Virus genome (UHGV): UHGV-0243446
Length of the DNA stretch: 11,725 bases
Origin: a virus
Direction: 5' to 3' (one strand)
Shown: one piece after another, positions 1 through 11,725 of the stretch
Layout: the number at the start of each line of letters is the position of its first letter
How positions within the stretch are numbered: the first letter of the stretch is position 1
The notes under the pieces: model-generated
The model's input: only the letters and a program-made list of their open reading frames with translations
Told to the model about the DNA's origin: nothing
Databases searched by the model: none
Position numbers and translations under genes: made by a program

Positions 1-1032
<1,032 letters not shown>

Positions 1033-1033
1033 A

Positions 1034-1294
1034 TCAGCTTTCCTTGTACGGGTTAATTTTATTGTGCAGCTTCCTAAATGGACTCCATATCACATCGGTA
1101 TATAACTCAATAACTGGTTCAACCATTTTTCCAATTACCCAGACCAGGATTAACGGGGATATCGGTATCAGCAACACGATAAACAGAATGAGAAACAAGA
1201 GTTCTATAGCTCTGCTTCTTCGCGGATATTCCTTTCTGAACAATGTTGGCACATCACTCTCCTTTGCTCGCTGCTTTCGCCTGCTCTTTAGCAA
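1034..1294 (-). CDS. Small single-pass membrane protein (about 72-86 aa)
   Basis: Track ORF begins with TTG at 1294 and overlaps the upstream gene by 40 nt. A GTG about 1252, just after the upstream TGA and preceded by AAGGAGAG, is the more likely start. Basic N-terminus followed by one strongly hydrophobic helix (LLFLILFIVLLIPISPLILVWVIG). Confidence 0.45.
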   Translation of the reverse strand: MLKSRRKQRAKESDVPTLFRKEYPRRSRAIELLFLILFIVLLIPISPLILVWVIGKMVEPVIELYTDVIWSPFRKLHNKINPYKES

Positions 1295-1475
1295 GTCGCT
1301 CCGCTTCTCTGAAATTCCAATCCACTCGATGTGCTATATCAATTGCAGAACGCACTGTCCGTTCAATTAGCATGTCCAGATTATCAATTGTCATTGCCAT
1401 ATCTGGATTGCGAGATAAAATCTCCGCCCTCTGAATCTGCCAGTTGTTGCAGGTTTCAAGTAACGAGTTAGCCAT
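1254..1475 (-). CDS. Hypothetical protein (73 aa)
   Basis: ATG at 1475 with AAGGAAAG RBS, 1 nt after the stop of the upstream gene; operon-packed. Confidence 0.5.
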   Translation of the reverse strand: MANSLLETCNNWQIQRAEILSRNPDMAMTIDNLDMLIERTVRSAIDIAHRVDWNFREAERLAKEQAKAASKGE

Positions 1476-1476
1476 A

Positions 1477-1890
1477 TCACTTTCCTTTTCCCTGAAGCAT
1501 TGCGGCGCGGCAGGCGTTCCAGCCTCTCACCTCTGCAATAGCTGCAACAGCATCAACCGCGTACATGCTAAGAGGGTTAGGCATTGGTTTTTCTTCCGGT
1601 ACTACTGGAACGGGTGGAGTGGCGTAGACCTCAATAATTCCATTATCAATAGGCCATTCCCCATCCTTGATGTAGTCACTTGTGCCATCGACCTGCTGTT
1701 CTGCAATGTGGAAAGCACCTATTGGTTTTGCTTCCAGCGATGCCAGCGTAATTTCGGCCAGCTTGAGGTGAATAACCGCTGCATCAGAAGCGCCCGGGAC
1801 TCTTTCCACCGCAACGCGAAGAACCTCAATATTCTTCTTAGCCTGCTCAATCAACTGCTCTTTGGTGAACTCTTTGGTAATAGTGGTCAT
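1477..1890 (-). CDS. Hypothetical protein (137 aa), paralogous module to the 124-1032 product
   Basis: ATG at 1890 with TGAGG RBS. Starts MTTIT and contains YATPPVPV, like the 302-aa protein. Confidence 0.6.
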   Translation of the reverse strand: MTTITKEFTKEQLIEQAKKNIEVLRVAVERVPGASDAAVIHLKLAEITLASLEAKPIGAFHIAEQQVDGTSDYIKDGEWPIDNGIIEVYATPPVPVVPEEKPMPNPLSMYAVDAVAAIAEVRGWNACRAAMLQGKGK

Positions 1891-1900
1891 TTGTTATGCC

Positions 1901-2098
1901 TCAATACACAAAATCTGTTTTAAATTCATGGTTACATTCTGGACAGCATGTTTCGTAATCTTTTATTTCTTCACATGCCTGTTTTGCTCCAGAAAATTCC
2001 CAGAAATCAGCATCGCAAAGCAGATCGAAATTGTGGCCGCATTTGGGGCATTCGGTATCAAGTGACAGACTCCAGTAAGCAGGTGTGTTTTTGTCCAT
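1901..2098 (-). CDS. Small zinc-ribbon-like protein (65 aa)
   Basis: ATG about 2098 preceded by AAGGAGAG, immediately after the TGA of the upstream gene (the track's longer ORF to 2179 would overlap that gene). Two Cys pairs: CPKC and CCPEC. Confidence 0.5.
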   Translation of the reverse strand: MDKNTPAYWSLSLDTECPKCGHNFDLLCDADFWEFSGAKQACEEIKDYETCCPECNHEFKTDFVY

Positions 2099-2099
2099 C

Positions 2100-2747
2100 T
2101 CACTCTCCTTTGATGCGAATGCCAGCGGCGCGTGGCACATTAACTTCCACGATGCGCACAGTTGGTTTGTACATCTCAATTGCTGTCAGCCAGTCAGCTC
2201 CTGTCATGCGCTTTTCCGCATCGCCATTAGTCCACTGAACCGGTACACCAATAGCCTTCATCGCGATTTCTATTTCCCCGGCAATGGCGCTTTTTCCGCA
2301 ACCAGTAAAACCAGAAACAACGACAAGAACTTCACCTTTGGCTGGTTTTATTTCCCGTGCTTCCAGTTCTGCAATACGCTTACTCCCATCCGAGATAACA
2401 CCTTCGTAATACTCGCGTTGCTCGTTGAGTTTTGATTTTGCTTCCTCAAGCTCAACACGCAGCTTCCCTACCGTTAGCGCAATATCCTCGTTCTCCTGGT
2501 CGCGGCGTTTGATGTATTGCTGGTTTCTTTCCAGCTCATCCAGCAGCGCCCGAACTACATCAGCGGTTTTCTGGCACTGGTCAACAATGCTAACGTCACA
2601 ACCAGTATCGAAACCGTCCTCAGTTTCAAAGCGGAGCTCTACAGAGTCGCCGTCGATATCAGATGGTTCGAACCCGGCAATGTTTTCCAGAATGCCGATT
2701 ATGCTTTCTGCGCTATGACGTAATGCGCGTTTATCGATGTTGCTCAT
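2100..2747 (-). CDS. Coiled-coil accessory protein (215 aa), possibly Ea22-like, with C-terminal GxxxxGKS motif
   Basis: ATG at 2747 overlaps the upstream stop (ATGA). Central charged heptad-like region (ELEEAKSKLNEQREYYE...AELEAR). C-terminal GFTGCGKS matches the Walker A pattern. The Ea22-like assignment is from memory and weak. Confidence 0.55.
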   Translation of the reverse strand: MSNIDKRALRHSAESIIGILENIAGFEPSDIDGDSVELRFETEDGFDTGCDVSIVDQCQKTADVVRALLDELERNQQYIKRRDQENEDIALTVGKLRVELEEAKSKLNEQREYYEGVISDGSKRIAELEAREIKPAKGEVLVVVSGFTGCGKSAIAGEIEIAMKAIGVPVQWTNGDAEKRMTGADWLTAIEMYKPTVRIVEVNVPRAAGIRIKGE

Positions 2748-3262
2748 GACCGCACTCCTTTGCGAAGCTGGGAAGCAAAGTCAACTAACCACTCAGTCAT
2801 TTCAACCTTCCCTACCAGGTCTGAACCAGGGTGCATACAGCAATCACTCTGCGCCGCTTTGAAATCCTTATACTCATATTCTTGGGCCACCAGATTTTTT
2901 GCAGCTTCTATAGCAGCATCCACGCCCTGCGCTCGTACTTCAGCCAGGAAAGCATCGGTGGCTGGGGTGTCTGATTGCAGAAACTTTGCGCGATAGTCAT
3001 TCCACCCTCTTGCATACATGGGATTAACTTGCACTCCATCTTTTACGCAATATGCCTGCCCTCCACGGTTGATAACCTTGATTTCGTCCATAGCGCCAGA
3101 CTTCGGCCCCGCATTCTCCGCTGCCAGCGCCGCGCACTTGGCCTCAGCTTCAGCAAATTTACGCACCATATATTCAGCATTTGTTTCGTTAACCTTTAAA
3201 TCACATGAGATGCATTTACCTTTCAGAAATCCATCCATCTCAATTAGTGTCATTCGTTTCAT
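2744..3262 (-). CDS. Hypothetical protein (about 172 aa)
   Basis: Track ORF begins with GTG at 3280. An ATG about 3262 overlaps the upstream stop as ATGA, suggesting translational coupling. No recognisable domain. Confidence 0.5.
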
Positions 3263-3423
3263 TTCTTCCCACTCCGCCACATCGCATTCAGATATTTGTT
3301 TTGATTCACTGACGGAGAAGAATTTCTCTTAAGCAATTCCTCTCTCGATGGCATTGGCTTTACGCGTTGGCGAATAATCATTTCTTCCGGAAGAATGCCG
3401 GGATTGTATGCAAGTCCTCTCAT
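3259..3423 (-). CDS. Hypothetical small protein (about 54 aa)
   Basis: The track's 105-aa ORF (to 3576) overlaps the 3434-3730 gene by over 140 nt. An internal ATG about 3423 has a GAGGAA RBS 6 nt upstream and follows the upstream stop. Confidence 0.4.
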
Positions 3424-3433
3424 GGTAAATTCC

Positions 3434-3730
3434 TCAGTCATTACTGATAGCGCCATAGCGTGAGCGGTAATTACGCAGGCGCGGGTCGATATATTCAGGG
3501 AAGTGGGTATATGTGGCTTTGCGGAATGGTCGGATTGATGTCTGGTAAATTCGCTCGCGTTCTTCTTTCTCTGCAAGCCATATACAGTGGCGAAATTCCT
3601 TTTCCTCTTTCGTTTCCTGCGGTAGCGACATTATCCGATCGTAGTTTTTTCTGAATTTATCCAGCACCTCCGATACGGAATTGCCGGAACAGCGGCGCGC
3701 GTCATCCGCACCATACAAAGGCGCTGGCAT
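3434..3730 (-). CDS. Hypothetical basic protein (98 aa)
   Basis: ATG at 3730 with AGGAG RBS 6 nt upstream; directly follows the SSB stop. Confidence 0.55.
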
Positions 3731-3743
3731 GTTTTTCTCCTGA

Positions 3744-4250
3744 TTAAATTGCGTGAATAGCGTGACGAGGGAAGGGGAGAGTTACTGGTGCAAAGGGTAT
3801 ATCGTCGTCAAAATCCATCGGAGGTTCGTTGTGTTGTGCTGGTGATGATTGCTGCTGTGGCTTCTGTGATTGCCTGCTGGCTGCTTGTTGTTTGCTGTCG
3901 CCAATGCCGCCAAGCATTTGCATCACGCCATTAATTCCGACATGAACCTCGGTTGTGTAACGGTCTTGCCCTGACTGGTCTTTCCACTTTCTGGTTCTCA
4001 GCATTCCCTCGAAATAAATCTGATCACCTTTTTTCACATACCGCCCAACGACCTCAGCCAGTTTCCCGGATACAGCAACACGATGCCATTCAGTCAATTC
4101 CTTTTGCTCGCCAGTATTTTTATCTCGCCATTGTTCTGACGTGGCTATTGTCAGGTTAGCGAACGCTGTTCCTGATGGTGAGTATCGAACTTCCGGGTCT
4201 TGTCCTACCCGACCAAGGATAATCACCTTATTTACGCCTCTGCTTGCCAT
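3744..4250 (-). CDS. ssb: Single-stranded DNA-binding protein (SSB) with C-terminal extension
   Basis: N-terminus [13 protein letters not shown]...DPEVRY...TEWHRV...[11 protein letters not shown] closely resembles E. coli SSB, followed by a Gln/Ser-rich tail and [10 protein letters not shown]. The ORF then continues 15 codons ([15 protein letters not shown]) before the stop. Confidence 0.9.
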
Positions 4251-4958
4251 TTATGCCGCCTGTTTTAGTTCGTTAACTCTGATGTTCATTACCTGAACGC
4301 ATTTAGCCTGCGCCTCCTCGTTGCCAGCCATTAATTGCCAGTCACGCTGATAACGCTCGATGAGTTTTTTCTTGTCAGTTTCTGTTGACGCATAATCGCT
4401 GAAGTCTTTCAGGATTTGTTCGCAGTCAACCGATGGAGATTTCTGGTTGGTATTTTCTGGTGATGGTTTGTTATCTGATGCTGGGATTGCCCATCCCGGC
4501 AGCGATGGAGGAAGCCAGTAAAATCCTGTTCCATCCTTCAGTTTTGCCCTGTGCCACCCCTGCTTTTTATCGAGAGATGTTTGTGCGAAACCTTCCTCAA
4601 GGTTATACAGATACCGACCGATTCCCCATTGAACGGCAGCACGCTTCATTGCACCGGAACGACCACCTTTGACGGCTTCTACCTGCGTGTTTTCAGCAGC
4701 ATCCCATTTGGTTACCCATTCGGAATCAATCCTGATTGATATGCCGCATTCAACGCCTCCGTTGTTGGGAATATCGCGGTATTCATTGCGCCATCCTGCT
4801 TTGCCGCAAACATCGTCCAGGCGTTTCATGATTGCCCGGTTCGTGACATAAGCCAGCACCATAGCCCACACTTTGCCATCGCGTGTTTTACCGCTTTGCT
4901 GTATTCGCCATTCGATATCTTCAGGGCTGAATGGCTCATCGAATTTGTTCAAATCCAT
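4251..4958 (-). CDS. Rad52/Rad22-family single-strand annealing protein (phage recombinase)
   Basis: ATG at 4958 with GAGGTGA RBS. Core region (KWDAAENTQVEAVKGGRSGAMKRAAVQWGIGRYLY) resembles the conserved Rad52 annealing fold. Sits immediately upstream of ssb (TAAATG junction). Confidence 0.65.
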   Translation of the reverse strand: MDLNKFDEPFSPEDIEWRIQQSGKTRDGKVWAMVLAYVTNRAIMKRLDDVCGKAGWRNEYRDIPNNGGVECGISIRIDSEWVTKWDAAENTQVEAVKGGRSGAMKRAAVQWGIGRYLYNLEEGFAQTSLDKKQGWHRAKLKDGTGFYWLPPSLPGWAIPASDNKPSPENTNQKSPSVDCEQILKDFSDYASTETDKKKLIERYQRDWQLMAGNEEAQAKCVQVMNIRVNELKQAA

Positions 4959-5057
4959 AATTCACCTCAGAATGGACACGGCCCAAGGAAATAACGCTGA
5001 TTTAATACTTCGACTCGGGACAAATTAAGGCATACCCGCATTCCTTCGCGGTCACCA

Positions 5058-5216
5058 TTATGGCGACACCAGAGAGCTTTCTGCGTGTACATGCGTCTCT
5101 GTAACTTGCTCTCCTTCACTGTGGTTGCAAGTGACATGAATATCTCCTTCGTTACCGATTAATTCTTTCATCTGACGAATGAATTCTTCGTCTGACCAGT
5201 TATCTGTAAAACTCAT
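5058..5216 (-). CDS. Small protein in the kil position (about 52 aa)
   Basis: ATG about 5216 overlaps the stop of the cIII-like gene. It occupies the slot that kil holds in lambda; there is no sequence-level support for Kil identity. Confidence 0.35.
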   Translation of the reverse strand: MSFTDNWSDEEFIRQMKELIGNEGDIHVTCNHSEGEQVTETHVHAESSLVSP

Positions 5217-5383
5217 GGACGGCCTTGTTGTTTCAAAATATCCCAAAGCTTTTCGAGCAAACTTTTCATTCTTGGTTGTTTAAAGTCTGCTCCGGTTAAA
5301 ATATTTTTTCGTGAATGCTGTACCGATAAAATCGGGTTGAAAGGGCGAACCGATGCCGCCCCTGCAATAGCGAACTGTTGCAT
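5213..5383 (-). CDS. cIII: cIII-like protein (56 aa; FtsH-inhibitor family)
   Basis: Absent from the ORF track (under 60 aa). ATG about 5383 with AAGGAG RBS 6 nt upstream. Product MQQFAIAG...KSLLEKLWDILKQQGRP resembles lambda cIII (MQYAIAG...SLLERI...LIDILNQPG) as I recall it. Confidence 0.6.
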   Translation of the reverse strand: MQQFAIAGAASVRPFNPILSVQHSRKNILTGADFKQPRMKSLLEKLWDILKQQGRP

Positions 5384-5449
5384 AGGATGCTCCTTCTGTT
5401 TGATTGCATAACGAAAACGCCTCGAGTGAAGCGTTATTGGTATGCGGTA

Positions 5450-5470
5450 AAGCCGCCAACAGGCGGCTAT
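5450..5470 (-). terminator. Hairpin GCCGCC-AACA-GGCGGC downstream of the 5474-5707 gene
   Basis: Perfect 6-bp GC stem with 4-nt loop. The T-rich flank is better on the plus strand than the minus strand, so terminator function for the leftward operon is uncertain. Confidence 0.3.
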
Positions 5471-5473
5471 TTG

Positions 5474-5707
5474 CTATTGATTCTTTTCAAGAACATCAAT
5501 GATGTCGTCCGGGTTGTCTCCGTTGTCTTCACAAAATGCTTCGAATTCAGCCCATTTCGCGCTGATAAAATCAATTACTCTCATTAATTCGTATTCCATA
5601 TTTTTCTCCAGACCAAAAGAATGCCGCCCATATAGAGCGGCAAGACTATCAAGGAATGATTTCCAATAATCAGAACAAGTCGGCTCCTGTTTAGTTACGA
5701 GCGACAT
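5474..5707 (-). CDS. Hypothetical protein (77 aa; possible alternative start about 5599 giving 41 aa)
   Basis: ATG at 5707 with a weak RBS; an internal ATG about 5599 has a GGAG RBS. Followed on the minus strand by a GCCGCC/GGCGGC hairpin. Confidence 0.4.
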   Translation of the reverse strand: MSLVTKQEPTCSDYWKSFLDSLAALYGRHSFGLEKNMEYELMRVIDFISAKWAEFEAFCEDNGDNPDDIIDVLEKNQ

Positions 5708-5744
5708 TGCTCACATAGCAGACTCGCAAATCTGCTATAGGTGC

Positions 5745-5906
5745 TTATTCGCATCGCATGACAACATCAAATTTTTCGAGATTACTTTGTCGCAACAATC
5801 CCTCTTCTACGCGGTCAGCTTTTCTATAATTATCAAATTCGAAATGTTTAATTACTTCTTTCGTTTCTCGCTCTATAACTTCAACGATGTATTTCTTATT
5901 CATCAT
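5745..5906 (-). CDS. Hypothetical small protein (about 53 aa)
   Basis: Absent from the ORF track. ATGATG start overlaps the stop of the 98-aa gene; GGGGAAG RBS-like sequence upstream. Product MMNKKYIVEVIERETKEVIKHFEF... Coordinates +/- 2 nt. Confidence 0.35.
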   Translation of the reverse strand: MMNKKYIVEVIERETKEVIKHFEFDNYRKADRVEEGLLRQSNLEKFDVVMRCE

Positions 5907-6199
5907 TCTTCCCCAAGAGCTTTTCTGATTGCTGCAAGACCATTATTAACAGCTCCATACCATTCTGGATATGTTGTCGTTGTTCTATTTTTGGTTTGCT
6001 TAAGTAATAACTGAAGTGCTTCGAGAAGGTCAGGTGCTGCCGCTATTAGATTGGCATCTTCAATGCATTGAACTTCCTCACAGATTGCAATATACGAACG
6101 CCAGCCTGCGCCATTTTCAAGTGAGTCTGCCTGGATTATTTTAATCTCGTCGCCATCCATCATTATTTCCCACTTGCCTTCAGTACCTTTAAATTCCAT
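5903..6199 (-). CDS. Hypothetical protein (98 aa), in the ea10-like position
   Basis: ATG at 6199; sits between the ral-like and cIII-like genes. No recognised domain. Confidence 0.55.
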   Translation of the reverse strand: MEFKGTEGKWEIMMDGDEIKIIQADSLENGAGWRSYIAICEEVQCIEDANLIAAAPDLLEALQLLLKQTKNRTTTTYPEWYGAVNNGLAAIRKALGEE

Positions 6200-6238
6200 G
6201 TTATCCTCTGTTGTTTATGCCAAAAATAAAGGCCACCA

Positions 6239-6439
6239 TCAGGCAGCCTTGTTATTCTGTTTACCAAGTTCTCTGGCAATCATTGCCGTCGTTCGTATTG
6301 CCCATTTATCGACATATTTCCCATCTTCCATTACAGGAAACATTTCTTCAGGCTTAACCATGCATTCCGATTGCAGCTTGCATCCATTGCATCGCTTGAA
6401 TTGTCCACACCATTGATTTTTATCAATAGTCGTAGTCAT
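6239..6439 (-). CDS. ral: Ral-like restriction-alleviation protein (66 aa)
   Basis: 66 aa, the same size as lambda Ral. Its start is overlapped by 17 nt by a 28-aa ORF, which matches the lambda orf28/ral arrangement as I recall it. Product MTTTIDKNQWCGQFKRCNGCKLQSEC... Confidence 0.55.
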   Translation of the reverse strand: MTTTIDKNQWCGQFKRCNGCKLQSECMVKPEEMFPVMEDGKYVDKWAIRTTAMIARELGKQNNKAA

Positions 6440-6509
6440 ACGGATAGTCCTGGTATTGTTCCATCACATCCTGAGGATGCTCTTCGAACTCTTCAAATTC
6501 TTCTTCCAT
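6423..6509 (-). CDS. orf28-like acidic micro-protein (28 aa)
   Basis: Absent from the ORF track. ATG about 6509 with GAGGTGA RBS that overlaps the N stop. Product MEEEFEEFEEHPQDVMEQYQDYPYDYDY; stop overlaps the ral-like start. Confidence 0.4.
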   Translation of the reverse strand: MEEEFEEFEEHPQDVMEQYQDYPYDYDY

Positions 6510-6517
6510 ATATCACC

Positions 6518-6817
6518 TCAAATAAGTGGTTTGCTGCCTAATTTCATTTTCTGGCGACCAACACAAGTCACACCCATTTCACTGCGTGGCTTGCTGTAGT
6601 AAATACGGTTCTGTTTACGCTCGACTTCTTCTGCCTTCTTGCAGCGAAGGCTTCCGAGTGATGCTGCTTTGTCTGCTCTGACGCAACCAGAGAGCTTTAG
6701 CGCAATTTTTCGCGCCAGTCGCTGTTCTTGCATTGCCTGTTCACGTTGAGCCTGTCTGCGTGCTCTGCGGCGATTTCTGGTGTTATCGTCAGCCAGATAT
6801 GTAATGACTACTGCCAT
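6518..6817 (-). CDS. N: N-family transcription antitermination protein
   Basis: ATG at 6817 with GGAGG RBS 5 nt upstream. N-terminal arginine-rich motif (TRNRRRARRQAQREQ). C-terminal region (RKQNRIYYSKPRSEMGVTCVGRQKMKLGSKPLI) resembles lambda N. nutL lies upstream in the leader. Confidence 0.85.
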   Translation of the reverse strand: MAVVITYLADDNTRNRRRARRQAQREQAMQEQRLARKIALKLSGCVRADKAASLGSLRCKKAEEVERKQNRIYYSKPRSEMGVTCVGRQKMKLGSKPLI

Positions 6818-6843
6818 GTTGACCTCCGATGATTGACTTTGGC

Positions 6844-6902
6844 GGTGACGCGCCGGGTGCTTATCTTCCGGTTGCTGTCGTGCAGCTGCACTTCACGTCA
6901 CC
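6844..6902 (-). other. Structured N leader: long inverted repeat (GGTGACG...CGTCACC) enclosing the 12-bp palindrome GTGCAGCTGCAC
   Basis: Seen directly in the sequence between nutL and the N RBS. By analogy with the RNase III-processed hairpin in the lambda N leader. Confidence 0.4.
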
Positions 6903-6923
6903 CCAAAGCCAACTACTCTTTGG

Positions 6924-6966
6924 TTCCCGCATTTCGGCGGGACAATCCCATCAATGTTAAAGAGCC
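6924..6966 (-). promoter_or_regulatory. nutL: boxA (GCTCTTTAACA) plus boxB hairpin (TCCCGCCGAAATGCGGGA)
   Basis: On the minus strand the boxB 19-mer is identical to the one downstream of cro (nutR). The boxA-like CGCTCTT core precedes it. Located about 40 nt downstream of the predicted PL start. Confidence 0.75.
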
Positions 6967-7004
6967 TGCCAATCTGTTCCGTTTGGCTTCCAGCGTCCTG
7001 CTGA

Positions 7005-7100
7005 TGGCTAAAGAATACTGTAGGTATTTTATTGTGTAAATACCCAAGGTATTTATTTTTGGTGAAATAATGATAAGCAAATGAATACAAAGGATATTTA
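7005..7100 (-). promoter_or_regulatory. PL promoter with OL operators
   Basis: Minus-strand -35 TTTACA (7040-7035), 17-bp spacer, -10 TATTCT (7017-7012). 17-bp dyad sites GAATACTGTAGGTATTT (7013-7029), AAATACCCAAGGTATTT (7038-7054) and a weaker GAATACAAAGGATATTT (7083-7099). Same half-site family as the OR sites. Confidence 0.6.
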
Positions 7101-7185
7101 TTTTTTTCGGTGTCTGCTTGTTCAGTGCTTTTTATGCGGGATATGTGAAGTGGATCCCGATAGCTATTGCTGCCGGGATTATGGG

Positions 7186-7575
7186 TTAGTCAGCGAAGGT
7201 TAAGACGAGAATTACCTTAATGATGTCTGCTACAACAGACACGGCCATAGATAAACCAAAGACAATCCAAGCCATAGAGATGTCTTCACTACCATCGTAT
7301 AGAGTTCCGTAATCACTGGTGTAAGGCGTAAATGTCGCGCCTTGATACAACAGGTATAAGCTTGAACCATAGAGGATAAATGCAGATATCCCTTGTATTG
7401 CTATGATCACCAGAATCATGAAACGAGCTGATCTATGCGCCCAAGCCTGGCTTATTTTTTCTGATAGAGATTTCGCAATAAAAGCATGCGCTAAGCCGTA
7501 AATTGTCGAGATTTCCAACATCCCCAAAAAGCTTGCTATAGCGGTTCCAACCATAATCGCCCCTTGCGTGATCAA
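7186..7575 (-). CDS. Small polytopic membrane protein (3 predicted TM helices) in the rex/immunity-region position
   Basis: Track ORF begins with TTG overlapping the cI stop. An ATG about 7554 with AAGGGG RBS is likely the real start (about 122 aa). Three hydrophobic segments of about 22-25 residues. Downstream of cI on the same strand, as rexAB is in lambda. Confidence 0.6.
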   Translation of the reverse strand: MITQGAIMVGTAIASFLGMLEISTIYGLAHAFIAKSLSEKISQAWAHRSARFMILVIIAIQGISAFILYGSSLYLLYQGATFTPYTSDYGTLYDGSEDISMAWIVFGLSMAVSVVADIIKVILVLTFAD

Positions 7576-8288
7576 ACCAGCCTTAGTTTTGTCTCAATTG
7601 CAACGCCTATAATCTTGCAGTTTCCATTGATTGGCACGAGAGGCCATGCAGGATTAAGTCCCTTGAGGTATTTATTTCCGCCGTCGATTATCAGCTTCTT
7701 GAATGTTGCTTCGTTAGAGTCAGAAAGTTTTGCTATGACCAAGCTGCCGTTGATCGCCTCCCTTCCGGTATCGAAAAGAACGAATGTTCCCTCTGGAATG
7801 CTTAACCCAACCGGTGCCGTCATTGAATCACCTTCCACTTTAAGCCAGAACGCATTACCTTGAATATGCGCGTCAGACTCAAGCCAAACATCTATGTCTT
7901 TAATGGTGTATGGTTCGCATGCTTCACACCACGAGCCAGCCTGGATACTGCTTAACACCGGATACCTCTTTCCTGCTCTGTATTCCCCTGCATACCTTAC
8001 GTTGGCATCGCTCTTAAGGCTTTCTGCCTGTTCTGCAACCTTGGCAGCAATTGACTGGCTAAAATCAGCAATTGAGACTTGCAACAGTCGTGCAAAACCA
8101 GATGCAACCTCAACGTTTAGCGCGTTTCTGCCATTAAGATAATGCCCTACCGCTCCTTGGGTGATACCCAGTTCATCAGCGATTGAGTATTGGGTTATTC
8201 CCAATTCTTTCTTTTTTGACTCATACAAAGCCTTAAGCCGCTTAGCGTCTTCGAGCTGTTCTGTCGTCAGTGATTTTTTATTTTCCAT
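7572..8288 (-). CDS. cI: cI-type phage repressor (HTH N-domain plus S24 LexA-like autoprotease C-domain)
   Basis: N-terminus MENKKSLTTEQLEDAKRLKALYESKKKELGITQYSIADELG resembles lambda cI. Ala-Gly cleavage site in IQAGSW. Catalytic Ser in GDSM and Lys in FKKL. Start codon abuts the operator region. Confidence 0.92.
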   Translation of the reverse strand: MENKKSLTTEQLEDAKRLKALYESKKKELGITQYSIADELGITQGAVGHYLNGRNALNVEVASGFARLLQVSIADFSQSIAAKVAEQAESLKSDANVRYAGEYRAGKRYPVLSSIQAGSWCEACEPYTIKDIDVWLESDAHIQGNAFWLKVEGDSMTAPVGLSIPEGTFVLFDTGREAINGSLVIAKLSDSNEATFKKLIIDGGNKYLKGLNPAWPLVPINGNCKIIGVAIETKLRLV

Positions 8289-8394
8289 AGCTTAATTCTA
8301 ATAGCTAAGGTACTTAAACTAAAAATACCCTGAGTATTGATTGCTTTGAATACCTGTAGTATTCTTTGTTCATGGTTAATAACGGAGAGTGCAT
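8289..8394. promoter_or_regulatory. OR operator region with divergent PRM and PR promoters
   Basis: Dyad sites AATACCCTGAGTATT (8324-8338) and GAATACCTGTAGTATTC (8348-8364); possible weak third site about 8299-8316. PR: -35 TTGATT (8337-8342), 17-bp spacer, -10 TATTCT (8360-8365). PRM on the minus strand: -10 TAGAAT (8300-8295), weak -35 TTTAGT (8323-8318), start at or near the cI AUG (leaderless). Confidence 0.65.
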
Positions 8395-8589
8395 ATGATT
8401 CGAATGACACTTGCCGATTACGCCAAAATCCATGGACAGGCTAAAGCAGCCAGTGACTTTGGTGTAATCCAGTGCGCTATCAGCAAGGCCATTCTGGCAG
8501 GCCGTAACATTATGGTTACGGTAAAGCCTGATGGCAGTGTGATTGGAGAGGAAGTTCGTCCTTTCCCAAGCAACAAGAAAAACAAATAG
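8395..8589 (+). CDS. cro: Cro repressor
   Basis: Product [64 protein letters not shown] resembles lambda Cro. GGAGAG RBS at 8384-8389. The track start at 8389 is a GTG; ATG at 8395 is preferred. Confidence 0.88.
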
Positions 8590-8595
8590 TAACAC

Positions 8596-8640
8596 CGCTC
8601 TTTAACAGTCATGGTCCTCATTCCCGCCGAAATGCGGGAA
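8596..8640 (+). promoter_or_regulatory. nutR: boxA (CGCTCTTTAACA, 8596-8607) plus boxB hairpin (8621-8640)
   Basis: boxA matches the lambda boxA core CGCTCTT. boxB TTCCCGC-CGAAAT-GCGGGAA is a perfect 7-bp stem and is identical to the nutL boxB. Confidence 0.75.
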
Positions 8641-8697
8641 TACAACGCGCATCAGTTGGTGCGTATAACTTCTTATTTATTAAGGAAATACTTACAT

Positions 8698-8976
8698 ATG
8701 CAACTTACAAGTACTCGCAAGAAAGCGAATGCAATTACAAGCAACATCCTGAATCGAATTGCTGTACGTGGTCAGCGAAAGGTTGCTGATGCATTAGGGA
8801 TTAATGAATCGCAAATTTCGCGATGGAAAGACAGCTTTATCCCAAAGATGGCCATGCTTCTGGCTGTGCTGGAGTGGGGTGTTGAAGACGAGGAATTAGC
8901 GGAGCTGGCAAAGAAAGTAGCCATGGTGCTGACAAAAGAAAAGCCTCAAGACTGCTGCAACAGTTTTGAGGCCTGA
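8698..8976 (+). CDS. cII: cII transcriptional activator
   Basis: ATG at 8698 with AAGGAA RBS. Product ...ESQISRWKDSFIPKMAMLLAVLEWGV... resembles lambda cII (KSQISRWKRDWIPKFSMLLAVLEWGV). The track start at 8611 lies inside nutR and has no RBS. Confidence 0.85.
   Translation: MQLTSTRKKANAITSNILNRIAVRGQRKVADALGINESQISRWKDSFIPKMAMLLAVLEWGVEDEELAELAKKVAMVLTKEKPQDCCNSFEA
8700..8745 (-). promoter_or_regulatory. PRE-like cII-dependent promoter (TTGC-N6-TTGC on the minus strand at 8731-8744)
   Basis: Plus strand reads GCAA-TTACAA-GCAA inside the 5' end of cII, the position of PRE in lambda. The -10 element is not confidently located. Confidence 0.5.
8930..8972 (-). terminator. Intrinsic terminator on the minus strand (oop-RNA-like antisense terminator inside the cII 3' end)
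   Basis: 12-bp stem GCCTCAAGACTG/CAGTTTTGAGGC with a 6-nt loop (8943-8972). On the minus strand it is followed by a U-rich tract (complement of ACAAAAGAAAA, 8932-8942). Confidence 0.5.
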
Positions 8977-9010
8977 TGTAGAAAGACTGGATCAATCCAC
9001 AGGAGTAATT

Positions 9011-9172
9011 ATGACAAAACGTCGTAAGAAATACCAGGAAAAAGAAGAGATTCGACACCCTGATTCACCTGAGGGATTAGTGGTAGCCGCAGCAAATAAC
9101 AGGGCGTTCGCAGAGCGCCTTGTTGGTGTTTACAGACTAGCCAAAGCAGGAGTGAAGCATGGGCGTCGTTAA
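9011..9172 (+). CDS. Hypothetical small basic protein (53 aa) between cII and the replication initiator
   Basis: ATG about 9011 with AGGAG RBS about 6 nt upstream; its stop overlaps the start of the downstream O-like ORF. The track's longer version begins with TTG at 8966 inside cII. Confidence 0.35.
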   Translation: MTKRRKKYQEKEEIRHPDSPEGLVVAAANNRAFAERLVGVYRLAKAGVKHGRR

Positions 9173-10049
9173 GTTAGCTGATTACAGGCATAACCCTGTA
9201 CAACATCAGGAGGCATCCAGTATGGGGTATGTCTCTATACACCGCCAGTTTATGGACAGCAGGCTCTATAAGGACTCTCAGGCAGTACATCTTTGGCTTC
9301 ACTTAATCCTCAAGGCTAATCACGAATCTACTGTCGTCAATACGGATATCGGTCCGATAACTGTTGATCGCGGTCAGATGATAACTGGACGCCCGTCGCT
9401 GGTCAGAGAAACATTCATCCCCGACAACAAAGTTCGGAGCTTATTACGGACTTTTGAGTCGAAAGGGATGCTTAATATTTGCTCGATGGGGAAGAAATTT
9501 AGCCTGTTTACAATCGTTAAATATGACGATTTTCAGGCAAAAAATTGTCCAACGGTTGTCCAACGGTTGTCCAACGCAAACACCAGTAATGGCGCGGCTC
9601 TCAGCGGAGATTGTCCAACGGTTGTCCAACGGTTGTCCATAAACAATAATATAAATAATATCTCTAATACTGACGTATTAGAGAGTGCCACAGCAGACAA
9701 AAAGTCTGACAAGAAAAAACCTTCCGTCAGCTGTCAGGATGTTGTCGATGCTTACCACGAAATCCTTCCTGAAGCGCCAAGAATCCGCGCACTGAATGAC
9801 AAGCGTAAAAACCAGATCCGAACGTTCTGGCGCAAAGCCGGAGTGATAACCCGCCAGCTTGACGGGCATGGGTTCACGATGCAGGACTGGAGAAATTATT
9901 TGAGCTACGTAGGCGAAAATTGCCGATGGATGTTCGAAGAACGCCCAAACCATCAACGCGGAACCGTCTGGCACAAAAAGGGATTTGATTTCCTGCTTAA
10001 CGACAATACCTACCTGAAAGTTCGTGAGGGTGAACACGATGACCGATAA
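9159..10049 (+). CDS. Replication initiator (lambda O-like / replisome organiser) containing the origin iterons
   Basis: Sits in the O position and is translationally coupled to the helicase. Iterons and an AT-rich tract lie inside the coding sequence, as ori-lambda lies inside O. An alternative start at ATG 9222 has a strong AGGAGG RBS. Confidence 0.7.
   Translation: MGVVKLADYRHNPVQHQEASSMGYVSIHRQFMDSRLYKDSQAVHLWLHLILKANHESTVVNTDIGPITVDRGQMITGRPSLVRETFIPDNKVRSLLRTFESKGMLNICSMGKKFSLFTIVKYDDFQAKNCPTVVQRLSNANTSNGAALSGDCPTVVQRLSINNNINNISNTDVLESATADKKSDKKKPSVSCQDVVDAYHEILPEAPRIRALNDKRKNQIRTFWRKAGVITRQLDGHGFTMQDWRNYLSYVGENCRWMFEERPNHQRGTVWHKKGFDFLLNDNTYLKVREGEHDDR
9545..9643. repeat. Phage replication origin iterons: six copies of an 11-bp repeat TTGTCCAACGG in two triplets
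   Basis: Copies at 9545-9577 and 9611-9643 with 11-bp register. Followed by an AT-rich tract (9641-9665) and a 9-bp inverted repeat CTCTAATAC-TGAC-GTATTAGAG (about 9660-9685). Confidence 0.75.
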
Positions 10050-11475
10050 TTTTTATGCGCCGCCCCATAGCATCGAGGCAGAGCAGGCGGTTATTGGTGG
10101 ATTGCTTCTGGATGATGACAGCAGTGAGCGCGTCCGGAAAGTTCTGGCGATGCTGAAGCCTGATTCATTTTACAGCCGACCACACAAAATCCTTTTCGAA
10201 GAAATAACCAGAATGCACCGGGAGCAAAAGCCAGTAGATGGGCTGACGCTTTTCGATGAACTGGAGCGCAAATCGTTAACGGCGTCTGTTGGCGGTTTTG
10301 CTTATATCGCTGAGATCGCAAAGAACACGCCAAGCGCAGCAAACATCGTTGCCTATGCAATGCAGGTTCGTGAAACCGCAATGGAACGCTACGCCATCAA
10401 CCGCATGACTGAAGCGACGGAATTGCTCTATTCCCGCAACGGAATGACTGCAACGCAGAAGTACGAAGCTATTCAGGCGATTTTCACGCAACTGATAGAT
10501 CATGCAAAAACCGGATCGCGTCGCGGCCTTCGCTCATTTGGTGAGGTCATGGAAGACTGGGTTAGTGACCTTGAGAAGCGATTTGACCCATCAGGCGAAC
10601 AACGGGGAATGAGCACAGGGATCCCATCGCTGGACAGGATGCTGTCACCGAAAGGTCTGGTGAAAGGCTCTCTGTTTGTCATTGGCGCCCGCCCTAAGAT
10701 GGGGAAAACGACGCTATACAGCCAGATGGCAATCAATTGCGCAGTGCATGAGAAAAAGCCCGCTTTGATGTTCAGCCTTGAAATGCCAGGTGATCAGATA
10801 CTGGAAAAACTGGTAGGGCAGAAGTCTGGTGTTAACCCGAATATTTTTTACCTTCCGGCGACAAATGACGCTGATGACGGCTATCAGGGTGATTACGATG
10901 GTGACTTCAACAGGGCGATCGAAACAGCCAATCGCTTGAGTGAAATCGACCTGCTTTACATCGACGACACGCCGGGATTATCTCTGGCTCAAATCGTCAG
11001 CGAAAGCCGTCGAATCAAGCGAGAAAAAGGATGTGTTGGCATGATTCTGGTCGATTACCTGACACTAATGACCGCTGAGAAGGCCGATCGCAACGACCTT
11101 GCTTACGGCATGATCACCAAAGGACTGAAGAACCTTGCCAAAGAGCTTGATTGCGTTGTTGTGCTTCTGACACAGCTTAACCGCGCACTGGAAAGCCGAA
11201 CCAATAAACGCCCATTACCAAGTGACTCACGAGATACAGGGCAGATTGAACAGGATTGCGATTATTGGGTCGGGATCCATCGTGAAGGCGCTTTTGATGA
11301 CAGTGTTCCACCTGGTGAAACTGAACTAATCCTTCGTCTCAATCGTCATGGCAATACCGGCACGGTGTATTGCATTCAGGCAAATGGCGCTATTTATGAC
11401 ACAGACCAACAGTCTGCTGAAATGCGCCGCCGTGAACGCGAGGAACCGCAGTCCAAGAAGAAAGGAGGATTCTGA
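10039..11475 (+). CDS. DnaB-family replicative DNA helicase
   Basis: N-terminal PHSIEAEQAVIGGLL motif typical of DnaB. Walker A GARPKMGKTT; Walker B-like ILVDYLTLM. ATG 10039 with GAGGGTGA RBS overlaps the O-like stop. The track start at 10024 is a GTG. Confidence 0.9.
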   Translation: MTDNFYAPPHSIEAEQAVIGGLLLDDDSSERVRKVLAMLKPDSFYSRPHKILFEEITRMHREQKPVDGLTLFDELERKSLTASVGGFAYIAEIAKNTPSAANIVAYAMQVRETAMERYAINRMTEATELLYSRNGMTATQKYEAIQAIFTQLIDHAKTGSRRGLRSFGEVMEDWVSDLEKRFDPSGEQRGMSTGIPSLDRMLSPKGLVKGSLFVIGARPKMGKTTLYSQMAINCAVHEKKPALMFSLEMPGDQILEKLVGQKSGVNPNIFYLPATNDADDGYQGDYDGDFNRAIETANRLSEIDLLYIDDTPGLSLAQIVSESRRIKREKGCVGMILVDYLTLMTAEKADRNDLAYGMITKGLKNLAKELDCVVVLLTQLNRALESRTNKRPLPSDSRDTGQIEQDCDYWVGIHREGAFDDSVPPGETELILRLNRHGNTGTVYCIQANGAIYDTDQQSAEMRRREREEPQSKKKGGF

Positions 11476-11555
11476 TGACCATCTACATCACTGAGCTAAT
11501 AACAGGCCTGCTGGTAATCGCAGGCCTTTTTATTTGGGGGAGAGGGAAGTCATGA
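11475..11555 (+). CDS. Possible hydrophobic micro-ORF (26 aa)
   Basis: ATG overlaps the helicase stop (TGATG) with AAGGAGGA upstream. Product MTIYITELITGLLVIAGLFIWGRGKS; its stop overlaps the ninB start. Could be non-coding. Confidence 0.2.
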   Translation: MTIYITELITGLLVIAGLFIWGRGKS

Positions 11556-11725
11556 AAAAACTAACCTTTGAAATTCGATCTCCGGCACATCAGCAAAACG
11601 CTATTCACGCAGTACAGCAAATCCTTCCAGACCCAACCAAACCAATCGTAGTAACCATTCAGGAACGCAACCGCAGCTTAGACCAAAACAGGAAGCTATG
11701 GGCCTGCTTAGGTGACGTCTCTCGT
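11552..11725 (+). CDS. ninB: NinB (Orf-family recombination protein), 5' partial, runs off the window
   Basis: Product MKKLTFEIRSPAHQQNAIHAVQQILPDPTKPIVVTIQERNRSLDQNRKLWACLGDVSR matches my recollection of the lambda NinB N-terminus. GGGAAG RBS upstream. Confidence 0.8.
   Translation, partial: MKKLTFEIRSPAHQQNAIHAVQQILPDPTKPIVVTIQERNRSLDQNRKLWACLGDVSR

Follow-up and report, generated by a model that had tools for sequence, protein, structure and literature searches.

Genes of the exo-xis region of phage lambda have been reported to modulate the lysis-lysogeny decision, rather than to act in defence (PMC7093339, PMC8614690). One of their products, Ea8.5, is a zinc-binding, hybrid homeodomain/zinc-finger protein (PDB 2M7A) whose small product gene stands between ea22 and xis in the pL operon, directly after ea22 (PMC8614690). 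Lambda Orf73, which is encoded in the same genome region, is a homologue of TraR that binds RNA polymerase (PMC9239242), and proteins of the TraR/DksA type are marked by an N-terminal helix with a DxxDxA motif (PMC8614690).

Here we describe a gene for a 65-amino-acid acidic protein, predicted to be a Cys4 zinc ribbon, in an 11,725-nt stretch of viral DNA (UHGV virus genome UHGV-0243446; hereafter, the window). By position, this gene is the analogue of ea8.5: it lies downstream of an Ead/Ea22-like gene in a leftward early gene string. However, the two proteins are not homologous: hhalign gave a probability of 5% and aligned 12 columns, at one knuckle. Ea8.5 also belongs to a different fold class, helical and homeodomain-like with an added finger (PMC8614690).

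The locus and its coding sequence

The window comes from a lambdoid/P22-like phage or prophage of enterobacteria and covers its early-left, immunity and replication genes. Its minus strand encodes a DUF551 protein, a DUF4014 protein, a phrog_5117 protein, the 65-aa ORF, an Ead/Ea22-like protein, an EaE-like protein, Abc2, SSB, an Erf/Rad52-like annealase, several small ORFs, Ral, an N-like ORF and a cI-type repressor; Cro-like and cII-like ORFs (both assigned by position), an O-like protein and a DnaB-like helicase are encoded on the plus strand. The N-like antiterminator ORF (6518–6817, minus strand) was recognised from its Arg-rich translation and has no family match. The nearest sequenced relatives, mEpX2, IME10, HK620 and Sf6, are ~97% identical to parts of the window, and the 65-aa ORF lies outside all of these matches. 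The original prediction placed the ORF in an early-left accessory cluster. This is right: the ORF lies between the Ead/Ea22-like and DUF551-type genes, in a leftward string that includes the genes for Abc2, SSB, Erf, Ral and N. The presence in this string of the anti-RecBCD gene encoding Abc2 (3434–3730, minus strand; PF11043, E = 4.1e-61) and of the antirestriction gene encoding Ral (6239–6439, minus strand; 66 aa, full-length and Cys-containing; PF11058, E = 1.6e-48) indicates that the leftward operon carries two characterised counter-defence genes. Elsewhere in the window, a strongly hydrophobic ORF of 129 aa (7186–7575, minus strand) with no Pfam match lies directly downstream of cI, between cI and the N-like gene; its position recalls that of exclusion genes such as rexB/sieB in other lambdoid phages.

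The 65-aa ORF occupies positions 1901–2098 of the minus strand, with its ATG at 2096–2098 and its TGA stop codon at 1901–1903, and its translation is MDKNTPAYWSLSLDTECPKCGHNFDLLCDADFWEFSGAKQACEEIKDYETCCPECNHEFKTDFVY*. Besides this translation, the gene is documented by a match to phrog_4173, by dN/dS and by its homologues, all described below. A Shine-Dalgarno sequence, AAGGAG, can be read at 2105–2110 (minus strand), 6 nt 5' of the ATG and within the last codons of the upstream gene. These observations confirm the earlier report of a 65-aa ORF with a good ribosome-binding site, and they place it on the minus strand. The upstream gene, which encodes the Ead/Ea22-like protein (2100–2747, minus strand; PF13935, E = 2.1e-26), ends with a TGA at 2100–2102, leaving a gap of 1 nt before the ATG; this layout suggests that translation of the two genes is coupled. 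On the other side, 10 nt separate the stop codon from the next gene downstream, which is of the phrog_5117/660/60 type (1477–1890, minus strand; assigned using PHROGs). We saw no promoter- or terminator-like site separating the ORF from its neighbours, suggesting that it is one cistron of a leftward early operon. Some gene callers choose in-frame start codons further upstream, an ATG at 2140 or a TTG at 2179, both of which lie inside the upstream gene and have no comparable ribosome-binding site. We take the ATG at 2098 to be the correct start because homologues from unrelated phages begin there, and because it is preceded by a strong ribosome-binding site.

The Ead/Ea22-like protein has a feature of its own, a C-terminal extension of ~80 residues (about residues 136–215) with a Walker-A-like GFTGCGKS motif. 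The extension gave sub-threshold matches to P-loop kinases (APS_kinase, E = 0.036; NCBIfam adenylyl-sulfate kinase, E = 0.006), and it is too short for a complete NTPase domain.

Two Cys pairs about 30 residues apart had been noted in the 65-aa translation. Both are present: C17 and C20 in a CPKC motif (2039–2050, minus strand), and C52 and C55 in a CPEC motif (1934–1945, minus strand), with 31 residues between C20 and C52. The window contains 71 ORFs with a length of 50 aa or more; no other among them has two CxxC motifs 10–45 residues apart, and 200 base shuffles of the window gave a mean of 0.08 ORFs with such a pattern.

Conservation, fold and family assignment

We compared the gene with the copies in two phages. 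The copy in Salmonella phage SE10 is 94% identical at the nucleotide level, with nine synonymous and three non-synonymous differences and a dN/dS of 0.06. For the copy in Klebsiella phage JustaPhage, synonymous change is saturated (34.5 of 35.2 synonymous sites), with a dN of 0.11 and proteins that are 83% identical. Thus, the ORF is under strong purifying selection. A HMMER search of 1.84 billion representative proteins yielded 201 homologous clusters (at the 50% identity level; E ≤ 1e-3), nearly all of which are stand-alone proteins of 60–75 residues that were matched end to end, and a profile search of a 5.8-billion-protein collection yielded 143 clusters. These data confirm that the ORF is a genuine conserved gene.

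Conservation of individual positions was assessed in an alignment of 88 diverse homologues, which are 30–57% identical to the query except for one at 82%. The zinc-ribbon proposal had been made subject to the cysteines being conserved in homologues, and C17, C20, C52 and C55 are invariant in all 88. The second pair was originally described as CCPEC; its second and last cysteines are the conserved ligands, whereas the first, C51, is most often Glu in homologues, and C28 and C42 also show no conservation. At least 90% conservation was observed for A7, W9, L13, P18 (87 of 88 homologues), D25, P53 (85 of 88), H57 (84 of 88) and F59 (87 of 88), the last two following the second knuckle; D31, F32, E39, V50, E54, E58, V61, D62 and Y65 are strongly conserved.

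With 14 Asp/Glu residues, five Lys and no Arg, the protein has a net charge of about -9 and a pI of 4.3. Acidity is a property of the whole family: across the 88 homologues, the net charge ranges from -6 to -15 (median -10.5) and the median pI is about 4.2, and acidic residues are conserved at positions D25, D31, E39, D47, E49, E54, E58 and D62. Family-wide acidity at conserved positions makes direct binding of DNA or RNA unlikely and points to binding of a positively charged surface on a partner. No catalytic-looking or enzyme-like features were found in the protein.

We obtained an AlphaFold2 model from the 88-sequence alignment, with a mean pLDDT of 86 and a pTM of 0.66. The modelled elements are strands at residues 14–16 and 23–25, a helix at residues 30–36, and strands at residues 45–51 and 58–63. 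The CPKC motif lies in the first hairpin (14–16/23–25) and the CPEC motif in the long second hairpin (45–51/58–63); the helix corresponds to the conserved D-F-W segment, and the loop that follows it is modelled with less confidence. The four ligands of the model are arranged as in a zinc ribbon, in two CxxC knuckles on beta-hairpin turns, and the best solved structural neighbours of the model are zinc-ribbon proteins. The earlier description of the protein as zinc-ribbon-like is borne out by the invariant cysteines, by the structure prediction and by these neighbours, and the protein is predicted with confidence to be a zinc ribbon into which a short helix is inserted. The four invariant cysteines presumably hold one metal ion, most likely zinc, although the metal could be iron.

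The match to phrog_4173 (PHROGs v4; E = 8.8e-27, covering residues 1–64) places the protein in a curated grouping, the only one that contains it. No name, function or structure is attached to that grouping, and the match is confined to columns 162–224 of its 323-column profile. The protein had no above-threshold match in Pfam or NCBIfam, where all matches were sub-threshold and covered a single knuckle (~10–17 residues): the Rad50 hook, TRASH, Zn_ribbon_x, DUF7560 and YnfU. The best Pfam match scored 19.9 bits against a cut-off of 24.3. Nearly all family members likewise stay under the gathering score; of six scanned individually, two just passed the DUF7560 cut-off, on a single knuckle only. 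In PADLOC-DB we found no match for the protein, and one homologue had a spurious match with E = 0.003. Like the generic zinc ribbons (Zn_ribbon_3/4/5, DUF7560, DUF7575 and MJ0042-type), the protein has two CPxC knuckles on beta-hairpins, and many family members match generic zinc-ribbon models below threshold. By contrast, an N-terminal A-x-W-x-h-x-L motif, the D-F-W helix and an H-E-F-K-V-D-x-x-Y tail are specific to the family. Automatic JGI labels of family members (HypA, S27E, YacG, TFIIE and DUF1610) are mutually inconsistent. Matches of the family profile to PDB sequences with E < 0.05 were to designed C2H2 arrays (Aart and a consensus zinc finger), and we rejected them as artefacts of the repeated 'CPECGKSF' sequence. 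A literature search with the family sequence motif, the RefSeq/GenBank accessions and the PHROG number found no paper, and there was no match in the supplementary text of the accessory-gene screen of Silas et al. (bioRxiv 10.1101/2023.04.06.535777). In predicted structure, the protein is an ordinary zinc ribbon, and its family is uncurated apart from a PHROG with no assigned function.

We also considered domain fusions as a clue to function and discarded them, since the longer homologues P0231, P0169, P0170, P0243, P0125, P0186, P0080 and P0086 have no recognisable extra domain. Several longer homologues are probably start-site miscalls or recombination chimeras. In P0015, P0017, P0018 and P0020, unrelated N-termini (Jedunavirus gp63-like, a 'TRASH domain' Salmonella protein, and EaE-like in Shigella sonnei) are joined to the C-terminal part of the protein. 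The joins are apparent deletion/recombination junctions within or just upstream of the gene, and that of P0015 seems to fall on a short common EWEF/FWEF motif. P0015, P0017 and P0018 are deletion chimeras that lack the first knuckle, suggesting that the gene is dispensable in some lineages.

Distribution on phages, plasmids and chromosomes

We found the family gene in 43 records of annotated phages, with Klebsiella (26), Salmonella (8), Erwinia (4), Yersinia (3), Escherichia (1) and Enterobacter (1) as hosts. In JustaPhage, the one Klebsiella phage (a jedunavirus) examined in detail, the copy follows a run of small early ORFs, and 14 nt after it ends an SF2 helicase gene probably starts. In SE10, a Lederbergvirus and the one Salmonella phage examined, the gene lies in the ea region, after those for EaE and EaA. 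Among temperate phages, it is the last gene before xis/int in two Erwinia phages, and in Yersinia phage YeP1 the integrase gene comes three genes further downstream. Nucleotide similarity of the window to the Klebsiella and Salmonella copies is lost no more than about 30 nt from either end of the gene, indicating that the gene is exchanged as a single-gene module.

The JustaPhage record (OK499978) warrants two corrections. The homologue, gp66 (4001–4198), is annotated as 'NA-directed RNA polymerase 3 subunit', a label without support. The annotated start of the helicase gene, gp67 (4083–5855), overlaps gp66 by 115 nt; a more plausible start is the ATG at 4213 (MIPTLRPYQ...), 14 nt past the gp66 stop codon.

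Among 5426 complete E. coli genomes, 85 carry the gene, and it is always annotated as 'hypothetical protein'. Plasmids account for 17 of the 93 E. coli copies, and those listed are 82–99 kb in size. The E. coli plasmids of ~93–99 kb (e.g., NZ_CP063155, 96 kb) have the same mosaic of Ead/Ea22-like, DUF551 and family genes as chromosomal lambdoid prophages. Several of the plasmid copies are annotated as fragmented or frameshifted pseudogenes, suggesting frequent recombination in the cassette.

More distant members, ~42% identical, are found on Pseudomonas megaplasmids such as pQBR103. On a 275-kb conjugative plasmid of P. aeruginosa (NZ_CP095924; region at about 8–140 kb), the member lies in a co-directional array of >120 kb that consists mostly of small hypothetical genes. 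The array also encodes ArdR, about 7 kb upstream of the homologue, together with two orphan cytosine methyltransferases, a ParB-N protein, an SOS-response-associated peptidase, TraR/DksA and RdgC. We looked for signs of a conjugative leading region on this plasmid and found no relaxase gene or oriT in the 141 kb examined. A chromosomal member in Lysobacter adjoins diversity-generating-retroelement genes (bAvd and reverse transcriptase), and further members occur in Pseudomonas and Rhodocyclaceae genomes.

We surveyed the gene neighbours of the family at 68 loci, mostly on IMG/VR contigs. The commonest upstream neighbours were Ead/Ea22-type PHROGs, at about one third of 63 loci, and the commonest downstream neighbour was a phrog_60/660/5117 protein, at about 40% of loci; the PHROGs assigned to the downstream gene in the window were found directly downstream at 21–25 of 61 loci. 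An integrase gene often follows two to four genes after the family gene, and on several contigs the cassette is placed after O-like and DnaB-like replication genes. At a few loci the family gene directly adjoins a Lar-like, anti-restriction or Ren-like gene. No obligatory partner gene was found among the 68 loci, and no neighbour with a known mechanism. Since the neighbours are variable and mostly without known function, gene context is a weak guide to the function of the family.

Possible roles and comparison with known systems

We propose that the protein is a small, rigid, acidic binder that would act stoichiometrically to block a protein of the host or of a rival element, in counter-defence or host takeover; we give this reading a probability of roughly 40%. 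It draws on the acidic conserved surface, the conserved aromatic residues, the early position of the gene, its mobility as a single gene across elements, purifying selection and the lack of enzyme features. In this mechanism, a metal-stabilised acidic zinc ribbon would be made soon after phage DNA entry or induction. The protein would then dock on a basic, probably nucleic-acid-binding, surface of a host or rival mobile-element protein, and the bound partner would be blocked or redirected. We infer every step: that the protein binds zinc, that it binds another protein, in which direction and for what purpose it does so, and that it inhibits its partner. A binder that acts specifically against defence is rather doubtful. 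The original prediction was that zinc ribbons of this kind often act as host-factor binders or anti-defence proteins. Its structural part and the placement of the gene hold; its functional part is only consistent with the acidity, the mobility and the counter-defence neighbours. We found no sequence or fold similarity between the protein and any characterised binder, inhibitor, DNA mimic or anti-defence protein. This weighs against the binder reading, as do the uninformative neighbours, the role reported for the lambda exo-xis genes and the deletion chimeras. A broader proposal concerns the family as a whole, which is widespread and uncurated and of which this protein would be the first member to be recognised: its acidic Cys4 zinc ribbons would serve as portable single-gene inhibitors, perhaps nucleic-acid mimics, of a conserved proteobacterial DNA-processing or immunity protein; in this full form, we consider the proposal unlikely.

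The protein might instead modulate lysis-lysogeny or host physiology, tuning the choice of development or the cell cycle by binding a phage or host regulator, as suggested by the lambda exo-xis proteins (Ea8.5, Orf60a/61/63 and Ea22), with no part in counter-defence. Consistent with this idea, its gene occupies the slot that follows an Ead/Ea22-like gene and precedes xis/int, the lambda slot holds the zinc-binding Ea8.5, and exo-xis genes have been reported to shift lysogenisation and induction (PMC3824215, PMC7093339, PMC8614690). By contrast, no homology links the protein to Ea8.5 or Orf55 (hhalign probabilities of 5% and 1%), and the family extends to settings of a different kind: an 83%-identical copy lies in the early/replication module of a jedunavirus, and ~42%-identical homologues lie on Pseudomonas megaplasmids. 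In neither setting did the stretches examined show an int/xis module, nor would one expect a decision on lysogeny there. A modulator of this type is an improbable explanation.

Binding to the transcription machinery is less probable again, whether by a protein like an RNA polymerase subunit or by a zinc protein like TraR/Orf73 that reprogrammes host RNA polymerase. GenBank calls the JustaPhage homologue an RNA polymerase subunit, and RPB12/RpoP zinc ribbons are among the weak PDB sequence matches (E = 0.18–1.6); however, these matches are not significant and cover one knuckle only, and we rejected the JustaPhage label as an over-annotation from a knuckle-level match. Nor does the protein resemble TraR/DksA (lambda Orf73-like) proteins: it gave no match to zf-dskA_traR at E ≤ 0.1, and it has no long N-terminal helix with DxxDxA, the helix of the model being seven residues long (30–36).

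Rubredoxins are small and acidic, with two CxxCG-type knuckles at a spacing comparable to that of the CPxCG...CPxCG pattern seen here. The protein could accordingly be viewed as a rubredoxin-like small electron carrier or redox sensor with Fe-binding knuckles, given the likeness in knuckle pattern and acidity and the automatic JGI label 'rubredoxin' on one homologue. Against this, rubredoxins are absent both from the Pfam matches of the protein (E ≤ 0.1) and from the 25 families that the 88 members matched most frequently, the only structural match to a rubredoxin ranks 46th with a TM of 0.33, and no redox partner genes lie nearby, making an iron protein of this type very unlikely. That the ORF is selfish or decaying filler with no function of its own is scarcely credible: although only 85 of 5426 E. 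coli genomes carry the gene and truncated and chimeric versions are known, it is under strong purifying selection, its four cysteines are invariant across proteobacterial phages and plasmids at 35–55% identity, it has a strong ribosome-binding site, and its spacing to flanking genes is tight at most loci.

Should our proposal hold, with a conserved host or immunity protein as the target that is bound and neutralised, the protein would add a new zinc-stabilised scaffold to the known counter-defence and host-takeover factors, and would give a name and a function to a family of at least 200 clusters now annotated as 'hypothetical'. As it stands, the gene is a further uncharacterised accessory gene in a region rich in them. 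The small size of the protein, the confident prediction of its fold and the well-studied phages that carry it make the proposal cheap to test.

With respect to described families, we tested the protein for membership of Ea8.5, TraR/DksA, Ral/Lar, rubredoxin, LysW and the Pfam zinc-ribbon models (Rad50_zn_hook, TRASH, Zn_ribbon_3/4/5 and DUF7560), and found that it belongs to none of them. The amino-group carrier protein LysW is defined by a C-terminal acidic tail for substrate attachment and is linked to lysine and arginine biosynthesis genes. It has a globular zinc-ribbon domain (PDB 3wwl, 5eio). We found no significant sequence relation between the two, with a sub-threshold match to Zn_ribbon_LysW in 14 family members. 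By contrast with LysW, the protein has no acidic tail, ending instead in KTDFVY with a conserved aromatic last residue, and its gene has phage accessory genes nearby rather than genes for lysine or arginine biosynthesis. ZitP is part of a larger Caulobacter membrane protein and is neither a stand-alone nor a mobile-element protein; the ZitP zinc finger (PDB 2nb9) is 14% identical to the protein. Neither PF11058 (Ral) nor PF14354 (Lar_restr_allev) is among the matches of the protein at E ≤ 0.1, and the Ral of the window is a separate gene, at 6239–6439. We found no sequence similarity of the protein to Ral/Lar, Ocr, Arn or T7 gp5.9. Strong acidity, as observed throughout the family, is typical of DNA-mimic inhibitors, whereas the known DNA mimics are, to our knowledge, not zinc ribbons. 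Ral/Lar, Ocr, Arn and T7 gp5.9 are likewise small early accessory proteins, with Ral encoded in the same operon as the protein and Lar-like genes lying beside some of its homologues. The protein probably works most like other small early accessory binders.

What the first reader, a model, noticed from the sequence alone, without database searches (positions are those of the whole stretch)
2100..2747. Coiled-coil protein with a short C-terminal domain carrying a Walker-A-like GFTGCGKS motif
The 215-aa protein has an acidic N-region, a charged coiled-coil segment and a roughly 75-aa C-terminal region containing GxxxxGKS. That region is too short for a canonical P-loop NTPase, so it may be a degenerate nucleotide-binding motif or a novel mini-domain. 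My tentative Ea22-like assignment is from memory only.
Basis: partly seen in the sequence, partly recalled or inferred. Interest (0 to 1): 0.5.

Follow-up and report, generated by a model that had tools for sequence, protein, structure and literature searches.

The report
Ea22-like phage protein, mini P-loop tail
This is an early gene of a lambda/P22-type prophage from the known Ea22 family, but its usual tail domain is replaced by a widespread, undescribed 70-residue module that looks like the phosphate-binding core of a nucleotide kinase cut down to less than half the normal size.

Summary
Window 2100-2747 (- strand) encodes a 215-aa protein, identical to RefSeq WP_059229496.1. It has an acidic head (residues 1-60), a coiled coil (61-130) and a C-terminal region carrying GFTGCGKS (146-153).

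The C-terminal domain is not lambda's. It is a discrete module of about 68 residues (138-205), found in at least 446 protein clusters. It occurs fused to many unrelated heads, inside jumbo-phage proteins, and as stand-alone 70-90-aa phage proteins.

GxxxxGKS is essentially invariant across the family, down to 35% identity, as is a strand ending in Glu (VRIVE) where a Walker B would sit. Selection is strongly purifying (pN/pS 0.05). Profile comparisons hit only P-loop NTPases, always in the beta1-Walker A-alpha1 register (E. coli CysC, 96% probability). No curated family threshold is passed.

Two AlphaFold monomer models (pLDDT 81-83) show the expected helices but no beta-sheet, and match no solved structure. 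So P-loop ancestry is likely, the fold is unconfirmed, and ligand binding is inferred. The function is unknown. My best guess is an oligomer-dependent phosphate/nucleotide-binding unit on the Ea22 scaffold.

The parts
2100..2747 (-). Complete CDS of the Ea22-like protein (215 aa plus TGA stop)
   Evidence: Exact match to WP_059229496.1. Pfam Ead_Ea22 E=2.1e-26.
2568..2747 (-). Variable acidic N-terminal head (residues 1-60)
   Evidence: pI 4.1, with 14 D+E against 5 K+R. It is replaced by at least 14 unrelated heads in phage loci that carry the same C-terminal module. It is absent from the best complete E. coli genome matches, which start at nt 180 of the gene.
2358..2567 (-). Ea22 coiled-coil segment (residues 61-130)
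   Evidence: Nearly identical to the lambda Ea22 central region. It lies within the Pfam Ead_Ea22 match. The literature describes this region as the coiled coil of a tetrameric protein (PMC10834534).
2133..2336 (-). Conserved mini P-loop module core (residues 138-205: GEVLVVVSGFTGCGKSAIAGEIEIAMKAIGVPVQWTNGDAEKRMTGADWLTAIEMYKPTVRIVEVNVP)
   Evidence: Found in 446 clusters at 50% identity. Alignments are. hhalign to a jumbo-phage copy covers 69 columns. pN/pS is 0.05. phrog_11761 E=7e-36.
2289..2312 (-). Walker-A motif GFTGCGKS (residues 146-153)
   Evidence: Read directly from the sequence. G146, G151, K152 and S153 are invariant in A3. The motif is present in 82 of 82 divergent homologues and is retained in jumbo-phage copies.
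2145..2159 (-). Candidate Walker-B-like strand end VRIVE (residues 197-201, Glu201)
   Evidence: E201 is conserved in at least 90% of sequences in A3. It is retained as VRVCE, VRVVE and VVLSE in the most divergent copies. The Walker-B role is inferred.
2096..2126 (-). Conserved gene-junction sequence GCTGGCATTCGCATCAAAGGAGAGTGAGATG. It encodes the tail AGIRIKGE, the stop codon, the Shine-Dalgarno sequence and the ATG of the next gene.
   Evidence: Identical in the window, lambda ea22 and P1-like JL22 ra22 through the TGA stop. The start region differs: lambda reads GATCG and has no ATG there, and JL22 reads TATGG. In lambda the DNA on both sides of the junction is unrelated to the window.
2744..3280 (-). 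Upstream co-transcribed gene (178 aa, phrog_614, function unknown), translationally coupled through ATGA
   Evidence: It is the commonest upstream neighbour, but in only 21 of 75 loci.
1901..2098 (-). Downstream 65-aa zinc-ribbon ORF (MDKNTPAYW..., two CxxC pairs), starting 1 nt after the Ea22-like stop
   Evidence: Pfam gives weak zinc-ribbon hits, and phrog_4173 matches.

Best explanation
The gene encodes an Ea22-family protein of the leftward early operon of a lambda/P22-type prophage. Ea22 proteins are mosaic: a variable head, a conserved oligomerising coiled coil, and an exchangeable C-terminal domain. In this protein the C-terminal domain is a portable, autonomously folding module of about 68 residues, with predicted order beta1 - Walker A - alpha1 - beta2 - alpha2 - beta3. 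It keeps a perfect Walker A (GxxGxGKS) and a hydrophobic strand ending in an invariant Glu (a Walker-B-like feature). This corresponds to roughly the first half of a P-loop kinase domain, and the closest sequence match is adenylyl-sulfate kinase.

I propose that the module is a minimal phosphate- or nucleotide-binding unit. It would become competent only as an oligomer, brought together here by the Ea22 coiled coil and by self-association in the stand-alone forms. In this view it is the ligand-binding end of the Ea22 scaffold.

Shown: the gene, the domain boundaries, Ea22 membership, the C-terminal domain swap, the module's wide distribution, motif invariance, purifying selection, and sequence similarity restricted to P-loop NTPases. 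Inferred: the beta strands and the fold, ligand binding, the need for oligomerisation, and any role in the lysis-lysogeny decision.
For: Ea22 identity: Pfam PF13935 E=2.1e-26; the coiled coil is nearly identical to lambda Ea22; the gene lies downstream of Ral, an annealase, SSB and Abc2 on the same strand.

C-terminal domain swap: BLASTP and hhalign show no relation to the lambda C-terminal domain (probability 0.3%) apart from the last 8 residues. A shared junction of about 30 nt is flanked by unrelated DNA.

Discrete module: it occurs in 446 clusters, placed at the C-terminus, the N-terminus or internally. Stand-alone 70-90-aa proteins start at beta1. The jumbo-phage copy aligns over 69 columns and no further.

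P-loop character: Walker A is invariant. hhalign to E. coli CysC gives probability 96% and score 54, against a maximum of 20 for 100 shuffles. Of the 50 PDB sequences matched at E<=1, nearly all are P-loop NTPases in the same register, including the engineered 'phosphate-loop protein' 6c2u and a de novo ATPase. Sub-threshold Pfam and NCBIfam hits are to APS kinase, gluconokinase, MinD/Mrp and AAA families. AlphaFold places helices exactly where alpha1 and alpha2 are expected.

Functional constraint: pN/pS is 0.05 over 44 alleles.

Precedent: engineered beta-(P-loop)-alpha polypeptides of about 40-110 aa bind NTPs, polyphosphate and ssDNA as oligomers (bioRxiv 10.1101/2020.07.30.228619). Lambda Ea22 is tetrameric with a dimeric C-terminal domain (PMC10834534).
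Against: No curated P-loop family threshold is passed: the best is APS_kinase at 14.5 bits against a cut-off of 21.1. With the eight Walker-A residues masked, the CysC score falls to the level of the best shuffle (20.2 against 20.1). The significant similarity is therefore beta1 plus the motif, and descent specifically from APS kinase is not established.

The module lacks strands 4-5, the lid and any base-binding elements of real kinases.

The whole module is highly conserved (59-66% mean column identity), so conservation of the motif is not uniquely high. Ea22 proteins with unrelated C-terminal domains share a pro-lysogenic phenotype (PMC7093339), so the C-terminal domain may not carry the family's core function. 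No ligand, partner or phenotype is known for this module.
Confidence: 0.5

Rival explanations
1. The module descends from a P-loop NTPase but no longer binds nucleotides. It acts purely as a dimerisation or host-protein-docking domain, like the other exchangeable Ea22 C-terminal domains, and the GKS loop is kept for structural or interface reasons.
For: [quoted passage not shown] The module lacks more than half of the NTPase core. The helix after the P-loop (SAIAGEIEIA) is as conserved as the motif itself in most members, which suggests an interface. AlphaFold does not recover a P-loop sandwich.
Against: In the most divergent copies the helix acidic residues E158 and E160 are lost, but GxxGxGKS and the hhhhE strand end are kept. 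This is the pattern expected for phosphate/Mg binding, not for an interface. Relict P-loops usually lose the Lys or Ser/Thr, and here they are invariant across at least 230 sequences.
Confidence: 0.25
2. The Walker-A match is convergent or fortuitous. The module is a new small fold unrelated to P-loop NTPases, with some other function.
For: The AlphaFold models have no beta-sheet and no structural neighbour, P-loop or otherwise. Similarity beyond the motif is at background level. All database hits are below curated thresholds.
Against: The motif with its preceding hydrophobic run is expected in only 0.015% of shuffles. It sits between a fully hydrophobic segment and a predicted helix, as in genuine P-loops. 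Nearly all of the 50 weak PDB hits are P-loop NTPases in one register. A conserved hhhhE lies where Walker B would be.
Confidence: 0.13
3. The module mimics the N-terminal half of a host P-loop kinase such as CysC. It would act as a poison subunit or decoy that binds that enzyme or its partners.
For: The best single match is to APS kinase, including the (D/N)GD position and the start of alpha2. Phage early proteins often act by mimicry (general knowledge). One stand-alone homologue lies three genes from a PAPS-reductase-family gene.
Against: Similarity outside the Walker A is marginal. The module occurs in phages of very different hosts with the same conserved residues. The PAPS-reductase neighbour is absent from the other contexts examined. 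There is no direct evidence of any partner.
Confidence: 0.07

Closest known systems
Lambda Ea22 (UniProt P03756; C-terminal domain structure PDB 8DSX) and the Pfam Ead/Ea22-like family PF13935
   Same: The coiled-coil segment is nearly identical, the last 8 residues and the gene junction are the same, the three-part architecture (head, coiled coil, exchangeable C-terminal domain) is the same, and both sit in an early-operon accessory region (PMC10834534).
   Different: The head is unrelated. The C-terminal domain core is unrelated to the lambda C-terminal domain (hhalign probability 0.3%). It is also not among the published Stx-phage variants V1, V2 (DUF551) or V3, none of which is described as having a Walker motif.
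P-loop kinases, especially adenylyl-sulfate kinase CysC (Pfam PF01583)
   Same: The hydrophobic beta1, GxSGSGKS-type Walker A, amphipathic alpha1, beta2 followed by (D/N)GD, and the start of alpha2 all align without gaps over 40-51 columns (33-35% identity, hhalign probability 96%).
   Different: The module is about 68 residues against about 175-200 for the kinase. It has no strands 4-5, lid or substrate-binding helices. It scores below the family cut-off, and similarity outside the Walker A is marginal.
Engineered P-loop prototypes (the 'phosphate-loop protein' PDB 6c2u/6c2v, and 40-residue beta-(P-loop)-alpha polypeptides)
   Same: Both are very short polypeptides built around beta-(P-loop)-alpha. 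The module profile hits 6c2u at E=0.008. The prototypes work only as oligomers, which fits a module mounted on a coiled coil.
   Different: The prototypes are laboratory constructs derived from consensus sequences. The module is a natural, strongly selected phage protein family, and its binding activity is untested.
PHROG families phrog_250 and phrog_11761
   Same: The protein matches phrog_250 at E=2e-63, and its C-terminal domain matches phrog_11761 at E=7e-36.
   Different: Both families are annotated 'unknown function', so they add no functional information.

Membership tests
Ead/Ea22-like family (Pfam PF13935) | Match to the family HMM above the gathering threshold | tested here: met
   93.6 bits against a cut-off of 27, E=2.1e-26, residues 2-129 matching profile positions 1-139.
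Ead/Ea22-like family (Pfam PF13935) | Central coiled-coil region homologous to lambda Ea22 | tested here: met
   BLASTP against lambda Ea22 gives E=4e-42. Residues 67-128 are almost identical.
Ead/Ea22-like family (Pfam PF13935) | Location in the early leftward operon, distal to the recombination genes (an exo-xis-type accessory region) | tested here: met
   The gene is on the same strand as, and downstream of, Ral, a Rad52-type annealase, SSB and Abc2. The integrase end is outside the window.
Ead/Ea22-like family (Pfam PF13935) | Lambda-type C-terminal domain (8DSX fold) | tested here: not met
   hhalign of the module profile against the lambda C-terminal domain gives probability 0.3%. This feature is not required for family membership, since the published Stx variants also lack it.
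Ead/Ea22-like family (Pfam PF13935) | Tetrameric assembly and pro-lysogenic phenotype | not testable with these tools
   Known only for lambda, P27, 933W and Phi24B Ea22 (PMC10834534, PMC7093339).
P-loop NTPase superfamily | Walker A GxxxxGK[ST] between a hydrophobic strand and a helix | tested here: met
   GFTGCGKS at residues 146-153 follows EVLVVVS. AlphaFold places a helix at 152-165. The motif is invariant in homologues.
P-loop NTPase superfamily | Walker B (hhhhD/E) on a strand next to beta1 | tested here: inconclusive
   VRIVE carries the conserved Glu201. Its spatial position is unknown because no sheet was modelled.
P-loop NTPase superfamily | Three-layer alpha/beta/alpha core with at least 5 strands (domain of roughly 130 aa or more) | tested here: not met
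   The module is about 68-75 aa in every context, including stand-alone proteins of 69-90 aa.
P-loop NTPase superfamily | Structural similarity of the model to solved P-loop proteins | tested here: not met
P-loop NTPase superfamily | Nucleotide binding or hydrolysis | not testable with these tools
   Requires biochemistry.
Adenylyl-sulfate kinase (PF01583 / NCBIfam NF003013) | HMM score above the curated cut-off over the full kinase domain | tested here: not met
   Pfam gives 14.5 bits against 21.1, covering only profile positions 3-40 of 152. NCBIfam gives 16 bits against 163.
Known anti-phage defence proteins (PADLOC-DB) | Match to any defence-system model | tested here: not met
   No hits at E<=0.1 for this protein or its four neighbours.

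The most novel reading that the evidence does not exclude
The module is a natural, autonomously functional P-loop protein of about 70 residues, with Walker A and Walker B within 56 residues. That is far smaller than any characterised P-loop NTPase domain I am aware of. It would bind nucleotides or nucleotide-derived signals only as an oligomer, making it a living counterpart of the engineered 'P-loop prototypes'. Phages would deploy it early in infection, alone or on scaffolds such as Ea22, to sense or sequester a host nucleotide, for example an immune second messenger or an alarmone.
Probability: 0.2. Interest if true: 0.8.

Novelty: new variant of a known kind. Interest (0 to 1): 0.55.

Why it matters
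Ea22 is one of the few lambda-region proteins shown to bias the lysis-lysogeny decision, and its mechanism is unknown. The published work treats the exchangeable C-terminal domains as the likely source of functional differences, but describes only the lambda and Stx-phage variants. This variant gives that scaffold its first C-terminal domain with a recognisable biochemical handle: an invariant Lys/Ser P-loop that can be mutated and assayed.

Separately, the module is a widespread family that is uncharacterised in the libraries searched (at least 446 clusters, including stand-alone 70-aa proteins and jumbo-phage copies). If it really binds nucleotides, it would be a natural test case for how small a functional P-loop unit can be, a question so far addressed only with engineered polypeptides.

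Tried and rejected
- Direct PDB sequence search with the full protein gave nothing significant.
- NCBIfam and Pfam on the C-terminal domain gave only sub-threshold P-loop hits, and no family covers the module.
- PADLOC defence models gave no hit.
- Specific descent from APS kinase could not be established, because masking the Walker A reduces the score to shuffle level.
- I searched for a conserved partner gene in 79 enterobacterial viral loci and 3 distant contexts. There is none: at least 24 upstream and at least 29 downstream gene families. The PAPS-reductase neighbour in one context appears coincidental.
- A full NTPase domain hidden in the longer jumbo-phage proteins was not found.
- A literature search for natural mini P-loop proteins, or for a Walker motif in Ea22, found nothing in the held library.
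- The + strand ORFs overlapping the locus (2085-2435, 2425-2718, 2517-2723) were set aside as antisense artefacts, given the conservation and the pN/pS of the - strand frame.

Full report
**1. The observation**

Window 2100-2747 on the - strand is an ATG-initiated ORF of 215 codons ending in TGA at 2100-2102. An AAAGGAG Shine-Dalgarno lies 7 nt upstream, and the ATG overlaps the stop of the upstream ORF (ATGA), as expected for a translationally coupled operon gene. The exact protein is in public databases as WP_059229496.1, 'ead/Ea22-like family protein', from Escherichia albertii and E. coli.

Residues 1-60 are acidic (14 D+E against 5 K+R, pI 4.1). Residues 61-130 are highly charged, with a heptad register. 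Residues 131-215 contain GFTGCGKS at 146-153, which is nt 2289-2312. GxxxxGK[ST] appears in 0.8% of shuffles of this protein, and in 0.015% if a preceding hydrophobic run is also required.

**2. Ea22 identity**

Residues 2-129 match Pfam Ead_Ea22 (PF13935) at E=2.1e-26, scoring 93.6 bits against a gathering score of 27. The segment from about residue 67 to 128 is almost identical to lambda Ea22. The gene lies in a leftward operon downstream of Ral, a Rad52-type annealase, SSB and Abc2. The cI-like repressor, Cro, CII, a replication initiator and DnaB lie to the right. So this is the early-left accessory region of a lambda/P22-type prophage.

The literature describes Ea22 as a short variable N-terminus, a central coiled coil and a C-terminal domain. 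[quoted passage not shown] The phenotype is pro-lysogenic, and the mosaic C-terminal domains differ between lambda and the Stx-phage variants V1, V2 (DUF551) and V3 (PMC10834534; PMC7093339; PMC8614690). None of these papers mentions a Walker or P-loop motif.

**3. The C-terminal domain is a swapped-in, portable module**

Against lambda Ea22, similarity stops at the end of the coiled coil and resumes only for the last eight residues, AGIRIKGE. A profile of the C-terminal domain has no relation to the lambda C-terminal domain (hhalign probability 0.3%).

At the DNA level, a junction of about 30 nt (GCTGGCATTCGCATCAAAGGAGAGTGA...) is identical in the window, lambda and the P1-like phage JL22. 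In lambda it is flanked by unrelated sequence on both sides.

Searching with the C-terminal domain alone gave the following.
- There are 613 proteins in the 90%-clustered collection. The top 120 are E. coli/Salmonella 'ead/Ea22-like' proteins, at least 97% identical, all carrying GFTGCGKS.
- There are 446 representative clusters at 50% identity, 350 of them at E<=1e-10.
- In the 150 best representatives the module is C-terminal in 133 cases, N-terminal in 14 and internal in 8. Only 29 of the 150 carry an Ead_Ea22 region, and no Pfam family covers the module.
- The partners are mosaic, linker-rich phage proteins, including ones from high-GC hosts.
- A second search seeded from a divergent member found 82 more proteins. 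Many are stand-alone products of 69-90 aa that begin exactly at the first strand.
- Two of these were traced to phage contexts. One is in a Mesorhizobium prophage, between the RecT/Lar-type genes and the integrase. The other is among small early genes beside DNA polymerase A and a primase-polymerase (Prim-Pol) gene.
- In GenBank phages the module occurs in phiV10-like and P1-like coliphages and in BcepC6B. At 35-40% identity it also occurs inside 347-421-aa proteins of the roughly 225-kb Ralstonia/Burkholderia jumbo phages and in a 119-aa ORF of a Serratia phage. In the jumbo-phage protein the match spans the whole module (69 columns, probability 97%) and nothing more.
- In 79 enterobacterial viral contigs the module is 97-100% identical. 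The host proteins have 44 different lengths and at least 14 unrelated heads, and the flanking genes fall into at least 24 upstream and at least 29 downstream families. There is therefore no conserved partner gene.
- Selection on the module is strongly purifying (pN/pS 0.05 over 44 distinct alleles).

**4. Is it a P-loop?**

Evidence in favour:
- G146, G151, K152 and S153 are invariant, and G149 nearly so, across all alignments. All 82 divergent homologues carry GxxxxGKS.
- The most divergent copies keep GRTGVGKS or GPVGSGKS and the strand end hhhhE (VRVCE, VVLSE), although they have lost the conserved acidic residues of the following helix.
- The motif follows an entirely hydrophobic segment and precedes a helix that AlphaFold predicts at residues 152-165.
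- A profile of the module aligns to E. coli CysC over 40-51 ungapped columns: beta1, Walker A, alpha1, beta2, the (D/N)GD position and the start of alpha2. Probability is 96% and score 54, against a maximum of 20 for 100 shuffled CysC sequences.
- Against all PDB sequences, nearly all of the 50 hits at E<=1 are P-loop NTPases in the same register. They include UvrA, deoxynucleoside, gluconate, shikimate and cytidylate kinases, NSF, ABC ATPases, the engineered 'phosphate-loop protein' 6c2u and a de novo designed ATPase.

Evidence against:
- No curated threshold is reached.
- Masking the eight Walker-A residues of CysC lowers the score to 20.2, the level of the best shuffle, so specific descent from APS kinase is not shown.
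- The module has fewer than half the residues of a P-loop domain.
- The published experience with the lambda C-terminal domain warns that such predictions are construct-dependent and that the domain is dimeric. A monomer model may therefore be the wrong test, but as it stands the fold is unconfirmed.

**5. Most likely mechanism**

The constant element across hundreds of architectures is the 68-residue unit itself, and it also exists alone. It must therefore carry its own activity. The residues conserved to the limit of detection are the ones that bind phosphate and Mg in P-loop proteins.

The predicted element order, beta1 - P-loop - alpha1 - beta2 - alpha2 - beta3(E), corresponds to the first three strands of a kinase-type P-loop sheet. 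That leaves the beta1 edge free, which invites pairing between subunits (inference). Engineered polypeptides containing a single beta-(P-loop)-alpha element bind NTPs, polyphosphate and ssDNA, but only as oligomers.

I therefore propose an oligomer-dependent phosphate- or nucleotide-binding unit. In this protein it would be presented in multiple copies by the Ea22 coiled coil. Catalysis is possible but less likely, given the missing lid and substrate elements. How this would feed into the pro-lysogenic effect of Ea22 is unknown. Ea22 proteins with unrelated C-terminal domains share that phenotype, so the C-terminal domain may modulate the family's core role without defining it.

**6. Comparison and novelty**

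Membership of the Ead/Ea22 family is established. Membership of the P-loop NTPase superfamily is likely by sequence, but it fails the size and core criterion and the structural test, so I describe the module as P-loop-like and P-loop-derived, not as an NTPase.

The gene is already catalogued as 'ead/Ea22-like'. What is new is the recognition that its C-terminal domain is a distinct, widespread mini P-loop module. That module has no Pfam or NCBIfam family and falls only in PHROGs of unknown function. It is absent from the Ea22 literature I could search, and it has stand-alone and jumbo-phage members. I rate this a new variant of a known kind, with moderate interest, and higher interest if nucleotide binding by a natural 70-residue unit is confirmed.

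Noticed in passing
window 2096-2126 (- strand); L001 about 3530-3560; L002 about 3605-3640: A junction of about 30 nt, GCTGGCATTCGCATCAAAGGAGAGTGA(G/T)AT, is identical in this prophage, lambda and P1-like JL22. It encodes the tail ...AGIRIKGE, the stop codon and the Shine-Dalgarno sequence for the next gene. In the window and JL22 it is followed at once by that gene's ATG; lambda has GATCG there instead. This probably explains the conserved '+GE' C-terminal tripeptide of Ea22 proteins, which PMC7093339 describes as of unknown significance. It could also serve as a recombination linker for C-terminal domain cassette exchange.
   Followed up: partly
window 2744-2765 (- strand): The upstream gene also ends ...RKGVRS, with its AAA GGA G codons forming the Shine-Dalgarno sequence for the Ea22-like gene, and its stop overlaps the ATG (ATGA). 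A Lys-Gly near the C-terminus thus recurs as a by-product of embedded ribosome-binding sites in this operon.
   Followed up: no
window 1901-2098 (- strand): A 65-aa zinc-ribbon ORF (MDKNTPAYW..., with CPKC and CPEC pairs) starts 1 nt after the Ea22-like stop. The mechanical ORF list extends it to a TTG at 2179 (92 aa), overlapping the Ea22-like gene, which is probably wrong. It matches phrog_4173, of unknown function.
   Followed up: partly
window 9533-9650: Two blocks of three tandem 11-bp repeats (TTGTCCAACGG), 66 bp apart, lie inside the replication-initiator gene 9159-10049. These are probably the origin iterons, and they produce the repeated peptide CPTVVQRLS in the protein.
   Followed up: partly
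window 124-1032 and 1477-1890 (- strand): Two neighbouring ORFs share an 'MTTIT.K' head and a 'YA(A/T)PPVPV' linker. The longer one ends in DUF551, the domain of the Ea22 V2 variant. The same 'LYAAPP' linker motif occurs in high-GC fusion partners of the mini P-loop module (P0206), which suggests a common module-joining linker in these mosaic early proteins.
   Followed up: no
window 7186-7575 (- strand): A 129-aa hydrophobic ORF lies immediately downstream of, and overlapping, the cI-like repressor gene. It has no Pfam match. Its position is that of a prophage-expressed exclusion or Rex-like gene.
   Followed up: no
window 3434-4958 (- strand): The recombination module combines a P22-type Abc2 anti-RecBCD protein with an SSB and a Rad52/Rad22-family annealase, in place of Erf or Beta. 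A Ral antirestriction gene lies at 6239-6439.
   Followed up: no
L010 4179-6243 and L011 4182-6243: In one metagenomic prophage context, a stand-alone 80-aa homologue of the APS-kinase-like module lies three genes downstream of a PAPS-reductase-family gene. This was not seen in the other contexts, so it is probably coincidental.
   Followed up: partly
L092 2012-3274; L094 1012-2052; L093 1462-1821: Jumbo phages of Ralstonia and Burkholderia (RSF1, RSL2, FLC, SURPRISE13) carry the module inside otherwise unannotated 347-421-aa proteins, and Serratia phage KpHz_2 carries it in a 119-aa ORF. So the module is not restricted to temperate phages.
   Followed up: partly
E. coli complete genomes: No complete E. 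coli genome in the collection contains this exact combination of head, coiled coil and C-terminal domain. The best matches cover only nt 180-648 of the gene at about 95-96% identity, for example in a prophage of the O104:H4 outbreak strains. The acidic head seen here is a rarer allele, also found in viral contig L013.
   Followed up: partly

Follow-up and report, generated by a model that had tools for sequence, protein, structure and literature searches.

A conserved 15-residue extension behind an internal DDDIPF tip in phage SSB proteins, and a probable endonuclease insertion point at its boundary

A large class of phage and prophage SSB proteins carries its acidic DDDIPF tip internally, capped by a conserved segment of 15 residues, and the boundary between the tip and this extension is very probably the point at which a family of homing endonuclease genes inserts. 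A free DDDIPF end is regarded as what defines SSB as an interaction hub in bacteria, and in E. coli Exonuclease I, RecQ, PriA, chi and other proteins dock on this end (SSB-Ct). The main new result, as judged from the junctions compared below, is the link between the endonuclease and the tip/extension boundary. The gene from which the analysis starts lies in a stretch of 11,725 nucleotides from the virus genome UHGV-0243446, here called the window.

We propose an explanation in three layers, in which tip and extension form a shared tail unit, their boundary serves as an endonuclease insertion point and the extension acts as a second docking element. Taken as a whole we lean modestly towards this explanation, and its layers are held at the different strengths given with each.

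The ssb gene and its C-terminal anatomy

The product of ssb is, by its domain matches and its neighbours, a bacterial-type SSB within a phage recombination module. It matches Pfam PF00436 over residues 6-104 (E = 5.3e-36) and PHROG 44 (E = 5e-66), and an AlphaFold2 run that used 45 homologues gave a confident OB fold of beta strands and one helix (pLDDT of about 75-91 in 10-residue blocks), followed by a disordered linker and the acidic ...DDDIPF tip. The tip is not the free C-terminus of the protein, since 15 more residues precede the stop. The features referred to in the text are as follows:

3744..4250, minus strand: ssb, 168 amino acids plus stop (ORF list; Pfam PF00436, E = 5e-36; PHROG 44; the same CDS is annotated in phage HK75)
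3939..4235, minus strand: OB-fold ssDNA-binding domain, residues 6-104 (Pfam extent; AlphaFold2 model)
3828..3911, minus strand: Q-rich disordered linker, residues 114-141, poorly conserved (pLDDT about 30; entropy 1.80 bits)
3792..3827, minus strand: acidic tip, residues 142-153, of the same sequence as the E. coli SSB tip but internal here (sequence; PDB match)
3792-3809, minus strand: DDDIPF, residues 148-153 (sequence)
3790..3791, minus strand: insertion point of the HNH homing endonuclease in related phages, the 'GC' of codon A154 being replaced in Huey (blastn of window against Huey)
3747..3791, minus strand: 15-residue extension, residues 154-168 (sequence; entropy 0.58 bits; predicted disordered)
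3747..3764, minus strand: tandem HAI-HAI codon repeat, CAC GCT ATT CAC GCA ATT, at the end of the extension (sequence)
3744..3746, minus strand: ssb stop codon TAA, with the abc2 start codon 13 nt further downstream (sequence)
4251..4958, minus strand: upstream gene for a Rad52/Erf-like single-strand annealing protein, its stop abutting the ssb start (Pfam PF04098, E = 7e-26; HK75 annotation)
3434..3730, minus strand: downstream gene abc2, anti-RecBCD protein (Pfam PF11043, E = 4e-61; HK75 annotation)

The layout is that of E. coli SSB, which belongs to the same PF00436 OB family and likewise has a disordered linker followed by the tip; 13 residues of the tip region are identical to those of PDB chains 1eqq and 4mz9. 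The window protein differs in that its tip is internal, is followed by 15 conserved residues and offers no Phe alpha-carboxylate of the kind held by the known pockets (PMC3159472). An earlier note on this DNA had correctly described DDDIPF as internal to the reading frame, with 15 residues and then the stop, and was right that this departs from the textbook free SSB C-terminus; the interval it marked, 3744-3800, comprises IPF, the extension and the stop.

The extension is predicted to be disordered (AlphaFold2 pLDDT of about 32 over residues 115-168), and capping of the OB fold by the protein's own tail finds no support in the model, where the tail is undocked. A hairpin or translational coupling from the extension to the abc2 ribosome-binding site was also considered and rejected (-5.5 kcal/mol, z = +1.5), and no promoter or terminator was found inside or adjoining the extension.

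Distribution and conservation of the tail

Tip and extension almost certainly constitute one conserved and widely shared tail unit, and the extension is, by its recurrence, a widespread, inherited and regular part of the gene. Phage HK75 is 99.1% identical to the window and has a 507-nt ssb annotated at the same place, and the tail is found in phages mEp235 and epsilon34 as well. The ssb gene is present in 304 of 5,426 complete E. coli genomes (coverage of at least 80%), about 105 of the best 120 protein clusters at 90% identity have the extension, and so do at least 325 loci in IMG/VR. The unit is common at the SSB C-terminus in phages and prophages of Enterobacterales and Vibrio, with the consensus DDDIPF-[AS]P[VI][TG]L[PQ][FY]x[RK][HN]x[IM][HY]x[IL]-COOH. 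A variant of 15-16 residues occurs in loci adjoining DUF3577 and topoisomerase, neighbours that suggest integrative conjugative elements, and tails of this type end with an extra Ser (...YAIS), the final residue thus not being fixed.

Against this background, an error or a recent stop-loss in this one genome, as the earlier note had entertained, has a negligible probability, and only the departure from the textbook SSB end speaks for it. The same 168-aa protein is found in independent phages, in hundreds of E. coli genomes and in many genera, which argues against a sequencing or assembly error, and the same tail recurs in HK75, mEp235, epsilon34 and hundreds of genomes and contigs. A recent inactivating stop-loss is opposed by codon 154, which reads GCA and lies more than one step from a stop, by the mostly synonymous variation of the 15 codons and by the retention of the extension across genera. 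By the earlier note's own measure, which was how common the extension is, its reading as an anomaly fails, the extension having proved common among SSB homologues. A run of 15 sense codons after a motif proves nothing by itself, because the chance of it is (61/64)^15, or about 0.5; the significance comes from recurrence together with conservation.

The tail also stands on proteins that are not homologous to the window SSB, namely two further SSB-like families (a PHROG 743 SSB beside a Sak4-like ATPase, and a two-OB protein of PHROG 4477) and primase-helicases with a DnaB_C domain, and tails on different scaffolds differ at synonymous sites. It lies beside four unrelated families of annealing protein (Rad52-like, ERF, RecT/YqaJ and the Sak4-like AAA_24), and on this evidence it is independent of the annealing-protein family of the element. 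This modularity across unrelated proteins was not foreseen in the earlier note, nor was the role of the boundary as an insertion point.

Wider searches recovered mainly the tip or fragments. A PDB sequence and profile search with the tail matched the tip only, the extension occurring in no solved chain, and a literature search for the motif strings gave no relevant match. The 32-residue tail had only 14 matches, mostly fragments, among 1.84 billion cluster representatives, a set in which clustering at 50% identity hides the tail, and a profile of 11 tails returned only short partial proteins from a 5.8-billion-protein set, with Proteus, Providencia, Serratia, Tatumella, Hafnia and Vibrio among the taxa.

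Mean column entropy is 0.42 bits for the OB domain, 1.80 for the linker, 0.30 for the tip and 0.58 for the extension (the last over 42 extension-bearing homologues), so that by this measure the extension is about on a par with the OB fold, the linker being free to vary. Across 34 distinct DNA sequences of the VTLPFPRH type, codon variants in the extension are synonymous in 12 cases and change the amino acid in 4; for the tip the figures are 15 and 1. A pooled comparison with 16 diverged genes gives pN/pS values of 0.07 (tip), 0.32 (OB domain) and 0.40 (extension). The length is fixed at 15 residues with neither premature stops nor frameshifts in about 105 cluster representatives, the sole exception in length being an in-frame deletion of 9 bp between the HAI units that restores the HAI end (...PRHAI; P0001, the representative of a cluster of 588 members).

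Not all of this conservation counts equally. Among genes of Klebsiella, Salmonella and Kluyvera the extension shows a synonymous divergence of 0.24-0.41; the OB domain, at 0.78-0.89, and the tip have far more. This points to recent sharing or conversion of the extension's DNA; part of the apparent conservation would therefore not be independent. Endonuclease-free extensions in Proteus, Providencia, Xenorhabdus, Tatumella, Mixta and Vibrio have synonymous divergences of 0.64-0.94, and the peptide is still recognisable. Between the endonuclease-free tails of KpS11 and NINP13076, read in the SSB frame, there are 5 synonymous codon changes and 1 replacement; in the +1 frame, in which the endonuclease is read elsewhere, these differences would alter 4 amino acids. 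These two tails come from different genera of Vequintavirinae.

A Rv2179c-like exonuclease gene in the interval between ssb and abc2 of mEp235 and epsilon34 was considered as the cause of the extension and discarded, as it lies past the extension's stop and the extension is identical with or without it.

Endonuclease genes at the tip/extension boundary

The boundary, at the Phe codon (3790-3792), is very probably an insertion point of PHROG 2340 His-Me/HNH genes, as indicated by junctions in two groups of phages. In Huey a cassette of 440 bp stands in place of the 2 nt at 3790-3791. Blastn against the window finds 97.8% identity on one side and 97.7% on the other; homology includes the whole F153 codon, breaks off there and resumes with the final base of codon 154. 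In both Sf6 and Huey, examples from the lambdoid and P22-like phages, the HNH endonuclease gene lies exactly between F153 and P155, the SSB has a free ...IPF end and the endonuclease carries the last 14 extension residues as its own C-terminus. Nearly all of 65 IMG/VR endonuclease loci have this same order, an SSB stopping at ...IPF followed by an HNH protein with the 14 residues at its end.

In rV5-like phages the arrangement is a different one: a single cassette of 652 bp, with its start at the third position of the Phe codon, brings in the 15 codons along with an endonuclease from this family. This cassette separates DrSchubert from CarlMeissner, whose flanks are 97.7% and 99.1% identical. 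Among the matches listed, extension and endonuclease always occur together in these phages and every allele ending in IPF is without the endonuclease. The same overlap architecture is seen behind a Seunavirus primase-helicase and a PHROG 743-like SSB of a Sodalis prophage. From the Sf6/Huey and rV5-like junctions it follows that the window, like HK75, holds the endonuclease-free allele.

The inserted frames match the PHROG 2340 'endonuclease' profile (E = 4e-39 for Huey and 7e-37 for NINP13076), the NINP13076 frame has weaker matches to HNH and endonuclease VII PHROGs, and a motif AHHCDYSKP...WLC..CH..WH can be seen in the sequence; a Pfam search of the inserted ORF gave no match. An ORF of the His-Me/HNH class that is present or absent at one position between near-identical flanks, with substitutions clustered beside it in the occupied allele, is what a homing-endonuclease target would present. 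Huey has 8 differences within the last 30 nt to the left of the junction, and the tips of occupied alleles are recoded (NFDDEIPF in Huey, DDSDIPF in Sf6, DFCDDIPF in DrSchubert), substitutions which may shield the occupied allele from self-cleavage. Degenerate SSB-HNH fusion remnants also exist (P0264 and P0265).

The extension is not native to the endonuclease: in most homologues ...PIYP[DE]E is the very end and the 14 residues are missing, and of the 155 residues the PHROG 2340 profile reaches only as far as 139. An origin as the native C-terminus of the endonuclease is ruled out on this ground.

Free-standing homing endonucleases are known to move by intron-less homing, inserting into or beside conserved phage genes, and the 'genes in pieces' of phage Aeh1, in which nrdA is split by mobE, are an example. 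The present case shares with these an endonuclease ORF present or absent at one nucleotide between flanks 97-99% identical, clustered substitutions in the target beside the insertion, and the fusion remnants. It differs in that the insertion falls within the last 16 codons and splits a short docking peptide in two, in that the endonuclease takes over the last 14 codons and the stop of the host gene, and in that members of the family in other phages have the 15 codons ahead of them. The 'HNH nuclease' that has been assigned to lambdoid recombination modules (PMC12315714) is, for Sf6 and Huey at least and judging from the position of the junctions, an insertion into the ssb tail and no component of the recombination module.

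Possible roles of the extension

Whether the extension is a working second docking element we regard as evenly balanced. Such a role is the most likely one because the extension, in endonuclease-free genes, is in frame, of fixed length and changed mainly synonymously, and because the internal tip is invariant. The tail would present a longer peptide to a partner encoded by the host, and the extension may change which partners the tip engages. Canonical SSB-Ct pockets hold the alpha-carboxyl of the terminal Phe (PMC3159472). Near-invariance of the tip in extension-bearing genes suggests that it is still used there. The earlier note had also offered a deliberate variant unable to recruit host partners; the direction of that suggestion was right, but 'cannot recruit' fits awkwardly with the near-invariance of the internal tip. 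We take the core of the extension, PVTLPF, to resemble the clamp-binding QLSLPL of Hda and the sliding-clamp motif QL[SD]LF / QLxLxL; in the PV[TG]L[PQ][FY] core the leading Gln of that motif is replaced by an invariant Pro.

The main rival, which we think unlikely but weighty, is that the extension is a by-product of homing: its 45 nt would be the first part of the endonuclease cassette, left in frame after loss of the endonuclease and idle for the SSB. The apparent conservation would then have two sources: in active cassettes the extension overlaps the endonuclease's ribosome-binding site, its start codon and its first nine codons, and homing repeatedly transfers the same DNA from one genome to another. 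The strict association of extension and endonuclease among the rV5-like matches listed, the start of the cassette at the third base of the Phe codon, the recurrence of the overlap architecture in the Seunavirus and Sodalis loci and a synonymous divergence that, in enterobacterial prophages, is lower in the extension than in its flanks all favour it. Tip-only alleles, moreover, are common and viable in the same gene families (the SSBs of Sf6 and Huey, most rV5-like PHROG 4477 proteins, the KB57 primase-helicase and the prophage SSBs P0008 and P0011), so the extension is dispensable in some backgrounds at least. Several of these points also count against a docking element: tip-only alleles are viable, the rV5-like extension may be a mere part of the cassette, and the low synonymous divergence points to sharing of the DNA. 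Against the by-product stand the endonuclease-free extensions that remain recognisable across six genera, the fixed length without stops or frameshifts bar the one in-frame deletion, the KpS11/NINP13076 differences, which spare the SSB frame rather than that of the endonuclease, the lack of an endonuclease start codon in the lambdoid-type extension, and a peptide foreign to the endonuclease family. The 14 codons fused to the endonuclease look constrained too (10 synonymous against 7 mostly singleton replacement variants, the common variants being mostly synonymous), and with an SSB-fused sample too uniform for comparison this contrast does not separate the two models.

A regulatory cap is improbable, whether as a mask that a protease takes off the tip or as a C-terminal degradation tag keeping down the amount of phage SSB. 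With its basic residues and final ...AI, the extension resembles a MuA-type ClpX signal at its end; the tail is disordered in the AlphaFold2 model, [IM][HY]x[IL] is retained as the C-terminal pattern, loss of one unit of the HAI-HAI repeat leaves a variant that again ends in HAI, and the tip, internal as it is, does not vary. A degron or mask, however, has no need of the conserved AP[VI][TG]L[PQ][FY] half, and the ...YAIS end of conjugative-element-type tails means that the exact C-terminal residue varies. Still less probable, and rejected here, is a private docking site for the phage's own Erf/Rad52-like annealing protein. It is suggested by the position of ssb directly after the annealing-protein gene and by HK620 SSB, whose last six residues are needed to stimulate Sak4 (PMC5928155), but the same tail stands beside Rad52-like, ERF, RecT/YqaJ and Sak4-like AAA_24 proteins instead of following one annealing family, and it also occurs in DUF3577/topoisomerase contexts, in lytic Vequintavirinae and on primase-helicases. 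HK620 SSB is likewise the SSB of a lambdoid recombination module whose C-terminal tail is needed with a partner (Hutinet et al. 2018, PMC5928155), and differs in that its tail, NDYPPF, is a free C-terminus with one matched partner. According to a 2025 survey the SSBs of lambdoid Rec modules are without experimental study (PMC12315714).

A parallel to tails shared between proteins is found in T7, where gp2.5 (SSB) and gp4 (helicase-primase) have a common acidic, Phe-terminated tail that binds the phage polymerase. In Mydovirus and Seunavirus the SSB-like protein and the primase-helicase both carry DDD[IT]PF(+15), with a DNA polymerase gene adjacent, and a T7-type tail shared by SSB and helicase alongside the phage's own polymerase is found in KpS11 and NINP13076; T7 tails differ in ending at Phe. 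The window has no such pair, its DnaB-type helicase (10024-11475) ending in ...KKKGGF without the tip, and there is no DNA polymerase gene in its ORF list.

Returning to the docking element, we put forward tentatively, and as a rather unlikely extension of it, that tip and extension form a portable module that re-targets the ssDNA-binding proteins of mobile elements, and that PHROG 2340 endonucleases recognise the tip DNA and transfer the module between unrelated genes or cut it off them. Binding could then shift from partners that require the free carboxylate, such as Exonuclease I, towards another host hub, or the protein could compete with host SSB, and some primase-helicases of mobile elements would be re-targeted in the same way. 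The rV5-like two-OB SSB-like protein Bas52_0087 triggers the DRT10 reverse-transcriptase defence, and its authors, in the available portion of the preprint, name its FDDDIPF 'C-tip' and propose competition with Exonuclease I (bioRxiv 10.64898/2026.04.29.721553); that portion does not mention the extension. Locus tags alone suggest that it is the counterpart of bas48_0087 of CarlMeissner (408 residues) and bas50_0088 of DrSchubert (423 residues), both of PHROG 4477, a family in which, among the matches listed, only alleles with a downstream endonuclease have the extension. It differs from the window SSB, which has the canonical single OB fold.

The capped tail is therefore common to unrelated replication and recombination proteins, and conjugative-element SSBs possibly belong to the same capped class. 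Because the homing endonuclease family acts exactly at the boundary, near-isogenic natural pairs with and without the cap exist (HK75/Huey, DrSchubert/CarlMeissner and K54_rec6/KB57). They raise the questions of whether the cap changes host recruitment, whether it shields 3' ssDNA ends from Exonuclease I in Abc2/Erf-type recombination, and whether it alters the triggering of SSB-sensing defence. If the portable-module reading is true, alleles with the tip only and alleles with tip and extension could differ in triggering or evading SSB-sensing defences such as DRT10, and a selfish gene would rewire the partner set of the proteins it invades.

The ssb gene and its C-terminal extension

The DNA of the window comes from a lambdoid phage, of which it is the early-left, immunity and replication region; across the 901 nt compared it is 99.1% identical to Escherichia phage HK75. 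The genes and segments that concern us are as follows:

4251-4958, minus strand: Rad52/Erf-like annealing protein gene
3744-4250, minus strand: ssb, 168 residues
3792-3809, minus strand: DDDIPF, the acidic docking tip (residues 148-153)
3747-3791, minus strand: extension (residues 154-168)
3744-3746, minus strand: ssb stop codon
3434-3730, minus strand: abc2 anti-RecBCD gene

The earlier note described an internal DDDIPF, a 15-residue extension and then a stop, and the ssb reading frame agrees with this exactly. The extension ends with a tandem HAI-HAI codon repeat (window 3747-3764); the Salmonella-named P0001, which represents a 588-member protein cluster (comparison locus L180:2501-2998), lacks one of the two units after an in-frame deletion of 9 bp, despite which its C-terminus still reads ...PRHAI. 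An ORF antisense within abc2 (window 3460-3654, plus strand), of which a motif search for IPF plus a short tail caught relatives at other loci, was rejected as spurious, since its resemblance to a second tip is due to chance.

A 507-nt ssb is annotated at the equivalent place in HK75, mEp235 and epsilon34, and the gene is present in 304 of 5,426 complete E. coli genomes (coverage at least 80%), which rules out the sequencing or assembly error considered in the earlier note. Its alternative of a stop-loss, taken as a recent event, fails as well, since the extension recurs in many genera with its peptide conserved. The extension terminates about 105 of the 120 closest protein clusters (90% identity), with sources in Escherichia, Salmonella, Klebsiella, Citrobacter, Enterobacter, Kluyvera, Pluralibacter and Phytobacter. 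A scan of one genome per species adds Lelliottia, Moellerella, Atlantibacter, Mixta, Trabulsiella, Proteus, Providencia, Tatumella, Xenorhabdus, Sodalis, Pectobacterium and Brenneria; its many remaining matches, presumably the hosts' own SSB genes, align only up to DDDIPF. The extension is also found in 123 plasmid records, those among the matches listed being of 41-68 kb except for one Providencia record of 146 kb, and in SSBs of E. coli and E. fergusonii plasmids (about 83-146 kb, among the matches listed) the match stops at DDDIPF.

Endonuclease cassettes at the tip/extension boundary

Between ssb and abc2, the related phages Sf6 and Huey have a gene for an HNH-type endonuclease; their SSBs end in a free tip (...NFDDSDIPF or ...NFDDEIPF), and the last 14 residues of the window SSB form the endonuclease C-terminus, as the GenBank note to Sf6 gp26 already mentions in calling 14 residues identical to 'E. 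coli SSB'. By blastn, window and Huey are 97.8% identical through the last base of codon F153 and 97.7% identical from the last base of codon A154 on, with a 440-bp cassette in Huey in place of two bases (window 3790-3791). Huey carries 8 substitutions in the last 30 nt left of the junction, so that the tip is recoded, and its extension codons to the right are identical to those of the window. We rejected the 14 residues as a native endonuclease C-terminus, because most homologues stop just after ...PIYP[DE]E and the profile of the endonuclease family, PHROG 2340, reaches only residue 139 of 155. In IMG/VR the endonuclease occurs in 65 loci, nearly all arranged as in Sf6 and Huey, and among 80 loci sampled via OB-domain similarity the extension is fused to SSB in 76 and split off by the endonuclease in 4. 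These comparisons show that the window carries the endonuclease-free allele of a PHROG 2340 site at the tip/extension boundary; both kinds of element involved, an SSB tail and a free-standing homing endonuclease site, are known. The protein clusters P0264 and P0265 are chimeras that begin as SSB and continue with the C-terminal half of the HNH endonuclease and the extension, whereas P0272 combines an HNH fragment with an Rv2179c-like exonuclease. All three appear to have arisen by deletion as an endonuclease insertion decayed.

The reverse arrangement is found in rV5-like phages, where the PHROG 4477 protein of CarlMeissner ends ...YSFDDDIPF and DrSchubert has a 652-bp cassette beginning at the third base of the Phe codon (flanks 97.7% and 99.1% identical). 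This cassette consists of 15 extension codons, a stop and a PHROG 2340-like endonuclease ORF, whose ATG is made by the extension codons TAT-GGC and which overlaps the last 29 nt. Among the Vequintavirus matches listed, all extension alleles have the endonuclease and all IPF-ending alleles are without it. The overlap also occurs behind a Seunavirus primase-helicase and a PHROG 743-like SSB of a Sodalis prophage. Some records here have stated hosts that look doubtful (MG0656xx, 'Campylobacter phage C2, A135, ...', and MH533020, 'Acinetobacter phage ABPH49'), being 93-96% identical in protein to rV5-like E. coli phages over the SSB-like tail region or classed in Vequintavirinae.

Other cassettes join at the same codon. 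The primase-helicase of the Mydovirus Klebsiella phage KB57 ends ...DDDTPF and that of K54_rec6 ends ...DDDTPF-APIGLQYAKHAIYVI, with 98% identity upstream and the breakpoint at the Phe codon; in KB57 the position of the extension is taken by a 155-residue ORF (L171:1630-2097), without a Pfam match, that follows immediately on the DDDTPF codons. The HNH_3-AP2 endonuclease of K54_rec6 is a separate insertion 56 nt downstream, and the intergenic 56-nt segment before it (L009:2582-2637), after the extended primase-helicase gene, is conserved and holds a GC-rich hairpin (GGTGGGC...GCCCACC). Some lambdoid prophage SSBs end in DDDIPF, followed by an unrelated downstream cassette. The variety of cassettes marks the tip Phe codon as a recurrent mosaic joint. 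PHROG 2340 endonucleases may recognise the DNA encoding the highly conserved tip, which would explain both their presence behind unrelated tip genes and the recoded tips of occupied alleles, and they may spread the extension to genes or cut it off.

Constraint on the tail and its portability

In a 45-homologue alignment, mean column entropy is 0.42 bits for the OB domain, 1.80 for the linker, 0.30 for the tip and 0.58 for the extension, in which P155 and L158 are invariant and H163 nearly so. In a set of 34 distinct DNA sequences for the VTLPFPRH-type tail, codon variants are 12 synonymous to 4 amino-acid in the extension and 15 to 1 in the tip. The window gene was also compared with 16 diverged extension-bearing genes; overall, constraint on the extension is about that on the OB fold.

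Substitution in the window ssb against 16 diverged extension-bearing genes
Region, pS, pN, pN/pS
OB domain, 0.78, 0.25, 0.32
Tip, about 1, 0.07, 0.07
Extension, 0.55, 0.22, 0.40

For genes from Klebsiella, Salmonella and Kluyvera, the extension has a synonymous divergence of 0.24-0.41, far below the values of both the OB domain (0.78-0.89) and the tip, and thus its DNA has been shared or converted later than that of the remaining gene. At the greater depth of Proteus, Providencia, Xenorhabdus, Tatumella, Mixta and Vibrio the value for the extension is 0.64-0.94, with the peptide still recognisable. The endonuclease-free tails of KpS11 (APIGLPYGRNFIHCI) and NINP13076 (APIGLQYGRNFIHCI), which belong to different Vequintavirinae genera, are 5 synonymous codons and 1 replacement apart, and the same nucleotide differences read in the +1 frame would give 4 replacements. 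The extension is shown to be a conserved peptide in endonuclease-free genes.

The AlphaFold2 model, built with 45 homologues, is confident for the OB fold and has a pLDDT of about 32 for residues 115-168, which make no contact with that fold. By tblastn, 146 phage records cover at least 80% of the 27-residue tail (tip plus extension), on these carriers:

canonical SSBs, including that of Vibrio phage 1.243.O
PHROG 743 SSB of 243 residues, adjoining a Sak4-like ATPase, in Citrobacter phage Omnitron
PHROG 4477 protein of Vequintavirinae, about 405-423 residues
144-residue relative of the PHROG 4477 protein
DnaB_C-type primase-helicases of Mydovirus and Seunavirus phages

KpS11 and NINP13076 each have two tail-bearing proteins. 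The tail is portable between unrelated proteins. The available part of a preprint on the reverse-transcriptase defence DRT10 presents the Bas52 protein as a two-OB SSB-like trigger with an 'FDDDIPF C-tip', remarking there on the tip motif only (bioRxiv 10.64898/2026.04.29.721553); judged from locus tags, this trigger appears to belong to the PHROG 4477 family. A 15-16-residue variant (LGFGYGVCRKAIYAIS, GPLGLSISNHGLYAIS and relatives) follows DDDIPF on SSBs adjoining DUF3577 genes (L107, L115, L127, L136, L142 and L161, at about 5500-6100 in each), with a TopoIII-type topoisomerase gene upstream in L107, the sole locus with that ORF scanned. This context suggests integrative conjugative elements, so that the tail idea exists outside phages.

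Docking element or cassette remnant

A literature search found no description of the SSB extension. In a 2025 survey, anti-RecBCD, SSB and annealing protein are grouped as an 'HK75-type' recombination module, whose SSBs it states to be unstudied and in which it counts the ES18 HNH nuclease as a probable member (PMC12315714). Between the ssb stop and abc2 of mEp235, epsilon34 and Klebsiella prophages there is a second presence/absence cassette directly behind the extension, a 182-residue Rv2179c-like (DnaQ-type) 3'-5' exonuclease gene (L002:2066-2614, L003:2066-2614, L326:3025-3573) that is absent from HK75 and from the window, where it would fall between 3731 and 3743. The extension-bearing Klebsiella prophage L326 also encodes, about 2 kb downstream, a DNA polymerase III theta homologue (PF06440, 4961-5218), another host-replisome-related gene of the same early operon.

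We favour, at about an even chance, the reading that the extension is a working docking element: the peptide is constrained in the SSB frame with no endonuclease nearby, the extension is fixed in length with truncations almost absent, and the internal tip stays invariant. The main rival, which we consider less probable, takes the extension for a tolerated piece of the endonuclease cassette. It is supported by the constant company of extension and endonuclease in the rV5-like matches listed, the viability of tip-only alleles and the low synonymous divergence of the extension in enterobacterial prophages.

Directly upstream of extension-bearing SSBs lie genes for Rad52-like, ERF-family, RecT or Sak4-like AAA_24 ATPase proteins, with a YqaJ exonuclease gene directly upstream of RecT in L095 and L101. 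A private SSB-Sak4 pairing has been demonstrated for phage HK620 (PMC5928155), but a handshake of this type is unlikely for the window tail because extension-bearing SSBs adjoin several annealing-protein families. In canonical partners the pocket grips both the side chain of the Phe and its alpha-carboxylate (PMC3159472), and for E. coli SSB a fusion at the C-terminus is described as likely to disturb its protein interactions (PMC7293020). That the capped tip is still under selection suggests a different, longer binding mode for the proposed docking element, and any specific partner of the extension would more likely be encoded by the host than by the phage.

Follow-up and report, generated by a model that had tools for sequence, protein, structure and literature searches.

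Annealase, SSB, and Abc2 genes in the early-left operon of a lambdoid prophage: a probable HK75-type recombination module

The window, i.e., the whole stretch of DNA that was analyzed (11,725 nucleotides; 11.7 kb), is a fragment of one prophage. An annealase gene (SAP; 4251-4958, 235 aa) and an SSB gene (3744-4250, 168 aa) lie side by side on its minus strand, within an operon whose genes are all on one strand and are spaced by -4 to 13 nt (successive intergenic gaps of 8, 0, 13, 10, -4, and -4 nt). No terminator-like sites were found on the operon strand from 5416 to 2000. To the right of the module are genes for CI, Cro, CII, a replication protein, and a DnaB-type helicase, and Ral is also encoded in the window; CI, Cro, CII, and Ral make up a lambdoid context. 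The features, in the direction of the operon, are as follows.

4967-5137 and 5058-5216 (jointly 4967-5216), minus strand: two overlapping small ORFs (56 and 52 aa) at the position of P22 arf; phrog_1723 and phrog_2123
4251-4958, minus strand: SAP, Rad52/Sak type, 235 aa (Pfam PF04098, phrog_1097, identity to Sf6 gp28, AF2 and Foldseek)
4482-4958, minus strand: N-terminal annealing core of SAP, Sak/Rad52 fold, residues 1-159, including a conserved WxPPxLPxWAxP segment (homology to ul36 Sak)
4254-4424, minus strand: C-terminal three-helix domain of SAP, residues 179-235, homologous to the C-terminal domain of P22 Erf
4248-4261, minus strand: SAP/ssb junction, with SD-like AGGCGG (4261-4256), CA, TAA (4253-4251), and ATG (4250-4248)
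3744-4250, minus strand: phage SSB, bacterial-type OB fold, 168 aa (Pfam PF00436, phrog_44, alignment with the SSBs of E. coli, HK75, mEpX2, and epsilon34)
3792-3818, minus strand: host-like acidic tip MDFDDDIPF of SSB, residues 145-153, internal rather than C-terminal (translation and alignment)
3747-3791, minus strand: 15-aa C-terminal extension after the tip, conserved in related SSBs
3434-3730, minus strand: Abc2, anti-RecBCD protein 2, 98 aa (PF11043, phrog_656, PDB 8B1T)
3259-3423, minus strand: DUF2737 small protein, 54 aa (PF10930, E = 1e-28; synteny)
2744-3262, minus strand: 172-aa mosaic protein related to HK97 gp37 and the Ead/Ea22 family (phrog_614/368/492)

Neither of the two small ORFs at 4967-5216 had a match in Pfam, and in relatives they are annotated as Sf6 g29/g30 or as HK022 gp42-like. 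The PHROG label "recombinase" for these ORFs derives from position only.

SAP matched the Pfam Rad52_Rad22 profile (PF04098) over residues 4-136, well above the profile threshold (E = 7e-26; 91.4 bits, with a cutoff of 20.3), as well as phrog_1097 (E = 6e-130), and it is 100% identical to the gene 28 product (gp28) of Shigella phage Sf6 (tblastn). Its N and C termini agree with those of 26 homologues, which supports the SAP start. When the AF2 model of SAP (pLDDT, 83.6) was compared with the PDB by Foldseek, the top 16 matches were all human RAD52 or yeast Mgm101 (probability, 0.98 to 1.0; E, 3e-4 to 6e-3), with low TM-scores (0.22 to 0.48) that make the superposition approximate only; the predicted fold is that of the Rad52 N-terminal domain. 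By sequence, the PDB yielded a single weak match to a WW domain (E = 0.1), which we took to be chance or a local beta-hairpin resemblance.

The two parts of SAP have different relatives. The core is 58% identical to Sak of Lactococcus phage ul36 over 155 aa (E = 2e-66), and core homologues in Gemmatimonadota, Deltaproteobacteria, and Bacillus (47 to 61% identity) mostly lose homology at residues ~160 to 200. Beyond a low-confidence linker (163-175), the AF2 model has helices at 179-192, 196-209, and 214-234. In a BLASTP comparison with P22 Erf, only SAP residues 157-235 aligned, to Erf residues 134-205 (63% identity; E = 2e-30), with no similarity upstream of residue 157, and SAP lacks the Erf-type N-terminal DNA-binding/ring domain. 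Judged from these alignments, SAP is chimeric, joining a core like that of ul36 Sak to a C-terminal domain like that of P22 Erf, the latter probably being a partner-docking domain. The "Erf-like" names given to SAP in PHROG and RefSeq are labels of function and position.

The neighboring gene product has an N-terminal OB fold (PF00436; E = 5e-36; 123 bits; residues 6-104) and is 71% identical to E. coli SSB, whose N terminus it matches, supporting the ssb start. The DDDIPF tip is not at the extreme C terminus, as 15 residues follow it. By its OB domain, we classify the protein as an SSB with an atypical tail. The sequence-only reading had proposed a Rad52-like annealase directly adjoining ssb, and the homology of both proteins is confirmed by the profile matches.

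There are zero bases between the SAP stop codon TAA and the ssb ATG, as that reading had also noted, but the co-translation that it derived from TAAATG is an over-reading. The SD-like site AGGCGG lies 5 nt 5' of the ssb ATG, and no RNA structure that would occlude the ssb start was found at the junction (minimum free energy of -17.8 kcal/mol versus a shuffle mean of -18.3; z = 0.19). The stop and start codons abut, as obligatory coupling would have it, but the ribosome-binding site at the downstream start is neither missing nor sequestered. Obligatory SAP-ssb coupling is therefore not supported, and ssb translation may just as well start independently. Since an SD-like site of its own precedes ssb, any coupling is likely to be facilitative rather than obligatory: the abutting AGGCGG-CA-TAA-ATG would keep both genes in one translational neighborhood and would allow re-initiation. 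A zero gap alone is unremarkable, as the operon is tightly packed throughout.

The nonrandom feature is the conservation of the junction rather than the zero gap as such. We surveyed 21 enterobacterial genome loci with sequence past the annealase stop (L004, L006, and L008 to L024), plus phages HK75, mEpX2, and epsilon34. The stop codon was directly followed by the ssb ATG in 15 loci, a TAATG overlap was present in 3, and 3 had no ssb. Spacing was thus exactly 0 or -1 nt in 18 of the 21 enterobacterial loci, with annealase identity down to 50% and whatever the SSB subtype; six further loci have the same (3000/3001-type) junction. The consensus aAGGCGGCA-TAA-ATG is kept across the Enterobacterales loci, while the adjacent junctions (upstream ORF/SAP and ssb/next gene) are not conserved.

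This conservation may reflect history more than function. The junction could be a relic of a mosaic boundary instead of a coupling device, namely, a short shared sequence (Erf-type end, SD, stop, and start) that served as a swap point for abc1 or ssb alleles and persists by descent; we consider the chances of this to be only a little short of even. The P22 erf/abc1 junction, caggtggcTTAATG, is nearly like the SAP/ssb junction, caggcggcaTAAATG, although the downstream genes are unrelated. Furthermore, one junction precedes at least four SSB subtypes (the 168-aa extended type, the 157-aa Sf6 type, 152- to 165-aa types, and a divergent Yersinia type), and at one locus (L020) it precedes a non-SSB gene. 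The independent SD-like site of ssb and the lack of occluding RNA structure also fit such a relic. The constancy of spacing despite diverged annealases and varying flanking codons, together with the absence of conservation at the neighboring junctions, suggests instead selection on the spacing itself. Descent and selection are not mutually exclusive.

Downstream of ssb, three ORFs had been left unassigned by the sequence-only reading, which suggested that they supply a missing partner function. All three have relatives. The ORF at 3434-3730 matches PF11043 (E = 4e-61; 203.6 bits) and is near-identical over its full length (residues 1-98) to P22 Abc2 in PDB 8B1T chain A (E = 1.8e-55); the PDB and Pfam descriptions give Abc2 as an anti-RecBCD protein that binds RecBCD. 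The ORF at 3259-3423 encodes the DUF2737 protein, whose gene is usually next after abc2 in P22, HK97, HK620, and Sf6. The ORF at 2744-3262 belongs to a mosaic Ead/Ea22-related group: phrog_614/368/492 are all families of unknown function, homologues are named "hypothetical" or Ead/Ea22-like, and Pfam gave no match. Its AF2 model is mostly helical and of low confidence (pLDDT, 64.5), so that the lack of a PDB fold match by Foldseek (best E = 1.2) is a weak negative.

The suggestion of a partner just downstream of the pair therefore holds in the form of Abc2, an anti-RecBCD function, whereas none of the three ORFs gave a nuclease signal (Pfam, PHROG, and homologue names, with AF2 and Foldseek on 2744-3262). 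The further claims that no exonuclease is obvious in the window and that the set is distinct from lambda exo-bet-gam stand as well: Pfam and PHROG searches revealed no exonuclease gene and no Exo or Gam match among the window ORFs scanned. The rest of the window yielded only DUF551, Ral, CII, and subthreshold zinc-motif matches in the nuclease search, and a sibling prophage whose module is 99.5% identical contains no gene of the Exo/RecE type between its int and terminase genes. As the ORF at 3434-3730 is Abc2, the nuclease partner is most likely host RecBCD. By homology, Abc2 would recruit RecBCD as the processing nuclease rather than be a nuclease itself. Abc2 binds RecC (PMC12315714) and turns RecBCD into an end-preparing 5'-3' exonuclease (PMC5928155). 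The effect of Abc2 on RecBCD is established for P22 only. Chi sites, considered as a mark of Abc2-encoding phages, number 0 in the 11.7 kb, compared with 0.17 expected, too low an expectation for the count to be informative.

The gene set is already known, ordinary, and catalogued for lambda-like E. coli prophages. The module or parts of it occur in 1,108 of 5,426 complete E. coli genomes, 363 of which have at least 80% of its length, and the RefSeq annotation of the genes reads [quoted passage not shown] At the nucleotide level, the module is 89 to 97% identical to its counterparts in HK75, mEpX2, mEp235, Sf6, and epsilon34. The arrangement is not unusual either, as it is that of the published HK75-type lambdoid Rec module (PMC12315714). 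In Table 1 of that study, the HK75 type is positive for anti-RecBCD, SSB, and SAP and negative for nuclease, and it comprises 27 of 325 panel phages (PMC12315714). The window has the same contiguous early-left cluster and the same combination of functions. Gene content and order (small ORF, SAP, SSB, Abc2, and DUF2737) are shared with HK75, ECP1, and N7. HK75 itself is 99% identical in SAP, 99% in SSB, and 96% at the nucleotide level, and it shares the zero-base SAP/ssb junction and the 13-nt ssb/abc2 spacer. We saw no substantive difference from HK75 inside the module, whereas the flanks are mosaic: similarity ends at window position 5216, with different immunity and replication regions.

Other named systems differ by one or more parts. 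Modules of the ES18/epsilon34/mEpX2/Sf6 type (SAP, SSB, nuclease, and Abc2) have SAP (92% identity for epsilon34 gp36), the junction, and Abc2 as here. Between ssb and abc2, mEpX2 and epsilon34 carry an extra, optional Rv2179c/DnaQ-type 3'-5' exonuclease gene and Sf6 carries an HNH endonuclease gene, both absent from the window. The P22 arf-erf-abc1-abc2 cluster occupies the same PL-operon position, with a near-identical Abc2 and a similar post-annealase stop/start junction, but the annealing core is of the Erf type in P22 and of the Sak/Rad52 type here, ssb occupies the abc1 slot here, and the window has no Pfam Phage_Arf homologue upstream. HK620 hkaM-sak4-ssb-abc2 has the same order of small ORF, recombinase, SSB, and Abc2 (PMC5928155), but its recombinase is Sak4, a RecA-core ATPase that is not Rad52-like, and its SSB has no homology to that of bacteria. 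Experiments on the HK620 module showed that the cognate SSB stimulates the recombinase via the C-terminal tail of SSB and that oligonucleotide recombineering is unaffected by Abc2 (PMC5928155). In Lactococcus phage ul36, too, a Pfam SSB gene comes after the Sak gene, but the two genes share 8 nt instead of abutting as they do here, and Sak and the adjacent Ssb form a functional pair in Staphylococcus aureus phage 80alpha (PMC5499656). The C-terminal domains of these Gram-positive-host systems are unrelated to that of SAP (homology ends at residue 159), and they have no Abc2. Lambda Red (exo-bet-gam) shares the operon position and overall purpose, and lambda Beta is placed in the Rad52 superfamily (PMC3784561, PMC2896510); the window differs in lacking Exo and Gam, in having a phage SSB, and in the predicted fate of RecBCD, which Abc2 would redirect instead of blocking.

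SAP, SSB, and Abc2 are not an obligate trio, as seen from swaps between SAP and SSB and from loci without ssb or abc2. One SAP (99 to 100% identical) is paired with SSBs that either have the extension or lack it (L004 and L006 versus the window), and homologous SAPs have no phage ssb or no abc2 with them in P22, L013, L015, L020, and L086. Beyond the enterobacteria, an SSB within 4 kb of Sak was detected in one (L083) of ~59 loci, by phmmer with two SSB queries that divergent SSBs could escape. The next ORFs at the nonenterobacterial Sak loci are mostly uninterpretable high-GC frames; by inspection only, those at L050, L038, and L067 look DnaQ-like, possibly nuclease-like, and beta-clamp-like, respectively. 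The chimeric SAP and the conserved point of exchange downstream of the annealase provide a concrete case of the shuffling of partner domains and downstream genes in lambdoid Rec modules, which was explicitly left unanalyzed in PMC12315714.

Taken together, the region is very probably the Rec (homologous-recombination) module of the early-left (PL) operon of a lambdoid prophage, of the HK75 functional type, i.e., SAP, phage SSB, and Abc2 without a phage nuclease, working through Abc2 and host RecBCD. Homologues suggest how its biochemical steps would run. After induction, the operon would be read through from PL. Abc2 would bind RecC of host RecBCD, which may thereby become Chi independent and serve as the source of helicase and nuclease, converting phage double-strand ends to 3' single strands. 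Phage SSB would coat this ssDNA, on which the Sak/Rad52-type annealase may form rings and anneal it to the complementary strand. The outcome would be RecA-independent recombination and the formation of concatemers for packaging. As the module is standard and widespread, the main gain is that the "missing exonuclease" is accounted for as in the textbook case of P22, by Abc2 together with host RecBCD.

The main job of SAP and SSB might instead be phage DNA replication (a rolling-circle or recombination-dependent switch that yields concatemers), with genetic recombination as such, and the protection by Abc2 of sigma-form ends from RecBCD, being secondary; this emphasis is plausible, but we think it somewhat more likely to be wrong than right. 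In 80alpha, deletion of sak abolishes plaques and deletion of the adjacent ssb lowers the titer ~100-fold, both deletions reducing replication and concatemer formation (PMC5499656), and lambdoid Rec modules and anti-RecBCD functions have been tied to concatemer production and packaging (PMC12315714, PMC3784561). On the other hand, P22 requires erf only when the host is recA or recJ, according to a citation in PMC5499656. The annealing chemistry is the same in both cases, so the difference from the Rec-module reading is one of emphasis and not of mechanism, and the sequence distinguishes neither role.

Decay of the module into an inactive remnant in a cryptic prophage is very unlikely. The prophage is seen as a fragment only, and some relatives have truncated SAP genes (182 aa in L091; none called in L088), but all ORFs here are intact, as are start sites, SD sequences, and the CI/Cro/CII/replication genes, and the proteins are 99 to 100% identical to those of the plaque-forming phages Sf6, HK75, and mEpX2. 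Least credible is an unrecognized exonuclease downstream of ssb that would complete an autonomous annealase/exonuclease pair: mEpX2, epsilon34, and Klebsiella relatives do have an exonuclease (182 aa, Rv2179c/DnaQ type) at that position and the 2744-3262 model is too poor to exclude a novel fold, but that gene is cleanly absent here, the sequence switching right after the ssb stop codon, no nuclease motif is seen in 2744-3262, and the Abc2, DUF2737, and Ead/Ea22 assignments already largely refute the idea.

Only the SSB tail merits follow-up. The 15-aa extension is found in about 110 of the 120 closest SSB clusters, with the consensus [AS]P[VI][TG]L[PQ][FY][PG][RN][HN]x[IVL][HY]x[IL]-COOH. Across four distinct sequences, 10 of its 15 codons have synonymous changes, and replacements are conservative only. 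The motif is also found at the end of SSB-like proteins from phages of Cronobacter, Klebsiella (Vequintavirinae), Vibrio, and Proteus and of an SSB from an IncN plasmid. A phmmer search with the 39-aa tail against 1.84 billion representatives gave 16 matches, mostly fragments, the query being too short for mapping the distribution. Literature searches for the motif "LPFPRH" and for "DDDIPF" with "prophage" returned no description of the extension, which is apparently undescribed. Its presence was not correlated with SAP identity, Abc2, or the DnaQ exonuclease; all combinations occur.

Host partners of SSB (ExoI, RecQ, PriA, and chi complexes) need its terminal Phe carboxylate. We tentatively suggest, as an explanation that is more doubtful than probable, that the conserved extension is an SSB tail specific to mobile elements that reprograms which proteins SSB recruits by burying this carboxylate. 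Phage or plasmid ssDNA could in this way be shielded from SSB-recruited host exonucleases, or the extension could add a second docking motif; PVTLPF within it resembles the hexapeptide beta-clamp-binding motif, QLxLx[LF], of Hda (QLSLPL). Tail-bearing SSBs adjoin Sak, ERF, and RecT annealases, and a 406-aa protein of Vequintavirinae and SSBs of IncN conjugative plasmids carry the tail as well; if the suggestion is true, the tail would thus serve invading DNA in general and not be specific to this module. An altered choice of partners would bear on how phages and conjugative plasmids handle ssDNA intermediates. As the acidic tip, the partner contact in characterized systems, is not C-terminal here, known models may not hold for the contact between SAP and SSB. 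The Sak-core/Erf-tail annealase and its cognate SSB are a natural candidate recombineering pair for Enterobacterales, and SSAP portability depends on SSB tails (PMC5928155, PMC13490951). The SSB-1 proteins of Sf6 and ES18 are stated as not studied (PMC12315714). In Sf6, SSB ends at DIPF, and the 14-aa tail there is the C terminus of the HNH protein.

The window covers the immunity and early region of a lambdoid prophage, in which the following genes were found.

4958 to 4254, minus strand: annealase, 235 codons, stop codon TAA at 4253-4251 (Pfam Rad52_Rad22 and phrog_1097)
4250 to 3744, minus strand: ssb, 168 codons, ATG at 4250-4248 (Pfam SSB)
3434-3730, minus strand: Abc2 (PF11043, E=4e-61; P22 Abc2, PDB 8B1T, E=1.8e-55, near-identical over the full length)
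3259-3423, minus strand: DUF2737 protein, 54 aa
2744-3262, minus strand: mosaic protein, 172 aa, with relatives HK97 gp37 and Ead/Ea22
2100-2747, minus strand: Ead/Ea22 protein
6239-6439, minus strand: Ral antirestriction protein (PF11058, E=2e-48), downstream of the PL-like promoter
6518-6817, minus strand: arginine-rich N-like ORF, 99 aa, with the motif RNRRRARRQAQREQ and no Pfam match, downstream of the PL-like promoter
7186-7575, minus strand: hydrophobic 129-aa ORF, flanked by cI and the PL-like promoter (7040-7012), where lambda has rexB or exclusion genes
7572-8288, minus strand: CI-type repressor, right of the module
Right of the module: Cro, CII (PF05269), a replication protein, and a DnaB-type helicase

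The sequence-only reading had placed a Rad52-like annealase directly against ssb through a TAA-ATG junction, and this was correct, as the coordinates, the profile matches, and the identity to Escherichia coli SSB all agree. No bases separate the annealase stop from the ssb start. The annealase matches Rad52_Rad22 with an E value of 7e-26 (91 bits against a cutoff of 20), and the SSB matches its Pfam family with an E value of 5e-36; the latter is 71% identical to E. coli SSB overall, with residues 1 to 10 fully identical. From ssb onward, the downstream minus-strand genes follow each other with gaps of 13, 10, −4, and −4 nt. No terminator-like site was found on the minus strand between 5416 and 2000, and the genes therefore form one transcription unit. 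Two small minus-strand ORFs (4967-5137 and 5058-5216) share 80 nt, read in different frames. They belong to separate PHROG families, and each family bears the name "recombinase," seemingly because of its location, as with P22 arf; the annotations of Sf6 and mEpX2 include both ORFs.

This arrangement is an ordinary lambdoid Rec module that is already known, both published and annotated in RefSeq ("Rad52/Rad22 family DNA repair protein," "ssb," and "phage anti-RecBCD protein"). The 2.6 kb around annealase-ssb is 96% identical to HK75 and 89 to 97% identical to mEpX2, mEp235, Sf6, epsilon34, and others. Sf6 gp28 is identical to the annealase (100%), the HK75 protein is 99% identical to it, and the SSBs of HK75 and mEpX2 are 99% identical to the window SSB. 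Among 5,426 complete E. coli genomes, 1,108 matched the annealase-ssb-abc2 segment in full or in part, with at least 80% of the segment covered in 363 of them. A 2025 survey of 325 lambdoid phages sorted Rec modules into 13 functional types, and the gene content of the window exactly matches its HK75 type (anti-RecBCD+, SSB+, nuclease−, SAP+; 27 phages), the SSB-1 proteins of these modules being, according to the survey, without experimental study (PMC12315714). Unlike the window, ES18-type relatives carry an extra gene between ssb and abc2, which is a 182-aa Rv2179c/DnaQ-type 3′-5′ exonuclease in mEpX2, epsilon34, and Klebsiella prophages and an HNH endonuclease in Sf6. The absence of this gene from the window is clean, with divergence from the relatives starting right after the ssb stop codon. 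Only three features add to the descriptions that we found: the conservation of the junction, the chimeric build of the annealase, and, most notably, the extended tail of the SSB. Two loci with this enterobacterial prophage module, L004 (JAFADF010000066.1; annealase 100% identical), labelled as an "Actinomycetes bacterium" MAG, and L008 (CACSKA010000001.1; 78% identical), labelled "Chryseobacterium sp. 18061," are likely contamination or mislabelled assemblies.

In agreement with the earlier view that no exonuclease partner is obvious in the window, no nuclease family was detected in any window ORF with Pfam or PHROG. The suggestion that the three ORFs downstream of ssb could supply partner functions held for one of them: 3434-3730 encodes Abc2, but none of the three has a nuclease match. 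For ORF 2744-3262, AF2 gave a largely helical, low-confidence model (pLDDT, 64.5) with no PDB fold match (best E=1.2). In published work, Abc2 binds RecC and blocks the activation of RecBCD at Chi, and RecBCD with Abc2 becomes a 5′-3′ exonuclease whose processed ends serve the annealase of the phage (PMC12315714, PMC5928155). Given the presence of Abc2 and these published activities, homology suggests that the nuclease partner of the module is most probably host RecBCD acting via Abc2, which would explain the missing nuclease function. A sibling prophage in E. coli TUM1880 (L100, 14873-41525), with a 99.5% identical module, encodes NinB, NinG, and four or more HNH endonucleases and no Exo/RecE-type exonuclease from int to the terminase genes. 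It is integrated beside ybhC, in the lambda attachment region.

The zero gap between annealase and ssb is unremarkable within this operon; its conservation is the special feature. We compared the junction in 21 enterobacterial genome loci with sequence past the annealase stop (L004, L006, and L008-L024) plus three phages (HK75, mEpX2, and epsilon34). The stop was immediately followed by the ssb ATG in 15, a TAATG overlap was present in 3 (Yersinia and Sodalis), and 3 had no ssb. Six more loci, reached through SSB homologues, share the junction. Its consensus (aAGGCGGCA-TAA-ATG) is kept down to 50% annealase identity (Symbiopectobacterium) and before at least four SSB subtypes, and the junctions flanking the pair on both sides are variable. 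The proposed cotranslation of the pair reads too much into the junction: the stop and start abut and are conserved, making reinitiation plausible, but an obligatory coupling is opposed by AGGCGG, a plausible Shine-Dalgarno site 5 nt upstream of the ssb ATG, and by the lack of junction RNA structure beyond that of shuffled sequence (z=0.19). The junction may also behave as a mosaic swap point, as the P22 erf/abc1 junction (caggtggcTTAATG) has almost the same sequence before an unrelated gene. Reinitiation coupling and a recombination boundary are plausible as mutually compatible readings.

Judged from alignments, the annealase itself is a chimera of a core like that of ul36 Sak and a C-terminal domain like that of P22 Erf. 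Residues 6 to 159 share 58% identity with Sak of Lactococcus phage ul36 (E=2e-66), and homologues from Gemmatimonadota, Deltaproteobacteria, and Bacillus are 47 to 61% identical to the core, with similarity mostly stopping at residues ∼160 to 200. Residues 157 to 235 are 63% identical to the P22 Erf C-terminal domain (E=2e-30; the Erf-like domain maps to window 4254-4424 and its P22 counterpart to locus L092, 1801-2016), and no similarity to P22 Erf was found before residue 157. In the AF2 model (pLDDT, 83.6), the core is rich in beta strands and includes helices, residues 163 to 175 form a disordered linker, and the C-terminal domain consists of three helices; the best 16 PDB fold matches of the model were all RAD52 or Mgm101, with low TM-scores. 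A WW-domain-like stretch (GWHRAKLKDGTGFYWLPPSLPGWAIP; 4482-4574, residues 129 to 159) matches the PRP40 WW domain weakly (E=0.1). It forms three short strands in the model, is conserved in ul36 Sak, and probably belongs to the Rad52-type core instead of being a genuine WW domain. Neither a phage ssb nor abc2 always accompanies the Erf-type domain (P22, L013, L015, L020, and L086), and we infer that, if the domain docks, its target is more likely the acidic tip that SSBs share, or a protein of the host, than a module-specific partner.

Pairing of Sak and SSB has precedents. In ul36, the gene next to sak is a Pfam SSB with an 8-nt overlap. In Staphylococcus aureus phages, Sak and the adjacent Ssb are a functional pair required for replication/concatemer formation (PMC5499656), and full recombineering by the same-order module of HK620 needs its own SSB, via the SSB C-terminal tail (PMC5928155). 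The Sak-core partner genes may differ by lineage, since three nonenterobacterial homologues have no ssb after the annealase; from inspection of the translations only, the next gene looks like a DnaQ-like exonuclease in L050 (1-nt overlap), possibly nuclease-like in L038 (4-nt overlap), and like a beta clamp in L067.

The motif that is terminal in E. coli SSB is followed in the window SSB by 15 more residues (3747-3791, minus strand, after the DDDIPF tip). Of the 120 closest SSB clusters (Escherichia, Salmonella, Klebsiella, Citrobacter, and Enterobacter), about 110 carry this extension. When four distinct DNA versions are compared, 10 of its 15 codons have synonymous changes (including CGT/AGA for Arg) and the only replacements are V/I, A/S, and H/Y, which indicates that the peptide is translated and under purifying selection. 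SSB-like proteins of unrelated phages end in the same motif: the SSB of Cronobacter phage JK004, a 406-aa protein from a Vequintavirinae phage of Klebsiella, the SSB beside the ERF gene of Vibrio phage V039C, and a divergent SSB beside RecT in Proteus phage vB_BPM-V3. So does the SSB of an IncN conjugative plasmid; conjugative plasmids hold 89 of the 107 plasmid matches. Loci L095, L096, L097, L098, and L099 also have the extension. We found no description of the extension in the searchable literature. Proteins that bind host SSB hold its terminal Phe by the free carboxylate, and an extension would therefore be expected to alter or mask this contact. It is not needed for annealase-SSB pairing as such, because the same annealase is paired with SSBs both having and lacking it. 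In Sf6, ssb ends at DIPF and 14 tail residues form the C terminus of the next gene, HNH endonuclease gp26 (L094, 1366-1845), an identity already remarked on in the Sf6 annotation; it looks as if a mobile HNH gene was inserted between the SSB tip and the extension, splitting the tail from ssb.

Follow-up and report, generated by a model that had tools for sequence, protein, structure and literature searches.

Genes and signals of the early-left region

The window analysed here, a stretch of 11,725 nucleotides from the viral genome UHGV-0243446, covers the early region of a lambdoid phage or prophage of the P22/Sf6 kind, as recognized from its gene order and from Pfam and PHROG matches. The minus strand carries genes for a cI-type repressor (8288..7572), an N-like antiterminator (6817..6518) and ral (6439..6239), and three small ORFs lie between ral and the interval studied here. 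Beyond this interval, on the same strand, are the genes for a Rad52-like single-strand annealing protein of the Sf6 gene 28 type (4251..4958; PF04098, E = 7.2e-26; phrog_1097), which serves as context only, for SSB (4250..3744) and for Abc2 (3730..3434). The plus strand contains cro, cII (PF05269, E = 3.8e-44) and the replication genes. Based on this minus-strand gene order and on the presence of cro and cII on the plus strand, the studied interval is assigned to the pL operon, where the lysogeny-helper genes give way to the recombination module.

Two terminator-like hairpins, which together span 5416..5468, were found on the minus strand by a pattern scan and from the sequence. The first (AGCCGCC-TGTT-GGCGGCT) lies at 5468..5451 and the second (AACGCTTC-ACTC-GAGGCGTT, followed by TTCGTT) at 5435..5416, both just upstream of a 56-aa ORF. 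Their equivalents are a rho-independent terminator annotated in mEpX1 and tL2A in Sf6, and the two hairpins seem to hold a tL2-like position that would be read through by N-antiterminated pL transcripts. An Rfam scan of the whole window recognized no family.

The 56-aa ORF (minus strand, 5213..5383) starts with an ATG at 5383..5381, ends with a TGA at 5215..5213 and encodes the protein MQQFAIAG...KSLLEKLWDILKQQGRP; a Shine-Dalgarno sequence, AAGGAG, is present at 5390..5395 (minus strand), with a spacer of 6 nt to the ATG. It is followed by a 52-aa ORF (minus strand, 5058..5216) with its ATG at 5216..5214 and its stop codon at 5060..5058. The ATG of this second ORF overlaps the TGA of the first as ATGA, and a weak AAGG is located 6 nt upstream of it. 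A sequence-only reading of the window had reported these two ORFs, the one with a strong ribosome-binding site and the other overlapping it, and both exist as described. According to the same reading both fall below a threshold of 60 aa; this is correct for the 56 and 52 aa counted from ATG, but when alternative starts are allowed the second ORF sits in a 62-aa TTG ORF (5058..5246), which passes the threshold.

The third small gene (minus strand, 4967..5137) encodes a 56-aa protein of the gp42 family (Sf6 gene 29, HK97 gp42, phrog_1723; E = 5.1e-34), for which annotated homologues exist. Its own AAGGAG, at 5144..5149 on the minus strand, with a 6-nt spacer to the ATG at 5137, is embedded in codons 23–25 of the 52-aa ORF, and the gene overlaps the last 26 codons and the stop codon of that ORF in the +1 frame, over 80 nt. 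The possibility of programmed +1 frameshifting between the two was considered and is unsupported: the 82-aa fusions found in databases come from indels at many positions, and no slippery motif between the 52-aa ORF and gp42 was seen by eye.

Dozens of chance ORFs of 50–100 aa are present in the window. Because ORFs of this length are so common by chance, the case for genes rests on conservation. The 56-aa ORF is a genuine gene under purifying selection. Among its 30 DNA haplotypes, obtained from 76 related loci, 16 of the 22 variable sites are at codon position 3, the changes comprise 15 synonymous and eight non-synonymous ones, and 22 of the 30 haplotypes encode an identical protein. The 52-aa ORF, a member of the Sf6 gene 30 and HK97/HK022 gp42.1 family, is likewise a real, conserved and selected small gene. 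It shows 100% amino-acid identity to gene 30 of Shigella phage Sf6 and matches phrog_2123 over 52/52 positions (E = 6.6e-42). Variable sites are concentrated at codon position 3 both in the part that is not shared with the next gene (8/9) and in the first 51 nt compared across module types (9/14). As for the gp42-family gene, 18 of 34 variable sites in its non-overlapped part are at codon position 3, and the 80-nt overlap has 11 variable sites, of which five are at position 3 of the gp42 frame versus three at that of the other frame, a slight lean towards gp42 on numbers too small to carry weight.

These genes are already in public records and are of known kinds. More than 30 phage records contain the 56-aa protein with 100% identity, among them mEpX1 ("putative cIII protein"), HK542, HK140 and SPN9CC, and some of the records name it cIII or putative cIII, whereas in E. 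coli genomes it goes under "hypothetical protein" in the PGAP annotation. Among near-identical prophages of E. coli, PGAP calls only gp42 (CM2), only the 52-aa ORF (LD67-1) or neither of them (XH2172); in the curated phage records of Sf6, HK022, HK542 and mEp235 the small genes are annotated. The earlier suggestion that both ORFs would be missed by routine annotation thus holds for the overlapping 52-aa/gp42 pair, whose PGAP calls vary, but not for the cIII-like gene, which is called. No NCBIfam model matched any of the three small ORFs, their family profiles returned nothing above noise in a PDB sequence search, and a full-text literature search for "gp42.1" together with HK97 returned nothing.

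Relation of the 56-aa ORF to cIII

Pairwise similarity of the 56-aa ORF to lambda cIII (BLASTP E = 0.025 in a single comparison; E = 5.4 for tblastn of lambda cIII against the window) is too weak to decide its relation, and profile methods were therefore needed. The ORF matches PHROG 550, "CIII" (E = 1e-22), which is also matched by the cIII proteins of lambda, P22 and HK022. When an alignment of 22 homologues was compared by hhalign with an alignment of lambda, P22, Sf6 and HK022 cIII, the two matched end to end with 95.3% probability (E = 2.2e-8), and once an HMM search had supplied a deeper alignment, the match again covered the full length (94.1%, E = 1.3e-7). Two insertions occur in the middle of the alignment. 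The sequence-only reading had called this ORF cIII-like and had proposed alignment with lambda and HK022 cIII as the check. The likeness is borne out at the level of profiles only (PHROG 550; hhalign 94–95%), where it extends from end to end, while BLASTP is weak and Pfam gives nothing.

For Pfam, neither PF02061 (Lambda_CIII) nor PF08134 (cIII) matched the 56-aa ORF at E <= 1, whereas the control proteins were recognized (lambda cIII, 1.5e-30; P22, 1.4e-26; HK022, 2e-30). Weak matches to PF02061 exist in three of 24 relatives of the ORF, the best with E = 0.0032. A profile HMM search with this family in 1.84 billion representatives enlarged it to 35 clusters and did not reach lambda-type cIII.

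The position of the gene in the pL operon, after N, ral and the terminators and before the recombination genes, with cII in the same phage, is that of cIII. Distant relatives of the 56-aa ORF are found in the same place, after cI and N and ahead of recombination genes. At the level of the protein, AlphaFold2 (pLDDT 65) predicted helices at residues 17–26, 31–34 and 37–53, the last with a pLDDT of about 85. The best 15-residue stretch has a hydrophobic moment of 0.63, a value reached by 10% of shuffled sequences, and the cIII proteins of lambda, P22 and HK022 have values of 0.79–0.91. The amphipathic helix noticed from the sequence thus corresponds to the predicted helix 37–53, with the caveat that its moment is below those of known cIIIs and is matched by one shuffle in ten. 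The MQxxAIAG N-terminus that had also been noticed is common to the 56-aa ORF and the characterized cIIIs, but the likeness seen in SLLE was mistaken, as the profile alignment pairs another stretch with the SLLE of lambda.

The cIII classes recognized by Kobiler et al. in 2007 were those of lambda and HK022 only, and residues 14–37 of lambda cIII are both essential and sufficient (PMC1838920). The counterpart of this region in the 56-aa ORF is the least conserved part of the protein and carries the two insertions. Since only these two classes were recognized there and the essential region is rebuilt here, we call the 56-aa ORF a third cIII class, cIII56; judged by its profiles and its place in the operon, it is a remote and divergent cIII homologue by descent and position. 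By homology, its peptide would inhibit FtsH.

It is also conceivable that the 56-aa protein descended from cIII but has lost its action on FtsH, and that the rebuilt centre serves another target or another early-left role. The alterations in just the region that is essential in lambda would fit such a change, as would the weaker hydrophobic moment, the lack of a Pfam match and the strict exclusivity of cIII56 with kil described below. However, both ends of the protein are conserved, synteny is kept even in distant relatives, and cII is present in the same phage. Moreover, the cIII of HK022 likewise departs strongly from that of lambda in its core (Lambda_CIII E = 0.17), and yet the HK022 protein is treated as a cIII in the literature (PMC1838920). 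We therefore regard a loss of action on FtsH as rather unlikely, and keep to cIII56 as a putative inhibitor of this protease.

The 52-aa ORF, kil and the recombination module

In Sf6, HK022 and mEp235 the gene order is cIII, kil, an ORF of the 52-aa type, a gp42-family ORF and the annealing protein, and kil in these three phages encodes a true lambda-like Kil of 50 aa. A tally was made over 173 related loci, drawn from phage records, IMG/VR and genomes as best-80 samples, with a best-match bias and some duplicates. The 52-aa ORF follows a true HK022-type kil in 94 of these 173 loci and directly follows the cIII56 allele in 77. In this sample cIII56 and kil are strictly exclusive, as none of the 77 loci with the cIII56 allele has kil. 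In all 173 loci the 52-aa ORF starts with an ATGA on the upstream stop codon.

The phage in the window is without a lambda-, HK022- or P22-type kil: tblastn searches of the whole window with the three types of Kil gave nothing significant. The Kil models (Pfam PF06301; PHROGs 3924, 2461, 2055 and 2394) matched neither the 52-aa ORF nor gp42, although they matched their controls, and hhalign gave gp42 a probability of 2.7% against Kil. Kil homology of the 52-aa ORF and gp42 is thus rejected by Pfam, PHROGs, tblastn and hhalign alike. The earlier remark that the second ORF has no evident similarity to lambda Kil is therefore right, since this ORF matches no Kil family, whereas its description as a "kil-position" gene is not: a real kil lies between cIII and the same ORF in the 94 loci, so that the ORF occupies the slot after kil. 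Because the phage simply lacks kil, the 52-aa ORF cannot be read as a replacement for it.

One might nevertheless suppose, along the lines of the host-targeting product that the sequence-only reading proposed for the 52-aa ORF, that this ORF or gp42 is a non-homologous analogue of Kil, which blocks cell division or harms the host in another way and makes up for the missing gene. The host is a frequent target of small proteins of the pL operon, the window has no kil of the three types, the cIII56 cassette is never accompanied by kil, so that any Kil-like function that the phage may need would have to come from another gene, and gp42 is faintly Kil-like by eye (helix-G-D-helix). However, both ORFs are present, unchanged, in the 94 sampled loci with a true kil and hence are not replacements, and the Kil families and hhalign, as described above, gave them no support. 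We consider such an analogue very improbable.

The beginning of the 52-aa ORF marks a junction between modules. A near-invariant 50-nt segment (minus strand, 5167..5216), equal to about the first 17 codons of the ORF, was recognized by cross-locus comparison. It is nearly base-identical across the left cassettes (cIII56 alone, or cIII and kil) and across three recombination modules, and the DNA similarity between modules sets in precisely with the ATG and stops around codon 17. Since these first 50 nt are shared between differing flanks, the segment represents a mosaic junction of the left cassette and the recombination module, and its near-identity is in part a product of recent recombination and not of long-term constraint.

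The family of the 52-aa ORF includes length variants of 35, 36, 52, 56 and 60 aa, which have only the head, MSFTDNWSDEEFIRQMKE, in common. The 35- and 36-aa variants have an acidic tail and precede orf103 and RecT, the 52- and 56-aa variants precede gp42 and a Rad52-like protein or Erf, and the 60-aa variant precedes a divergent gp42 and a Rad52-like protein. For the 52-aa protein, AlphaFold2 predicted a helix at residues 9–20 and disorder in the remainder.

The head is similar to the N-terminal end of P22 Arf, and SDEEFI is common to both. An alignment of the 52-aa family matched an Arf alignment in hhalign with a probability of 80% (E = 1.3e-5) over 19 N-terminal columns. The Arf homologue of Klebsiella phage RCIP0034, which is 50% identical to P22 Arf and is encoded directly before an Erf-type gene, shares 10 of 21 N-terminal residues with the 52-aa ORF (BLASTP E = 2e-6), and its best tblastn match in the whole window is located exactly at 5216..5136 (E = 8e-5). 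Over this stretch the DNA of the two agrees at only 65% of positions, and 12 of their 22 differences fall on codon position 3. A 61-aa member of the family is named "accessory recombination function protein" in an nr entry. On the other hand, Pfam PF17585 (Phage_Arf) matched neither the 52-aa ORF (E <= 1) nor four variants (E <= 10), whereas P22 Arf as a control gave E = 1.9e-35, and the Arf PHROG, phrog_2445, gave only E = 0.037 with the 52-aa ORF, at residues 5–26. The C-terminal motif ERQNPxIxWDEFAG, which is invariant in the Arf proteins of P22, BTP1 and Klebsiella, was looked for in all variants of the 52-aa ORF and is absent from them. These comparisons suggest that the N-terminal helix of the 52-aa ORF is related to the N-terminus of P22 Arf, and the product of the ORF, as far as can be judged from such similarity, most likely assists phage recombination as an accessory factor of that module.

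Instead of its peptide, the translation of the 52-aa ORF could be what matters, the ORF serving as a coupling or leader ORF that sets the expression of the downstream recombination genes. Ribosomes leaving cIII, or in other phages kil, would restart at the ATGA and cross the embedded AAGGAG and the start of gp42, and the first 50 nt would be a homology patch for module exchange. Such a role would account for the ATGA in all 173 sampled loci and for the downstream ribosome-binding site and start, which in every module type lie at an equal distance within the small ORF (gp42; orf103 in mEpX1). It would also fit the length and tail of the ORF, which vary with the downstream module (35, 36, 52, 56 or 60 aa), and the almost base-identical first 50 nt across modules. 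However, the variable sites of the head fall mostly at codon position 3 (in both of the comparisons given above), the head is conserved with the Klebsiella Arf homologue as protein and not as DNA, and AlphaFold2 predicted a defined helix. A coupling role and a role of the peptide are not mutually exclusive; as the explanation of the ORF, coupling seems to us an unlikely one, and we prefer an Arf-like accessory peptide.

A model of the locus and its comparison with known systems

Taken jointly, it is fairly probable that this part of the pL operon consists of a divergent cIII and an Arf-like recombination-accessory gene with an overprinted tail; it has no kil. By this model, N antitermination would allow the pL transcripts to read through the two terminator-like hairpins, and cIII56 would be translated from its strong ribosome-binding site. 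By homology, the cIII56 peptide would be short-lived and would bind the host protease FtsH both as its substrate and as a competitive inhibitor; the inhibition of FtsH would protect the CII activator of the phage and thus favour lysogeny. Ribosomes finishing cIII56 would restart at the ATGA on the 52-aa gene. The conserved acidic helix at its N-terminus (WSDEEFIRQMKELI) would be the functional part of this gene and probably assists the recombination module. The C-terminal half would be a poorly constrained tail, an overprinted by-product of gp42, existing because gp42, with its own strong ribosome-binding site, is overprinted in the +1 frame.

A bolder joint interpretation, which we hold to be less likely still than the coupling role, makes the 17-codon head a universal adaptor of lambdoid recombination modules as well as a crossover patch, and cIII56 the rebuilt FtsH inhibitor of cassettes without kil. 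The acidic Arf-like helix may then work with three unrelated families of annealing proteins (Rad52-like, Erf and RecT), and, because the adaptor would serve all three, it would act on a common partner (SSB, RecBCD/Abc2 or the replisome) and not on the annealing protein. The DNA of the head may at the same time be a preferred crossover patch for module swapping.

None of these results would surprise a specialist of lambdoid phages. What is new is modest: the recognition of cIII56 as a third cIII class and its strict exclusivity with kil, the Arf-like head of the 52-aa ORF, and a module junction located precisely inside this ORF. For annotation, the 56-aa "hypothetical protein" that is widespread in prophages of E. 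coli and Salmonella can be assigned to a cIII class that Pfam misses, the ORF after cIII56 can be described as the conserved gene that heads the recombination module and not as a kil analogue, and gene callers are seen to be inconsistent on the overlapping 52-aa/56-aa pair. If the Arf-like head is functional, it would provide a handle on the mechanism of P22 Arf and would mark a precise junction of module exchange in lambdoid phages.

Like the CIII proteins of lambda, P22 and HK022, the product of the 56-aa ORF is small (about 50 aa) and is encoded by the first gene after tL2-type terminators in the pL operon, upstream of the recombination genes and with a cII partner in the genome. It has in common with them the N-terminal MQxxAIAG, the C-terminal LxQxGxP, that is, L(K/N)Q(Q/P)G(R/V)P, and a predicted C-terminal helix. 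However, it differs by the two insertions (about 10 residues) in the counterpart of lambda residues 14–37, by the lack of the strongly basic ERITRKLRDGWKRL core, by the lower hydrophobic moment and the failure of both Pfam models, and in that its gene is never followed by kil.

The likeness of the 52-aa ORF to the Kil of lambda, HK022 and P22 consists only of its size and of being the gene right after cIII. There is no sequence relation, a true Kil co-occurs with the 52-aa ORF in most of the sampled loci, and whereas lambda kil overlaps cIII by 32 nt, the 52-aa ORF overlaps cIII56 by 4 nt.

P22 Arf, which is reported to aid P22 recombination without being essential (PMC12315714), is likewise small and acidic, belongs to the pL operon and is translationally coupled to the upstream gene. 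The two proteins have the N-terminal (F/W)xD(D/E)EFI within a helix in common, and the Klebsiella homologue, 48% identical to the first 21 residues of the 52-aa ORF, forms a bridge between them. However, the 52-aa ORF is without the C-terminal motif of Arf and fails the Pfam model, and whereas arf stands just before the strand-annealing gene, the 52-aa ORF is separated from that gene by the gp42 gene. Its head is also found before Rad52-like, Erf and RecT modules alike, and thus a partnership with one annealing protein is unlikely.

In the Sf6 gene 30/gp42.1 family itself, the ATGA start, the overlap with the gene that comes next (Sf6 gene 29, HK97 gp42) and the Rad52-like gene behind it are all the same as in the window. 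In Sf6, HK97 and HK022, however, kil is located upstream of gene 30/gp42.1, whereas in the window this place is held by cIII56.

cIII56 and cIII plus kil as alternative cassettes

In none of the 77 related loci that carry the cIII56 allele, the 56-aa cIII-like gene at 5213..5383 (minus strand), was a kil gene of the lambda/HK022 type found, whereas kil exists in all of the related loci with a cIII of the HK022, Sf6 or lambda type. The cIII56 allele and the lambda/HK022-type division-inhibitor gene are mutually exclusive, and cIII plus kil on the one hand and cIII56 on the other behave as alternative cassettes.

In many database entries the cIII56 gene is given as a 91-aa protein with an upstream TTG start (5384..5488, minus strand), as in cluster P0003 (224 member sequences) and mEpX1_036. 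Because the longer reading frame crosses two terminator-like hairpins and bypasses the AAGGAG-ATG start, the TTG start was probably mis-called.

Mosaic junction and gp42-family gene

Directly downstream of cIII56 lies the 52-aa ORF (5058..5216, minus strand; Sf6 gene 30/HK97 gp42.1 family), the first 50 nt of which (5167..5216, minus strand) are nearly identical in base sequence across the related loci L001-L179. The ATG marks the exact start of this homology, which stops near codon 17, and the loci sharing it carry two kinds of left cassette and, behind it, recombination modules of three kinds (Rad52-like, Erf and RecT). The 50-nt stretch is a sharp mosaic junction within a gene.

The next gene, of 56 aa (4967..5137, minus strand), belongs to the gp42 family (Sf6 gene 29, HK97 gp42, phrog_1723); it has a strong AAGGAG ribosome-binding site with a spacing of 6 nt, shares 80 nt, read in the +1 frame, with the 52-aa ORF, and showed no significant relation to Kil. 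Fusions of the two products, 81-82 aa long, are recognized in seven database proteins (P0053, P0060, P0063, P0069, P0076, P0091 and P0094), where a change of frame by a single base joins the two; in all, seven different sites in the overlap are affected, and one of the proteins, P0076, is carried by 36 NCBI contigs. The fusions may come from errors in sequencing, be mutations that are tolerated, or have some other origin.

A distant relative, L185, has two small ORFs (57 and 55 aa; 2535..2872 of that locus), overlapping by 4 nt, after its cIII56-family gene, and a Rad52-family gene follows the pair. In the 57-aa product, a helix-G-helix pattern is vaguely reminiscent of gp42 and Kil.

Other small ORFs

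Between ral and cIII (5474..6199, minus strand) there are three small ORFs of 98, 53 and 77 aa (phrog_1273, phrog_6949 and phrog_15754), and no other part of the operon varies as much among close relatives. Directly downstream of cI, and on the same strand, an ORF of 129 aa (7186..7575, minus strand) encodes hydrophobic segments; its placement is like that of rex and other prophage-expressed exclusion genes of other lambdoid phages.

Follow-up and report, generated by a model that had tools for sequence, protein, structure and literature searches.

The question raised by this locus is whether a 28-codon, very acidic micro-ORF that runs into the start of the anti-restriction gene ral encodes a protein of its own and, if it does, whether that protein shares the task of Ral. 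The window, meaning the whole stretch of DNA analysed here, comprises 11,725 nucleotides of the virus genome UHGV-0243446 and is overall a P22-like or lambdoid early region, its closest relatives being mEpX2, IME10 and CUS-3.

Organization of the locus

The elements of the locus are the following:

6518..6817, minus strand: N antiterminator gene, 99 aa (phrog_271, E=2e-35; annotated as N in CUS-3, N7 and phage 21)
6512..6519, minus strand: Shine-Dalgarno site of the micro-ORF, GAGGTGAT, read from the sequence and followed by the 2-nt spacer AT and then ATG
6423..6509 including the stop, minus strand: micro-gene of the orf28 family, 28 aa, MEEEFEEFEEHPQDVMEQYQDYPYDYDY (phrog_16060, E=7e-19)
6448..6451, minus strand: weak Shine-Dalgarno site of ral, AGGA, 8 nt 5' of the ral ATG and within micro-ORF codons Gln20-Asp21
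6423..6439, minus strand: dual-coding overlap of orf28 and ral, 17 nt, the ral start codon lying 14 nt 5' of the micro-ORF stop
6239..6439, minus strand: ral, restriction-alleviation protein of 66 aa beginning MTTTIDKNQWCGQFKRC (PF11058, phrog_1055)
6219..6250, minus strand: intrinsic terminator-like element, a hairpin (6250..6229) followed by a T-run

The stop codon of N (TGA, 6518..6520) overlaps the Shine-Dalgarno site GAGGTGAT, and 8 nt separate this stop from the ATG of the micro-ORF. Terminator prediction detected no intrinsic terminator between N and ral. In the terminator-like element after ral, the 5' arm of the hairpin is formed by the last ral codons and the ral stop is located in the loop. 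The same element follows ral in lambda, and a terminator is annotated downstream of ral in the phage 21 record.

The sequence-only reading had described a 28-aa acidic ORF overlapping a 66-aa, Cys-containing protein by 17 nt on the minus strand, which is the overlap at 6423..6439, and had taken the larger protein to be Ral-like. It is Ral, matched by PF11058 over its full length, and has the same sequence as the Ral proteins of lambda and HK544 (AFH20603.1). That reading had also compared the arrangement to that of lambda, where orf28 (34271..34357) and ral (34087..34287) share the same 17 nt and sieB (34482..35036, on the strand opposite to orf28) lies between N and orf28, as it had stated. 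In the alignment with lambda that it proposed, both window proteins are 100% identical to those of lambda (lambdap47 for orf28, NP_040623 / AAA96576.1; lambdap46 for ral). Its statement that N directly abuts the micro-ORF also holds, given the 8-nt gap, and this layout was already present in phage 21, CUS-3, HK544 and many prophages. By sequence, a lambdoid prophage here carries an orf28-ral cassette of the lambda type immediately behind N, the arrangement of phage 21, and the pair in this layout is already known, as annotation and as a PHROG family. The feature itself is a known cassette correctly recognised and no new system; the remaining interest lies in a conserved micro-gene beside a classic anti-restriction gene.

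The N gene is a mosaic. Homology to phage 21 is limited to window positions 6207-6723, which span ral, orf28 and two thirds of N at its C-terminal end. The N-terminal part of N, arginine-rich and RNA-binding, is unlike that of phage 21 and matches phages of the CUS-3/HZ41 type, which implies a different nut specificity.

Other features of the window

Three further observations concern the rest of the window. A 129-aa predicted membrane protein (7186-7575, minus strand; phrog_6534), with no match in Pfam, NCBIfam or PADLOC, is encoded between the pL/N region and a cI-like repressor gene (7572..8288). Lambda carries rexAB at this position, and the protein may be a prophage-expressed exclusion gene product. 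Two clusters, 66 nt apart and each made of three tandem 11-nt units TTGTCCAACGG, were identified at 9533-9650 (plus strand) inside an O-like replication gene (9159..10049), and look like origin iterons. Finally, an SSB-like protein (3744-4250, minus strand) extends 17 residues past its C-terminal DDDIPF tip, the tip with which bacterial SSBs normally end.

The Ral protein

The window Ral matches Pfam PF11058 with 162.5 bits (cut-off 25; E=1.6e-48; residues 1-66 of 66) and phrog_1055 with E=1.7e-49, and has a pI of 8.78. Cysteines are located at positions 11, 17, 20 and 26. In an alignment of 25 sequences C11 and C17 are invariant and C20 and C26 are at least 90% conserved, and the RTT.MI motif (R49-T50-T51, M53, I54) is likewise invariant; all of these residues are present in the window protein. 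The Ral family is small, since an exhaustive HMM search gave only 41 cluster representatives; one homologue, P0115, had no locus among the viral contigs. Ral is a classic anti-restriction protein without a solved structure and without any relative in the PDB. The AlphaFold2 model built from 25 sequences reached a pLDDT of 65.

Ral stimulates de novo methylation and in this way relieves restriction by the type IA systems EcoKI and EcoBI (PMC3874165, PMC12707154). In a published screen the HK544 Ral, expressed as the 66-aa CDS alone from an inducible promoter, protected lambda vir from EcoKI restriction; the 200 genes assayed in that screen did not include orf28, and the regions flanking ral were described there as accessory and carrying other counter-defence genes. 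Since Ral alone blocks EcoKI, orf28 is unnecessary for the core anti-restriction activity, at least on overexpression, and is at most an accessory or a separate effector.

The orf28-ral cassette was identified in 888 of 5426 complete E. coli genomes, and an E. coli chromosome contains a 100% match to the window cassette. Among the matches listed (H49-H60), RefSeq has over the cassette just an 'antirestriction Ral family protein'; the micro-ORF is almost never annotated in RefSeq for the E. coli genomes that bear the cassette.

Coding potential and conservation of orf28

Size alone gives the micro-ORF no significance, since 41 ORFs of at least 20 aa overlap the 2-kb stretch around it; it is conservation that lifts it above chance. 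Ral queries of lambda, Salmonella and Providencia type were used to gather ral loci from viral and genome contigs. Of the 248 loci with a recognisable ral, 238 contain an ORF of 28 codons that starts with ATG and stops 17 nt into ral, as 47 distinct nucleotide versions encoding 29 distinct peptides. In codons 2-23, which do not overlap ral, the minimum numbers of changes at codon positions 1, 2 and 3 were 10, 6 and 37 (chi-square p=1e-7); the corresponding numbers for ral were 34, 25 and 92. Within the 17-nt overlap the changes are spread evenly over the codon positions (4/4/5), as two reading frames predict. Pooled Nei-Gojobori dN/dS was 0.11 for orf28 and 0.13 for ral, and the remaining two sense frames of orf28 contain stops in 44 of 47 and 47 of 47 sequences. 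The same third-position bias was found in pairwise comparisons with loci whose Ral is 65-71% identical, for example with the Providencia locus L023, where orf28 differs at 14 nt (9 of them third positions) and encodes MEEDIEEFDEHPDDDMRQYQDYPYEYDY.

Length variants of orf28 differ by whole codons only and comprise versions of 23, 24, 25 and 30 aa. The 23-aa version belongs to a Kluyvera locus, the 25-aa version has lost one EEF unit (MEEEFEEHPQDDMSQYQDYPYEYDY) and the 30-aa version has two additional N-terminal residues. The codon-position bias, the dN/dS of 0.11 and the whole-codon length changes together argue for a genuine protein-coding gene. By this pattern of variation, orf28 encodes a protein and is held by purifying selection as tightly as ral is; it is neither a chance ORF nor a leader indifferent to its sequence.

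The peptide matches phrog_16060 over positions 1-28 of 28 (E=7.1e-19). It contains 12 Asp/Glu, no Lys/Arg and 5 Tyr, with a pI of 4.05, a mass of 3.7 kDa and an aromatic C-terminus. Ten positions (M1, E6, E7, F8, H11, P12, D14, M16, Y19 and Y22) do not vary among the 32 distinct peptides of 28 residues, and the core motif reads EF[DE][DE]HPxDxMxxYQ[DE]YPY. NCBIfam and PADLOC contain no model for the peptide, and no profile match to Ocr or ArdA was obtained in Pfam, NCBIfam or PADLOC.

An antisense 56-aa ORF (6371..6541, plus strand), open in 47 of 47 variants, was considered and rejected as a gene. Its third codon positions are the first positions of orf28 and vary little, and its openness follows from the Glu/Asp/Tyr codon make-up of orf28.

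Among the gathered genome contigs, L004-L019, L022, L024, L025 and L027 are short and of low coverage and encode a Ral 100% identical to that of lambda. They belong to assemblies of unrelated bacteria (Pseudoxanthomonas, Nocardioides, Shewanella, Paenibacillus, Bradyrhizobium and others), and those inspected have lambda-type upstream sequence. This looks like lambda DNA contamination or spike-in, not real prophages.

Linkage of orf28 with ral

An orf28-like ORF with its own Shine-Dalgarno site was identified upstream of 73 of 78 distinct Ral proteins. Among 40 distinct combinations of peptide and overlap, 35 overlap ral by 17 nt, 3 by 11 nt and 2 by 8 nt. Even next to the most divergent Ral proteins that could be placed in DNA (45-60% identical to lambda Ral) the micro-ORF is kept, with a purine-rich Shine-Dalgarno site and an 11- or 17-nt overlap. 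Exceptions are five Ral proteins without the canonical ORF: one where it is in fact present with a GTG start; two (L124/L237 and L208) where a recombination joint falls within orf28 and the N-terminal half is replaced; and two (L145 and L167) where orf28 is missing and another 66-aa ORF overlaps ral by ATGA. The viral contigs L124, L208 and L237 contain a possible 13-aa remnant of orf28 (MNKYQ[DE]YPY...) before an intact ral.

A pattern scan of the viral contigs with back-translated EEF[DE][DE]HP placed the peptide exclusively next to ral or to the remains of a ral gene. Where no intact ral followed, the match was a chance hit in an unrelated large protein, an allele with a disrupted ral or a sequence cut off at a contig end. 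The compared loci show that orf28 and ral have been passed on together in practically all of the small Ral family, with the end of orf28 located 8-17 nt inside ral. Such tight co-inheritance, together with equal selective constraint, argues for a functional link between the two genes.

In one widespread ral-disrupted allele, identified in 32 viral contigs, about 105 nt have been lost from the interior of the gene between the short repeats GTGGACAAT and TGGGCAAT, which puts the remainder out of frame:

about 6300-6405 (equivalent positions in the window): deleted part of ral in viral contigs L275, L278, L279, L283, L338, L342 and L392-L417

This group comprises three junction variants in several upstream contexts, and the orf28 frame is open in 31 of 31 readable copies. 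An open frame beside a broken ral is what would be expected if Orf28 were an independent counter-defence or host-modifying micro-protein and no cofactor of Ral, sharing no more than a module with ral, for example a mimic of nucleic acid or of an acidic tail that blocks another defence system or nuclease. The extreme acidity and aromatic C-terminus of the peptide, the activity of Ral without Orf28 and the other counter-defence genes in the accessory regions near ral would fit such a role. Against it, orf28-like peptides were never found away from ral or a ral-remnant locus in the viral-contig scan, and 28 aa is far below the size of Ocr or ArdA. Moreover, the substitutions of orf28 in the ral-deleted alleles (about 5 non-synonymous and 3 synonymous, too few to judge selection) look no more constrained than neutral. 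This reading of Orf28 as an independent micro-protein is considered unlikely.

Translation signals and RNA structure

The start sites of the two genes differ in strength. Averaged over 57 contexts, the energy of the duplex with the anti-Shine-Dalgarno sequence is -6.5 kcal/mol for orf28, -3.8 kcal/mol for ral and -1.9 kcal/mol for random 20-mers; for ral it is about -4 kcal/mol in all contexts. The purine-rich site upstream of orf28 is kept in all diverse loci despite unrelated flanks. Together with the purifying selection, this conserved site is indirect evidence that the peptide is made. The phage 21 record has an RBS annotated at the place equivalent to the AGGA of ral in the window.

A strong orf28 site, a weak ral site and a conserved stop inside ral are the features expected of a leader ORF, that is, of an orf28 that delivers ribosomes to the poorly signalled ral start and whose peptide has no function. 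The coupling of ral to a different upstream ORF where orf28 is missing, and the sufficiency of Ral alone for anti-restriction, point the same way. Such a leader would nevertheless be free to change its amino acids; the dN/dS of orf28 equals that of ral, all 32 distinct 28-residue peptides agree at ten positions, and the motif EF..HP.D.M..YQDYPY can still be read next to Ral proteins that share no more than 45-60% identity with the lambda protein. A pure leader function is judged quite improbable.

The conservation might instead reside in the nucleotides, with an untranslated micro-ORF and, as the conserved element, for instance a terminator, an RNA structure controlling ral or a site of processing. 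The minimum-energy fold of the window pairs the start region of orf28 with that of ral (z=-2.4), and a small 7-bp hairpin, ACUAUUG-N8-CAAUGGU (6409-6430, minus strand), encloses the orf28 stop inside the 5' part of ral. All 13 diverse loci with a 28-codon orf28 have this hairpin, which shows a single compensatory pair; in the 24-aa variant L383 it is not obvious by inspection. RNAalifold over the same 13 diverse loci found no conserved long-range structure, and a common CCG/CCT polymorphism breaks the start-start helix. The concentration of variation at third codon positions (10/6/37), the preservation of the frame through whole-codon indels and the conservation of the Shine-Dalgarno site at the right distance speak against an untranslated element as well, which makes it a very remote explanation. 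RNA structure was rejected as the cause of the orf28 conservation, RNAalifold keeping just the 7-bp hairpin with its single compensatory pair.

Programmed +1 frameshifting would yield an Orf28-Ral fusion protein. In its favour, ral lies in the +1 frame relative to orf28 and rare fusions occur in the databases (P0001 and P0005 via a 1-nt deletion, P0011 via an in-frame deletion). This reading is hardly credible: the overlap (GAC UAU UGA) offers no slippery or shift-prone sequence; overlap sequence, stop codon and overlap length (17, 11 or 8 nt) differ between lineages; ral has its own ATG and functions as a 66-aa protein; and the source of the P0001 fusion is one 1.2-kb contig, which would fit a mutation or a sequencing error. 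The fusions P0001 and P0005 were rejected as evidence for frameshifting, the '76 members' of the cluster being mostly ordinary Ral fragments.

Proposed role of Orf28

The preferred reading, to which a probability of roughly 0.6 is assigned, is that orf28 and ral form a translationally coupled cassette and that the acidic peptide works in counter-defence together with Ral or alongside it. N, orf28 and ral would be read off the pL transcript. Ribosomes would load at the strong orf28 Shine-Dalgarno site, terminate just within ral and pass by translational coupling to the weakly signalled ral start, so that both products would be made together. The acidic, Tyr-rich Orf28 (pI 4.05) would then share its counter-defence task with the basic Ral (pI 8.8), most likely by binding Ral or the Ral-stimulated HsdM/HsdS methyltransferase, or else as a second inhibitor independent of Ral. 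Equal constraint and obligate linkage suggest that Orf28 and Ral have the same task, and their opposite charges (pI 4.05 versus 8.78) would fit an Orf28-Ral complex or competition for a DNA-binding surface. The interpretation of the sequence-only reading, a DNA mimic or a partner of the Ral-like function, is partly supported, in that co-inheritance and equal constraint favour a functional link to ral; the mimic idea is conjectural.

The AlphaFold2 models (pLDDT 65 for Ral and 58 for the rare natural orf28-ral fusion P0001) were uninformative and contain no confident Orf28-Ral contact, and in the fusion Orf28 is a low-confidence helix with a pLDDT of about 50. A CRISPRi knock-down of lambda orf28 gave no plaque defect; the host was without type I restriction, and the result is thus uninformative on counter-defence. 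No functional or evolutionary analysis of orf28 was found in the searchable literature.

A more specific proposal is advanced tentatively, as possible yet doubtful: Orf28 could be a 28-residue counter-defence micro-protein that has gone unnoticed in lambda for four decades, either as an obligate partner by which Ral is tuned or protected when expressed at native levels, or as a second inhibitor, an acidic and aromatic peptide that fills the DNA- or tail-binding site of an enzyme of restriction or of another defence. If the second-inhibitor form were true, Orf28 would be among the smallest anti-defence proteins known and lambdoid restriction alleviation would be a two-component function. What is new here is the comparative evidence that orf28 is conserved as a protein and tied to ral family-wide, which gives a testable hypothesis and a reason to annotate the gene.

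Comparison with known systems

The closest comparison is with lambda itself, where overlap, Shine-Dalgarno site and terminator hairpin are the same as in the window. Lambda differs in its lambda-type N and in a 680-bp segment with sieB (opposite strand) that separates N from orf28, whereas in the window an N of the 21/CUS-3 type ends 8 nt before orf28. The coding sequences are nearly unchanged in the alignment of the window with lambda, phage 21 and CUS-3. Homology to lambda starts about 20 nt upstream of the orf28 Shine-Dalgarno site, which suggests that this site, orf28 and ral move as one module. The early-left operons of phage 21, CUS-3, HK544 and N7 type share the N-orf28-ral layout with 98-99% nucleotide identity; N and ral are annotated in those records and the micro-ORF is unannotated.

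The T4 peptide Stp, 26 residues long and listed as a control gene in the published screen, is an inhibitor of the type IC enzyme EcoprrI; it is basic, stand-alone and not coupled to a Ral-like gene. Like Orf28 it is a phage peptide of fewer than 30 residues, and it is a precedent for such a peptide acting on a type I restriction-modification enzyme. The two have no sequence similarity, and Orf28 differs in being acidic, encoded in overlap with ral and known here from sequence alone. Ocr and ArdA are early proteins that target type I systems and are, as is Orf28, strongly acidic (pI about 4). They differ, however, in folding as dimers of 116-166 residues and in mimicking 20-40 bp of B-DNA, whereas Orf28 has 28 residues and no confident predicted fold; to our knowledge, such a peptide is far smaller than any known DNA mimic. 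Membership of Orf28 in the Stp or the Ocr/ArdA group is not supported by these comparisons.

The geometry of orf28 is that of the coupled overlapping gene pairs and leader ORFs of phage early operons, in which an upstream ORF with the stronger Shine-Dalgarno site has its stop just inside the downstream gene. Orf28 differs from a pure coupling leader in that the peptide itself is conserved, with a dN/dS of 0.11.

Follow-up and report, generated by a model that had tools for sequence, protein, structure and literature searches.

A stem-loop between nutL and the N gene of an HK620-type lambdoid phage and its probable homology to the RNase III-sensitive hairpin of lambda

The inverted repeat at positions 6844–6902 of the viral DNA analysed here (a stretch of 11,725 nucleotides, referred to below as the window) raises the question of whether the leader of a phage N gene contains a regulatory RNA helix or a protein-binding site in the DNA. 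In lambda, the corresponding leader carries, in order, NUTL, an RNase III-sensitive hairpin and the N ribosome-binding site (RBS), and cleavage by RNase III prevents N-mediated translational repression. The lambda hairpin is the point at which host physiology, in the form of the RNase III level, meets N autoregulation; it sets the amount of N, which thereby influences the early lysis–lysogeny programme. The question for the window therefore has two parts: (i) is the repeat part of an RNA helix that has been selected as such and (ii) is that helix reasonably interpreted as a relative of the lambda hairpin.

The N leader and its stem-loop

The window contains a lambdoid phage immunity and early-left region, oriented as is conventional for lambda. 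Its nearest relatives are mEpX2, IME10 and Huey, with HK620, HZ41 and HF4s the closest locally. A cI-type repressor gene (7572–8288) and a small gene of unassigned function (7186–7575) lie on the minus strand, as do all of the leader features described here. A promoter scan places pL at 7012–7040, with a −35 element TTTACA (7040–7035), a 17-nt spacer and a −10 element TATTCT (7017–7012), and HK620 annotates pL and OL1–3 at the homologous position. Three imperfect AAATACC...GGTATTT dyads (I1, I2 and I6; 7014–7100) overlap pL and correspond to OL1–OL3 of the HK620 annotation, in which a terminator, tIMM, is annotated just upstream. We place the start of the transcript at A7005 on the basis of the sequence ATCAGCAGGACGC at this point, which matches the pL starts of lambda (+1) and of phage 21, whose record gives its ‘transcription start pL’ at the homologous site; the pL leader is therefore 188 nt long.

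The nutL site consists of boxA (GCTCTTTAACA, 6955–6965), which is annotated homologously as nutL or boxA in HK620, mEpX2 and phage 21, and of boxB (6925–6942), an inverted repeat predicted to fold as the hairpin UCCCGC-CGAAAU-GCGGGA and located inside the nutL annotation of HK620. At the other end of the leader are the N Shine–Dalgarno sequence (SD) GGAGG (6823–6827), homologous to the annotated RBS of phage 21, and the N ATG (6815–6817). The N gene itself (6518–6817) is an open reading frame for a 99-residue antitermination protein; it is annotated as N in near-identical phages, and its product matches phrog_271, ‘anti-termination protein N-like’, with E = 2e-35. By analogy with lambda, N would be the gene whose expression the hairpin controls. 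We also note signs of mosaicism in N. HK620 matches at 98% over the leader and the 5′ portion of N, a match that begins only at query position 127 of 6500–7110 (about window position 6626) and runs upward from there, and the 3′ end instead matches a phage 21-type N, which the C-terminal part of the product presumably resembles. The N of the window has 99 amino acids, compared with an N coding sequence of 273 nt in HK620.

The first-pass annotation described a plus-strand repeat, GGTGACG...CGTCACC, flanking a palindrome and a CCGG pair and lying between nutL and the N RBS. Direct reading finds GGTGACG at 6844–6850 and CGTCACC at 6896–6902 with exactly 45 nt between them, the perfect 12-bp palindrome GTGCAGCTGCAC at 6880–6891 and CCGG at 6853–6856 and 6868–6871, and the coordinates of boxA, boxB, the SD and the ATG bear out the placing of the repeat. 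These elements stand as described, but their extent does not, since the repeat is only the top of a 20-bp stem at 6832–6913. A repeat search extends the arms to 6839–6850/6896–6907 and 6833–6842/6903–6912, and RNAfold joins them, in the N sense on the minus strand, into an 82-nt element (6832–6913) whose 20-bp stem has one bulged G (6843) and tops out in a three-way junction with two small hairpins, H1 and H2.

The 5′ arm of the basal stem, GUUGGCUUUGGGGUGACGUG (6894–6913), occupies the boxC position of nutL and contains CGTCACC read on the other strand; in addition to the fold and to covariation, its assignment draws on 12/12 identity with lambda GGCUUUGGGGUG. The 3′ arm, CGCGUCACC-G-CCAAAGUCAAU (6832–6852, with G6843 bulged), is likewise assigned from the fold and covariation and has CACC-R-CCAAAG in common with lambda. 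Of the inner hairpins, both predicted by RNAfold, H1 (GUGC-AGCU-GCAC, 6880–6891) is the 12-bp palindrome itself and H2 (CCGG-AAGAUAAGCAC-CCGG, 6853–6871) carries an 11-nt loop between the two CCGG motifs. The stem begins 11 nt after boxB and stops 4 nt short of the N SD; its base lies 15 nt upstream of the N AUG.

That the leader RNA can form an extended stem-loop, as had been proposed, is well supported by folding. An 89-nt segment folds at −40.6 kcal/mol, compared with −24.8 ± 3.3 kcal/mol for 200 dinucleotide shuffles (z = −4.78), none of which folds as well, and the same 20-bp stem is contained in the fold of the whole leader. The antisense strand folds worse (−35.5 versus −40.6 kcal/mol); the sense strand is the more stable by about 5 kcal/mol because three of its pairs are G–U (G6913–U6832, G6909–U6836 and U6895–G6851). 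The 7-bp inverted repeat alone would be unremarkable, given a total of 17 inverted repeats of 6 bp or more in 500 nt. The element as a whole is well beyond chance, as judged from its fold z-score and from covariation in relatives. The double-stranded stem of the sense RNA is stable and spans about two helical turns, as is characteristic of a lambda-type hairpin; at 20 bp with a bulge, this is at the short end for a substrate of Escherichia coli RNase III. The SD is unpaired in the predicted fold of the leader, and any effect on translation must therefore act sterically or through the NUTL complex. A search of 6400–7300 with the curated Rfam families at E-values up to 10 gave chance-level matches only, all below their gathering scores.

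Covariation and variation among lambdoid leaders

For comparison, pL leaders were collected without reference to the stem. Viral contigs were scanned for CAGCAGGANGC followed, after a gap of 15–45 nt, by GCTCTTTAAC, a pattern that represents the pL start and boxA only, and together with annotated phages this gave 118 unique leaders. A helix was counted when it had at least 10 bp, started 38–80 nt after boxA and ended at most 22 nt before an SD and start codon; this position-restricted search replaced an unrestricted one, which gave spurious G–U-rich helices in some leaders. A qualifying helix is present in 111 of the 118 leaders, with 55 distinct arm pairs, and the inserts above the stem range from about 16 to more than 150 nt.

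The lower stem is conserved as GGYTTTGG/CCAAAGYC. The upper stem is variable, yet it is always matched to its partner: the arms are GGTGACGTG/CGCGTCACC in the window, GGTGATGTG/CGCATCACC, GATTGGATG/CATCCAATC and GTTGCAGGTAG/CTATCTGCAAC among the relatives, ACTGGCG/CGCCAGT in P22, GGTGTGTG/CACACACC in lambda and AGTAGCGCG/CGCGTTACT in SfI, with further pairs elsewhere. When a 5′ upper arm is set against its own 3′ arm, 7.36 of 8 positions pair and 72% of the arms pair perfectly, whereas against the arms of other leaders only 5.1 of 8 positions pair and 3.7% are perfect.

An alignment of the 20-pair helix over 44 distinct arm pairs (A1) leads to the same picture. Paired bases fill 88.4% of the cells, compared with 70.8% after column shuffling (none of 500 shuffles attains the observed 88.4%) and 30–51% when the partners are slid along the helix. 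Compensatory changes occur at 13 of the 20 pairs, and the covariation score is 0.465 versus 0.153. The figure of 88.4% is an underestimate because A1 is gapless and six of its rows (L005, L040, L104 and L135, which have a 1 × 1 mismatch instead of the bulge, together with SfI and L017) are shifted by one column in the upper stem. In nearly all of the lambdoid pL leaders sampled, the helix is kept by compensatory change, which argues that RNase III-linked control of N is general among these phages, including those that carry Shiga toxin genes.

The inner hairpins can be judged from 24 full elements of the short class represented by the window (alignment A2). The basal stem is 96.2% paired in this set, with seven covarying pairs. 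H2 is 97.9% paired and shows compensatory changes at two of its four pairs (CG to UA, and AU to GC or UA). H1 is 78.7% paired; its outer pair varies (G–C, U–A, A–U or G–U), as does its loop (AGCU, AGCA, UGCU, AGAU or AGCC). H1 is the least certain of the helices because RNAalifold prefers an invariant UGC/GCA pairing over it. We also note that, in leaders of the phage 21, Stx, SfI and HK620 types, the 11-nt loop of H2 (6857–6867; A2 columns 53–63; consensus RRGAUMAGCA) varies less than the stem beneath it, which suggests a role in recognition or in a tertiary contact. Matches within the window to a possible partner of this loop (AGATAAGCA or its complement) were at chance level.

Among 5426 complete E. 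coli genomes, 410 have the HK620/mEpX2-type element in prophages, where its position bears no annotated feature, and the hairpin is likewise unannotated in the records inspected for lambda, phage 21, HK620, mEp235, mEpX1, SfI and P22. Some records do annotate a plus-strand ‘hypothetical protein’ over the leader (for example, VUF53904.1 in Lambda_ev087, phi296, and 382–594 in L006). In the window, the plus-strand open reading frames 6829–6960 and 6833–7039 were rejected as genes; the inserts vary widely in length and the changes are paired and compensatory. Given this RNA covariation and the length-variable inserts, the plus-strand calls are most likely spurious, and the hairpin element explains them.

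Several further features of these leaders deserve mention. The 5′ strand of the basal stem has a second potential partner, a segment X with the sequence CCAAAG (6918–6923, minus strand), identified as an inverted repeat and in the minimum free energy (MFE) fold of the predicted 5′ cleavage product. X can pair with CUUUGG (6903–6908) in a 6-bp hairpin that would compete with the long stem, in which the same CUUUGG pairs with the downstream CCAAAG (6837–6842). Such an alternative hairpin, of at least 6 bp, is found in 82.5% of 40 distinct relatives versus 29% of shuffles, and it covaries (CCAAAC/GUUUGG, CCAGAG/CUCUGG and UCAAAGC/GCUUUGG). In P22-type leaders and in L072 and L088, the variable base fits the upstream partner and not the downstream one. 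After cleavage of the long stem, the alternative hairpin would become the 3′-terminal hairpin of the nutL RNA.

The inserts of some relatives resemble tRNA. ARAGORN calls tRNA genes inside the N-leader stem of three leaders, L037 (691–760, plus strand), L104 (1365–1446, minus strand) and L109 (7178–7259, minus strand), as Leu-tag (70 nt) or Pro-ggg (82 nt), with the bulged base as the discriminator. The Rfam tRNA model scores these inserts below its gathering score, and they are therefore tRNA-like at best. A T-arm-like GTGGTTCGATTCCAC is also contained in the inserts of L024 and L029. For the window itself, a tRNA or tRNA-like cloverleaf was rejected, as ARAGORN reports no gene and Rfam gives no tRNA match in 6400–7300 at E-values up to 10.

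Other leaders differ outside the stem. About 14 of them (L023, L027, L075 and L114 among them, and also CUS-3, which is L136) have a module of about 215 nt between an HK620-type hairpin and the N RBS. Repeats of the CAATTCCA type flank this module, inside which a boxA-like GCTCTTTC or GCTCTTCC precedes a G+C-rich hairpin; together these may represent a second nut-like site. In P22- and Stx-type leaders (L005–L008, L015, L016 and others), folding of the stretch between boxA and the start codon pairs the boxA–boxB spacer UUUAACUUCGAUG with the SD region CAUGAGGAUUAAA over 7–12 bp, which closes the whole leader; the corresponding pairing in the window is limited to ACC/GGU. In these phages the pairing may connect nutL directly with the SD, or it may reflect no more than chance complementarity between a CU-rich segment and an SD. 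MFE folds from boxA to the start codon are dominated by weak boxA/spacer–SD pairing and were not used to define the stem.

It is conceivable, though we think it doubtful, that the basal stem (5′ GGYUUUGG/3′ R-CCAAAGYC) is a modular processing cassette common to lambdoid pL leaders, with interchangeable inserts that include tRNA-like ones, a 5′ strand selected to pair with two partners and a possible double role as substrate of RNase P and RNase III. To our knowledge, these three properties have not been described before.

Proposed role and rival readings

It is likely that the 82-nt element is homologous to the RNase III-sensitive hairpin found in lambda between NUTL and the N RBS. The first-pass annotation had suggested an analogy with an RNase III processing or translational control element of lambda, and the analogy is upheld by the position of the stem-loop, the greater stability of the sense strand, the covariation and the identity of the stem base; RNase III cleavage of the window hairpin, and an effect of that cleavage on the translation of N, would follow by extension from lambda. 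Published work on lambda provides the framework. According to PMC5725501 (citing Wilson 1997, 2002), translation of N is repressed by N and Nus factors at NutL, and the same paper describes the lambda RNA between NutL and the SD as highly structured. Positive regulation of lambda N mRNA by RNase III is mentioned in the part of PMC9032294 that cites Kameyama 1991.

A mechanism for the window can be proposed on this basis. The predicted fold and the covariation show that the sense RNA forms the stem, which is selected as a helix. Once folded, the stem places boxB, which precedes it by 11 nt, no more than a helix width from the SD, which follows it after 4 nt. If the leader behaves as in lambda, this proximity, together with a bulky helix 15 nt upstream of the AUG, would allow the N/Nus complex at NUTL to repress N translation, and a rigid helix in the ribosome landing zone may also hinder ribosome loading. 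Adjacency to the RBS is not universal, however, since the module of about 215 nt parts the hairpin from the N RBS in the roughly 14 related leaders that have it. From the lambda system and the identity of the stem base, RNase III may be expected to cut the lower stem on each strand close to the bulge, approximately between G6903 and G6902 and between C6841 and A6840. The corresponding cuts in lambda, which we take to be at about +88 and +197, flank the bulged A195 and would produce ends with a 2-nt 3′ overhang; this is the geometry expected of RNase III and supports these positions without proving them.

Cleavage at the proposed positions would yield two products, a nutL RNA of about 103 nt and an N mRNA whose leader of about 23 nt is predicted to be unstructured. 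Indeed, the predicted 5′ product folds as boxB plus the CCAAAG/CUUUGG hairpin (−15.2 kcal/mol, z = −2.6), and the predicted 5′ end of the N mRNA folds at −4 kcal/mol (z = −0.6). By analogy with lambda, nutL would thus be uncoupled from the RBS, repression would be relieved and N translation raised, tying the level of N to the RNase III activity of the host. The conserved hairpin at the end of the 5′ product could, in addition, protect the nutL RNA.

The stem-loop could instead act without RNase III, as a structural spacer or steric element that sets NUTL close to the RBS, or it could be processed as an acceptor-like minihelix by a different nuclease, for example RNase P. The 7-bp upper stem GGUGACG/CGUCACC, followed by an unpaired purine and then CCA, does mimic the 3′ end of a tRNA, and the ARAGORN calls in the three relatives fall exactly inside the stem, with the upper stem as acceptor and the start of CCAAAG as CCA. 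Furthermore, rnc70, a mutant RNase III that binds without cutting, still affects lambda N according to the section of PMC8708148 that cites Dasgupta 1998, and cleavage is therefore not the sole route to an effect. The resemblance does not extend to the window, however, where ARAGORN calls no tRNA, the junction has two arms rather than three and the stem pairs the CCA with UGG; for the relatives that ARAGORN does call, too, the Rfam model stays below its gathering score. The identity of the stem base to that of a leader known to be regulated by RNase III, that of lambda, also makes action independent of this enzyme unlikely, although of some weight.

Readings in which the RNA helix plays no part appear less probable still. 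One is that the flanks, GGCTTTGG... and ...CCAAAGYC, serve mainly as recombination linkers (‘boundary sequences’) for lambdoid modules and that the helix is incidental. The wide range of insert lengths between conserved flanks would fit such a role, as would the combination of the same hairpin with various nutL, N or downstream modules (in SfI and in the L023 class) and the annotation of the entire cI–N intergenic region of CUS-3 as ‘bsq5; boundary sequence’. Linkers would nevertheless leave unexplained both the sense-strand-specific G–U pairs and the compensatory changes in the upper stem, where 29 distinct 5′ 9-mers each match their own partner. We consider an incidental helix quite improbable; a linker function as such is compatible with RNA function and does not replace it. 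The possibility raised in the first-pass annotation that the DNA palindrome is a protein-binding site fares worse. A perfect 12-bp palindrome with CAGCTG at its centre, GTGCAGCTGCAC, might attract a dimeric protein, or the whole inverted repeat might extrude as a cruciform, and a related 12-mer in some relatives, TTGCAGCTGCAA, is palindromic too. But perfect 12-nt palindromes occur in the window at chance frequency (4 versus 2.9 expected), and the repressor operators of the phage lie elsewhere, at 7014–7100. Among 17 variants in relatives, moreover, only two are perfect palindromes and 10 keep the 4-bp RNA stem: the central changes AGCA, UGCU, AGAU and AGCC break the DNA symmetry and leave the RNA stem in place, one G–U pair included. 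This retention of the RNA stem where the DNA dyad is lost argues against a protein-binding site, and we give such a site or a cruciform very little credence. Finally, a strong G+C-rich hairpin in a leader might be an intrinsic terminator or attenuator upstream of N. The stem is not followed by a U-tract, the sequence after it being CAUCGGAGG, and a terminator scan of 6500–7300 returned no minus-strand site and a single plus-strand match, as expected by chance; we have rejected this candidate and regard attenuation here as scarcely plausible.

Comparison with lambda and other known systems

The reading that we favour, homology to the lambda hairpin, is best assessed by setting the two leaders side by side. 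At the same place, the lambda leader has GGCUUUGGGGUGUGUG...CACACACC-A-CCAAAGC, which folds at −54.5 kcal/mol (z = −4.2). The pL transcripts share the order nutL, hairpin, SD and N. The base of the 5′ arm, GGCUUUGGGGUG/GGCTTTGGGGTG, is identical in the two phages over 12 nt, and the 3′ arms are identical in CACC-R-CCAAAG save for the bulged base, a single purine at the same position that is A in lambda and G in the window. The differences lie mainly above and beside this shared base. Lambda has an insert of about 90 nt above the stem, whereas the window has 41 nt with two mini-hairpins; the upper stem is UGUG in lambda and GACGUG in the window; and the stem ends 7 nt before the SD in lambda compared with 4 nt in the window. 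The boxB, N and repressor specificity of the window are of the HK620 type, unlike those of lambda. The kind of element is thus familiar from lambda; the HK620/mEpX2-type version is unannotated in the inspected records and has no Rfam family. A shorter form of the lambda device sits unannotated in phages of this type and in E. coli prophages, and the alignments assembled here are ready for an RNA-family model, which Rfam does not have.

Hairpins of the short class in phage 21, mEp235, SfI, phiKp_30 and many Stx phages resemble that of the window in the three-way junction, the H2 loop, the position of H1 and the basal stem. They differ from it in their upper stems, which have compensating partners (GAUGGCGCG/CGCGUCAU, GGUGAUGUG/CGCAUCACC and AGUAGCGCG/CGCGUUACU). 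Phage SfI is a natural chimera in this respect, combining the nutL, RBS and N of lambda with a short-class hairpin like that of the window, which argues that the short and long hairpins are functionally interchangeable.

A more distant parallel is found in the leader–trailer stem of the E. coli rrn operons. There, too, a nut-like element binds Nus factors, and the GU-rich boxC downstream of it supplies the 5′ strand for a long-range duplex; in both systems this strand is tethered near RNA polymerase by Nus factors. The rrn duplex that flanks 16S rRNA is the primary target of RNase III (PMC8632103, PMC2724277). It encloses 1.5 kb of rRNA and serves maturation, whereas the stem in the window closes a loop of 41 nt and its output would be the translation of a regulatory protein.

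Follow-up and report, generated by a model that had tools for sequence, protein, structure and literature searches.

A probable HK620-class N/nut module in a lambdoid prophage and the co-inheritance of its arginine-rich motif and boxB

To our knowledge, solved N-boxB structures are limited to three pairs, those of the phages lambda, P22, and 21. The lambda boxB loop (GAAAA or GAAGA) reportedly folds as a GNRA-like pentaloop, in work attributed to Legault et al. in 1998; the P22 N-boxB complex, with the loop GACAA, is said to come from Cai et al. in the same year, and that of the phage 21 N peptide with its boxB (PDB 1NYB) from Cilley and Williamson in 2003. According to a passage in PMC12550061, the CUAACC hexaloop of 1NYB adopts a GNRA-like fold of the UMAC type, flanked by a C-C pair. 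A further system of interest is HK022 Nun (PDB 6ALG), an arginine-rich motif (ARM) protein reading the boxB of another phage; its action is to halt transcription and keep out competing phages, in contrast to antitermination by N.

The DNA analysed here (hereafter, the window) is the whole stretch of 11,725 nt from UHGV virus genome UHGV-0243446. Its immunity region shares 98.6% DNA identity with that of coliphage HK620, whose GenBank record (AF335538, 2001; Clark et al. 2001) already labels the same stretches "nutL/nutR; putative N-utilization" and the gene N, and also annotates pL, pR, and the operators. The two have an identical boxB at both sites and likewise agree in boxA, pL and pR, the operators, cI, and cro; residues 1-32 of their N proteins match at 30 of 32 positions (A2T, T13A). 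They differ in the rest of N: the HK620 protein has 90 aa and a P22/H-19B-type end (...CLPNVAIYAAGYRKSKQLTAR), whereas that of the window has 99 aa and a phage 21/lambda-type end (...GRQKMKLGSKPLI), a mosaic that is itself common. Judged by its sequence, the N/nut unit is a known one of the HK620 type, annotated since 2001, and not a novel one. The sequence-only reading had named an exact match to a characterised phage as the evidence that would count against it; HK620 provides such a match in sequence and annotation, but not biochemically, as the searchable literature (queried for HK620 boxB, CGAAAU boxB, hexaloop boxB, and orthogonal N peptides) returned no binding or antitermination study of the HK620-class pair. 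The unit formed by nutL and this ARM is abundant, occurring in 511 of the 5426 complete Escherichia coli genomes (about a tenth), in 282 IMG/VR contigs, and in approximately 20 named phages (e.g., HK620, HK140, HK630, CUS-3, mEpX2, mEp213, N7, and ECP1). The window itself contains no Nun-like gene.

The features of the early region are the following:
5622-5642, minus strand: second terminator-like site of the pL operon (terminator scan).
6229..6250, minus strand: terminator-like hairpin with U-run, located in the pL operon past N and ral (terminator scan); a candidate target of N antitermination.
6518..6817, minus strand: N antiterminator gene, 99 aa, start MAVVITYLADDNTRNRRRARRQAQREQ (ORF; phrog_271, anti-termination protein N-like, E = 2e-35).
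6737..6787, minus strand: ARM of N, DNTRNRRRARRQAQREQ, codons 11-27 (ORF and class alignment).
6832..6913, minus strand: long hairpin lying between the nutL boxB and the N ribosome-binding site (minimum-free-energy and centroid structures); an N-leader element of putative function.
6925..6942, minus strand: nutL boxB hairpin, with UCCCGC at 6942-6937, the loop CGAAAU at 6936-6931, and GCGGGA at 6930-6925 (inverted repeat, fold, and HK620 nutL annotation of the homologous stretch).
6955..6965, minus strand: nutL boxA, GCTCTTTAACA, separated from the boxB stem by 12 nt (repeat I3; identical to the annotated boxA-L of phage 21).
7012..7040, minus strand: pL, promoter-like, inside the OL operator repeats, driving the nutL-N transcript (promoter scan, HK620 annotation of pL and OL1-3, operator repeat family D1).
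7572..8288, minus strand: cI repressor (HTH_3 and Peptidase_S24), between the nut sites (ORF, domains, HK620 annotation).
8336..8371 (+/-1 nt), plus strand: pR/OR region, driving the cro-nutR-cII transcript (annotation transfer from HK620; inverted repeat I1).
8395..8589, plus strand: cro (Pfam Cro, E = 3.6e-26).
8597..8607, plus strand: nutR boxA, (C)GCTCTTTAACA, 7 nt past the cro stop codon (HK620 nutR annotation).
8620..8641, plus strand: nutR boxB hairpin, with AUUCCCGC at 8620-8627, the loop CGAAAU at 8628-8633, and GCGGGAAU at 8634-8641 (repeat and fold).
8698..8976, plus strand: cII, first gene past nutR (Phage_CII, E = 1.9e-44).

The two 19-nt arms at 6924-6942 and 8622-8640 are 100% complementary and form a perfect inverted pair, from which the pL and pR transcripts receive an identical boxB hairpin, UCCCGC-CGAAAU-GCGGGA-A; the boxB motif appeared in none of 200 dinucleotide-preserving shuffles. 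The presence of the same 19-nt boxB at both sites, proposed from the sequence alone, was thus borne out, and so was their assignment as the two nut sites (nutL and nutR) of a lambdoid prophage, on the basis of boxA, gene order, and the HK620 annotation. The 7-bp stem proposed with it had to be revised: 6 bp are common to both sites, nutL having 6 bp and nutR 8 bp (AUUCCCGC/GCGGGAAU). Both boxBs match the HK620-class core CCCGC-CGAAAU-GCGGG exactly, and each is the lone hairpin in the minimum-free-energy and centroid structures (short-fragment z-scores of -3.0 and -3.4), where RNAfold draws a plain loop of 6 nt, a C·U closing pair and a sheared G·A pair lying outside its evaluation. Upstream of boxB, at a distance of 13-15 nt in both nut sites, lies the boxA GCTCTTTAACA, of the rrn/phage-21 type and annotated as boxA in the phage 21 record; a boxA conforming to the CGCTCTTTAACA-like consensus is found in both early transcripts. 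Rfam holds no nut/boxB family, and the search of the window against it gave no gathering-level matches and, near the nut sites, chance-level ones only.

The N gene is the first one past nutL; it starts 108 nt after boxB and is preceded by a Shine-Dalgarno sequence. The ORF begins with MAVVITYLADDNTRNRRRARRQAQREQ and bears the arginine-rich motif that had been read in it (6518-6817, minus strand). The search against Pfam retrieved no match for N, PHROGs having provided the one given above; tblastn of the 32-aa ARM module against the phage collection was also negative, which we ascribe to masking of the query by the low-complexity filter. The protein is a mosaic, in which residues 1-32 are of the HK620 type and residues 33-99 correspond to phage 21 N. 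The former carry the N-terminal module of the HK620 class, M(T/A)VVITYLADDN(A/T)RNRRRARRQAQREQ (T13 being a variant seen in 7 of the 201 distinct junctions), and the core xxRNRRRxxR, which is kept throughout the ARMs of the class. The latter are essentially identical to their phage 21 counterpart, the middle of the protein being identical to it. The window also has the pL leader and boxA in common with phage 21. At the DNA level, the identity between the two is 92% for the pL leader and boxA, 38% for boxB, 44% for N codons 1-32, and 98.5% for codons 33-99; divergence confined to boxB and to the first 32 codons of N, within DNA that is otherwise 92-98% identical, is the hallmark of a co-selected swap rather than of drift. 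In the comparison with lambda N, the last ~38 residues, which correspond to its RNA polymerase-binding tail, are the sole segment that aligns significantly (residues 62-99 with residues 74-110 of lambda N in PDB 6GOV, E = 2.4e-5), and no significant alignment was obtained with the central NusA-binding segment (lambda residues 34-47). The C-terminus described earlier as lambda-like is therefore so in its last part, but it is more exactly that of phage 21 N.

Among the arginine-rich motifs, that of lambda (MDAQTRRRERRAEKQAQW) is unrelated to that of the window apart from the arginines (the domain 1 alignment is not significant). The phage 21 ARM, TAKSRYKARR, is homologous to NARNRRRARR of the HK620 class, but has a Tyr (KSRYKARR) where the window has an Arg (RNRRRARR), and the window does not match the phage 21-class motif TAKSRYKARRAELIAERR.

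The natural variation of boxB allowed us to read the loop. Hairpins were located through boxA, leaving the loop unconstrained; the variants retrieved were C[GAAA]U, C[GCAA]U, C[GAGA]U, A[GGAA]U, A[GAGA]U, A[GUAA]U, and A[GAAA]U, with CGAAAU by far the commonest (185 of 201 junctions). Across the class, the G at position 1, the A at position 4, and the 3' U are invariant, position 2 is occupied by all four bases, and position 3 by A or G. As for the stem, the 27 distinct hairpins show compensatory changes at five of nine pairs, with a covariation score of 0.332 against 0.206 for shuffled alignments, a value reached in none of 500 shuffles. These loop variants indicate that CGAAAU most likely consists of a GNRA tetraloop, GAAA, and a C·U mismatch that closes it. 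In some relatives an A-U pair takes the place of the mismatch, and it is this A-U closure that points to the tetraloop register. The loop of six nucleotides initially noticed does occur at both sites; however, it is not without precedent, given CUAACC in phage 21, and the comparative data favour a tetraloop on a C·U platform.

By analogy, the HK620-class architecture would be that of the phage 21 boxB, C[UAAC]C, in which a C·C pair flanks the GNRA-like UMAC turn. Both are hexaloops of the form Y[4-nt GNRA-like turn]Y, but the window has a true GNRA sequence (C[GAAA]U), so that it falls outside the phage 21 class (hexaloop CUAACC, UMAC-type turn), and the stem sequences are unrelated. Lambda and P22 share with the window the order of boxA and boxB hairpin, an N-terminal ARM helix in N, and a GNRA-type loop fold; unlike the 4-nt GNRA with C·U closure seen here, their loops comprise 5 nt, extrude one base, and are closed by a U-A pair. 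A pentaloop of this type (GNRNA or GACAA, U-A closed) does not match the window and would need a bulged stem base. According to these data, the ARM/boxB pair is unlike those of lambda, P22, and phage 21.

A distinct N-boxB specificity pair, as suggested in the sequence-only reading, would predict perfect co-segregation of ARM and boxB, and this is what the readable loci display: the two types co-segregate without exception in about 200 HK620-class and 80 phage-21-class junctions, although these counts are not independent events, since most loci are close relatives. Starting from boxB, all 97 IMG/VR copies of the nutL-type core with enough downstream sequence precede an N that carries [RK]NRRR..R, independently of both the C-terminus of N (lambda/21-type, P22/H-19B-type, or others) and the immunity region that the nut sites enclose. 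Starting from the ARM, a strict boxA together with UGUCCCGC-CGAAAU-GCGGGAAC was found in 79 of 80 IMG/VR loci (a tally that also includes two genome loci). A boxA-anchored hairpin was detectable in 193 of the 201 distinct nutL-N junctions; 191 of these combine NRRR-type ARMs with N[GNRA]U loops, and the remaining two, NRYR-type ARMs with C[UGAC]A or C[UAGC]A. In the phage-21-class loci (TAKSRYKARR), the nutL loop is CUAACC in all 80, one stem variant aside, and the nutR loops, where found, are C[UAAC]C, C[UAAC]A, or C[UAAU]C. An intermediate ARM, NSKNRYRARR, goes with C[UAAC]A, C[UGAC]A, or C[UAGC]A. The Tyr-to-Arg difference in the ARM thus tracks the loop, UMAC-type versus GNRA-type, a correlation with few independent lineages behind it, namely phage 21, the HK620 class, and two loci of the Phytobacter type. 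The proposal of a distinct specificity pair therefore stands as far as co-segregation is concerned, but not as a novelty, given the HK620 boxB and ARM module described above.

The apparent exceptions were inspected one by one. In four loci seemingly devoid of the ARM, the sequence breaks off within 300 nt past nutL; one locus (L185) has unrelated DNA upstream of N and is probably rearranged, and another (L172) possesses boxB with a variant boxA. Contig L261 looked like a mixture of a P22-type boxB and an HK620-type N; it harbors two N genes, the second of which has its own HK620-type boxB 400 nt upstream.

In principle, the inverted 19-mers might be no RNA signals at all, acting either as intrinsic terminators or as a DNA boundary for the exchange of immunity modules. 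The same boxB pair does flank many different immunity regions, with a spacing of 1.15 to 3 kb, and the CUS-3 record marks a "boundary sequence" across the stretch. Nevertheless, the stem changes preserve pairing, the hairpins lie at the canonical distance past boxA in both transcripts, and a recombination boundary would be a role added to the nut function rather than an alternative to it. The terminator version was discarded, neither hairpin being followed by a U-run and the terminator scan calling neither. We consider this explanation as a whole highly improbable. An unstructured loop of six nucleotides, with its bases read one by one, agrees with the minimum-free-energy fold and with the dominance of CGAAAU, but is difficult to reconcile with variants that retain G-N-R-A and in some cases exchange the C·U for a Watson-Crick A-U. 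Moreover, a single phage can combine A[GAGA]U in nutL with C[GCAA]U in nutR, which fits recognition of a fold and not base-by-base reading; such a loop therefore appears unlikely, and a GNRA tetraloop is preferred.

A different objection concerns specificity, since the HK620-class and phage 21 pairs might belong to the same machinery and cross-react, their differences being due to drift or hitch-hiking. Their ARMs align as A[KR][SN]R[YR][KR]ARR, both boxBs place a pyrimidine-pyrimidine pair around a 4-nt turn, and the intermediate ARM/boxB type exists. Furthermore, the boxB requirements of lambda and P22 N overlap (Cocozaki et al. 2008, as related in a passage of PMC8022706), which implies that distinct sequence classes may be less than fully orthogonal. 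On the other hand, no mixed ARM/boxB combination was seen in 193 HK620-class junctions and 80 phage-21-class loci, and drift would hardly be confined to boxB and the first 32 codons of N. Cross-reaction without separate specificities is thus, in our opinion, rather improbable, and we regard a distinct specificity class for the HK620-type pair as plausible on comparative grounds.

Very probably, the locus provides early antitermination to a lambdoid E. coli prophage and belongs to the HK620 N/nut class. In the mechanism that we propose, the leftward pL and rightward pR transcripts would each present boxA and then the same boxB hairpin; boxA would recruit the host NusB/NusE, and boxB would be bound by the N-terminal arginine-rich helix of N, while its phage-21/lambda-type middle and C-terminal parts would engage NusA and RNA polymerase, allowing the latter to pass the terminators of both early operons. 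The analysis shows the anatomy of the sequence, the order of the genes, the homologies, and the strict co-inheritance of ARM and boxB types; binding of boxB and antitermination are carried over to the window from the model established for lambda, P22, and phage 21. More tentatively, and as a possibility to which we would not yet commit ourselves, the HK620-class pair may represent a fourth, naturally orthogonal ARM-RNA solution, made up of a GNRA tetraloop on a C·U/A-U platform and a phage-21-like helix, with one Tyr-to-Arg change in the helix going along with the switch from UMAC to GNRA; the Phytobacter-type sites (NSKNRYRARR) would then be surviving intermediates.

If this were the case, the HK620 class would document a stepwise natural path of co-evolution of peptide-RNA specificity and provide an additional orthogonal pair for tethering, a compact one, as well as an example of specificity pairs diverging while the remainder of N is freely exchanged. 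For genome annotation, the impact is small, this being the ordinary N/nut switch found in a common type of prophage. The residual value lies in RNA-peptide recognition, where a class very common in E. coli, with its N[GNRA]U loop and Tyr/Arg variation, predicts the features that are read.

Two minor observations can be added. A Nun-like protein encoded on contig L261 has an ARM similar to that of the HK620 class; should the fourth-solution proposal be correct, exclusion proteins of this kind would suggest that the class is also targeted in phage-phage competition. Lastly, HK620-class N proteins are often labelled "hypothetical protein" in RefSeq, and the signature of the class could improve their annotation.

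ORF calls and Pfam/PHROGs matches show that the window carries a lambdoid prophage's immunity and early-control region, in which the order is N, nutL, pL with its OL operators, a small membrane-protein gene, cI, OR/pR, cro, nutR, cII and genes for an O-like protein and a DnaB-like helicase. The features located were the following:

5642-5622 and 6250-6229, minus strand: terminator-like sites, downstream of N and ral
6518-6817, minus strand: N (antiterminator)
7040-7012: pL-like promoter, with nutL lying between it and N
7572-8288, minus strand: cI
8395-8589, plus strand: cro
8698-8976, plus strand: cII
9159-10049, plus strand: O-like replication protein

The arms at 6924-6942 and 8622-8640 form a perfect 19-nt inverted repeat, a motif occurring in 0 of 200 shuffles of the window. 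As RNA, each in its own transcript, both read UCCCGC-CGAAAU-GCGGGA-A and fold as an isolated hairpin, whose stem has 6 bp in nutL and 8 bp in nutR. The boxA sequence, GCTCTTTAACA, lies 13-15 nt before each boxB hairpin; nutR starts 7 nt past the cro stop codon, and N starts 108 nt past boxB, preceded by a GGAGG Shine-Dalgarno sequence. The N sequence (MAVVITYLADDNTRNRRRARRQAQREQ...) is as the sequence-only reading had described it, and the observation of identical boxB hairpins at two nut sites accompanied by N is confirmed; the sole correction concerns the stem, which it gave as 7 bp and of which 6 bp are shared.

The N leader (6832-6913, minus strand) contains a long stable hairpin, lying after the nutL boxB and ahead of the N ribosome-binding site, in both the MFE and the centroid folds, in the same place as the RNase III-sensitive N-leader structure of lambda. 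A predicted membrane protein of 129 aa (7186-7575, minus strand) is encoded between cI and OL, where lambda has rexAB; this counterpart of HK620 hkaS matches phrog_6534 (unknown function), has no match in Pfam, and is probably expressed from the prophage by co-transcription with cI. The translated O-like ORF carries the peptide CPTVVQRLS twice, about 20 residues apart; this suggests that the gene contains origin iterons, repeated directly in its DNA like those of lambda O.

Megablast against phage records showed that region 6400-8700 is 98.6% identical to coliphage HK620 and also occurs in HK140, HK630, mEpX2, HF4s, HZ41 and some Stx phages. The HK620 record (AF335538) labels the homologous stretches "nutL/nutR; putative N-utilization" and annotates pL, pR, OL1-3, OR1-3, cI, cro, cII and N; thus, the nut sites and N are already known and annotated. 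Judged on sequence, the window element belongs to the lambdoid N/nut system, every tested defining feature being present, and its identical boxB and near-identical ARM (arginine-rich motif) assign it to the HK620 class; the loops and ARMs that define the phage 21, lambda and P22 classes are absent from it. The class is found in about 20 named phages, 282 IMG/VR contigs and 511 of 5426 complete E. coli genomes. In the eight top-ranked complete E. coli RefSeq genomes among those listed, the feature underlying the match to nutL and the 5' part of N is annotated only as "hypothetical protein" (e.g., NZ_CP100936.1, 2517993-2518253).

The N protein is a mosaic. Residues 1-32, the ARM module, are alike at 30 of 32 positions in the HK620 and window proteins, whereas the C-terminus is of the P22/H-19B type in the former and that of phage 21 N in the latter; the last 38 residues of the window's N align with the tail by which lambda N binds RNA polymerase (cryo-EM complex 6GOV). 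The DNA identity to phage 21 is as follows:

pL leader and boxA: 92%
boxB: 38%
leader, from boxB to the N start: 74%
N codons 1-32: 44%
N codons 33-99: 98.5%

These values indicate that boxB and the ARM module, the parts expected to be in mutual contact, were exchanged together within otherwise shared DNA.

Scanning IMG/VR for exact copies of the boxB core CCCGCCGAAATGCGGG retrieved at least 120 loci, most of them divergent pairs about 1.15 to 3 kb apart, so that the pair surrounds many different immunity regions. Since these regions differ in length, the N/nut class has been exchanged independently of the cI/cro allele. The nutL-nutR spacings in these IMG/VR loci (L005-L124) are about 1150, 1250, 1400, 1700, 1740, 2000, 2300, 2860 and 2990 nt, and in the CUS-3 record the nutL-N stretch bears the label "boundary sequence".

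In IMG/VR, 97 boxB copies lie ahead of an N gene, and in every case that N contains [RK]NRRR..R; the remainder of these proteins is freely mosaic, with lambda/21-type, P22/H-19B-type and other C-termini. In the four loci apparently without such an N, the DNA ends less than 300 nt downstream of nutL. The reverse search from the ARM gave 282 IMG/VR relatives, from which 80 IMG/VR loci were kept and tallied with two genome loci; 79 of this tally show strict boxA plus UGUCCCGC-CGAAAU-GCGGGAAC. Outside the pattern are L172 (boxA variant, boxB kept), L185 (upstream region probably rearranged), L161 (no upstream sequence to read) and the distant genome loci L127, L128 and L129. L172 (IMGVR_UViG_2703718791_000008, N at ~1201) has GCACTTTAA in place of GCTCTTTAA in boxA, and its HK620-class nutL and N stand behind lambda-like operators (TATCACCGC-type).

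In the 80 phage-21-class loci (TAKSRYKARR), nutL carries CUAACC throughout, save for one stem variant, and the nutR loops, where found, are C[UAAC]C, C[UAAC]A and C[UAAU]C. No mixed ARM/boxB combination was seen among the HK620-class and phage-21-class loci examined. Such strict co-inheritance is the pattern expected of a cognate specificity pair, although the loci are kin and the counts overstate the number of independent events. The proposal of a distinct N-boxB pair is supported in that ARM and boxB differ from those of lambda, P22 and phage 21 and are not mixed in these loci, but the pair is not new, having been annotated in HK620.

Distant relatives were taken from Pantoea, Erwinia and Phytobacter genomes and IMG/VR, their nut sites being located by boxA and the best following hairpin alone, with the loop unconstrained. 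With NRRR-type ARMs, 185 of 201 distinct nutL-N junctions have a C[GAAA]U loop; nutL loops of the forms A[GAGA]U, A[GUAA]U, A[GGAA]U and A[GAAA]U also occur, as do nutR loops of the forms C[GCAA]U and C[GAGA]U. Within the brackets, G at position 1 and A at position 4 are invariant, as is the 3' U, position 2 is any of the four bases and position 3 is A or G; the base flanking on the 5' side is C or A, the latter pairing Watson-Crick with the invariant U. In one phage (L220), the nutL loop is A[GAGA]U and the nutR loop C[GCAA]U; hence, its N must accept that variation. The stem shows compensatory changes at five of nine positions, with a covariation score of 0.332 versus 0.206 for shuffles (reached in 0 of 500) and of at most 0.16 in slid registers. 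The simplest reading is that the loop would be a tetraloop of the GNRA type, with a C·U mismatch or an A-U pair closing it, mirroring phage 21 boxB, whose CUAACC hexaloop adopts a GNRA-like UMAC fold with a C-C pair flanking it (PDB 1NYB; PMC12550061).

In Pantoea/Erwinia-type relatives (L128, L210, L219, L223 and others), the nutR boxB keeps GC-C[GNRA]U-GC, or AC...GU as a compensatory change, and three pairs down the stem from the loop there is always an internal mismatch, C·A or C·C (GCUCC-C-GC...GC-A/C-GGAGC); nutL lacks this conserved irregularity.

Among known pairs, phage 21 is the nearest in architecture, and alignment indicates that the ARMs of phage 21 (T-A-K-S-R-Y-K-A-R-R), the HK620 class (N-A-R-N-R-R-R-A-R-R) and the Phytobacter type (N-S-K-N-R-Y-R-A-R-R) are homologous. 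Since Tyr is retained in the Phytobacter type, whose loops (C[UAAC]A, C[UGAC]A and C[UAGC]A) resemble those of phage 21, the Tyr/Arg position appears to track loop type, a correlation across few lineages.

Antitermination in lambda, P22 and phage 21 provides the established model. By analogy, boxA RNA would bind NusB/NusE, the ARM helix of N would bind boxB, the remainder of N would bind NusA and RNA polymerase, and the modified polymerase would read through the early terminators. Comparative-genomics papers commonly infer a new boxB specificity from a different N-terminus, e.g., for epsilon34 (PMC2629481); the literature searched, which left out the original HK620 paper, yielded no binding or antitermination study of the HK620-class pair. 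This analysis adds that ARM and boxB are strictly co-inherited, that the loop can be read as N[GNRA]U and that the pair is homologous to that of phage 21, with a Tyr/Arg switch between them: a tidy, testable example for peptide-RNA specificity rather than a surprise.

Finally, one contig, L261 (IMGVR_UViG_3300013343_000002, 1918-3509), carries both P22-type and HK620-type N/boxB sets, in this order:

boxA and P22-type boxB (UGCGCU-GACAA-AGCGCG)
2031-2456: P22-type N
2453-2746: 97-aa Nun-like ORF
terminator
2779-2799: HK620-type boxB without boxA
3204-3509: HK620-class N

Nothing in the phage record collection matches the Nun-like ORF. At its C-terminus (...VNHAHQRDKRKKWS) it matches HK022 Nun (PDB 6ALG, E = 0.011), and its ARM (KDNSRNRRRERRKQ) resembles that of the HK620 class. 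It may encode an exclusion protein of the Nun type, directed against HK620-class phages.

Follow-up and report, generated by a model that had tools for sequence, protein, structure and literature searches.

What is the AT-rich non-coding DNA of about 130 bp that lies between the leftward operators (OL) of the virus genome UHGV-0243446 and the small membrane-protein gene that follows, in the slot held by rexAB in lambda? A preliminary description delimited this block at positions 7055-7185 and offered two explanations, a scar of cargo insertion or an autonomous promoter/terminator. In the present analysis, which covered the window (the whole stretch of 11,725 nucleotides), the block is composite and ordinary, and the outcome is a small refinement of annotation. 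The reading preferred here, to which we give a probability of roughly 0.6, is that two different things meet near position 7108, namely the distal end of the PL/OL control region (7054-7107) and the 3′ tail of the membrane-protein gene, hkaS, with the functions proposed for it below (7108-7185).

Judged by its sequence, the window represents an immunity region of the HK620 type, from a lambdoid prophage. Positions 6800-7600 are 98% identical to HK620, mEpX2, and HK630, and also to HK140, HF4s, and others. The curated GenBank record of HK620 (AF335538; Clark et al. 2001) was mapped onto the window (offset +5299 from locus L001) and contains the same module, with pL, OL1, OL2, hkaS, and cI, at ~97-98% identity over the stretch. 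The early leftward promoter PL was found by a consensus scan (9 of 12 matches, 17-nt spacer), and the HK620 record also marks pL at this position. Of 5426 complete E. coli genomes, 146 (~2.7%) contain a 211-bp sequence that spans the block, which is never truncated. The features of the region are collected in Table 1.

The predicted membrane protein HkaS gave only a sub-threshold Pfam match (Cation_ATPase_C) and no PADLOC match. Its family is narrow: clustering at 90% identity gives 11 clusters, which come from E. coli, Hafnia, and Salmonella, and the gene lies between cI and OL in every context inspected. An Rfam search with the entire window (E ≤ 1) returned no match. On the other side of PL, the leader from nutL to the start of N (6818-6925) is a hot spot where insertions of ~90-440 bp occur (loci L003, L010, L020, L028, and others), and mosaic breakpoints among homoimmune phages also fall in this leader.

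Table 1. Features of the immunity region, in window coordinates (distances from PL are counted from its start)
Feature	Position	Strand	Sequence	Remarks
N gene	6518-6817	-		
PL early leftward promoter	7005-7040	-	-35 TTTACA (7040-7035), -10 TATTCT (7017-7012)	Start at ~7005
OL1	7014-7028		AATACTGTAGGTATT	Perfect pattern match; 7013-7029 in the HK620 record
OL2	7039-7053		AATACCCAAGGTATT	Perfect; centre 25 bp from OL1; 7038-7054 in the HK620 record
Proximal A/T tract	7054-7060		TATTTTT	~-49 to -55 of PL; columns +9 to +11 conserved in a 31-locus alignment
Spacer	7061-7083			Length kept, sequence variable; includes the HK620 'OL3'
Small ORF	7081-7203	+		40 aa in the window (T7); judged not a gene
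Third operator, proposed true OL3	7084-7098		AATACAAAGGATATT	1 mismatch; centre 7091, +45 from OL2, ~-86 from PL start
Distal A/T tract	7097-7107		TTTATTTTTTT	-92 to -102 of PL; T-run 7101-7107, length variable; abuts third operator
Distal hkaS 3′ untranslated RNA	7108-7153	-		C-rich, G-poor
Stem-loop	7154-7179	-	AUCCCGG..UCGGGAU	6 nt past hkaS stop; -13.7 kcal/mol, z = -4.0
hkaS	7186-7554	-		122-aa predicted membrane protein, slot between cI and OL; stop codon 7186-7188
cI repressor	7572-8288	-		HTH_3 + Peptidase_S24
OR3	8300-8314			2 mismatches
OR2	8324-8338			Perfect; centre 24 bp from OR3
OR1	8349-8363			Perfect; centre 25 bp from OR2
cro	8389-8589	+		

The non-coding stretch reported between OL and the membrane-protein gene is present, extending from OL2 to the hkaS stop codon, and it does lie downstream of the gene, whose 3′ end faces the block. 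Its AT-richness holds for the left part only. Positions 7055-7185 as a whole have 37.4% GC against 46.5% in the window, which places them no lower than the 6.5th percentile among 131-bp windows. GC falls to 26.2% in the left 65 bp (7055-7119; 0.6th percentile), and 7054-7107, at 18.5%, ties the lowest 54-bp stretch of the window, whereas the right 66 bp (7120-7185) have 48.5% GC, above the window mean. The AT-rich 120-bp core is 7000-7119 and takes in PL, OL1, and OL2, and thus sits to the left of the block as first delimited. Homology among loci with different cargo stops at the right edge of the T-run (~7108), which places a module junction there.

Operators were sought with the pattern AATAC-N5-GTATT, and mononucleotide shuffles served as background for the 11.7-kb window. 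With at most one mismatch, the shuffles gave 0.5 sites per 11.7 kb, and AATACAAAGGATATT beats chance. Operator-like sites with two mismatches within hkaS (7344, 7385) are at chance level, 6.4 being expected per window. Going by its sequence, the site at 7084-7098 is probably the true OL3, a candidate CI operator. The preliminary description had noted a third OL-like site widely separated from the first two by the block; the site is real and stands apart from OL1 and OL2, but it lies inside the block, behind a spacer of ~30 bp and not 130. The distance between the centres of OL2 and the third site is 45 bp, versus 24-25 bp for the remaining operator pairs, and it departs from the spacing of about 20-25 bp at which operators cooperate pairwise in lambda. 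Since 45 equals 24 + 21 bp, two helical turns above the usual distance, the third operator would lie on the same helix face. Cooperative CI binding over this gap, which is wider than that of any adjacent operator pair in lambda, is assumed here. None of 37 homoimmune haplotypes varies in the half-sites of the third operator; the common SNPs are found in the flanking spacer (7062 and 7077), and the spacer is 30 bp long in OS31, L071, and L072 though its sequence differs.

Two sets of relatives were compared. The homoimmune set comprised 68 other sequences with (almost) identical cI (63 IMG/VR contigs and 5 phage records), while distant relatives were found via cI among IMG/VR loci (L071-L087) and GTDB genomes (L088-L131). 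The cI proteins of the latter are 51-87% identical, with an invariant recognition helix, and the same half-sites are found at OR and OL. Among 33 non-redundant OL regions (<90% identical over 75 bp beyond OL2), a third site with at most two mismatches is present in 26, at +45 (15 regions), +21 (7), or +29/30 (4) only, and the mirror-side control beyond OL1 gave a third site in one of the 33. In 28 of these 33 regions, the start of a TTTAWTTT motif lies between +50 and +52. In an ungapped alignment on the OL2 centre, positions +50 to +58 read ATTTATTTT in 26-29 of 31 loci, regardless of where the third site lies. The +45 layout is shared by hkaS-type loci, by loci without cargo (OS31, L113, L114), and by loci with unrelated cargo (L072, L093, L094, L095, L118); the +45 site plus T-run is kept in all six hkaS-type loci with 52-82% HkaS identity.

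Two further observations concern the same region. An 'ATGAWT' motif at +35 to +40 from the OL2 centre (window 7081-7086) is shared by 27-29 of 31 loci, including some with the third operator at another offset, and in lambda ATGAAT is fused directly to the T-run. Four OL sites are present in the cargo-less L113 and L114, in which an extra +30 site overlaps the perfect +45 site by one base.

The lambda OL region is built in the same order, with cI, accessory gene(s), a non-coding stretch, OL3, OL2, OL1/PL, nutL, and N, and in both cases two strong operators overlap PL, a weaker third lies beyond, and OR3 is weak. A non-coding stretch separates the accessory gene from the operators in both, with ~130 bp up to OL2 in the window and 173 bp from rexB to OL3 in lambda. 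The start of PL was placed via gcgtcctgctgat, which is identical to the lambda PL start region; the lambda PL mRNA, which we take to begin AUCAGCAGGACGC, was used in placing the start at window position 7005. The T-run begins 104 nt from this anchor in the window, in lambda, and in the heteroimmune Stx phage SH2026Stx1. Lambda carries a TTTATTTTTT tract at equal distance from the PL start, the sequence beyond its OL3 being ...atgaaTTTATTTTTTgcagg (also given as ...tgTTTTTTatatgaaTTTATTTTTTgcagg), and phage ECP1 has aatttaattttc at the equivalent position. L097 and L098 share 18 bp with lambda (GAATTTATTTTTTGCAGG), and in the P22-type immunity regions of N7 and CUS-3 the tract is absent at that position. 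Lambda differs in several respects. Its third operator is 20 bp from OL2, whereas that of the window is 45 bp away and directly adjoins the A/T tract, and the accessory gene of the window encodes one small membrane protein unrelated to RexA/RexB. In addition, and also in contrast to lambda, the IHF consensus WATCARNNNNTTR (at most one mismatch) was not found in 7058-7110, which covers the spacer, and its matches across the window are at chance level.

On the PL-sense strand, 7107-7097 reads AAAAAAATAAA, an A-run upstream of the promoter. The proximal A/T tract is at the place of a promoter-proximal UP element and, given that position, may act as one. The distal tract is a candidate distal UP element, which is equated with that of lambda by sequence and position; the bases that form the lambda element are those we take to do so from a reading of the sequence and from secondary citations. 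The distal T-run varies in length, with T6 in 53, T7 in 14 (including the window), T8 in one, and a G-interrupted form in one of 69 sequences, HK620 having T6. Changes of 1 bp are thus tolerated, and the T7 form is not just a sequencing error, because it is present in complete E. coli genomes (100% identical in two). According to PMC3708714 and PMC8053113, the CI-mediated OL-OR loop brings an OL-proximal UP element next to PRM, and this element activates PRM via the alpha-CTD of RNA polymerase; a 'distant UP element' that works together with IHF at lambda PL is attributed to Giladi et al. 1998, as cited in PMC1784095.

It could also be argued that the AT-rich stretch is, apart from its operators, a functionless spacer, whose conservation comes from common descent and low rates of insertion and deletion. 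The polymorphic T-run, the freely diverging spacer sequences, the lack of an IHF match, and the P22-type regions that do without the tract agree with this view. However, the position of the tract is kept in 28 of 33 regions though the DNA between OL2 and the tract has been rearranged, with third sites at three offsets, and lambda and SH2026Stx1, which are heteroimmune and have unrelated operators, carry the tract equally far from the start of PL. A functionless spacer therefore appears unlikely.

With regard to the right part of the block, the preferred reading of a 3′ tail rests on a stem-loop and a C-rich RNA. The C/G ratio of 2.5 across the RNA of 7076-7153 is at the 99th percentile of the window. 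No U-run directly follows the stem-loop, the hairpin continuing into CCACUUCACAUAUCCC, and a terminator scan gave nothing in the block. The stretch 7108-7185 is specific to hkaS-type loci and travels with hkaS, so that a link suspected earlier between the block and the gene holds for the stretch adjoining hkaS. L137 (82% HkaS identity) has the same hairpin with a longer stem, and in L139 (59%) and L071 (52%) its place is taken by other GC-rich hairpins, which also have no U-run on the hkaS strand. Canonical hairpin-plus-U terminators stand at the equivalent position in lambda and in most relatives with other cargo; tIMM of lambda is such a terminator and overlaps the rexB stop, whereas the hairpin of the window has no U-run.

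To judge from these sequence features, the hairpin and the C-rich tail probably end the cI-hkaS transcript, and 7108-7153 is a candidate Rho-loading or termination zone. Of the autonomous terminator suggested in the preliminary description, the canonical form was not found in the block, but the end of hkaS would still stop the immunity transcript. As the stem-loop has no U-tract and most relatives with other cargo have canonical terminators, termination is the weakest step of the argument. The operator palindrome with the T-run was also considered as a rightward terminator on the plus strand and was rejected, since it folds at only -2.8 kcal/mol.

Two relatives show peculiarities in this tail. 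In L137/L138 (Hafnia-type), a slippage-prone run of 10 G separates the 3′ hairpin from the hkaS stop. In L071, a canonical terminator (GCCCGGatattgtgCCGGGCATTTTTG) between the T-run and the hkaS homologue points rightward to the 3′ end of the homologue, which suggests that rightward transcription from the OL region needs stopping in this locus.

The slot between cI and OL is variable, from 0 to 2.4 kb, with differing genes on both strands. It is empty in Serratia phage OS31, L097/L098, L103, and L113/L114, and it contains hkaS homologues in L071 and L137-L142. The L074 type has a lipoprotein-like plus-strand gene, and the L072 and L077 types and Hafnia phage Pocitis76 have other plus-strand genes with strong ribosome-binding sites. 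Slot genes opposite in strand to cI, with strong ribosome-binding sites, were seen in many relatives (L072, L074/L088, L077/L089/L090, and L007, which is Pocitis76), and they include a lipoprotein-like ORF (MRLLVAAALALPMVANASC...) and another ORF beginning MVLDEERISMKIQAMG.... The promoters of these genes have to be located immediately past the T-run, where Pocitis76 has an extended -10 (TGaTAAAAT).

This variability, the module junction inside the block near 7108, and the fact that 7108-7185 travels with hkaS would suit the idea that a cargo (moron) insertion left the block as its scar or border, with its own promoter and/or terminator and with hkaS expressed independently of PRM. The idea is largely refuted by the relatives. 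The AT-rich half is in place without cargo and with unrelated cargo, and the arrangement OL1-25-OL2-45-third site plus T-run is also present in the cargo-less OS31, L113 (Kluyvera), and L114 (Phytobacter); the alignment check proposed in the preliminary description, on whether the block is co-variable with the cargo gene, was run and found this half kept where the cargo gene is missing. The block and hkaS are never apart in the 68 other homoimmune sequences (≥94% identity), whose mosaic breakpoints fall in the nutL/N leader, left of PL. In the same way, all 146 block-bearing complete E. coli genomes also carry hkaS, and the presence/absence polymorphism of a moron is not seen. hkaS has 42% GC, close to the 45.6% of cI, and starts 17 nt past the cI stop with a Shine-Dalgarno sequence of its own. 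An insertion scar is accordingly very improbable.

The supposed promoter fares no better. Because the block lies downstream (3′) of hkaS, it cannot drive this gene, and a promoter consensus scan of both strands found none in the block, the only nearby match being PL. The same scan, whose sensitivity is limited in that it also missed PR, found no minus-strand promoter-like site upstream of hkaS, in cI (7555-8288). A PRM-like rightward promoter activated from OL2 was rejected, since inspection by eye gave no acceptable -10/-35 pair; an AATAAT at 7066-7071 has no -35 and is only loosely kept in relatives. The analogy once drawn with lambda PLIT extends to the fact that both concern the expression of an accessory gene between cI and OL. 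PLIT is situated within rexA, ahead of rexB, whereas the block is downstream of hkaS and has no promoter-like site.

The HK620 record itself gives a different account of the block, with 'OL3' at window 7060-7076 and 'tIMM', as an intrinsic terminator, at 7073-7103 (AF335538 7888-7931 corresponds to window 7060-7103). This account comes from a curated record and puts OL3 near the OL2-OL3 spacing of lambda. However, the annotated 'OL3' has no operator match at two or fewer mismatches, the common SNPs 7062 and 7077 lie in or beside it, and it is not conserved in OS31, L071, and L072. The 'tIMM' RNA is rejected as a terminator because its hairpin is no more stable than shuffled sequences (-0.6 kcal/mol), and an A-run precedes it on the cI strand while no U-run follows; furthermore, OS31 keeps the sequence element despite a canonical terminator right after cI. 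On these sequence comparisons both annotated features look misplaced, and it is highly unlikely that the record is right about them. The two features have probably been copied into later annotations. A literature search for HK620 OL3, hkaS, or the operator gave no relevant match.

Finally, it is extremely improbable that the block encodes a 35-aa hydrophobic plus-strand protein (MNTKDIYFFGVCLFSAFYAGYVKWIPIAIAAGIMG, from ATG 7081 to a stop at 7189 in the T6 version), convergent with hkaS, with a start that abuts the third operator and with on/off switching by T-run slippage: although the ORF is intact in 53 of 69 homoimmune sequences, is an annotated CDS in phage HF4s, resembles a single-pass membrane peptide, and could find a hint of rightward transcription, in at least one relative, in the plus-strand terminator of L071, its frame is broken in 16 of the 69 (the window and 15 others), its intact variants have 11 non-synonymous versus 2 synonymous changes, it stops after 3-14 codons in L071, L137, L139, and OS31 (the first three with hkaS 52-82% identical), tblastn found no homologue beyond the near-identical set, neither a Shine-Dalgarno sequence nor a plus-strand promoter-like site precedes it, and it was not called by PGAP and has no Pfam or PADLOC match. 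The ORF is probably spurious.

For the preferred reading, in which the control region and the hkaS tail meet near 7108, the following mechanism may be envisaged from the comparison with lambda. The third operator would be weak and filled at high CI, and it would pair with the weak OR3 via the OL-OR loop and limit PRM. The A/T tract would be a distal UP-type element contacted by the alpha-CTD, to the benefit of PL and, by way of the loop, of PRM. The untranslated 3′ end of the cI-hkaS transcript (7108-7185) would be the functional equivalent of lambda tIMM, working as a non-canonical or Rho-dependent terminator with a hairpin that protects the 3′ end, and CI bound at OL may be an additional transcription roadblock. 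In the +45 architecture, the right half-site of the operator overlaps the tract (GATATTTATTTTTTT), and it could be speculated, with considerable doubt, that the two are one composite element in which CI occupancy gates the use of the tract by the alpha-CTD.

If the composite element were real, the CI concentration would switch both the activation that the loop delivers to PRM and the distal stimulation of PL, the +21, +29/30, and +45 layouts would be alternative evolutionary wirings, and the length of the T-run would be a tuning knob. The conservation of the tract at ~92-102 bp upstream of PL, across heteroimmune lambdoids and many Enterobacterales prophages, supports the view that an OL-proximal UP element is general and not lambda-specific. 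The meaning of the AT-rich stretch itself is mostly one of housekeeping. It appears to be a normal part of the lambdoid switch and does not point to an inserted gene or a concealed promoter, and the data correct the positions of the third leftward operator and of 'tIMM' in the widely reused HK620 annotation.

Follow-up and report, generated by a model that had tools for sequence, protein, structure and literature searches.

Which sites do the repressor and Cro read in the immunity region of virus genome UHGV-0243446, and how closely does their arrangement follow that of lambda? The stretch of DNA analyzed here, hereafter the window, spans 11,725 nucleotides. Its segment 6500-9000 is 97-98% identical to the immunity regions of coliphages HZ41, HK140, HK620, HK630 and mEpX2 and of several Stx phages, and a search of 5426 complete E. 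coli genomes found the same immunity module in 146 (about 2.7%). Outside the immunity region, the window is a mosaic of lambdoid early genes unlike those of HK620.

Gene layout and operator dyads

The gene order is N, PL/OL, an hkaS-like gene, cI, OR, cro, nutR and cII. The following genes frame the two control regions:

6518-6817, minus strand: N, adjoined by PL/OL
7186-7554, minus strand: hkaS-like small membrane-protein gene, from the ORF list and its translation; HK620 annotates hkaS here
7572-8288, minus strand: cI repressor, 238 aa; Pfam HTH_3 and Peptidase_S24
8395-8589, plus strand: cro, 64 aa; Pfam Cro (PF09048, E-value 3.6e-26), full length

The cI and cro genes are divergent (minus and plus strand, respectively) and the control gap between them is 106 bp long, holding three dyads 24-25 bp apart. 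The hkaS-like gene sits downstream of cI, in the slot held by rexAB in lambda, and separates OR from OL, which lie 1.3 kb apart; no Pfam family above threshold was found for its product, and the gene is outside the operator system. Taken together with the control sites listed below, the region is in all probability a lambda-type lysis/lysogeny switch of the HK620/mEpX2 immunity type, in which six dyads would serve as shared operators of cI and Cro:

7013-7029: OL1, GAATACTGTAGGTATTT; perfect core, 19.6 bits; HK620 OL1 is annotated here; overlaps the PL -10
7038-7054: OL2, AAATACCCAAGGTATTT; perfect core, 21.4 bits (the best of the window); HK620 OL2 is annotated here; overlaps the PL -35
7083-7099: candidate OL3, GAATACAAAGGATATTT; one core mismatch, 13.6 bits (sixth in the window, the weakest of the six); 45 bp from OL2
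8299-8315: OR3, TAATAGCTAAGGTACTT; two core mismatches, 15.0 bits; same bases as HK620 OR3
8323-8339: OR2, AAATACCCTGAGTATTG; perfect core, 18.5 bits; HK620 OR2 is annotated here
8348-8364: OR1, GAATACCTGTAGTATTC; perfect core, 18.5 bits; HK620 OR1 is annotated here; overlaps the PR -10

The initial annotation had proposed five to six dyads with a common half-site, and six 17-bp dyads with the half-site (A/G)AATAC(C/T) were indeed found, three at OL and three at OR. An exact scan for AATAC-N5-GTATT located four perfect copies, at 7014, 7039, 8324 and 8349, while imperfect copies start at 7084 (one mismatch) and 8300 (two mismatches). When up to two mismatches were allowed, 12 matches were obtained against 4.75 expected, a number that none of 200 shuffles reached. 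A de novo count over the whole window, which took all dyads with 5-nt arms and spacers of 1-11, returned AATAC-N5 as the commonest (4 copies; the maximum in 100 Markov sequences was 3). The repeat finder independently sorted the six sites into two families (D1 and D3) and reported that OL1-OL2/PL and OR2-OR1/PR form an inverted repeat of 45 nt. Additionally, a weight matrix was built from 18 sites, all of them from three non-E. coli phages (Serratia, Hafnia and Erwinia). With this matrix, the six sites received the highest scores in the window (21.4, 19.6, 18.5, 18.5, 15.0 and 13.6 bits, the next being 10.8), although the training sites had been chosen with the very pattern of the initial annotation, which the de novo dyad count partly offsets. 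Random sequences gave on average 0.06 matches scoring at least 13.56 bits, with a maximum of 2. The seventh match of the matrix (9656-9672, 10.8 bits) falls in the A+T-rich O/ori region and was judged to be a chance occurrence. Concerning base conservation among the 12 half-sites, A2, T4 and A5 are present in all 12, A3 in 11 and C6 in 10; OR3 and OL3 have one poor half-site each.

The same dyads are found well beyond E. coli. The cI DNA-binding domain has 84% identity with that of Serratia phage OS31, 79% with Hafnia phage Pocitis76 and 68% with both Erwinia phage 49 and E. coli phage Fostie. The Serratia, Hafnia and Erwinia phages carry three dyads in the cI-cro gap, again 24-25 bp apart, and three upstream of N, with diverged flanks. 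Scanning of one genome per species yielded 33 more loci with 60-84% identity, all from Enterobacterales and distributed over Serratia, Yersinia, Pectobacterium, Pantoea, Tatumella, Proteus, Morganella and further genera. Nearly all of these loci have three dyads at set distances from the cI start. The density of matrix matches of at least 12 bits is 28 per kb within the 86-bp OR zone vs. 0.40 per kb elsewhere. Of 37 distinct loci, 24 have at least three OR matches, and in 25 of 36 relatives the de novo count again ranks AATAC-N5 first. The motif scan of related immunity regions, which had been suggested as a check, thus bore the proposal out, the dyads keeping constant positions across some 36 diverged loci.

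These data bear on whether the dyads could be chance A+T-rich palindromes or generic promoter sequence, devoid of a specific protein partner. Given the A+T richness of the region and the overlap of the half-site with sequence resembling -10 and -35 elements, the similarity of PL and PR could partly reflect promoter constraint. However, neither the shuffles nor any of the 100 Markov sequences reached the observed dyad counts, random sequences hardly ever match at the score of the sixth site, the motif recurs at OR3 and OL3 outside the PR and PL hexamers, and it keeps its positions in the diverged loci while the spacers vary. The statistics already refute this explanation in effect, and we give it almost no weight.

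The dyad operators of the HK620/mEpX2 immunity type are already annotated and are ordinary biology. The HK620 GenBank record (AF335538, 2001) has a 106-bp cI-cro gap and a Cro that are both 100% identical to those of the window and an OL region about 98% identical, and it places OL1, OL2, OR1, OR2, OR3, pL and pR at exactly the same bases as here. Since five of the six sites are annotated identically in that record, the finding is a correct rediscovery. In mEpX2, the cI-cro gap and Cro are also 100% identical to those of the window, and the OL dyads are identical between the window and phages of the HK620/mEpX2 type; mEpX2, HK140 and HK630 are the homoimmune relatives of HK620. The genome of HK620 was reportedly described by Clark et al. 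in 2001 (J Mol Biol 311:657). The operators predicted for Salmonella phage epsilon34 (WTACRAWWTGTAT; PMC2629481) have the same ATAC-N5-GTAT core and also adjoin early promoters, these sites being predictions only.

The left operator and the place of OL3

Two early promoters are interleaved with the dyads:

7012-7040, minus strand: PL, TTTACA-17-TATTCT; promoter scan 9/12; HK620 pL is annotated here; architecture kept in relatives
8337-8365, plus strand: PR, TTGATT-17-TATTCT; read from the sequence; HK620 pR maps to 8337-8372

As the initial annotation had stated, both promoters share the -10 hexamer TATTCT, located at 7012-7017 (minus strand) for PL and at 8360-8365 (plus strand) for PR. The promoter scan, run with a cut-off of 9/12, left PR uncalled, as it matches 8/12 positions. 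In both promoters the -10 hexamer lies within the right half of the first operator (GTATTCT in OL1 and OR1) and the -35 hexamer begins inside the second one (OL2 and OR2).

OL1 is in register with the OL1 of the relatives. An OL1/OL2 pair is present in 21 loci, 19 of which space the two sites by 25 bp and two by 24 bp. The third site is less uniform. Across the same 21 loci, the distance from OL2 to the best third OL site is exactly 45 bp in eight, exactly 21 bp in another eight and 29-30 bp in two, and three have no third site. The 45-bp class consists of the present window, two loci each from Serratia and Tatumella, and one each from Pantoea, Kluyvera and Phytobacter. The claim that the sites mirror the lambda operators relative to the promoters stands for OR1, OR2, OR3, OL1 and OL2 but fails for the third left site, because the latter is 45 bp from OL2 and not about 20 bp as in lambda. 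The 21- and 45-bp layouts differ by about one operator repeat.

The HK620 record differs at this point. It puts OL3 at the equivalent of 7060-7076 (TGGTGAAATAATGATAA), 22 bp from OL2 and hence near the lambda spacing, and it annotates a terminator, tIMM, at the equivalent of 7073-7103, enclosing the 7083-7099 dyad. According to this record, the dyad would be the terminator hairpin of the cI transcript and the true OL3 would be the deposited one; on the cI-sense strand the dyad is indeed followed by a T-rich stretch. The sequence of the deposited OL3, however, has no dyad, scores -22.5 bits with the matrix and ranks 5552nd of 11709 positions. Moreover, the window and HK620 differ by one base in this deposited site but agree throughout the 7083-7099 dyad. 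The supposed tIMM hairpin is that same dyad; it consists of A-U and G-U pairs only, and its RNA fold amounts to -0.6 kcal/mol, with 141 of 200 shuffles folding equally well or better. A scan for intrinsic terminators gave no call at 7083-7099 and nothing convincing at tIMM or in the whole stretch after hkaS. Furthermore, a dyad that matches the operator consensus is present exactly 45 bp from OL2 in seven other species with diverged spacers. The terminator reading is therefore one we consider improbable. On account of the dyad, its score, the weakness of the hairpin and the recurrence at 45 bp, the OL3 of the initial annotation (7083-7099) is better supported than the deposited one, and we lean slightly toward the view that the HK620 OL3 is misplaced and that the dyad at 7083-7099, 45 bp from OL2, is the genuine third left operator. 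A second promoter at the OL3 of the 45-bp class (…GTATTCAT) was considered and rejected, as it has no conserved -35 and its hexamer is missing the final T.

If this placement is true, the lambda-like switches of this family would have two discrete OL3 layouts, 21 and 45 bp from OL2. Such a difference could alter the pairing of OL3 with OR3 in long-range cI looping and, with it, the shut-off of PRM at high repressor.

The right operator and the start of cI

OR resembles its lambda counterpart. Lambda likewise has 17-bp dyads with a central base pair, three OR sites and the same overlap with PR and PRM. The centers of the OR sites are 25 and 24 bp apart (about 2.3 helical turns), leaving spacers of 8 and 7 bp vs. 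7 and 6 bp in lambda, and the sites overlap the PR -35 and -10 and the PRM -10. OR2 abuts the PRM -35 and overlaps that of PR; in an anchored alignment (31 loci) it forms the most conserved block. OR3 is the weakest of the OR sites; it overlaps the PRM -10, and its position is kept in the relatives. The maintenance promoter was read from the sequence as follows:

8295-8323, minus strand: PRM; -35 TTTAGT at 8323-8318, -10 TAGAAT at 8300-8295, 17-nt spacing

A weak PRM -35 next to the OR2-like site had been foreseen, and the hexamer TTTAGT agrees with it, matching 3/6 consensus positions and overlapping OR2 by 1 bp. The end of the PRM -10 is 6 nt from the cI ATG (8288), and the predicted transcription start is the A of that ATG, which would make the cI mRNA leaderless. 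The relatives are consistent with this earlier suggestion: of 37 related loci, 30 have a TAnnnT hexamer that ends 5-7 nt ahead of the start of cI, and a Shine-Dalgarno-like tetramer precedes cI in two and is absent from 35. With the -10 so widely kept and the tetramer so rare, a leaderless cI transcribed from PRM looks like a family trait, as it apparently is in lambda.

Repressor, Cro and operator specificity

Judged by their sequences, cI and Cro are true homologs of lambda cI and lambda Cro. The cI protein is colinear with full-length lambda cI (3bdn, E-value 3e-52), and in this alignment the self-cleavage features are kept, namely QAG, (G)DSMTAP and FKKL (the Ala-Gly site and the Ser/Lys dyad); an S24 self-cleavage domain is shared with lambda. 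Its N-terminal DNA-binding domain (first 91 residues) is 100% identical to those of mEpX2 and HK140 and 98.9% to that of HK620, with 53% identity to lambda. The best match of Cro among solved structures is lambda Cro (E-value 5e-19), and it is 100% identical to the Cro of both HK620 and mEpX2.

This homology also matters for whether both proteins use all six sites. Alternatively, only one regulator might do so (e.g., with OL3 and OR3 bound by Cro only, or by cI through long-range looping), giving a logic unlike that of lambda. The poor half-site in each of OR3 and OL3, the 45 bp rather than about 20 bp between OL3 and OL2, and OR spacers 1 bp longer than those of lambda all point that way. Against it stand the close homology of both proteins to their lambda counterparts, the similar overall layout and the conservation of the switch design across the family, so that we regard this alternative as unlikely, yet worth keeping in mind, and retain the reading in which cI and Cro share the six dyads.

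A recognition helix different from that of lambda cI was part of the initial annotation and is confirmed here (TQGAVGHYLNG vs. GQSGVGALFNG in lambda). The equivalents of lambda Gln33, Gln44, Asn55 and Lys4 are kept, while Ser45 is replaced by Gly and Ala49 by His. At the DNA level, the lambda half-site TATCACC differs from AAATACC at bases 1, 3 and 4, with A2, A5, C6 and C7 in common. In the lambda cI complex (1LMB), Gln33, Gln44, Asn55 and Lys4 make the contacts to A2 and to the base pair at C6, and Ser45 makes the contact to the pair at base 4. The specificity pattern therefore fits, because the kept cI residues read kept bases and the changed Ser45 reads the changed base 4. A covariation of the Ser45-equivalent (Gly/Ser) with half-site base 3 was also considered. 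It was dropped, because the Gly-bearing loci L018, L032 and L033 have drifted sites similar to those of phage Fostie, whose cI carries Ser and whose site is TAGTAC.

The recognition helix of Cro reads IQCAISKAI. Its changes from lambda are Tyr26 to Ile, Ser28 to Cys and Asn31 to Ser, and these are positions at which lambda Cro reads outer bases. An 'evolutionary code' that relates the Cro recognition helix to the half-site is said to have been set out by Hall, Lefevre and Cordes in 2005 and by Hall et al. in 2011. The reported correlations are Gln H1 with A2, Ala H3 with A5 and Lys H6 with C6, and the Asn of lambda Cro contacts base pair 3 (PMC6649833). With Gln H1, Ala H3 and Lys H6, the helix IQCAISK predicts A2, A5 and C6; AAATACC in the 17-bp register has all three, and they are present in 10 to 12 of the 12 half-sites. 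Two related Proteus loci depart from this code, as they have Gln at H6 yet retain C6, and the Lys H6-C6 rule is thus not universal in this family. Overall, as far as sequence comparison can tell, the changed bases 1, 3 and 4 match changed residues of cI and Cro, and the kept A2, A5 and C6 match kept contacts.

Given the homology to lambda and this pattern of contacts, the working model is that of lambda, written in a different operator alphabet. In the lysogen, cI dimers on OR1 and OR2, as well as on OL1 and OL2, would block PR and PL, since the -10 (GTATTCT) lies within these sites and the -35 (GTATTGA and GTATTTACA) extends into them. Bound at OR2, which adjoins the weak PRM -35, cI would most likely activate PRM, from which a leaderless cI-hkaS mRNA is predicted to start. 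Occupation of OR3 by Cro or by excess cI would switch PRM off through the overlap with its -10, and SOS-induced self-cleavage of cI would lift the repression. Within this model, we infer operator binding and its cooperativity, the ranking of site affinities, the activation of PRM and the positions of the transcription starts; no footprint, EMSA, ChIP or transcription-start data for the HK620/mEpX2 repressor, operators or Cro were found in the searchable literature.

A different immunity group had also been proposed, and published work agrees. Phage mEpX2, with an identical cI DNA-binding domain, forms an immunity group separate from lambda, HK022, phi80 and other mEp phages, so that lambda and the mEpX2-type phages are heteroimmune, and it has been possible to construct triple lysogens carrying lambda, HK022 and mEpX2 (PMC3442831).

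Beyond correct annotation, the importance of these operators is small. What the present analysis adds is a modest gain, that is, the footprint of the dyads across the whole family and a likely correction of the OL3 and tIMM features of HK620. Nevertheless, several Stx-converting phages also carry this immunity region, and with its presence in 2.7% of E. coli genomes, knowledge of the operators helps to predict superinfection immunity and prophage induction. Finally, the comparison across the family provides clean natural data on how changes of the recognition helix in cI and Cro relate to operator bases among close homologs of lambda.

Left operator layouts and operator-like sites

The left operators of this repressor family fall into two discrete classes, set apart by the distance from OL2 to the third site, which is exactly 45 bp in one and exactly 21 bp in the other. 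The following related cI-cro loci, which come from phage or Enterobacterales genomes, belong to them:

45-bp class: L004, L007, L010, L012, L013, L036, L037
21-bp class: L005, L009, L011, L014, L017, L018, L020

Every member of the 45-bp class has a third site of the form …(G/A)(T/A)A(T/C)TCA(T/A), with AAAATAAATA before it. This site resembles a duplicate of the OL2 left flank fused to the right half of OL1.

Two features of the GenBank record of coliphage HK620 that map to 7060-7103 of the window appear to be misassigned. The sequence recorded as 'OL3' (7060-7076) contains no dyad and scores -22.5 bits on the operator matrix, and the 'tIMM' hairpin (7073-7103), composed of A-U and G-U pairs with a predicted energy of -0.6 kcal/mol, is really the third operator-like dyad. 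The seventh-best match of the operator matrix in the window, TAATATCTCTAATACTG (10.8 bits), lies in an A+T-rich stretch within the O gene (9644-9672), the equivalent of which is the origin region in HK620, and is probably due to chance.

The cI-hkaS operon and the nut sites

The gene that HK620 names hkaS occupies the position of rexAB in lambda and is probably co-transcribed with cI:

7186-7554, minus strand, hkaS, hydrophobic protein of 122 aa

No Pfam family scored above threshold for this protein, which could have a role in exclusion or defence in the lysogen. No canonical intrinsic terminator was found 3' of the operon (7100-7190, minus strand); the only stable hairpin there, at about 7155-7180, lacks a U-tract. 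Unlike the window, related phages of Serratia and Erwinia carry a clear G+C-rich hairpin 3' of the cI operon, which in the case of Serratia comes with a T-run:

L004, 3219-3245
L005, 3839-3857

Both nutL (6925-6968) and nutR (8596-8640) were found in the window, in agreement with the annotated nut sites of HK620:

6925-6945, nutL boxB hairpin, TCCCGC…GCGGGA
about 6957-6968, minus strand, nutL boxA-like GGCTCTTTAACA
8596-8607, nutR boxA-like CGCTCTTTAACA
8621-8640, nutR boxB hairpin, TCCCGC…GCGGGA

The record of Hafnia phage Pocitis76 (L003) has a tRNA-Gly annotated at 3923-4002, between OL and the N gene, approximately where nutL would be expected; it may be a real tRNA or else a miscalled nut hairpin.

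Cro recognition helices and half-sites in relatives

In the Proteus loci L026 and L028, position H6 of the Cro recognition helix (HQTAISQAL) is Gln and not Lys, and the dyads of the cI-cro gap retain ATAC with C at base 6; these loci do not follow the published pairing of H6 with base 6. A sister clade was represented by the cI-cro gaps of the following loci:

L006, L018/L019, L023, L032/L033, L035

Its Cro helices read TQIAISK or TQMAISK and its half-sites have drifted to TAGTAC, TCCTAC and TCATAC, retaining only TAC. The sister clade probably represents at least one different immunity specificity, derived from the same scaffold.

Follow-up and report, generated by a model that had tools for sequence, protein, structure and literature searches.

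hkaS, an annotated but uncharacterised gene for a predicted small inner-membrane protein in the cI-to-OL slot of HK620-type lambdoid immunity modules

What is the gene that fills the interval from repressor gene to left operators in lambdoid phages of the HK620 immunity type, and what might it do for the lysogen? In lambda this cI-to-OL slot holds rexAB, the oldest known phage-exclusion system. Extra proteins are encoded on the PRM transcript of many lambdoid phages, with exclusion of other phages as the commonest benefit, and rexAB (lambda), stk (933W) and hex (434) are all placed in this way (PMC3564112). The locus treated here lies in a stretch of viral DNA of 11,725 nucleotides (UHGV virus genome UHGV-0243446), the whole of which is called the window in what follows. 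A sequence-only reading of the window had pointed to an open reading frame in the rex slot as the best candidate for an undescribed defence or membrane-depolarising module, reasoning that the slot is a classic site for lysogen-expressed exclusion cargo in lambdoid phages. That view of the slot is borne out by the literature (PMC3564112) and by our own slot survey, given below.

The window is a lambdoid early region. Leftward from its centre come cI, hkaS, the operators with PL (7012-7098) and N; rightward from cI come cro, cII, an O-like initiator and a DnaB-type helicase. The features that surround the slot, in order of position, are as follows.

6518-6817, minus strand: N
7013-7029: OL1, from the HK620 annotation mapped onto the window; conserved in all lineages
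7038-7054: OL2, from the HK620 annotation mapped onto the window; conserved in all lineages
-35 at 7040 and -10 ending at 7012, minus strand: PL, from a promoter scan; directed leftward, away from hkaS
7082..7098, no strand assigned: operator-like site AATACAAAGGATATT, with the pattern AATAC-N5-GTATT as in OL1/OL2/OR1/OR2
7154..7179, minus strand: predicted stem-loop, 7 nt 3' of the hkaS stop, with no U-tract (RNA fold)
7186..7554, minus strand: hkaS coding sequence, 122 aa plus the TAA stop at 7186-7188 (open reading frame, homologue starts and PHROG match)
7555..7571, minus strand: cI-hkaS spacer of 17 nt, containing the Shine-Dalgarno sequence AAGGGG at 7565-7560 (direct reading)
7572..8288, minus strand: cI repressor, 238 aa, with HTH_3 and Peptidase_S24 domains (Pfam); 100% identical to the cI of mEpX2
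8298..8363, no strand assigned: OR3-OR2-OR1 with PRM/PR, from the HK620 annotation mapped onto the window

With cI, N and PL at these positions, the frame does lie in the cI-to-OL/PL interval that corresponds to the rex slot of lambda, as had been proposed.

The longest frame over the gene runs from 7186 to 7575 on the minus strand and gives 129 aa from a TTG start. We rejected the TTG at 7575 as a mechanical extension and preferred the ATG at 7554-7552, which follows the Shine-Dalgarno sequence at a 5-nt spacing and yields 122 aa. This is the likely start: it was also picked in the GenBank annotations of HK620 and mEpX2, and it is backed by the match to PHROG 6534, which begins at the ATG-encoded residue of the long form (residues 8-129 aligned to profile positions 1-122 of 122, E = 4.7e-78).

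The module is not undescribed, as the sequence-only reading had it, since the gene is hkaS of phage HK620, annotated since 2001 and equivalent to PHROG 6534. The HK620 GenBank record of 2001 gives the gene name hkaS and the product "unknown" (AAK28867.1 / NP_112052); PHROG 6534 is annotated as unknown function, and other phage records and RefSeq label the product a hypothetical protein. The statement that the protein could be placed in no family held for Pfam, NCBIfam and PADLOC and failed for PHROG. The protein encoded in the window is 96-99% identical to HK620 hkaS and mEpX2_043 (96% to HK620 HkaS), and its exact sequence is found as WP_113623221.1, a hypothetical protein of Escherichia albertii, so that the window almost certainly comes from a prophage of that species. 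Orthologues of equal length and in the same position occur in HK620, mEpX2, HK630, HK140, HF4s, phi296/phi367 and two Stx2c phages, and the cI proteins of these phages are at least 99% identical to that of the window. Over 6800-8300 the window shares 98.5-99.1% identity with the immunity regions of mEpX2, HF4s, phi296/phi367, HZ41, HK620, HK630, HK140, 611R6 and two Stx2c phages. No functional study of hkaS, and no transcriptome for this type of prophage, was found in the literature covered, which did not include the E. coli prophage defence screen of Brenes & Laub 2025. hkaS is a known annotation, uncharacterised, and belongs to a tiny, unstudied family.

How the gene is likely to be expressed can be read from its surroundings. 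hkaS lies on the strand of cI, downstream of cI and upstream of OL, with no intervening terminator found, and a scan of the 17-nt cI-hkaS spacer returned neither a promoter-like nor a terminator-like site. The sole transcription sources identified into cI-hkaS are PRM and, inside cII, PRE. Since PL is directed away and no internal promoter was found, hkaS should be readable only from PRM in the lysogen or from PRE during establishment. From this geometry we infer that hkaS is co-transcribed with cI and expressed in the lysogen. It would be the last gene of a cI-hkaS transcript ending at the stem-loop 3' of its stop codon, and HkaS would be made whenever repressor is made.

The stem-loop at 7154-7179 could mark the 3' end of the immunity transcript or stabilise it. 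The 71-nt segment that encloses it has a folding energy of -14.1 kcal/mol (z = -2.9), and a stem-loop shortly 3' of the hkaS stop is predicted in all four divergent lineages compared. Its sequence is nearly equal in the window and locus L009 and different in loci L003 and L012; the z score lies between -2.9 and -4.1 in three lineages and is weak in L012 (-1.5). The spacer from hkaS to OL measures 109 nt and is non-conserved just 3' of hkaS; an antisense frame of 40 aa (7081-7203, plus strand) was rejected because it sits in this non-conserved spacer. An Rfam search of the whole window gave no match.

The left bound of the slot is probably the operator-like site at 7082-7098, which lies within a block conserved across four divergent lineages and would be the true OL3. 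The OL3 annotated in HK620 maps to 7060-7076 of the window and is off-pattern with respect to OL1/OL2/OR1/OR2, and the annotated tIMM maps to 7073-7103, 3' of hkaS. Both features were probably mis-assigned in the HK620 GenBank record. The stem-loop is a better candidate for the transcript end than the HK620 tIMM because the latter overlaps the conserved operator-like site.

hkaS is a real, maintained gene under purifying selection. Compared with an 82%-identical Hafnia-type allele, its dN/dS (omega) is about 0.14; this allele belongs to a cluster named Hafnia paralvei in NCBI, and the locus compared, L009, is a metagenome contig. Between the window and L009, dS is 0.737 in hkaS and 0.739 in cI, an equality that shows the two genes to share one history, and dN is 0.100 in hkaS versus 0.022 in cI. 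The hkaS frame is intact in 80 of 80 IMG/VR loci with close alleles. The full cI-hkaS block is present in 79 of these, the remaining locus being cut by a contig end, and in these 79 full-length loci indels between the start of cI and the stop of hkaS are confined to the 17-nt spacer.

A non-functional leftover frame, merely carried along with the immunity region, is effectively refuted by these selection data, and we give it almost no credence. The gene has no known function, its nonsynonymous polymorphism is elevated (see below) and the copy in the window has a private charged substitution, A14E, in its first transmembrane segment (TM1), all of which a leftover would explain; against this stand the omega of 0.14 over a dS of 0.74, the 80 of 80 loci with neither stop nor frameshift, 54 invariant columns in five lineages and a confident fold prediction from six sequences only.

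The distribution of hkaS follows that of its repressor. HkaS sits directly 3' of a cI of 238-240 aa in every homologue, down to 53% identity, and hkaS was found only beside HK620-type cI. The position 3' of HK620-type cI and 5' of OL/PL is kept in loci L003-L012, in 79 of 79 uncut IMG/VR loci and in 146 E. coli genomes; the gap between cI and hkaS is 18-20 nt in the loci examined and 17 nt in the window. The 146 genomes are 2.7% of the 5,426 complete E. coli genomes searched. Every one of the 146 with any part of the OL-hkaS-cI block had the block complete, and neither gene was found separately. Their sources include human, pig, poultry, chicken, wastewater, vegetables and frog, among others.

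Outside the block the homologue loci differ: their flanking N genes are 18-36% identical and their replication genes belong to different modules. Compared with the divergent modules, the window shows DNA similarity that starts in OR, continues through cI and hkaS and ends at PL/nutL, and the three operator sites and PL are conserved in four of four lineages. Because hkaS is flanked by the repressor gene and by the left operators which the repressor must recognise, a recombination event that parted them would break immunity. Physical entrapment thus explains the strict linkage most simply, with no need of functional coupling.

Within this shared history the two proteins change at different rates. 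Identity to the homologues is 82, 59 and 53% for HkaS versus 96, 86 and 84% for cI, and in amino-acid sequence HkaS evolves at about four times the rate of cI. In a set of 59 ungapped IMG/VR alleles, 31 codons of hkaS are polymorphic and 16 of them are nonsynonymous, versus 4 of 29 in cI (the remaining 15 and 25 are synonymous-only; Fisher p = 0.0025), and there are 18 protein alleles of HkaS versus 5 of cI. The replacements in HkaS are mostly conservative swaps (I/V, F/L, S/T, A/S) in TM1 and the first half of TM2, a pattern that relaxed constraint on lipid-facing residues explains no worse than an arms race does.

The contents of the slot in other lambdoid phages are given here with the identity of each cI to that of the window.

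Serratia OS31: cI 71% identical; slot empty
434 and Sf101: cI 51-52%; hex, encoding a 134-aa protein with a signal peptide
SEN22: cI 45%; slot empty
lambda: cI 43%; rexA-rexB
imm21 (DE3): cI 43%; slot empty
TL-2011c: cI 42%; methyltransferase and restriction endonuclease
Stx2 phage 1717 / VT2-Sakai type: cI 34%; unrelated 173-aa frame

The restriction-modification system of TL-2011c, an Stx-type phage, lies directly downstream of cI in the rex slot (locus L016, 2888-4678). The slot gene of Stx2 phage 1717 (locus L018, 3641-4162) encodes 173 aa between cI and N, belongs to no Pfam family and is unrelated to HkaS. The hex product as now annotated (2409-2813 both in L014, lambda imm434, and in L015, Sf101) begins with a typical signal peptide, MIRIAALLSILLTTSANSEC. 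The published model for Hex of 434 is a block of RecA-stimulated repressor cleavage, and lower spontaneous induction has been reported (PMC3564112); a signal peptide is hard to square with such a block in the cytoplasm.

HkaS might likewise act on the choice between lysis and lysogeny, either by stabilising lysogeny as reported for 434 Hex or by dampening FtsH so that CII persists. We consider this quite improbable. FtsH, the proposed target, is an inner-membrane protease, and hkaS would by its geometry be read also from PRE, which CII activates, so that a positive feedback would arise. The strict inheritance of hkaS together with one repressor type, unbroken in 146 genomes and 79 viral contigs, also speaks for such a role, but this linkage is accounted for by entrapment between cI and OL, and the Serratia phage with a 71%-identical cI, imm21 and SEN22 do without a slot gene. 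The slot gene hex is reported to reduce spontaneous induction (PMC3564112), but HkaS is unrelated to Hex and offers RecA or cI almost no cytoplasmic surface to contact.

That last property comes from the predicted structure of the protein. Kyte-Doolittle windows give three hydrophobic segments in HkaS, at about 1-27, 45-70 and 94-121. An AlphaFold2 model built from a six-sequence alignment (mean pLDDT 90.8, pTM 0.77) has helices at 2-29, 31-38 (short and amphipathic), 41-74 and 89-121, and a beta-hairpin at about 78-86. The sequence-only reading had described a protein of about 122 aa with three hydrophobic helices, and with this the ATG start, the hydropathy windows and the model agree; structure prediction, which it had recommended, modelled three long helices for the monomer at that same pLDDT.

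The loop at 28-44 is basic (K28, K33, R41, R44) and the loop at 71-93 is acidic and rich in Tyr and Gly. From this charge distribution, by the positive-inside rule alone, we infer a topology with the N-terminus out, loop 1 in, loop 2 out and the C-terminus in. HkaS is with confidence predicted to be a 3-TM protein of the inner membrane that exposes about 19 residues to the cytoplasm and a small cap, highly conserved, to the periplasm. The 17-residue basic amphipathic loop would be cytoplasmic and the Tyr/Gly-rich beta-hairpin periplasmic.

The 54 columns invariant across five lineages mark out three parts of the protein: the putative cytoplasmic amphipathic loop (KIxQxWxHxxARF); the end of TM2 with the conserved Tyr/Gly-rich, predicted periplasmic hairpin (SxYLLYQGATFxxYxSxYGxxYxG, S65-G88); and the C-terminal half of TM3 (DIxKxIxVLTFAD), which includes an invariant D110/K113 pair. 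The C-terminus ends LTFAD, with no basic tail, and TM1 is conserved on one side. The loop at 71-96, TFTPYTSDYGTLYDGSED (window about 7267-7344), was matched in the profile search described below to nine repeats in an RHS/YD-repeat protein of 5949 aa. We rejected homology to that protein, the match being confined to this loop and a motif-level resemblance; it hints at a beta-hairpin of YD type presented by two membrane helices.

At residue 14 (window 7513-7515, TM1) the window copy has Glu. This charged substitution, A14E, is private to the window copy and distinguishes it from HK620 hkaS: the position is Ala or Val in fourteen other individually examined alleles, codon 14 is invariant among the 59 IMG/VR alleles, and the variant was absent from the complete E. 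coli genomes. It may mark a weakened allele of hkaS, or a neutral private change in E. albertii.

Searches for relatives gave little beyond the family itself. Pfam has no HkaS family; its sole match, Cation_ATPase_C (E = 0.011), scored 16 bits, below the cut-off of 27.3, and was treated as hydrophobic bias. HkaS had no match in NCBIfam and none to the superinfection-exclusion families of Pfam and PHROG (Imm, SieB and similar), PHROG 6534 being the only informative PHROG; among the defence models of PADLOC-DB v2, 0 families match at E <= 10. A word-indexed search of 5.8 billion proteins found 11 HkaS clusters, all from Enterobacterales, with a lowest identity of 53% and with E. coli, Hafnia and Salmonella as the named members. 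Profile searching with HMMER, run exhaustively over 1.84 billion cluster representatives, added one further full-length cluster and one fragment. No relative was found among the 185,579 species-representative genomes of GTDB or in a sequence search of PDB, and Foldseek of the HkaS model against PDB and BFVD gave no match at E <= 0.001. In pairwise hhalign comparisons the probability was 0.2% with lambda RexB, 0.05% with 434 Hex and below 0.2% with the slot frame of Stx2 phage 1717. The sequence-only reading had named remote homology to a housekeeping or characterised exclusion protein as evidence that would tell against its proposal; no such homologue appeared in Pfam, PHROG, PADLOC or hhalign. 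By sequence comparison HkaS is an extreme orphan family.

Two kinds of known membrane protein nevertheless resemble HkaS in outline. Lambda RexB (PF15968) shares with it the slot, the strand and the place of last gene before OL, and both would be small polytopic inner-membrane proteins presumably read from PRM. RexB has 144 aa and four transmembrane helices, versus 122 aa and three predicted helices in HkaS. The two have no sequence or profile similarity (Pfam E <= 1, hhalign as above), although lambda RexB itself is recovered by this Pfam library at 8.5e-92. RexB is the membrane component of RexAB abortive infection; HkaS has no RexA partner gene, the 17 nt to cI and the 109 nt to OL holding no second gene. 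Class I holins such as lambda S105 have about 100-120 aa and three transmembrane helices with the N-out/C-in topology predicted for HkaS, an architecture that lambda S itself has. Unlike them, HkaS has neither a holin profile match nor a charged C-terminal tail, and hkaS lies in the immunity region and not in a lysis cassette.

Such likenesses would suit a stand-alone abortive-infection effector, in which HkaS forms a latent oligomeric pore, RexB-like or holin-like, that is opened by the membrane disturbance of a superinfecting phage and depolarises or lyses the cell before progeny are made. HkaS sits in the same slot as rexAB, its three helices have the predicted N-out/C-in topology of class I holins, and invariant residues inside the membrane, D110/K113 and Q54, could form the lining of a channel. 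We judge it unlikely, given that similarity to RexB, a match to any holin family and the charged tail typical of holins were all absent, that there is no RexA-like sensor gene and that some 19 cytoplasmic residues provide no obvious trigger domain.

434 Hex, a heterologous-exclusion protein from the same slot, belongs to the next-nearest E. coli repressor type (434 cI 52% identical). It is known to be encoded on the PRM transcript (PMC3564112), which for HkaS is suggested by geometry. The two proteins are unrelated in sequence, and the re-annotated Hex has an N-terminal signal peptide, not three transmembrane helices.

Our main reading takes hkaS to be an accessory ('moron') gene within the HK620-type immunity module. 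Its product may be an exclusion protein of the inner membrane that is expressed in the lysogen and acts from the periplasmic side, to which we assign a probability of roughly 0.35. HkaS would keep superinfecting phages out at the inner membrane, where it would block the entry of their genomes by obstructing either the incoming genome-delivery conduit or a host inner-membrane component that the conduit uses. The proposal is made because HkaS has nearly no predicted cytoplasmic mass, because its best-conserved surface would be periplasmic, and because of the exclusion record of the slot. With so few cytoplasmic residues, it seems poorly suited to sensing a cytoplasmic event, and partners in the membrane or on its periplasmic side are feasible.

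The mode would be akin to that of P22 SieA, HK97 gp15 or T4 Imm, and unlike a Rex-like system with a cytoplasmic trigger. Like SieA, gp15 and Imm are small inner-membrane exclusion proteins encoded by prophages or phages. By analogy, HkaS resembles SieA, gp15 and Imm as a small predicted inner-membrane protein and in the exclusion mode proposed for it; it differs in having no homology to them in Pfam and PHROG scans. The SieA, gp15 and Imm genes lie outside the cI slot in their genomes, and entry blockers such as SieA and gp15 are not known to be encoded in it, which counts against the entry-block reading. The lack of homology to any known exclusion or defence protein (Pfam, PHROG, PADLOC, hhalign) counts against exclusion in general. 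P22 SieA, which is expressed from the prophage, acts on the periplasmic side to block the delivery of DNA (PMC10883804). A superinfection-exclusion protein tuned to one ejection apparatus would be a poor fit for HkaS, because the module occurs in podovirus, siphovirus and Stx-phage virion types.

Possible, though doubtful, is that HkaS is the founder of a new single-gene membrane defence family that has no cytoplasmic sensor and is unrelated in mechanism and fold to Rex, SieA, Imm and the catalogued systems. An incoming phage would here be detected or obstructed through the invariant Tyr/Gly hairpin, periplasmic and YD-repeat-like, and the intramembrane Asp-Lys pair.

The benefit to the lysogen may also lie outside defence, if HkaS is a lysogenic-conversion factor that alters host fitness by modulating a transporter, a sensor kinase or an envelope stress pathway of the host. 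Small inner-membrane proteins often regulate larger membrane complexes, as do SgrT, MgrB and AcrZ. The conserved amphipathic helix, predicted to be cytoplasmic, and the one-sided conservation of TM1 suggest helix-helix docking, and hkaS prophages reside in E. coli from many sources. This role is nonetheless not a likely one: the characterised genes of the cI-OL slot are nearly all anti-phage (PMC3564112), and HkaS is confined to one immunity type and absent from the GTDB species representatives.

In kind hkaS is an ordinary gene, an accessory membrane gene (by prediction) in the rex position, presumably expressed in the lysogen; in sequence it is a new family. A different cargo for each immunity type seems to fill the cI-to-OL slot, and HkaS is the cargo of a type present in about 2.7% of complete E. 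coli genomes and found also in Stx-converting phages, E. albertii, Salmonella and a Hafnia-annotated variant. It is encoded by a single small gene in genetically tractable phages, including the model phage HK620. If hkaS is a defence gene, HkaS would be a minimal membrane defence of a new sort; failing that, hkaS would still be a clean case of a gene 'trapped' in an immunity module by repressor-operator matching.

Just left of the immunity module, the nutL-N leader (window 6842-6923) is a second variable spot, with replacements or insertions, relative to the window, of about 90 bp in 611R6 and about 340 bp in Stx2_EH1904. These insertions were rejected as slot cargo on account of their location in the leader, and the extra 'hypothetical proteins' near hkaS in some records were set aside as gene-caller artefacts in the PL leader.

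Follow-up and report, generated by a model that had tools for sequence, protein, structure and literature searches.

Which leftward signals overlap the cII gene of the virus genome UHGV-0243446, and exactly which nucleotides form them? A sequence-only reading of the 11,725-nt stretch analyzed here (hereafter the window) had proposed two elements on the strand opposite cII: an activator site of the promoter PRE, matching the consensus TTGC-N6-TTGC, within the 5' end of the gene, and the terminator of an oop-like antisense RNA within its 3' end. Our analysis indicates that the two classical leftward elements, PRE and oop, very probably do overlap cII, in their P22-type versions, and that the activator box of PRE, judged by homology, is an imperfect repeat located closer to the start of the gene than the motif originally named.

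The immunity region and the cII gene

A listing of open reading frames, combined with searches, identified a lambdoid immunity and replication region in the window, with a cI-type repressor gene and cro to the left of cII and three further genes to its right (Table 1). The assignment of cII is firm, since its 92-aa product matched the Pfam family Phage_CII over the full length (150 bits, E 1.9e-44) and the lambda CII structures 1XWR/1ZS4 among PDB chains (E 4.6e-23); a cognate activator of the CII family is thus encoded in the same window as its predicted target. At 279 nt, the gene is equal in length to P22 c1, Sf6 gene 41 and HK620 cII. No Pfam family was matched by the 53-aa ORF that follows cII.

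Table 1. Features of the immunity and replication region, with positions in the window and the basis of each assignment
Feature	Position	Strand	Basis or remark
cI-type repressor	7572-8288	-	ORF listing and searches; left of cII
cro	8395-8589	+	ORF listing and searches; left of cII
PRE -10 hexamer AAGTAT (predicted)	8688-8693	-	13 nt (8694-8706) downstream of the box
cII / P22 C1 homologue, activator gene, 92 aa	8698-8976	+	Overlapped by both antisense elements
PRE activator box TTGCGAGTACTTGT, TTGC-N6-TTGT (by homology)	8707-8720	-	cII nt 10-23; homologous to the lambda cII / P22 C1 site
Look-alike motif TTGC-N6-TTGC, TTGCTTGTAATTGC	8731-8744	-	cII nt 34-47; codons A-I-T-S-N
oop intrinsic terminator (predicted)	8934-8974	-	Hairpin and U-tract; folds; P22 and phage L annotation
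Predicted oop-type antisense RNA, ~63-66 nt	8935-9000	-	Identity with P22 oop RNA; lambda 5'-end alignment
5' stem-loop of the predicted oop RNA	8978-9000	-	Fold prediction, window and P22-type relatives
pO promoter (by homology)	9008-9036	-	-10 CATAAT 9008-9013; -35 TGGTAT 9031-9036; 17-bp spacer
53-aa ORF, HK97 gp53 / Sf6 gene 42 type	9011-9172	+	Shine-Dalgarno and start codon overlap pO and the oop 5' end
O-like initiator	9159-10049		ORF listing and searches
DnaB-type helicase	10024-11475		ORF listing and searches

The prophage module that carries the cII antisense elements is very common: DNA related to it was found in 1124 of 5426 complete E. coli genomes. The 591 bp around these elements showed 98.6% identity with Stx-converting phages and 93-94% identity with mEpX2, IME10, HK542, Sf6 and others.

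Two further features of the region were noted outside cII. Downstream of cro lies a nutR-like site (8596-8640), composed of boxA CGCTCTTTAA (8596-8605) and a hairpin resembling boxB, TTCCCGC-CGAAAT-GCGGGAA (8621-8640). Nut boxA is annotated in the records of mEpX2 and HK140, and nutR across the homologous stretch in that of HK620. The O-like gene encodes the peptide CPTVVQRLS twice, 22 residues apart (window ~9546-9639), and this duplication suggests iterons of a lambda-type origin inside the gene, where such repeats are annotated in Sf6, HK620 and ES18.

The activator box of PRE

PRE was assigned to the box at 8707-8720 because of the annotated offset in relatives, the alignment with lambda, the conservation of the repeat and the 13-nt spacing to the -10 hexamer. 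The box sits on the strand opposite cII, in the 5' end of the gene, facing cro and cI. In the P22 record BK000583, c1 nt 10-23 are annotated as 'P22 C1 protein, activation of P RE', and the P-RE promoter feature extends from -10 to +23 relative to the ATG, consistent with the hexamer proposed for the window. The Sf6 and epsilon34 records likewise place an activator site at cII nt 10-23, and the HK620 record annotates a PRE binding site at cII nt 1-24. When aligned with lambda, the window box corresponds column for column to TTGCGTTTGTTTGC, the spacer between box and hexamer is equally long in both phages, and the 20 nt preceding the cII ATG, hexamer included, are identical.

The position of the repeat is strongly conserved. 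All 15 diverse cII genes compared contain TTGC-N6-TTG[CT] at nt 10-23 (nt 13-26 for phage L and its group, owing to one additional codon), and these include genes with unrelated N-termini such as those of HK629, epsilon34 and the Erwinia phage Eho59. A comparison of the 23 distinct haplotypes formed by the first 60 nt of P22-type cII genes, collected from 240 IMG/VR loci, found the box intact in every one; the N6 segment varies synonymously, and the third-codon positions within the tetrads are invariant. According to the epsilon34 genome paper, the CII proteins of P22 and lambda recognise TTGCN6TTGC/T (PMC2629481). A different version of the P22 PRE site for C1, TTTCN6TTGT, is quoted in PMC12111858 and is contradicted by the P22 sequences BK000583 and M10074, which show TTGCGAGTGCTTGT; the quoted form is probably a slip in the paper, and the P22 sequence was taken as authoritative.

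The homology thus argues that PRE is present and uses 8707-8720 as its activator box, which supports the leftward, cII-dependent promoter that had been predicted over the 5' end of cII, by way of a box other than the one first proposed. CII would bind the direct repeat TTGC-N6-TTGT, flanking the -35 region of an otherwise poor promoter, and would recruit RNA polymerase to a start near 8681, a site that we infer from the position of the -10 hexamer. The transcript would then run leftward through cro, antisense to it, and into cI, thereby establishing repression.

A perfect consensus match inside cII

The motif named in the sequence-only reading is real: TTGCTTGTAATTGC is the sole TTGC-N6-TTGC in the window, and it lies on the minus strand near the beginning of cII, 24 bp upstream of the PRE box. 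Its interpretation as the activator site is almost certainly mistaken. A perfect lambda consensus on the correct strand within the 5' end of cII is what the CII-binding site of PRE might be expected to look like, but this one is separated from the -10 hexamer by 37 nt, compared with 13 nt in lambda and P22. Its counterpart in P22 and ES18, phages with a PRE site annotated at another position, reads CTGCTGGTAATTGC, with a broken tetrad (CTGC), and no other cII group (L, lambda, HK629, epsilon34 or Eho59) has the motif. Among the 23 haplotypes it is intact in 16 and broken in 7, through changes of N to S or A to E and, once, through the synonymous replacement AGC>AGT. Dinucleotide-preserving shuffles produced a mean of 1.09 TTGC-N6-TTGC matches per window, with at least one match in 134 of 200, so the bare motif carries no statistical weight. 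We regard it as exceedingly improbable that 8731-8744 is the CII-binding site of PRE; the match is most likely fortuitous, a by-product of the A-I-T-S-N codons.

A promoter of its own for this motif was also sought by inspection of the sequence and rejected: the position 13 nt away, where the -10 would be expected, reads CGAGTA, which is unsuitable, and AGTACT is found only at 15 nt.

Could 8731-8744 instead be a second, auxiliary CII site, specific to E. coli/Shigella/Cronobacter alleles? Such a site would lie at about -50 to -63 from the predicted PRE start and would act through cooperative binding or as part of a second weak leftward promoter. If so, it would tune, from upstream, the steepness of the PRE response to CII concentration, and PRE would have a two-site design that is undescribed in lambda or P22. 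A perfect consensus would rarely occur this close to the real box (the shuffle rate predicts ~0.005 same-strand matches within 100 nt), and it has been kept in three diverged DNA backgrounds, namely the window type, the TTGCTTGTGATTGC type and the ENT47670 type. That retention, however, is explicable by conservation of the protein sequence NAITSN, and the motif is dispensable in P22, in ES18 and in natural variants, including the one with the synonymous break. Moreover, a centre-to-centre distance of 24 bp places the two repeats on different helical faces, and the 13-nt spacing offers no suitable -10. An auxiliary role therefore seems very unlikely to us, and the fortuitous match is preferred.

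The minus strand between 8700 and 8744 contains six TTGY tetrads in 45 nt (5' positions 8744, 8740, 8734, 8720, 8710 and 8703), more than in P22; the cluster may reflect the usage of K/N/T/S/A codons at the CII N-terminus. As a general lesson for annotation, a perfect consensus match can mislead when an imperfect site, here one with a TTGT half-site, holds the conserved position.

The oop terminator in the 3' end of cII

The strong minus-strand hairpin with a U-tract that had been described in the 3' end of cII was recovered. Its stem-loop (8941-8974) comprises 13-14 bp with one internal A/C mismatch, a core G-C stem at 8943-8972 and the loop UGCA at 8956-8959, and it is directly followed on the minus strand by the U-tract UUUUCUUUU (8942-8934). 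The minus strand from 9000 to 8925 folds at -25.8 kcal/mol (z = -3.3), a value equalled by 0 of 200 shuffles, and the terminator hairpin alone folds at -17.5 kcal/mol. Unlike the bare TTGC motif, this hairpin exceeds chance expectation. A simple terminator consensus scan of the window did not call it, probably because the internal mismatch splits the stem.

Related records annotate the same element. BK000583 carries 'terminator, oop; similar to phage lambda' at c1 nt 242-284, equivalent to window 8939-8981, the phage L record has a minus-strand terminator in the homologous place, and the HK629 record marks a lambda-type oop. As the complementary hairpin should also form in the rightward cII mRNA, the structure could in principle act on the plus strand only, to stabilise the 3' end of that mRNA or mark it for processing, or to terminate rightward transcription. 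The plus strand, however, continues after the stem as CTGATGTAG, and the T-tract exists on the minus strand only, for which reason the rightward terminator was rejected. In P22, the leftward RNA has been sequenced and ends exactly at the U-tract, and the conserved -10 of pO lies ~65 nt upstream on the minus strand. A role confined to the plus strand is accordingly given almost no credence here, and we read the hairpin as the terminator of a leftward oop RNA.

Comparison across relatives was made by folding each sequence separately and reading the pair lists in register from the base of the stem; RNAalifold, applied to a MAFFT alignment of eight terminator variants, returned a near-zero consensus energy with mis-registered stems. 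Each of nine sequence types, lambda included, formed a hairpin of 10-13 bp (-14.8 to -20 kcal/mol) followed by a U-rich tract, and double compensatory changes were present at several stem positions (UA to GC, AU to GC, CG/UA/GC to GC/AU/AU). A survey of 32 distinct 50-nt regions from IMG/VR loci, anchored on the stop codon, found hairpin and U-tract kept in 31, with at least nine different stems; the single exception is a frameshifted cII in which the stop-codon anchor is displaced. The CII tails encoded by this region vary freely (PQDCCNSFEA, APKNGEFFEA, APSAGTLEA, APMSGNSFEA and others). Because the terminator persists while the peptide changes, constraint on the cII 3' end appears to act on the RNA structure of the oop terminator and not on the C-terminal peptide of CII, a view to which the comparative data lend modest support. 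It also fits the statement that in lambda the last 17 residues of CII are dispensable for activity and required for OOP regulation.

The C-terminal tail of CII seems to travel together with the oop terminator as one module (window 8930-8976): in loci L005, L096 and L097, unrelated CII bodies (Eho59, epsilon34, HK629) bear a P22-type or lambda-type tail together with its hairpin.

The predicted oop RNA and its promoter pO

The predicted oop RNA covers the last 42 nt of cII, with the stop codon, and 24 nt of the intergenic spacer. Between 8997 and 8935 the window agrees with the P22 oop RNA at 61 of 63 nt, and both mismatches (8956 and 8958) fall in the hairpin loop. The P22 RNA is listed as 63 nt long in a small-RNA-seq study of P22 infection published in 2026 (PMC13397905, Table 2), and transcriptome data for the P22-like prophage BTP1 revealed an ncRNA at the same position, OOP-BTP1 (PMC7067206). 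Alignment with lambda places the 5' end at G9000, and the P22 reads start at the equivalent of 8997. This homology lends weight to the proposed oop-like antisense RNA over the 3' end of cII and puts its 3' end at ~8935, close to the position near 8930 that had been predicted. A search of Rfam gave 0 matches at the gathering threshold, and those with E up to 10 were at chance level, none of them named oop.

A leftward promoter had been suspected between 9000 and 9060, and a candidate, pO, was indeed located there. A TG at 9015-9016 precedes its -10 and makes it an extended -10; on the opposite strand the hexamer CATAAT reads ATTATG, at the start of the downstream ORF. The P22 record BK000583 annotates 'promoter, oop' 310-338 nt from the c1 start, equivalent to window 9008-9036, and in lambda the pO -10 is given as ATTATG at 38684-38689 (Hayes 2012). 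The -10 is invariant in 8 aligned phages, including lambda, P22, Sf6, HK620, ES18, L and HK629, as well as in those IMG/VR relatives whose sequence reaches pO. The -35 of the window, TGGTAT, is weak (2/6 match), and those of lambda (TTGAGT) and P22 (TGGTCA) are stronger; the strength of pO in the window is uncertain because of this weak -35 in its mosaic arrangement. A simple sigma-70 consensus scan of the window called neither PRE nor pO, the former being activator-dependent and the latter having a poor -35.

The stretch around pO (9000-9040, minus strand) has the character of a mosaic junction. Across IMG/VR loci L011-L090, an unchanged oop body and CATAAT occur with three alternative -35 sequences, according to the downstream gene: TTGAGT with lambda O, TGGTCA with P22 orf48 and, as in the window, TGGTAT with gp53. 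The Sf6 record labels the stretch adjoining pO 'boundary sequence', and Hayes 2012 described a lambda/P22 hybrid with the same break at -19 of pO. The oop/pO segment appears to be a place where lambdoid modules join by recombination, again with modest support from the comparative data.

By this reconstruction, pO would act as a constitutive extended -10 promoter, starting an RNA of ~65 nt at ~9000 that would stop at the intrinsic terminator and be complementary to the 3' end of cII. Lambda OOP base-pairs with the 3'-terminal part of the cII mRNA and promotes degradation of this mRNA that depends on RNase III; CII levels fall as a result, and lysis is favoured. The RNase III dependence of oop action was demonstrated in lambda only. 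By analogy, pairing in this phage may lead to RNase III-dependent decay of the cII mRNA, less CII and lytic growth. We infer transcription in this phage, its exact start sites and the RNase III mechanism from these relatives.

Comparison with known phages

The value of the analysis lies in a correct annotation of the locus, with the PRE box at 8707-8720, oop at ~9000-8935 and pO at 9008-9036 placed by homology. It builds on observed sequence elements, on their homology to annotated or RNA-detected counterparts, and on conservation and covariation among relatives. Neither PRE nor oop is new as an element: by position and sequence, each is a homologue of elements annotated in P22, Sf6, HK620, L and epsilon34, and their counterparts have been investigated in lambda and detected as RNA in P22 and BTP1.

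P22 provides the closest layout: the gene has the same length, and every element keeps its offset, from the box at c1 nt 10-23 and a -10 hexamer spaced 13 nt from it to an oop terminator that straddles the stop codon and a pO that overlaps the start of the next ORF. Within this layout, one N6 base of the PRE box differs (GAGTAC in the window vs GAGTGC in P22), the PRE -10 is the lambda-type AAGTAT instead of GAACAT, the -35 module of pO is of the gp53 type (TGGTAT) instead of the orf48 type (TGGTCA), and nt 34-47 form a perfect TTGC-N6-TTGC where P22 begins with CTGC. Sf6 and HK620 share the PRE region of the window, both TTGC sites included, and their records annotate P-RE with a binding site at the cII start. 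These two phages, together with BTP1, carry an alternative terminator stem (GCCUCGAAGAAU.../...GUUCUUCGGGGC) and the CII tail APKNGEFFEA, not those of the window.

The likeness to lambda extends over the TTGC-N6-TTGY box at cII nt 10-23 and the identical 20 nt before the ATG with the -10, the pO -10 CATAAT, the homologous 5' ends of oop and the intrinsic terminator inside the 3' end of cII. The distal tetrad of the box is TTGT in the window and TTGC in lambda, and the terminator stem and the C-terminal tail of CII belong to a different sequence type. The predicted overlap of oop with cII amounts to 42 nt, compared with 55 nt in lambda, and the RNA is predicted to be ~63-66 nt long, compared with 77 nt for lambda OOP RNA. 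Finally, the gene that follows pO is a gp53-type ORF in the window and O in lambda.
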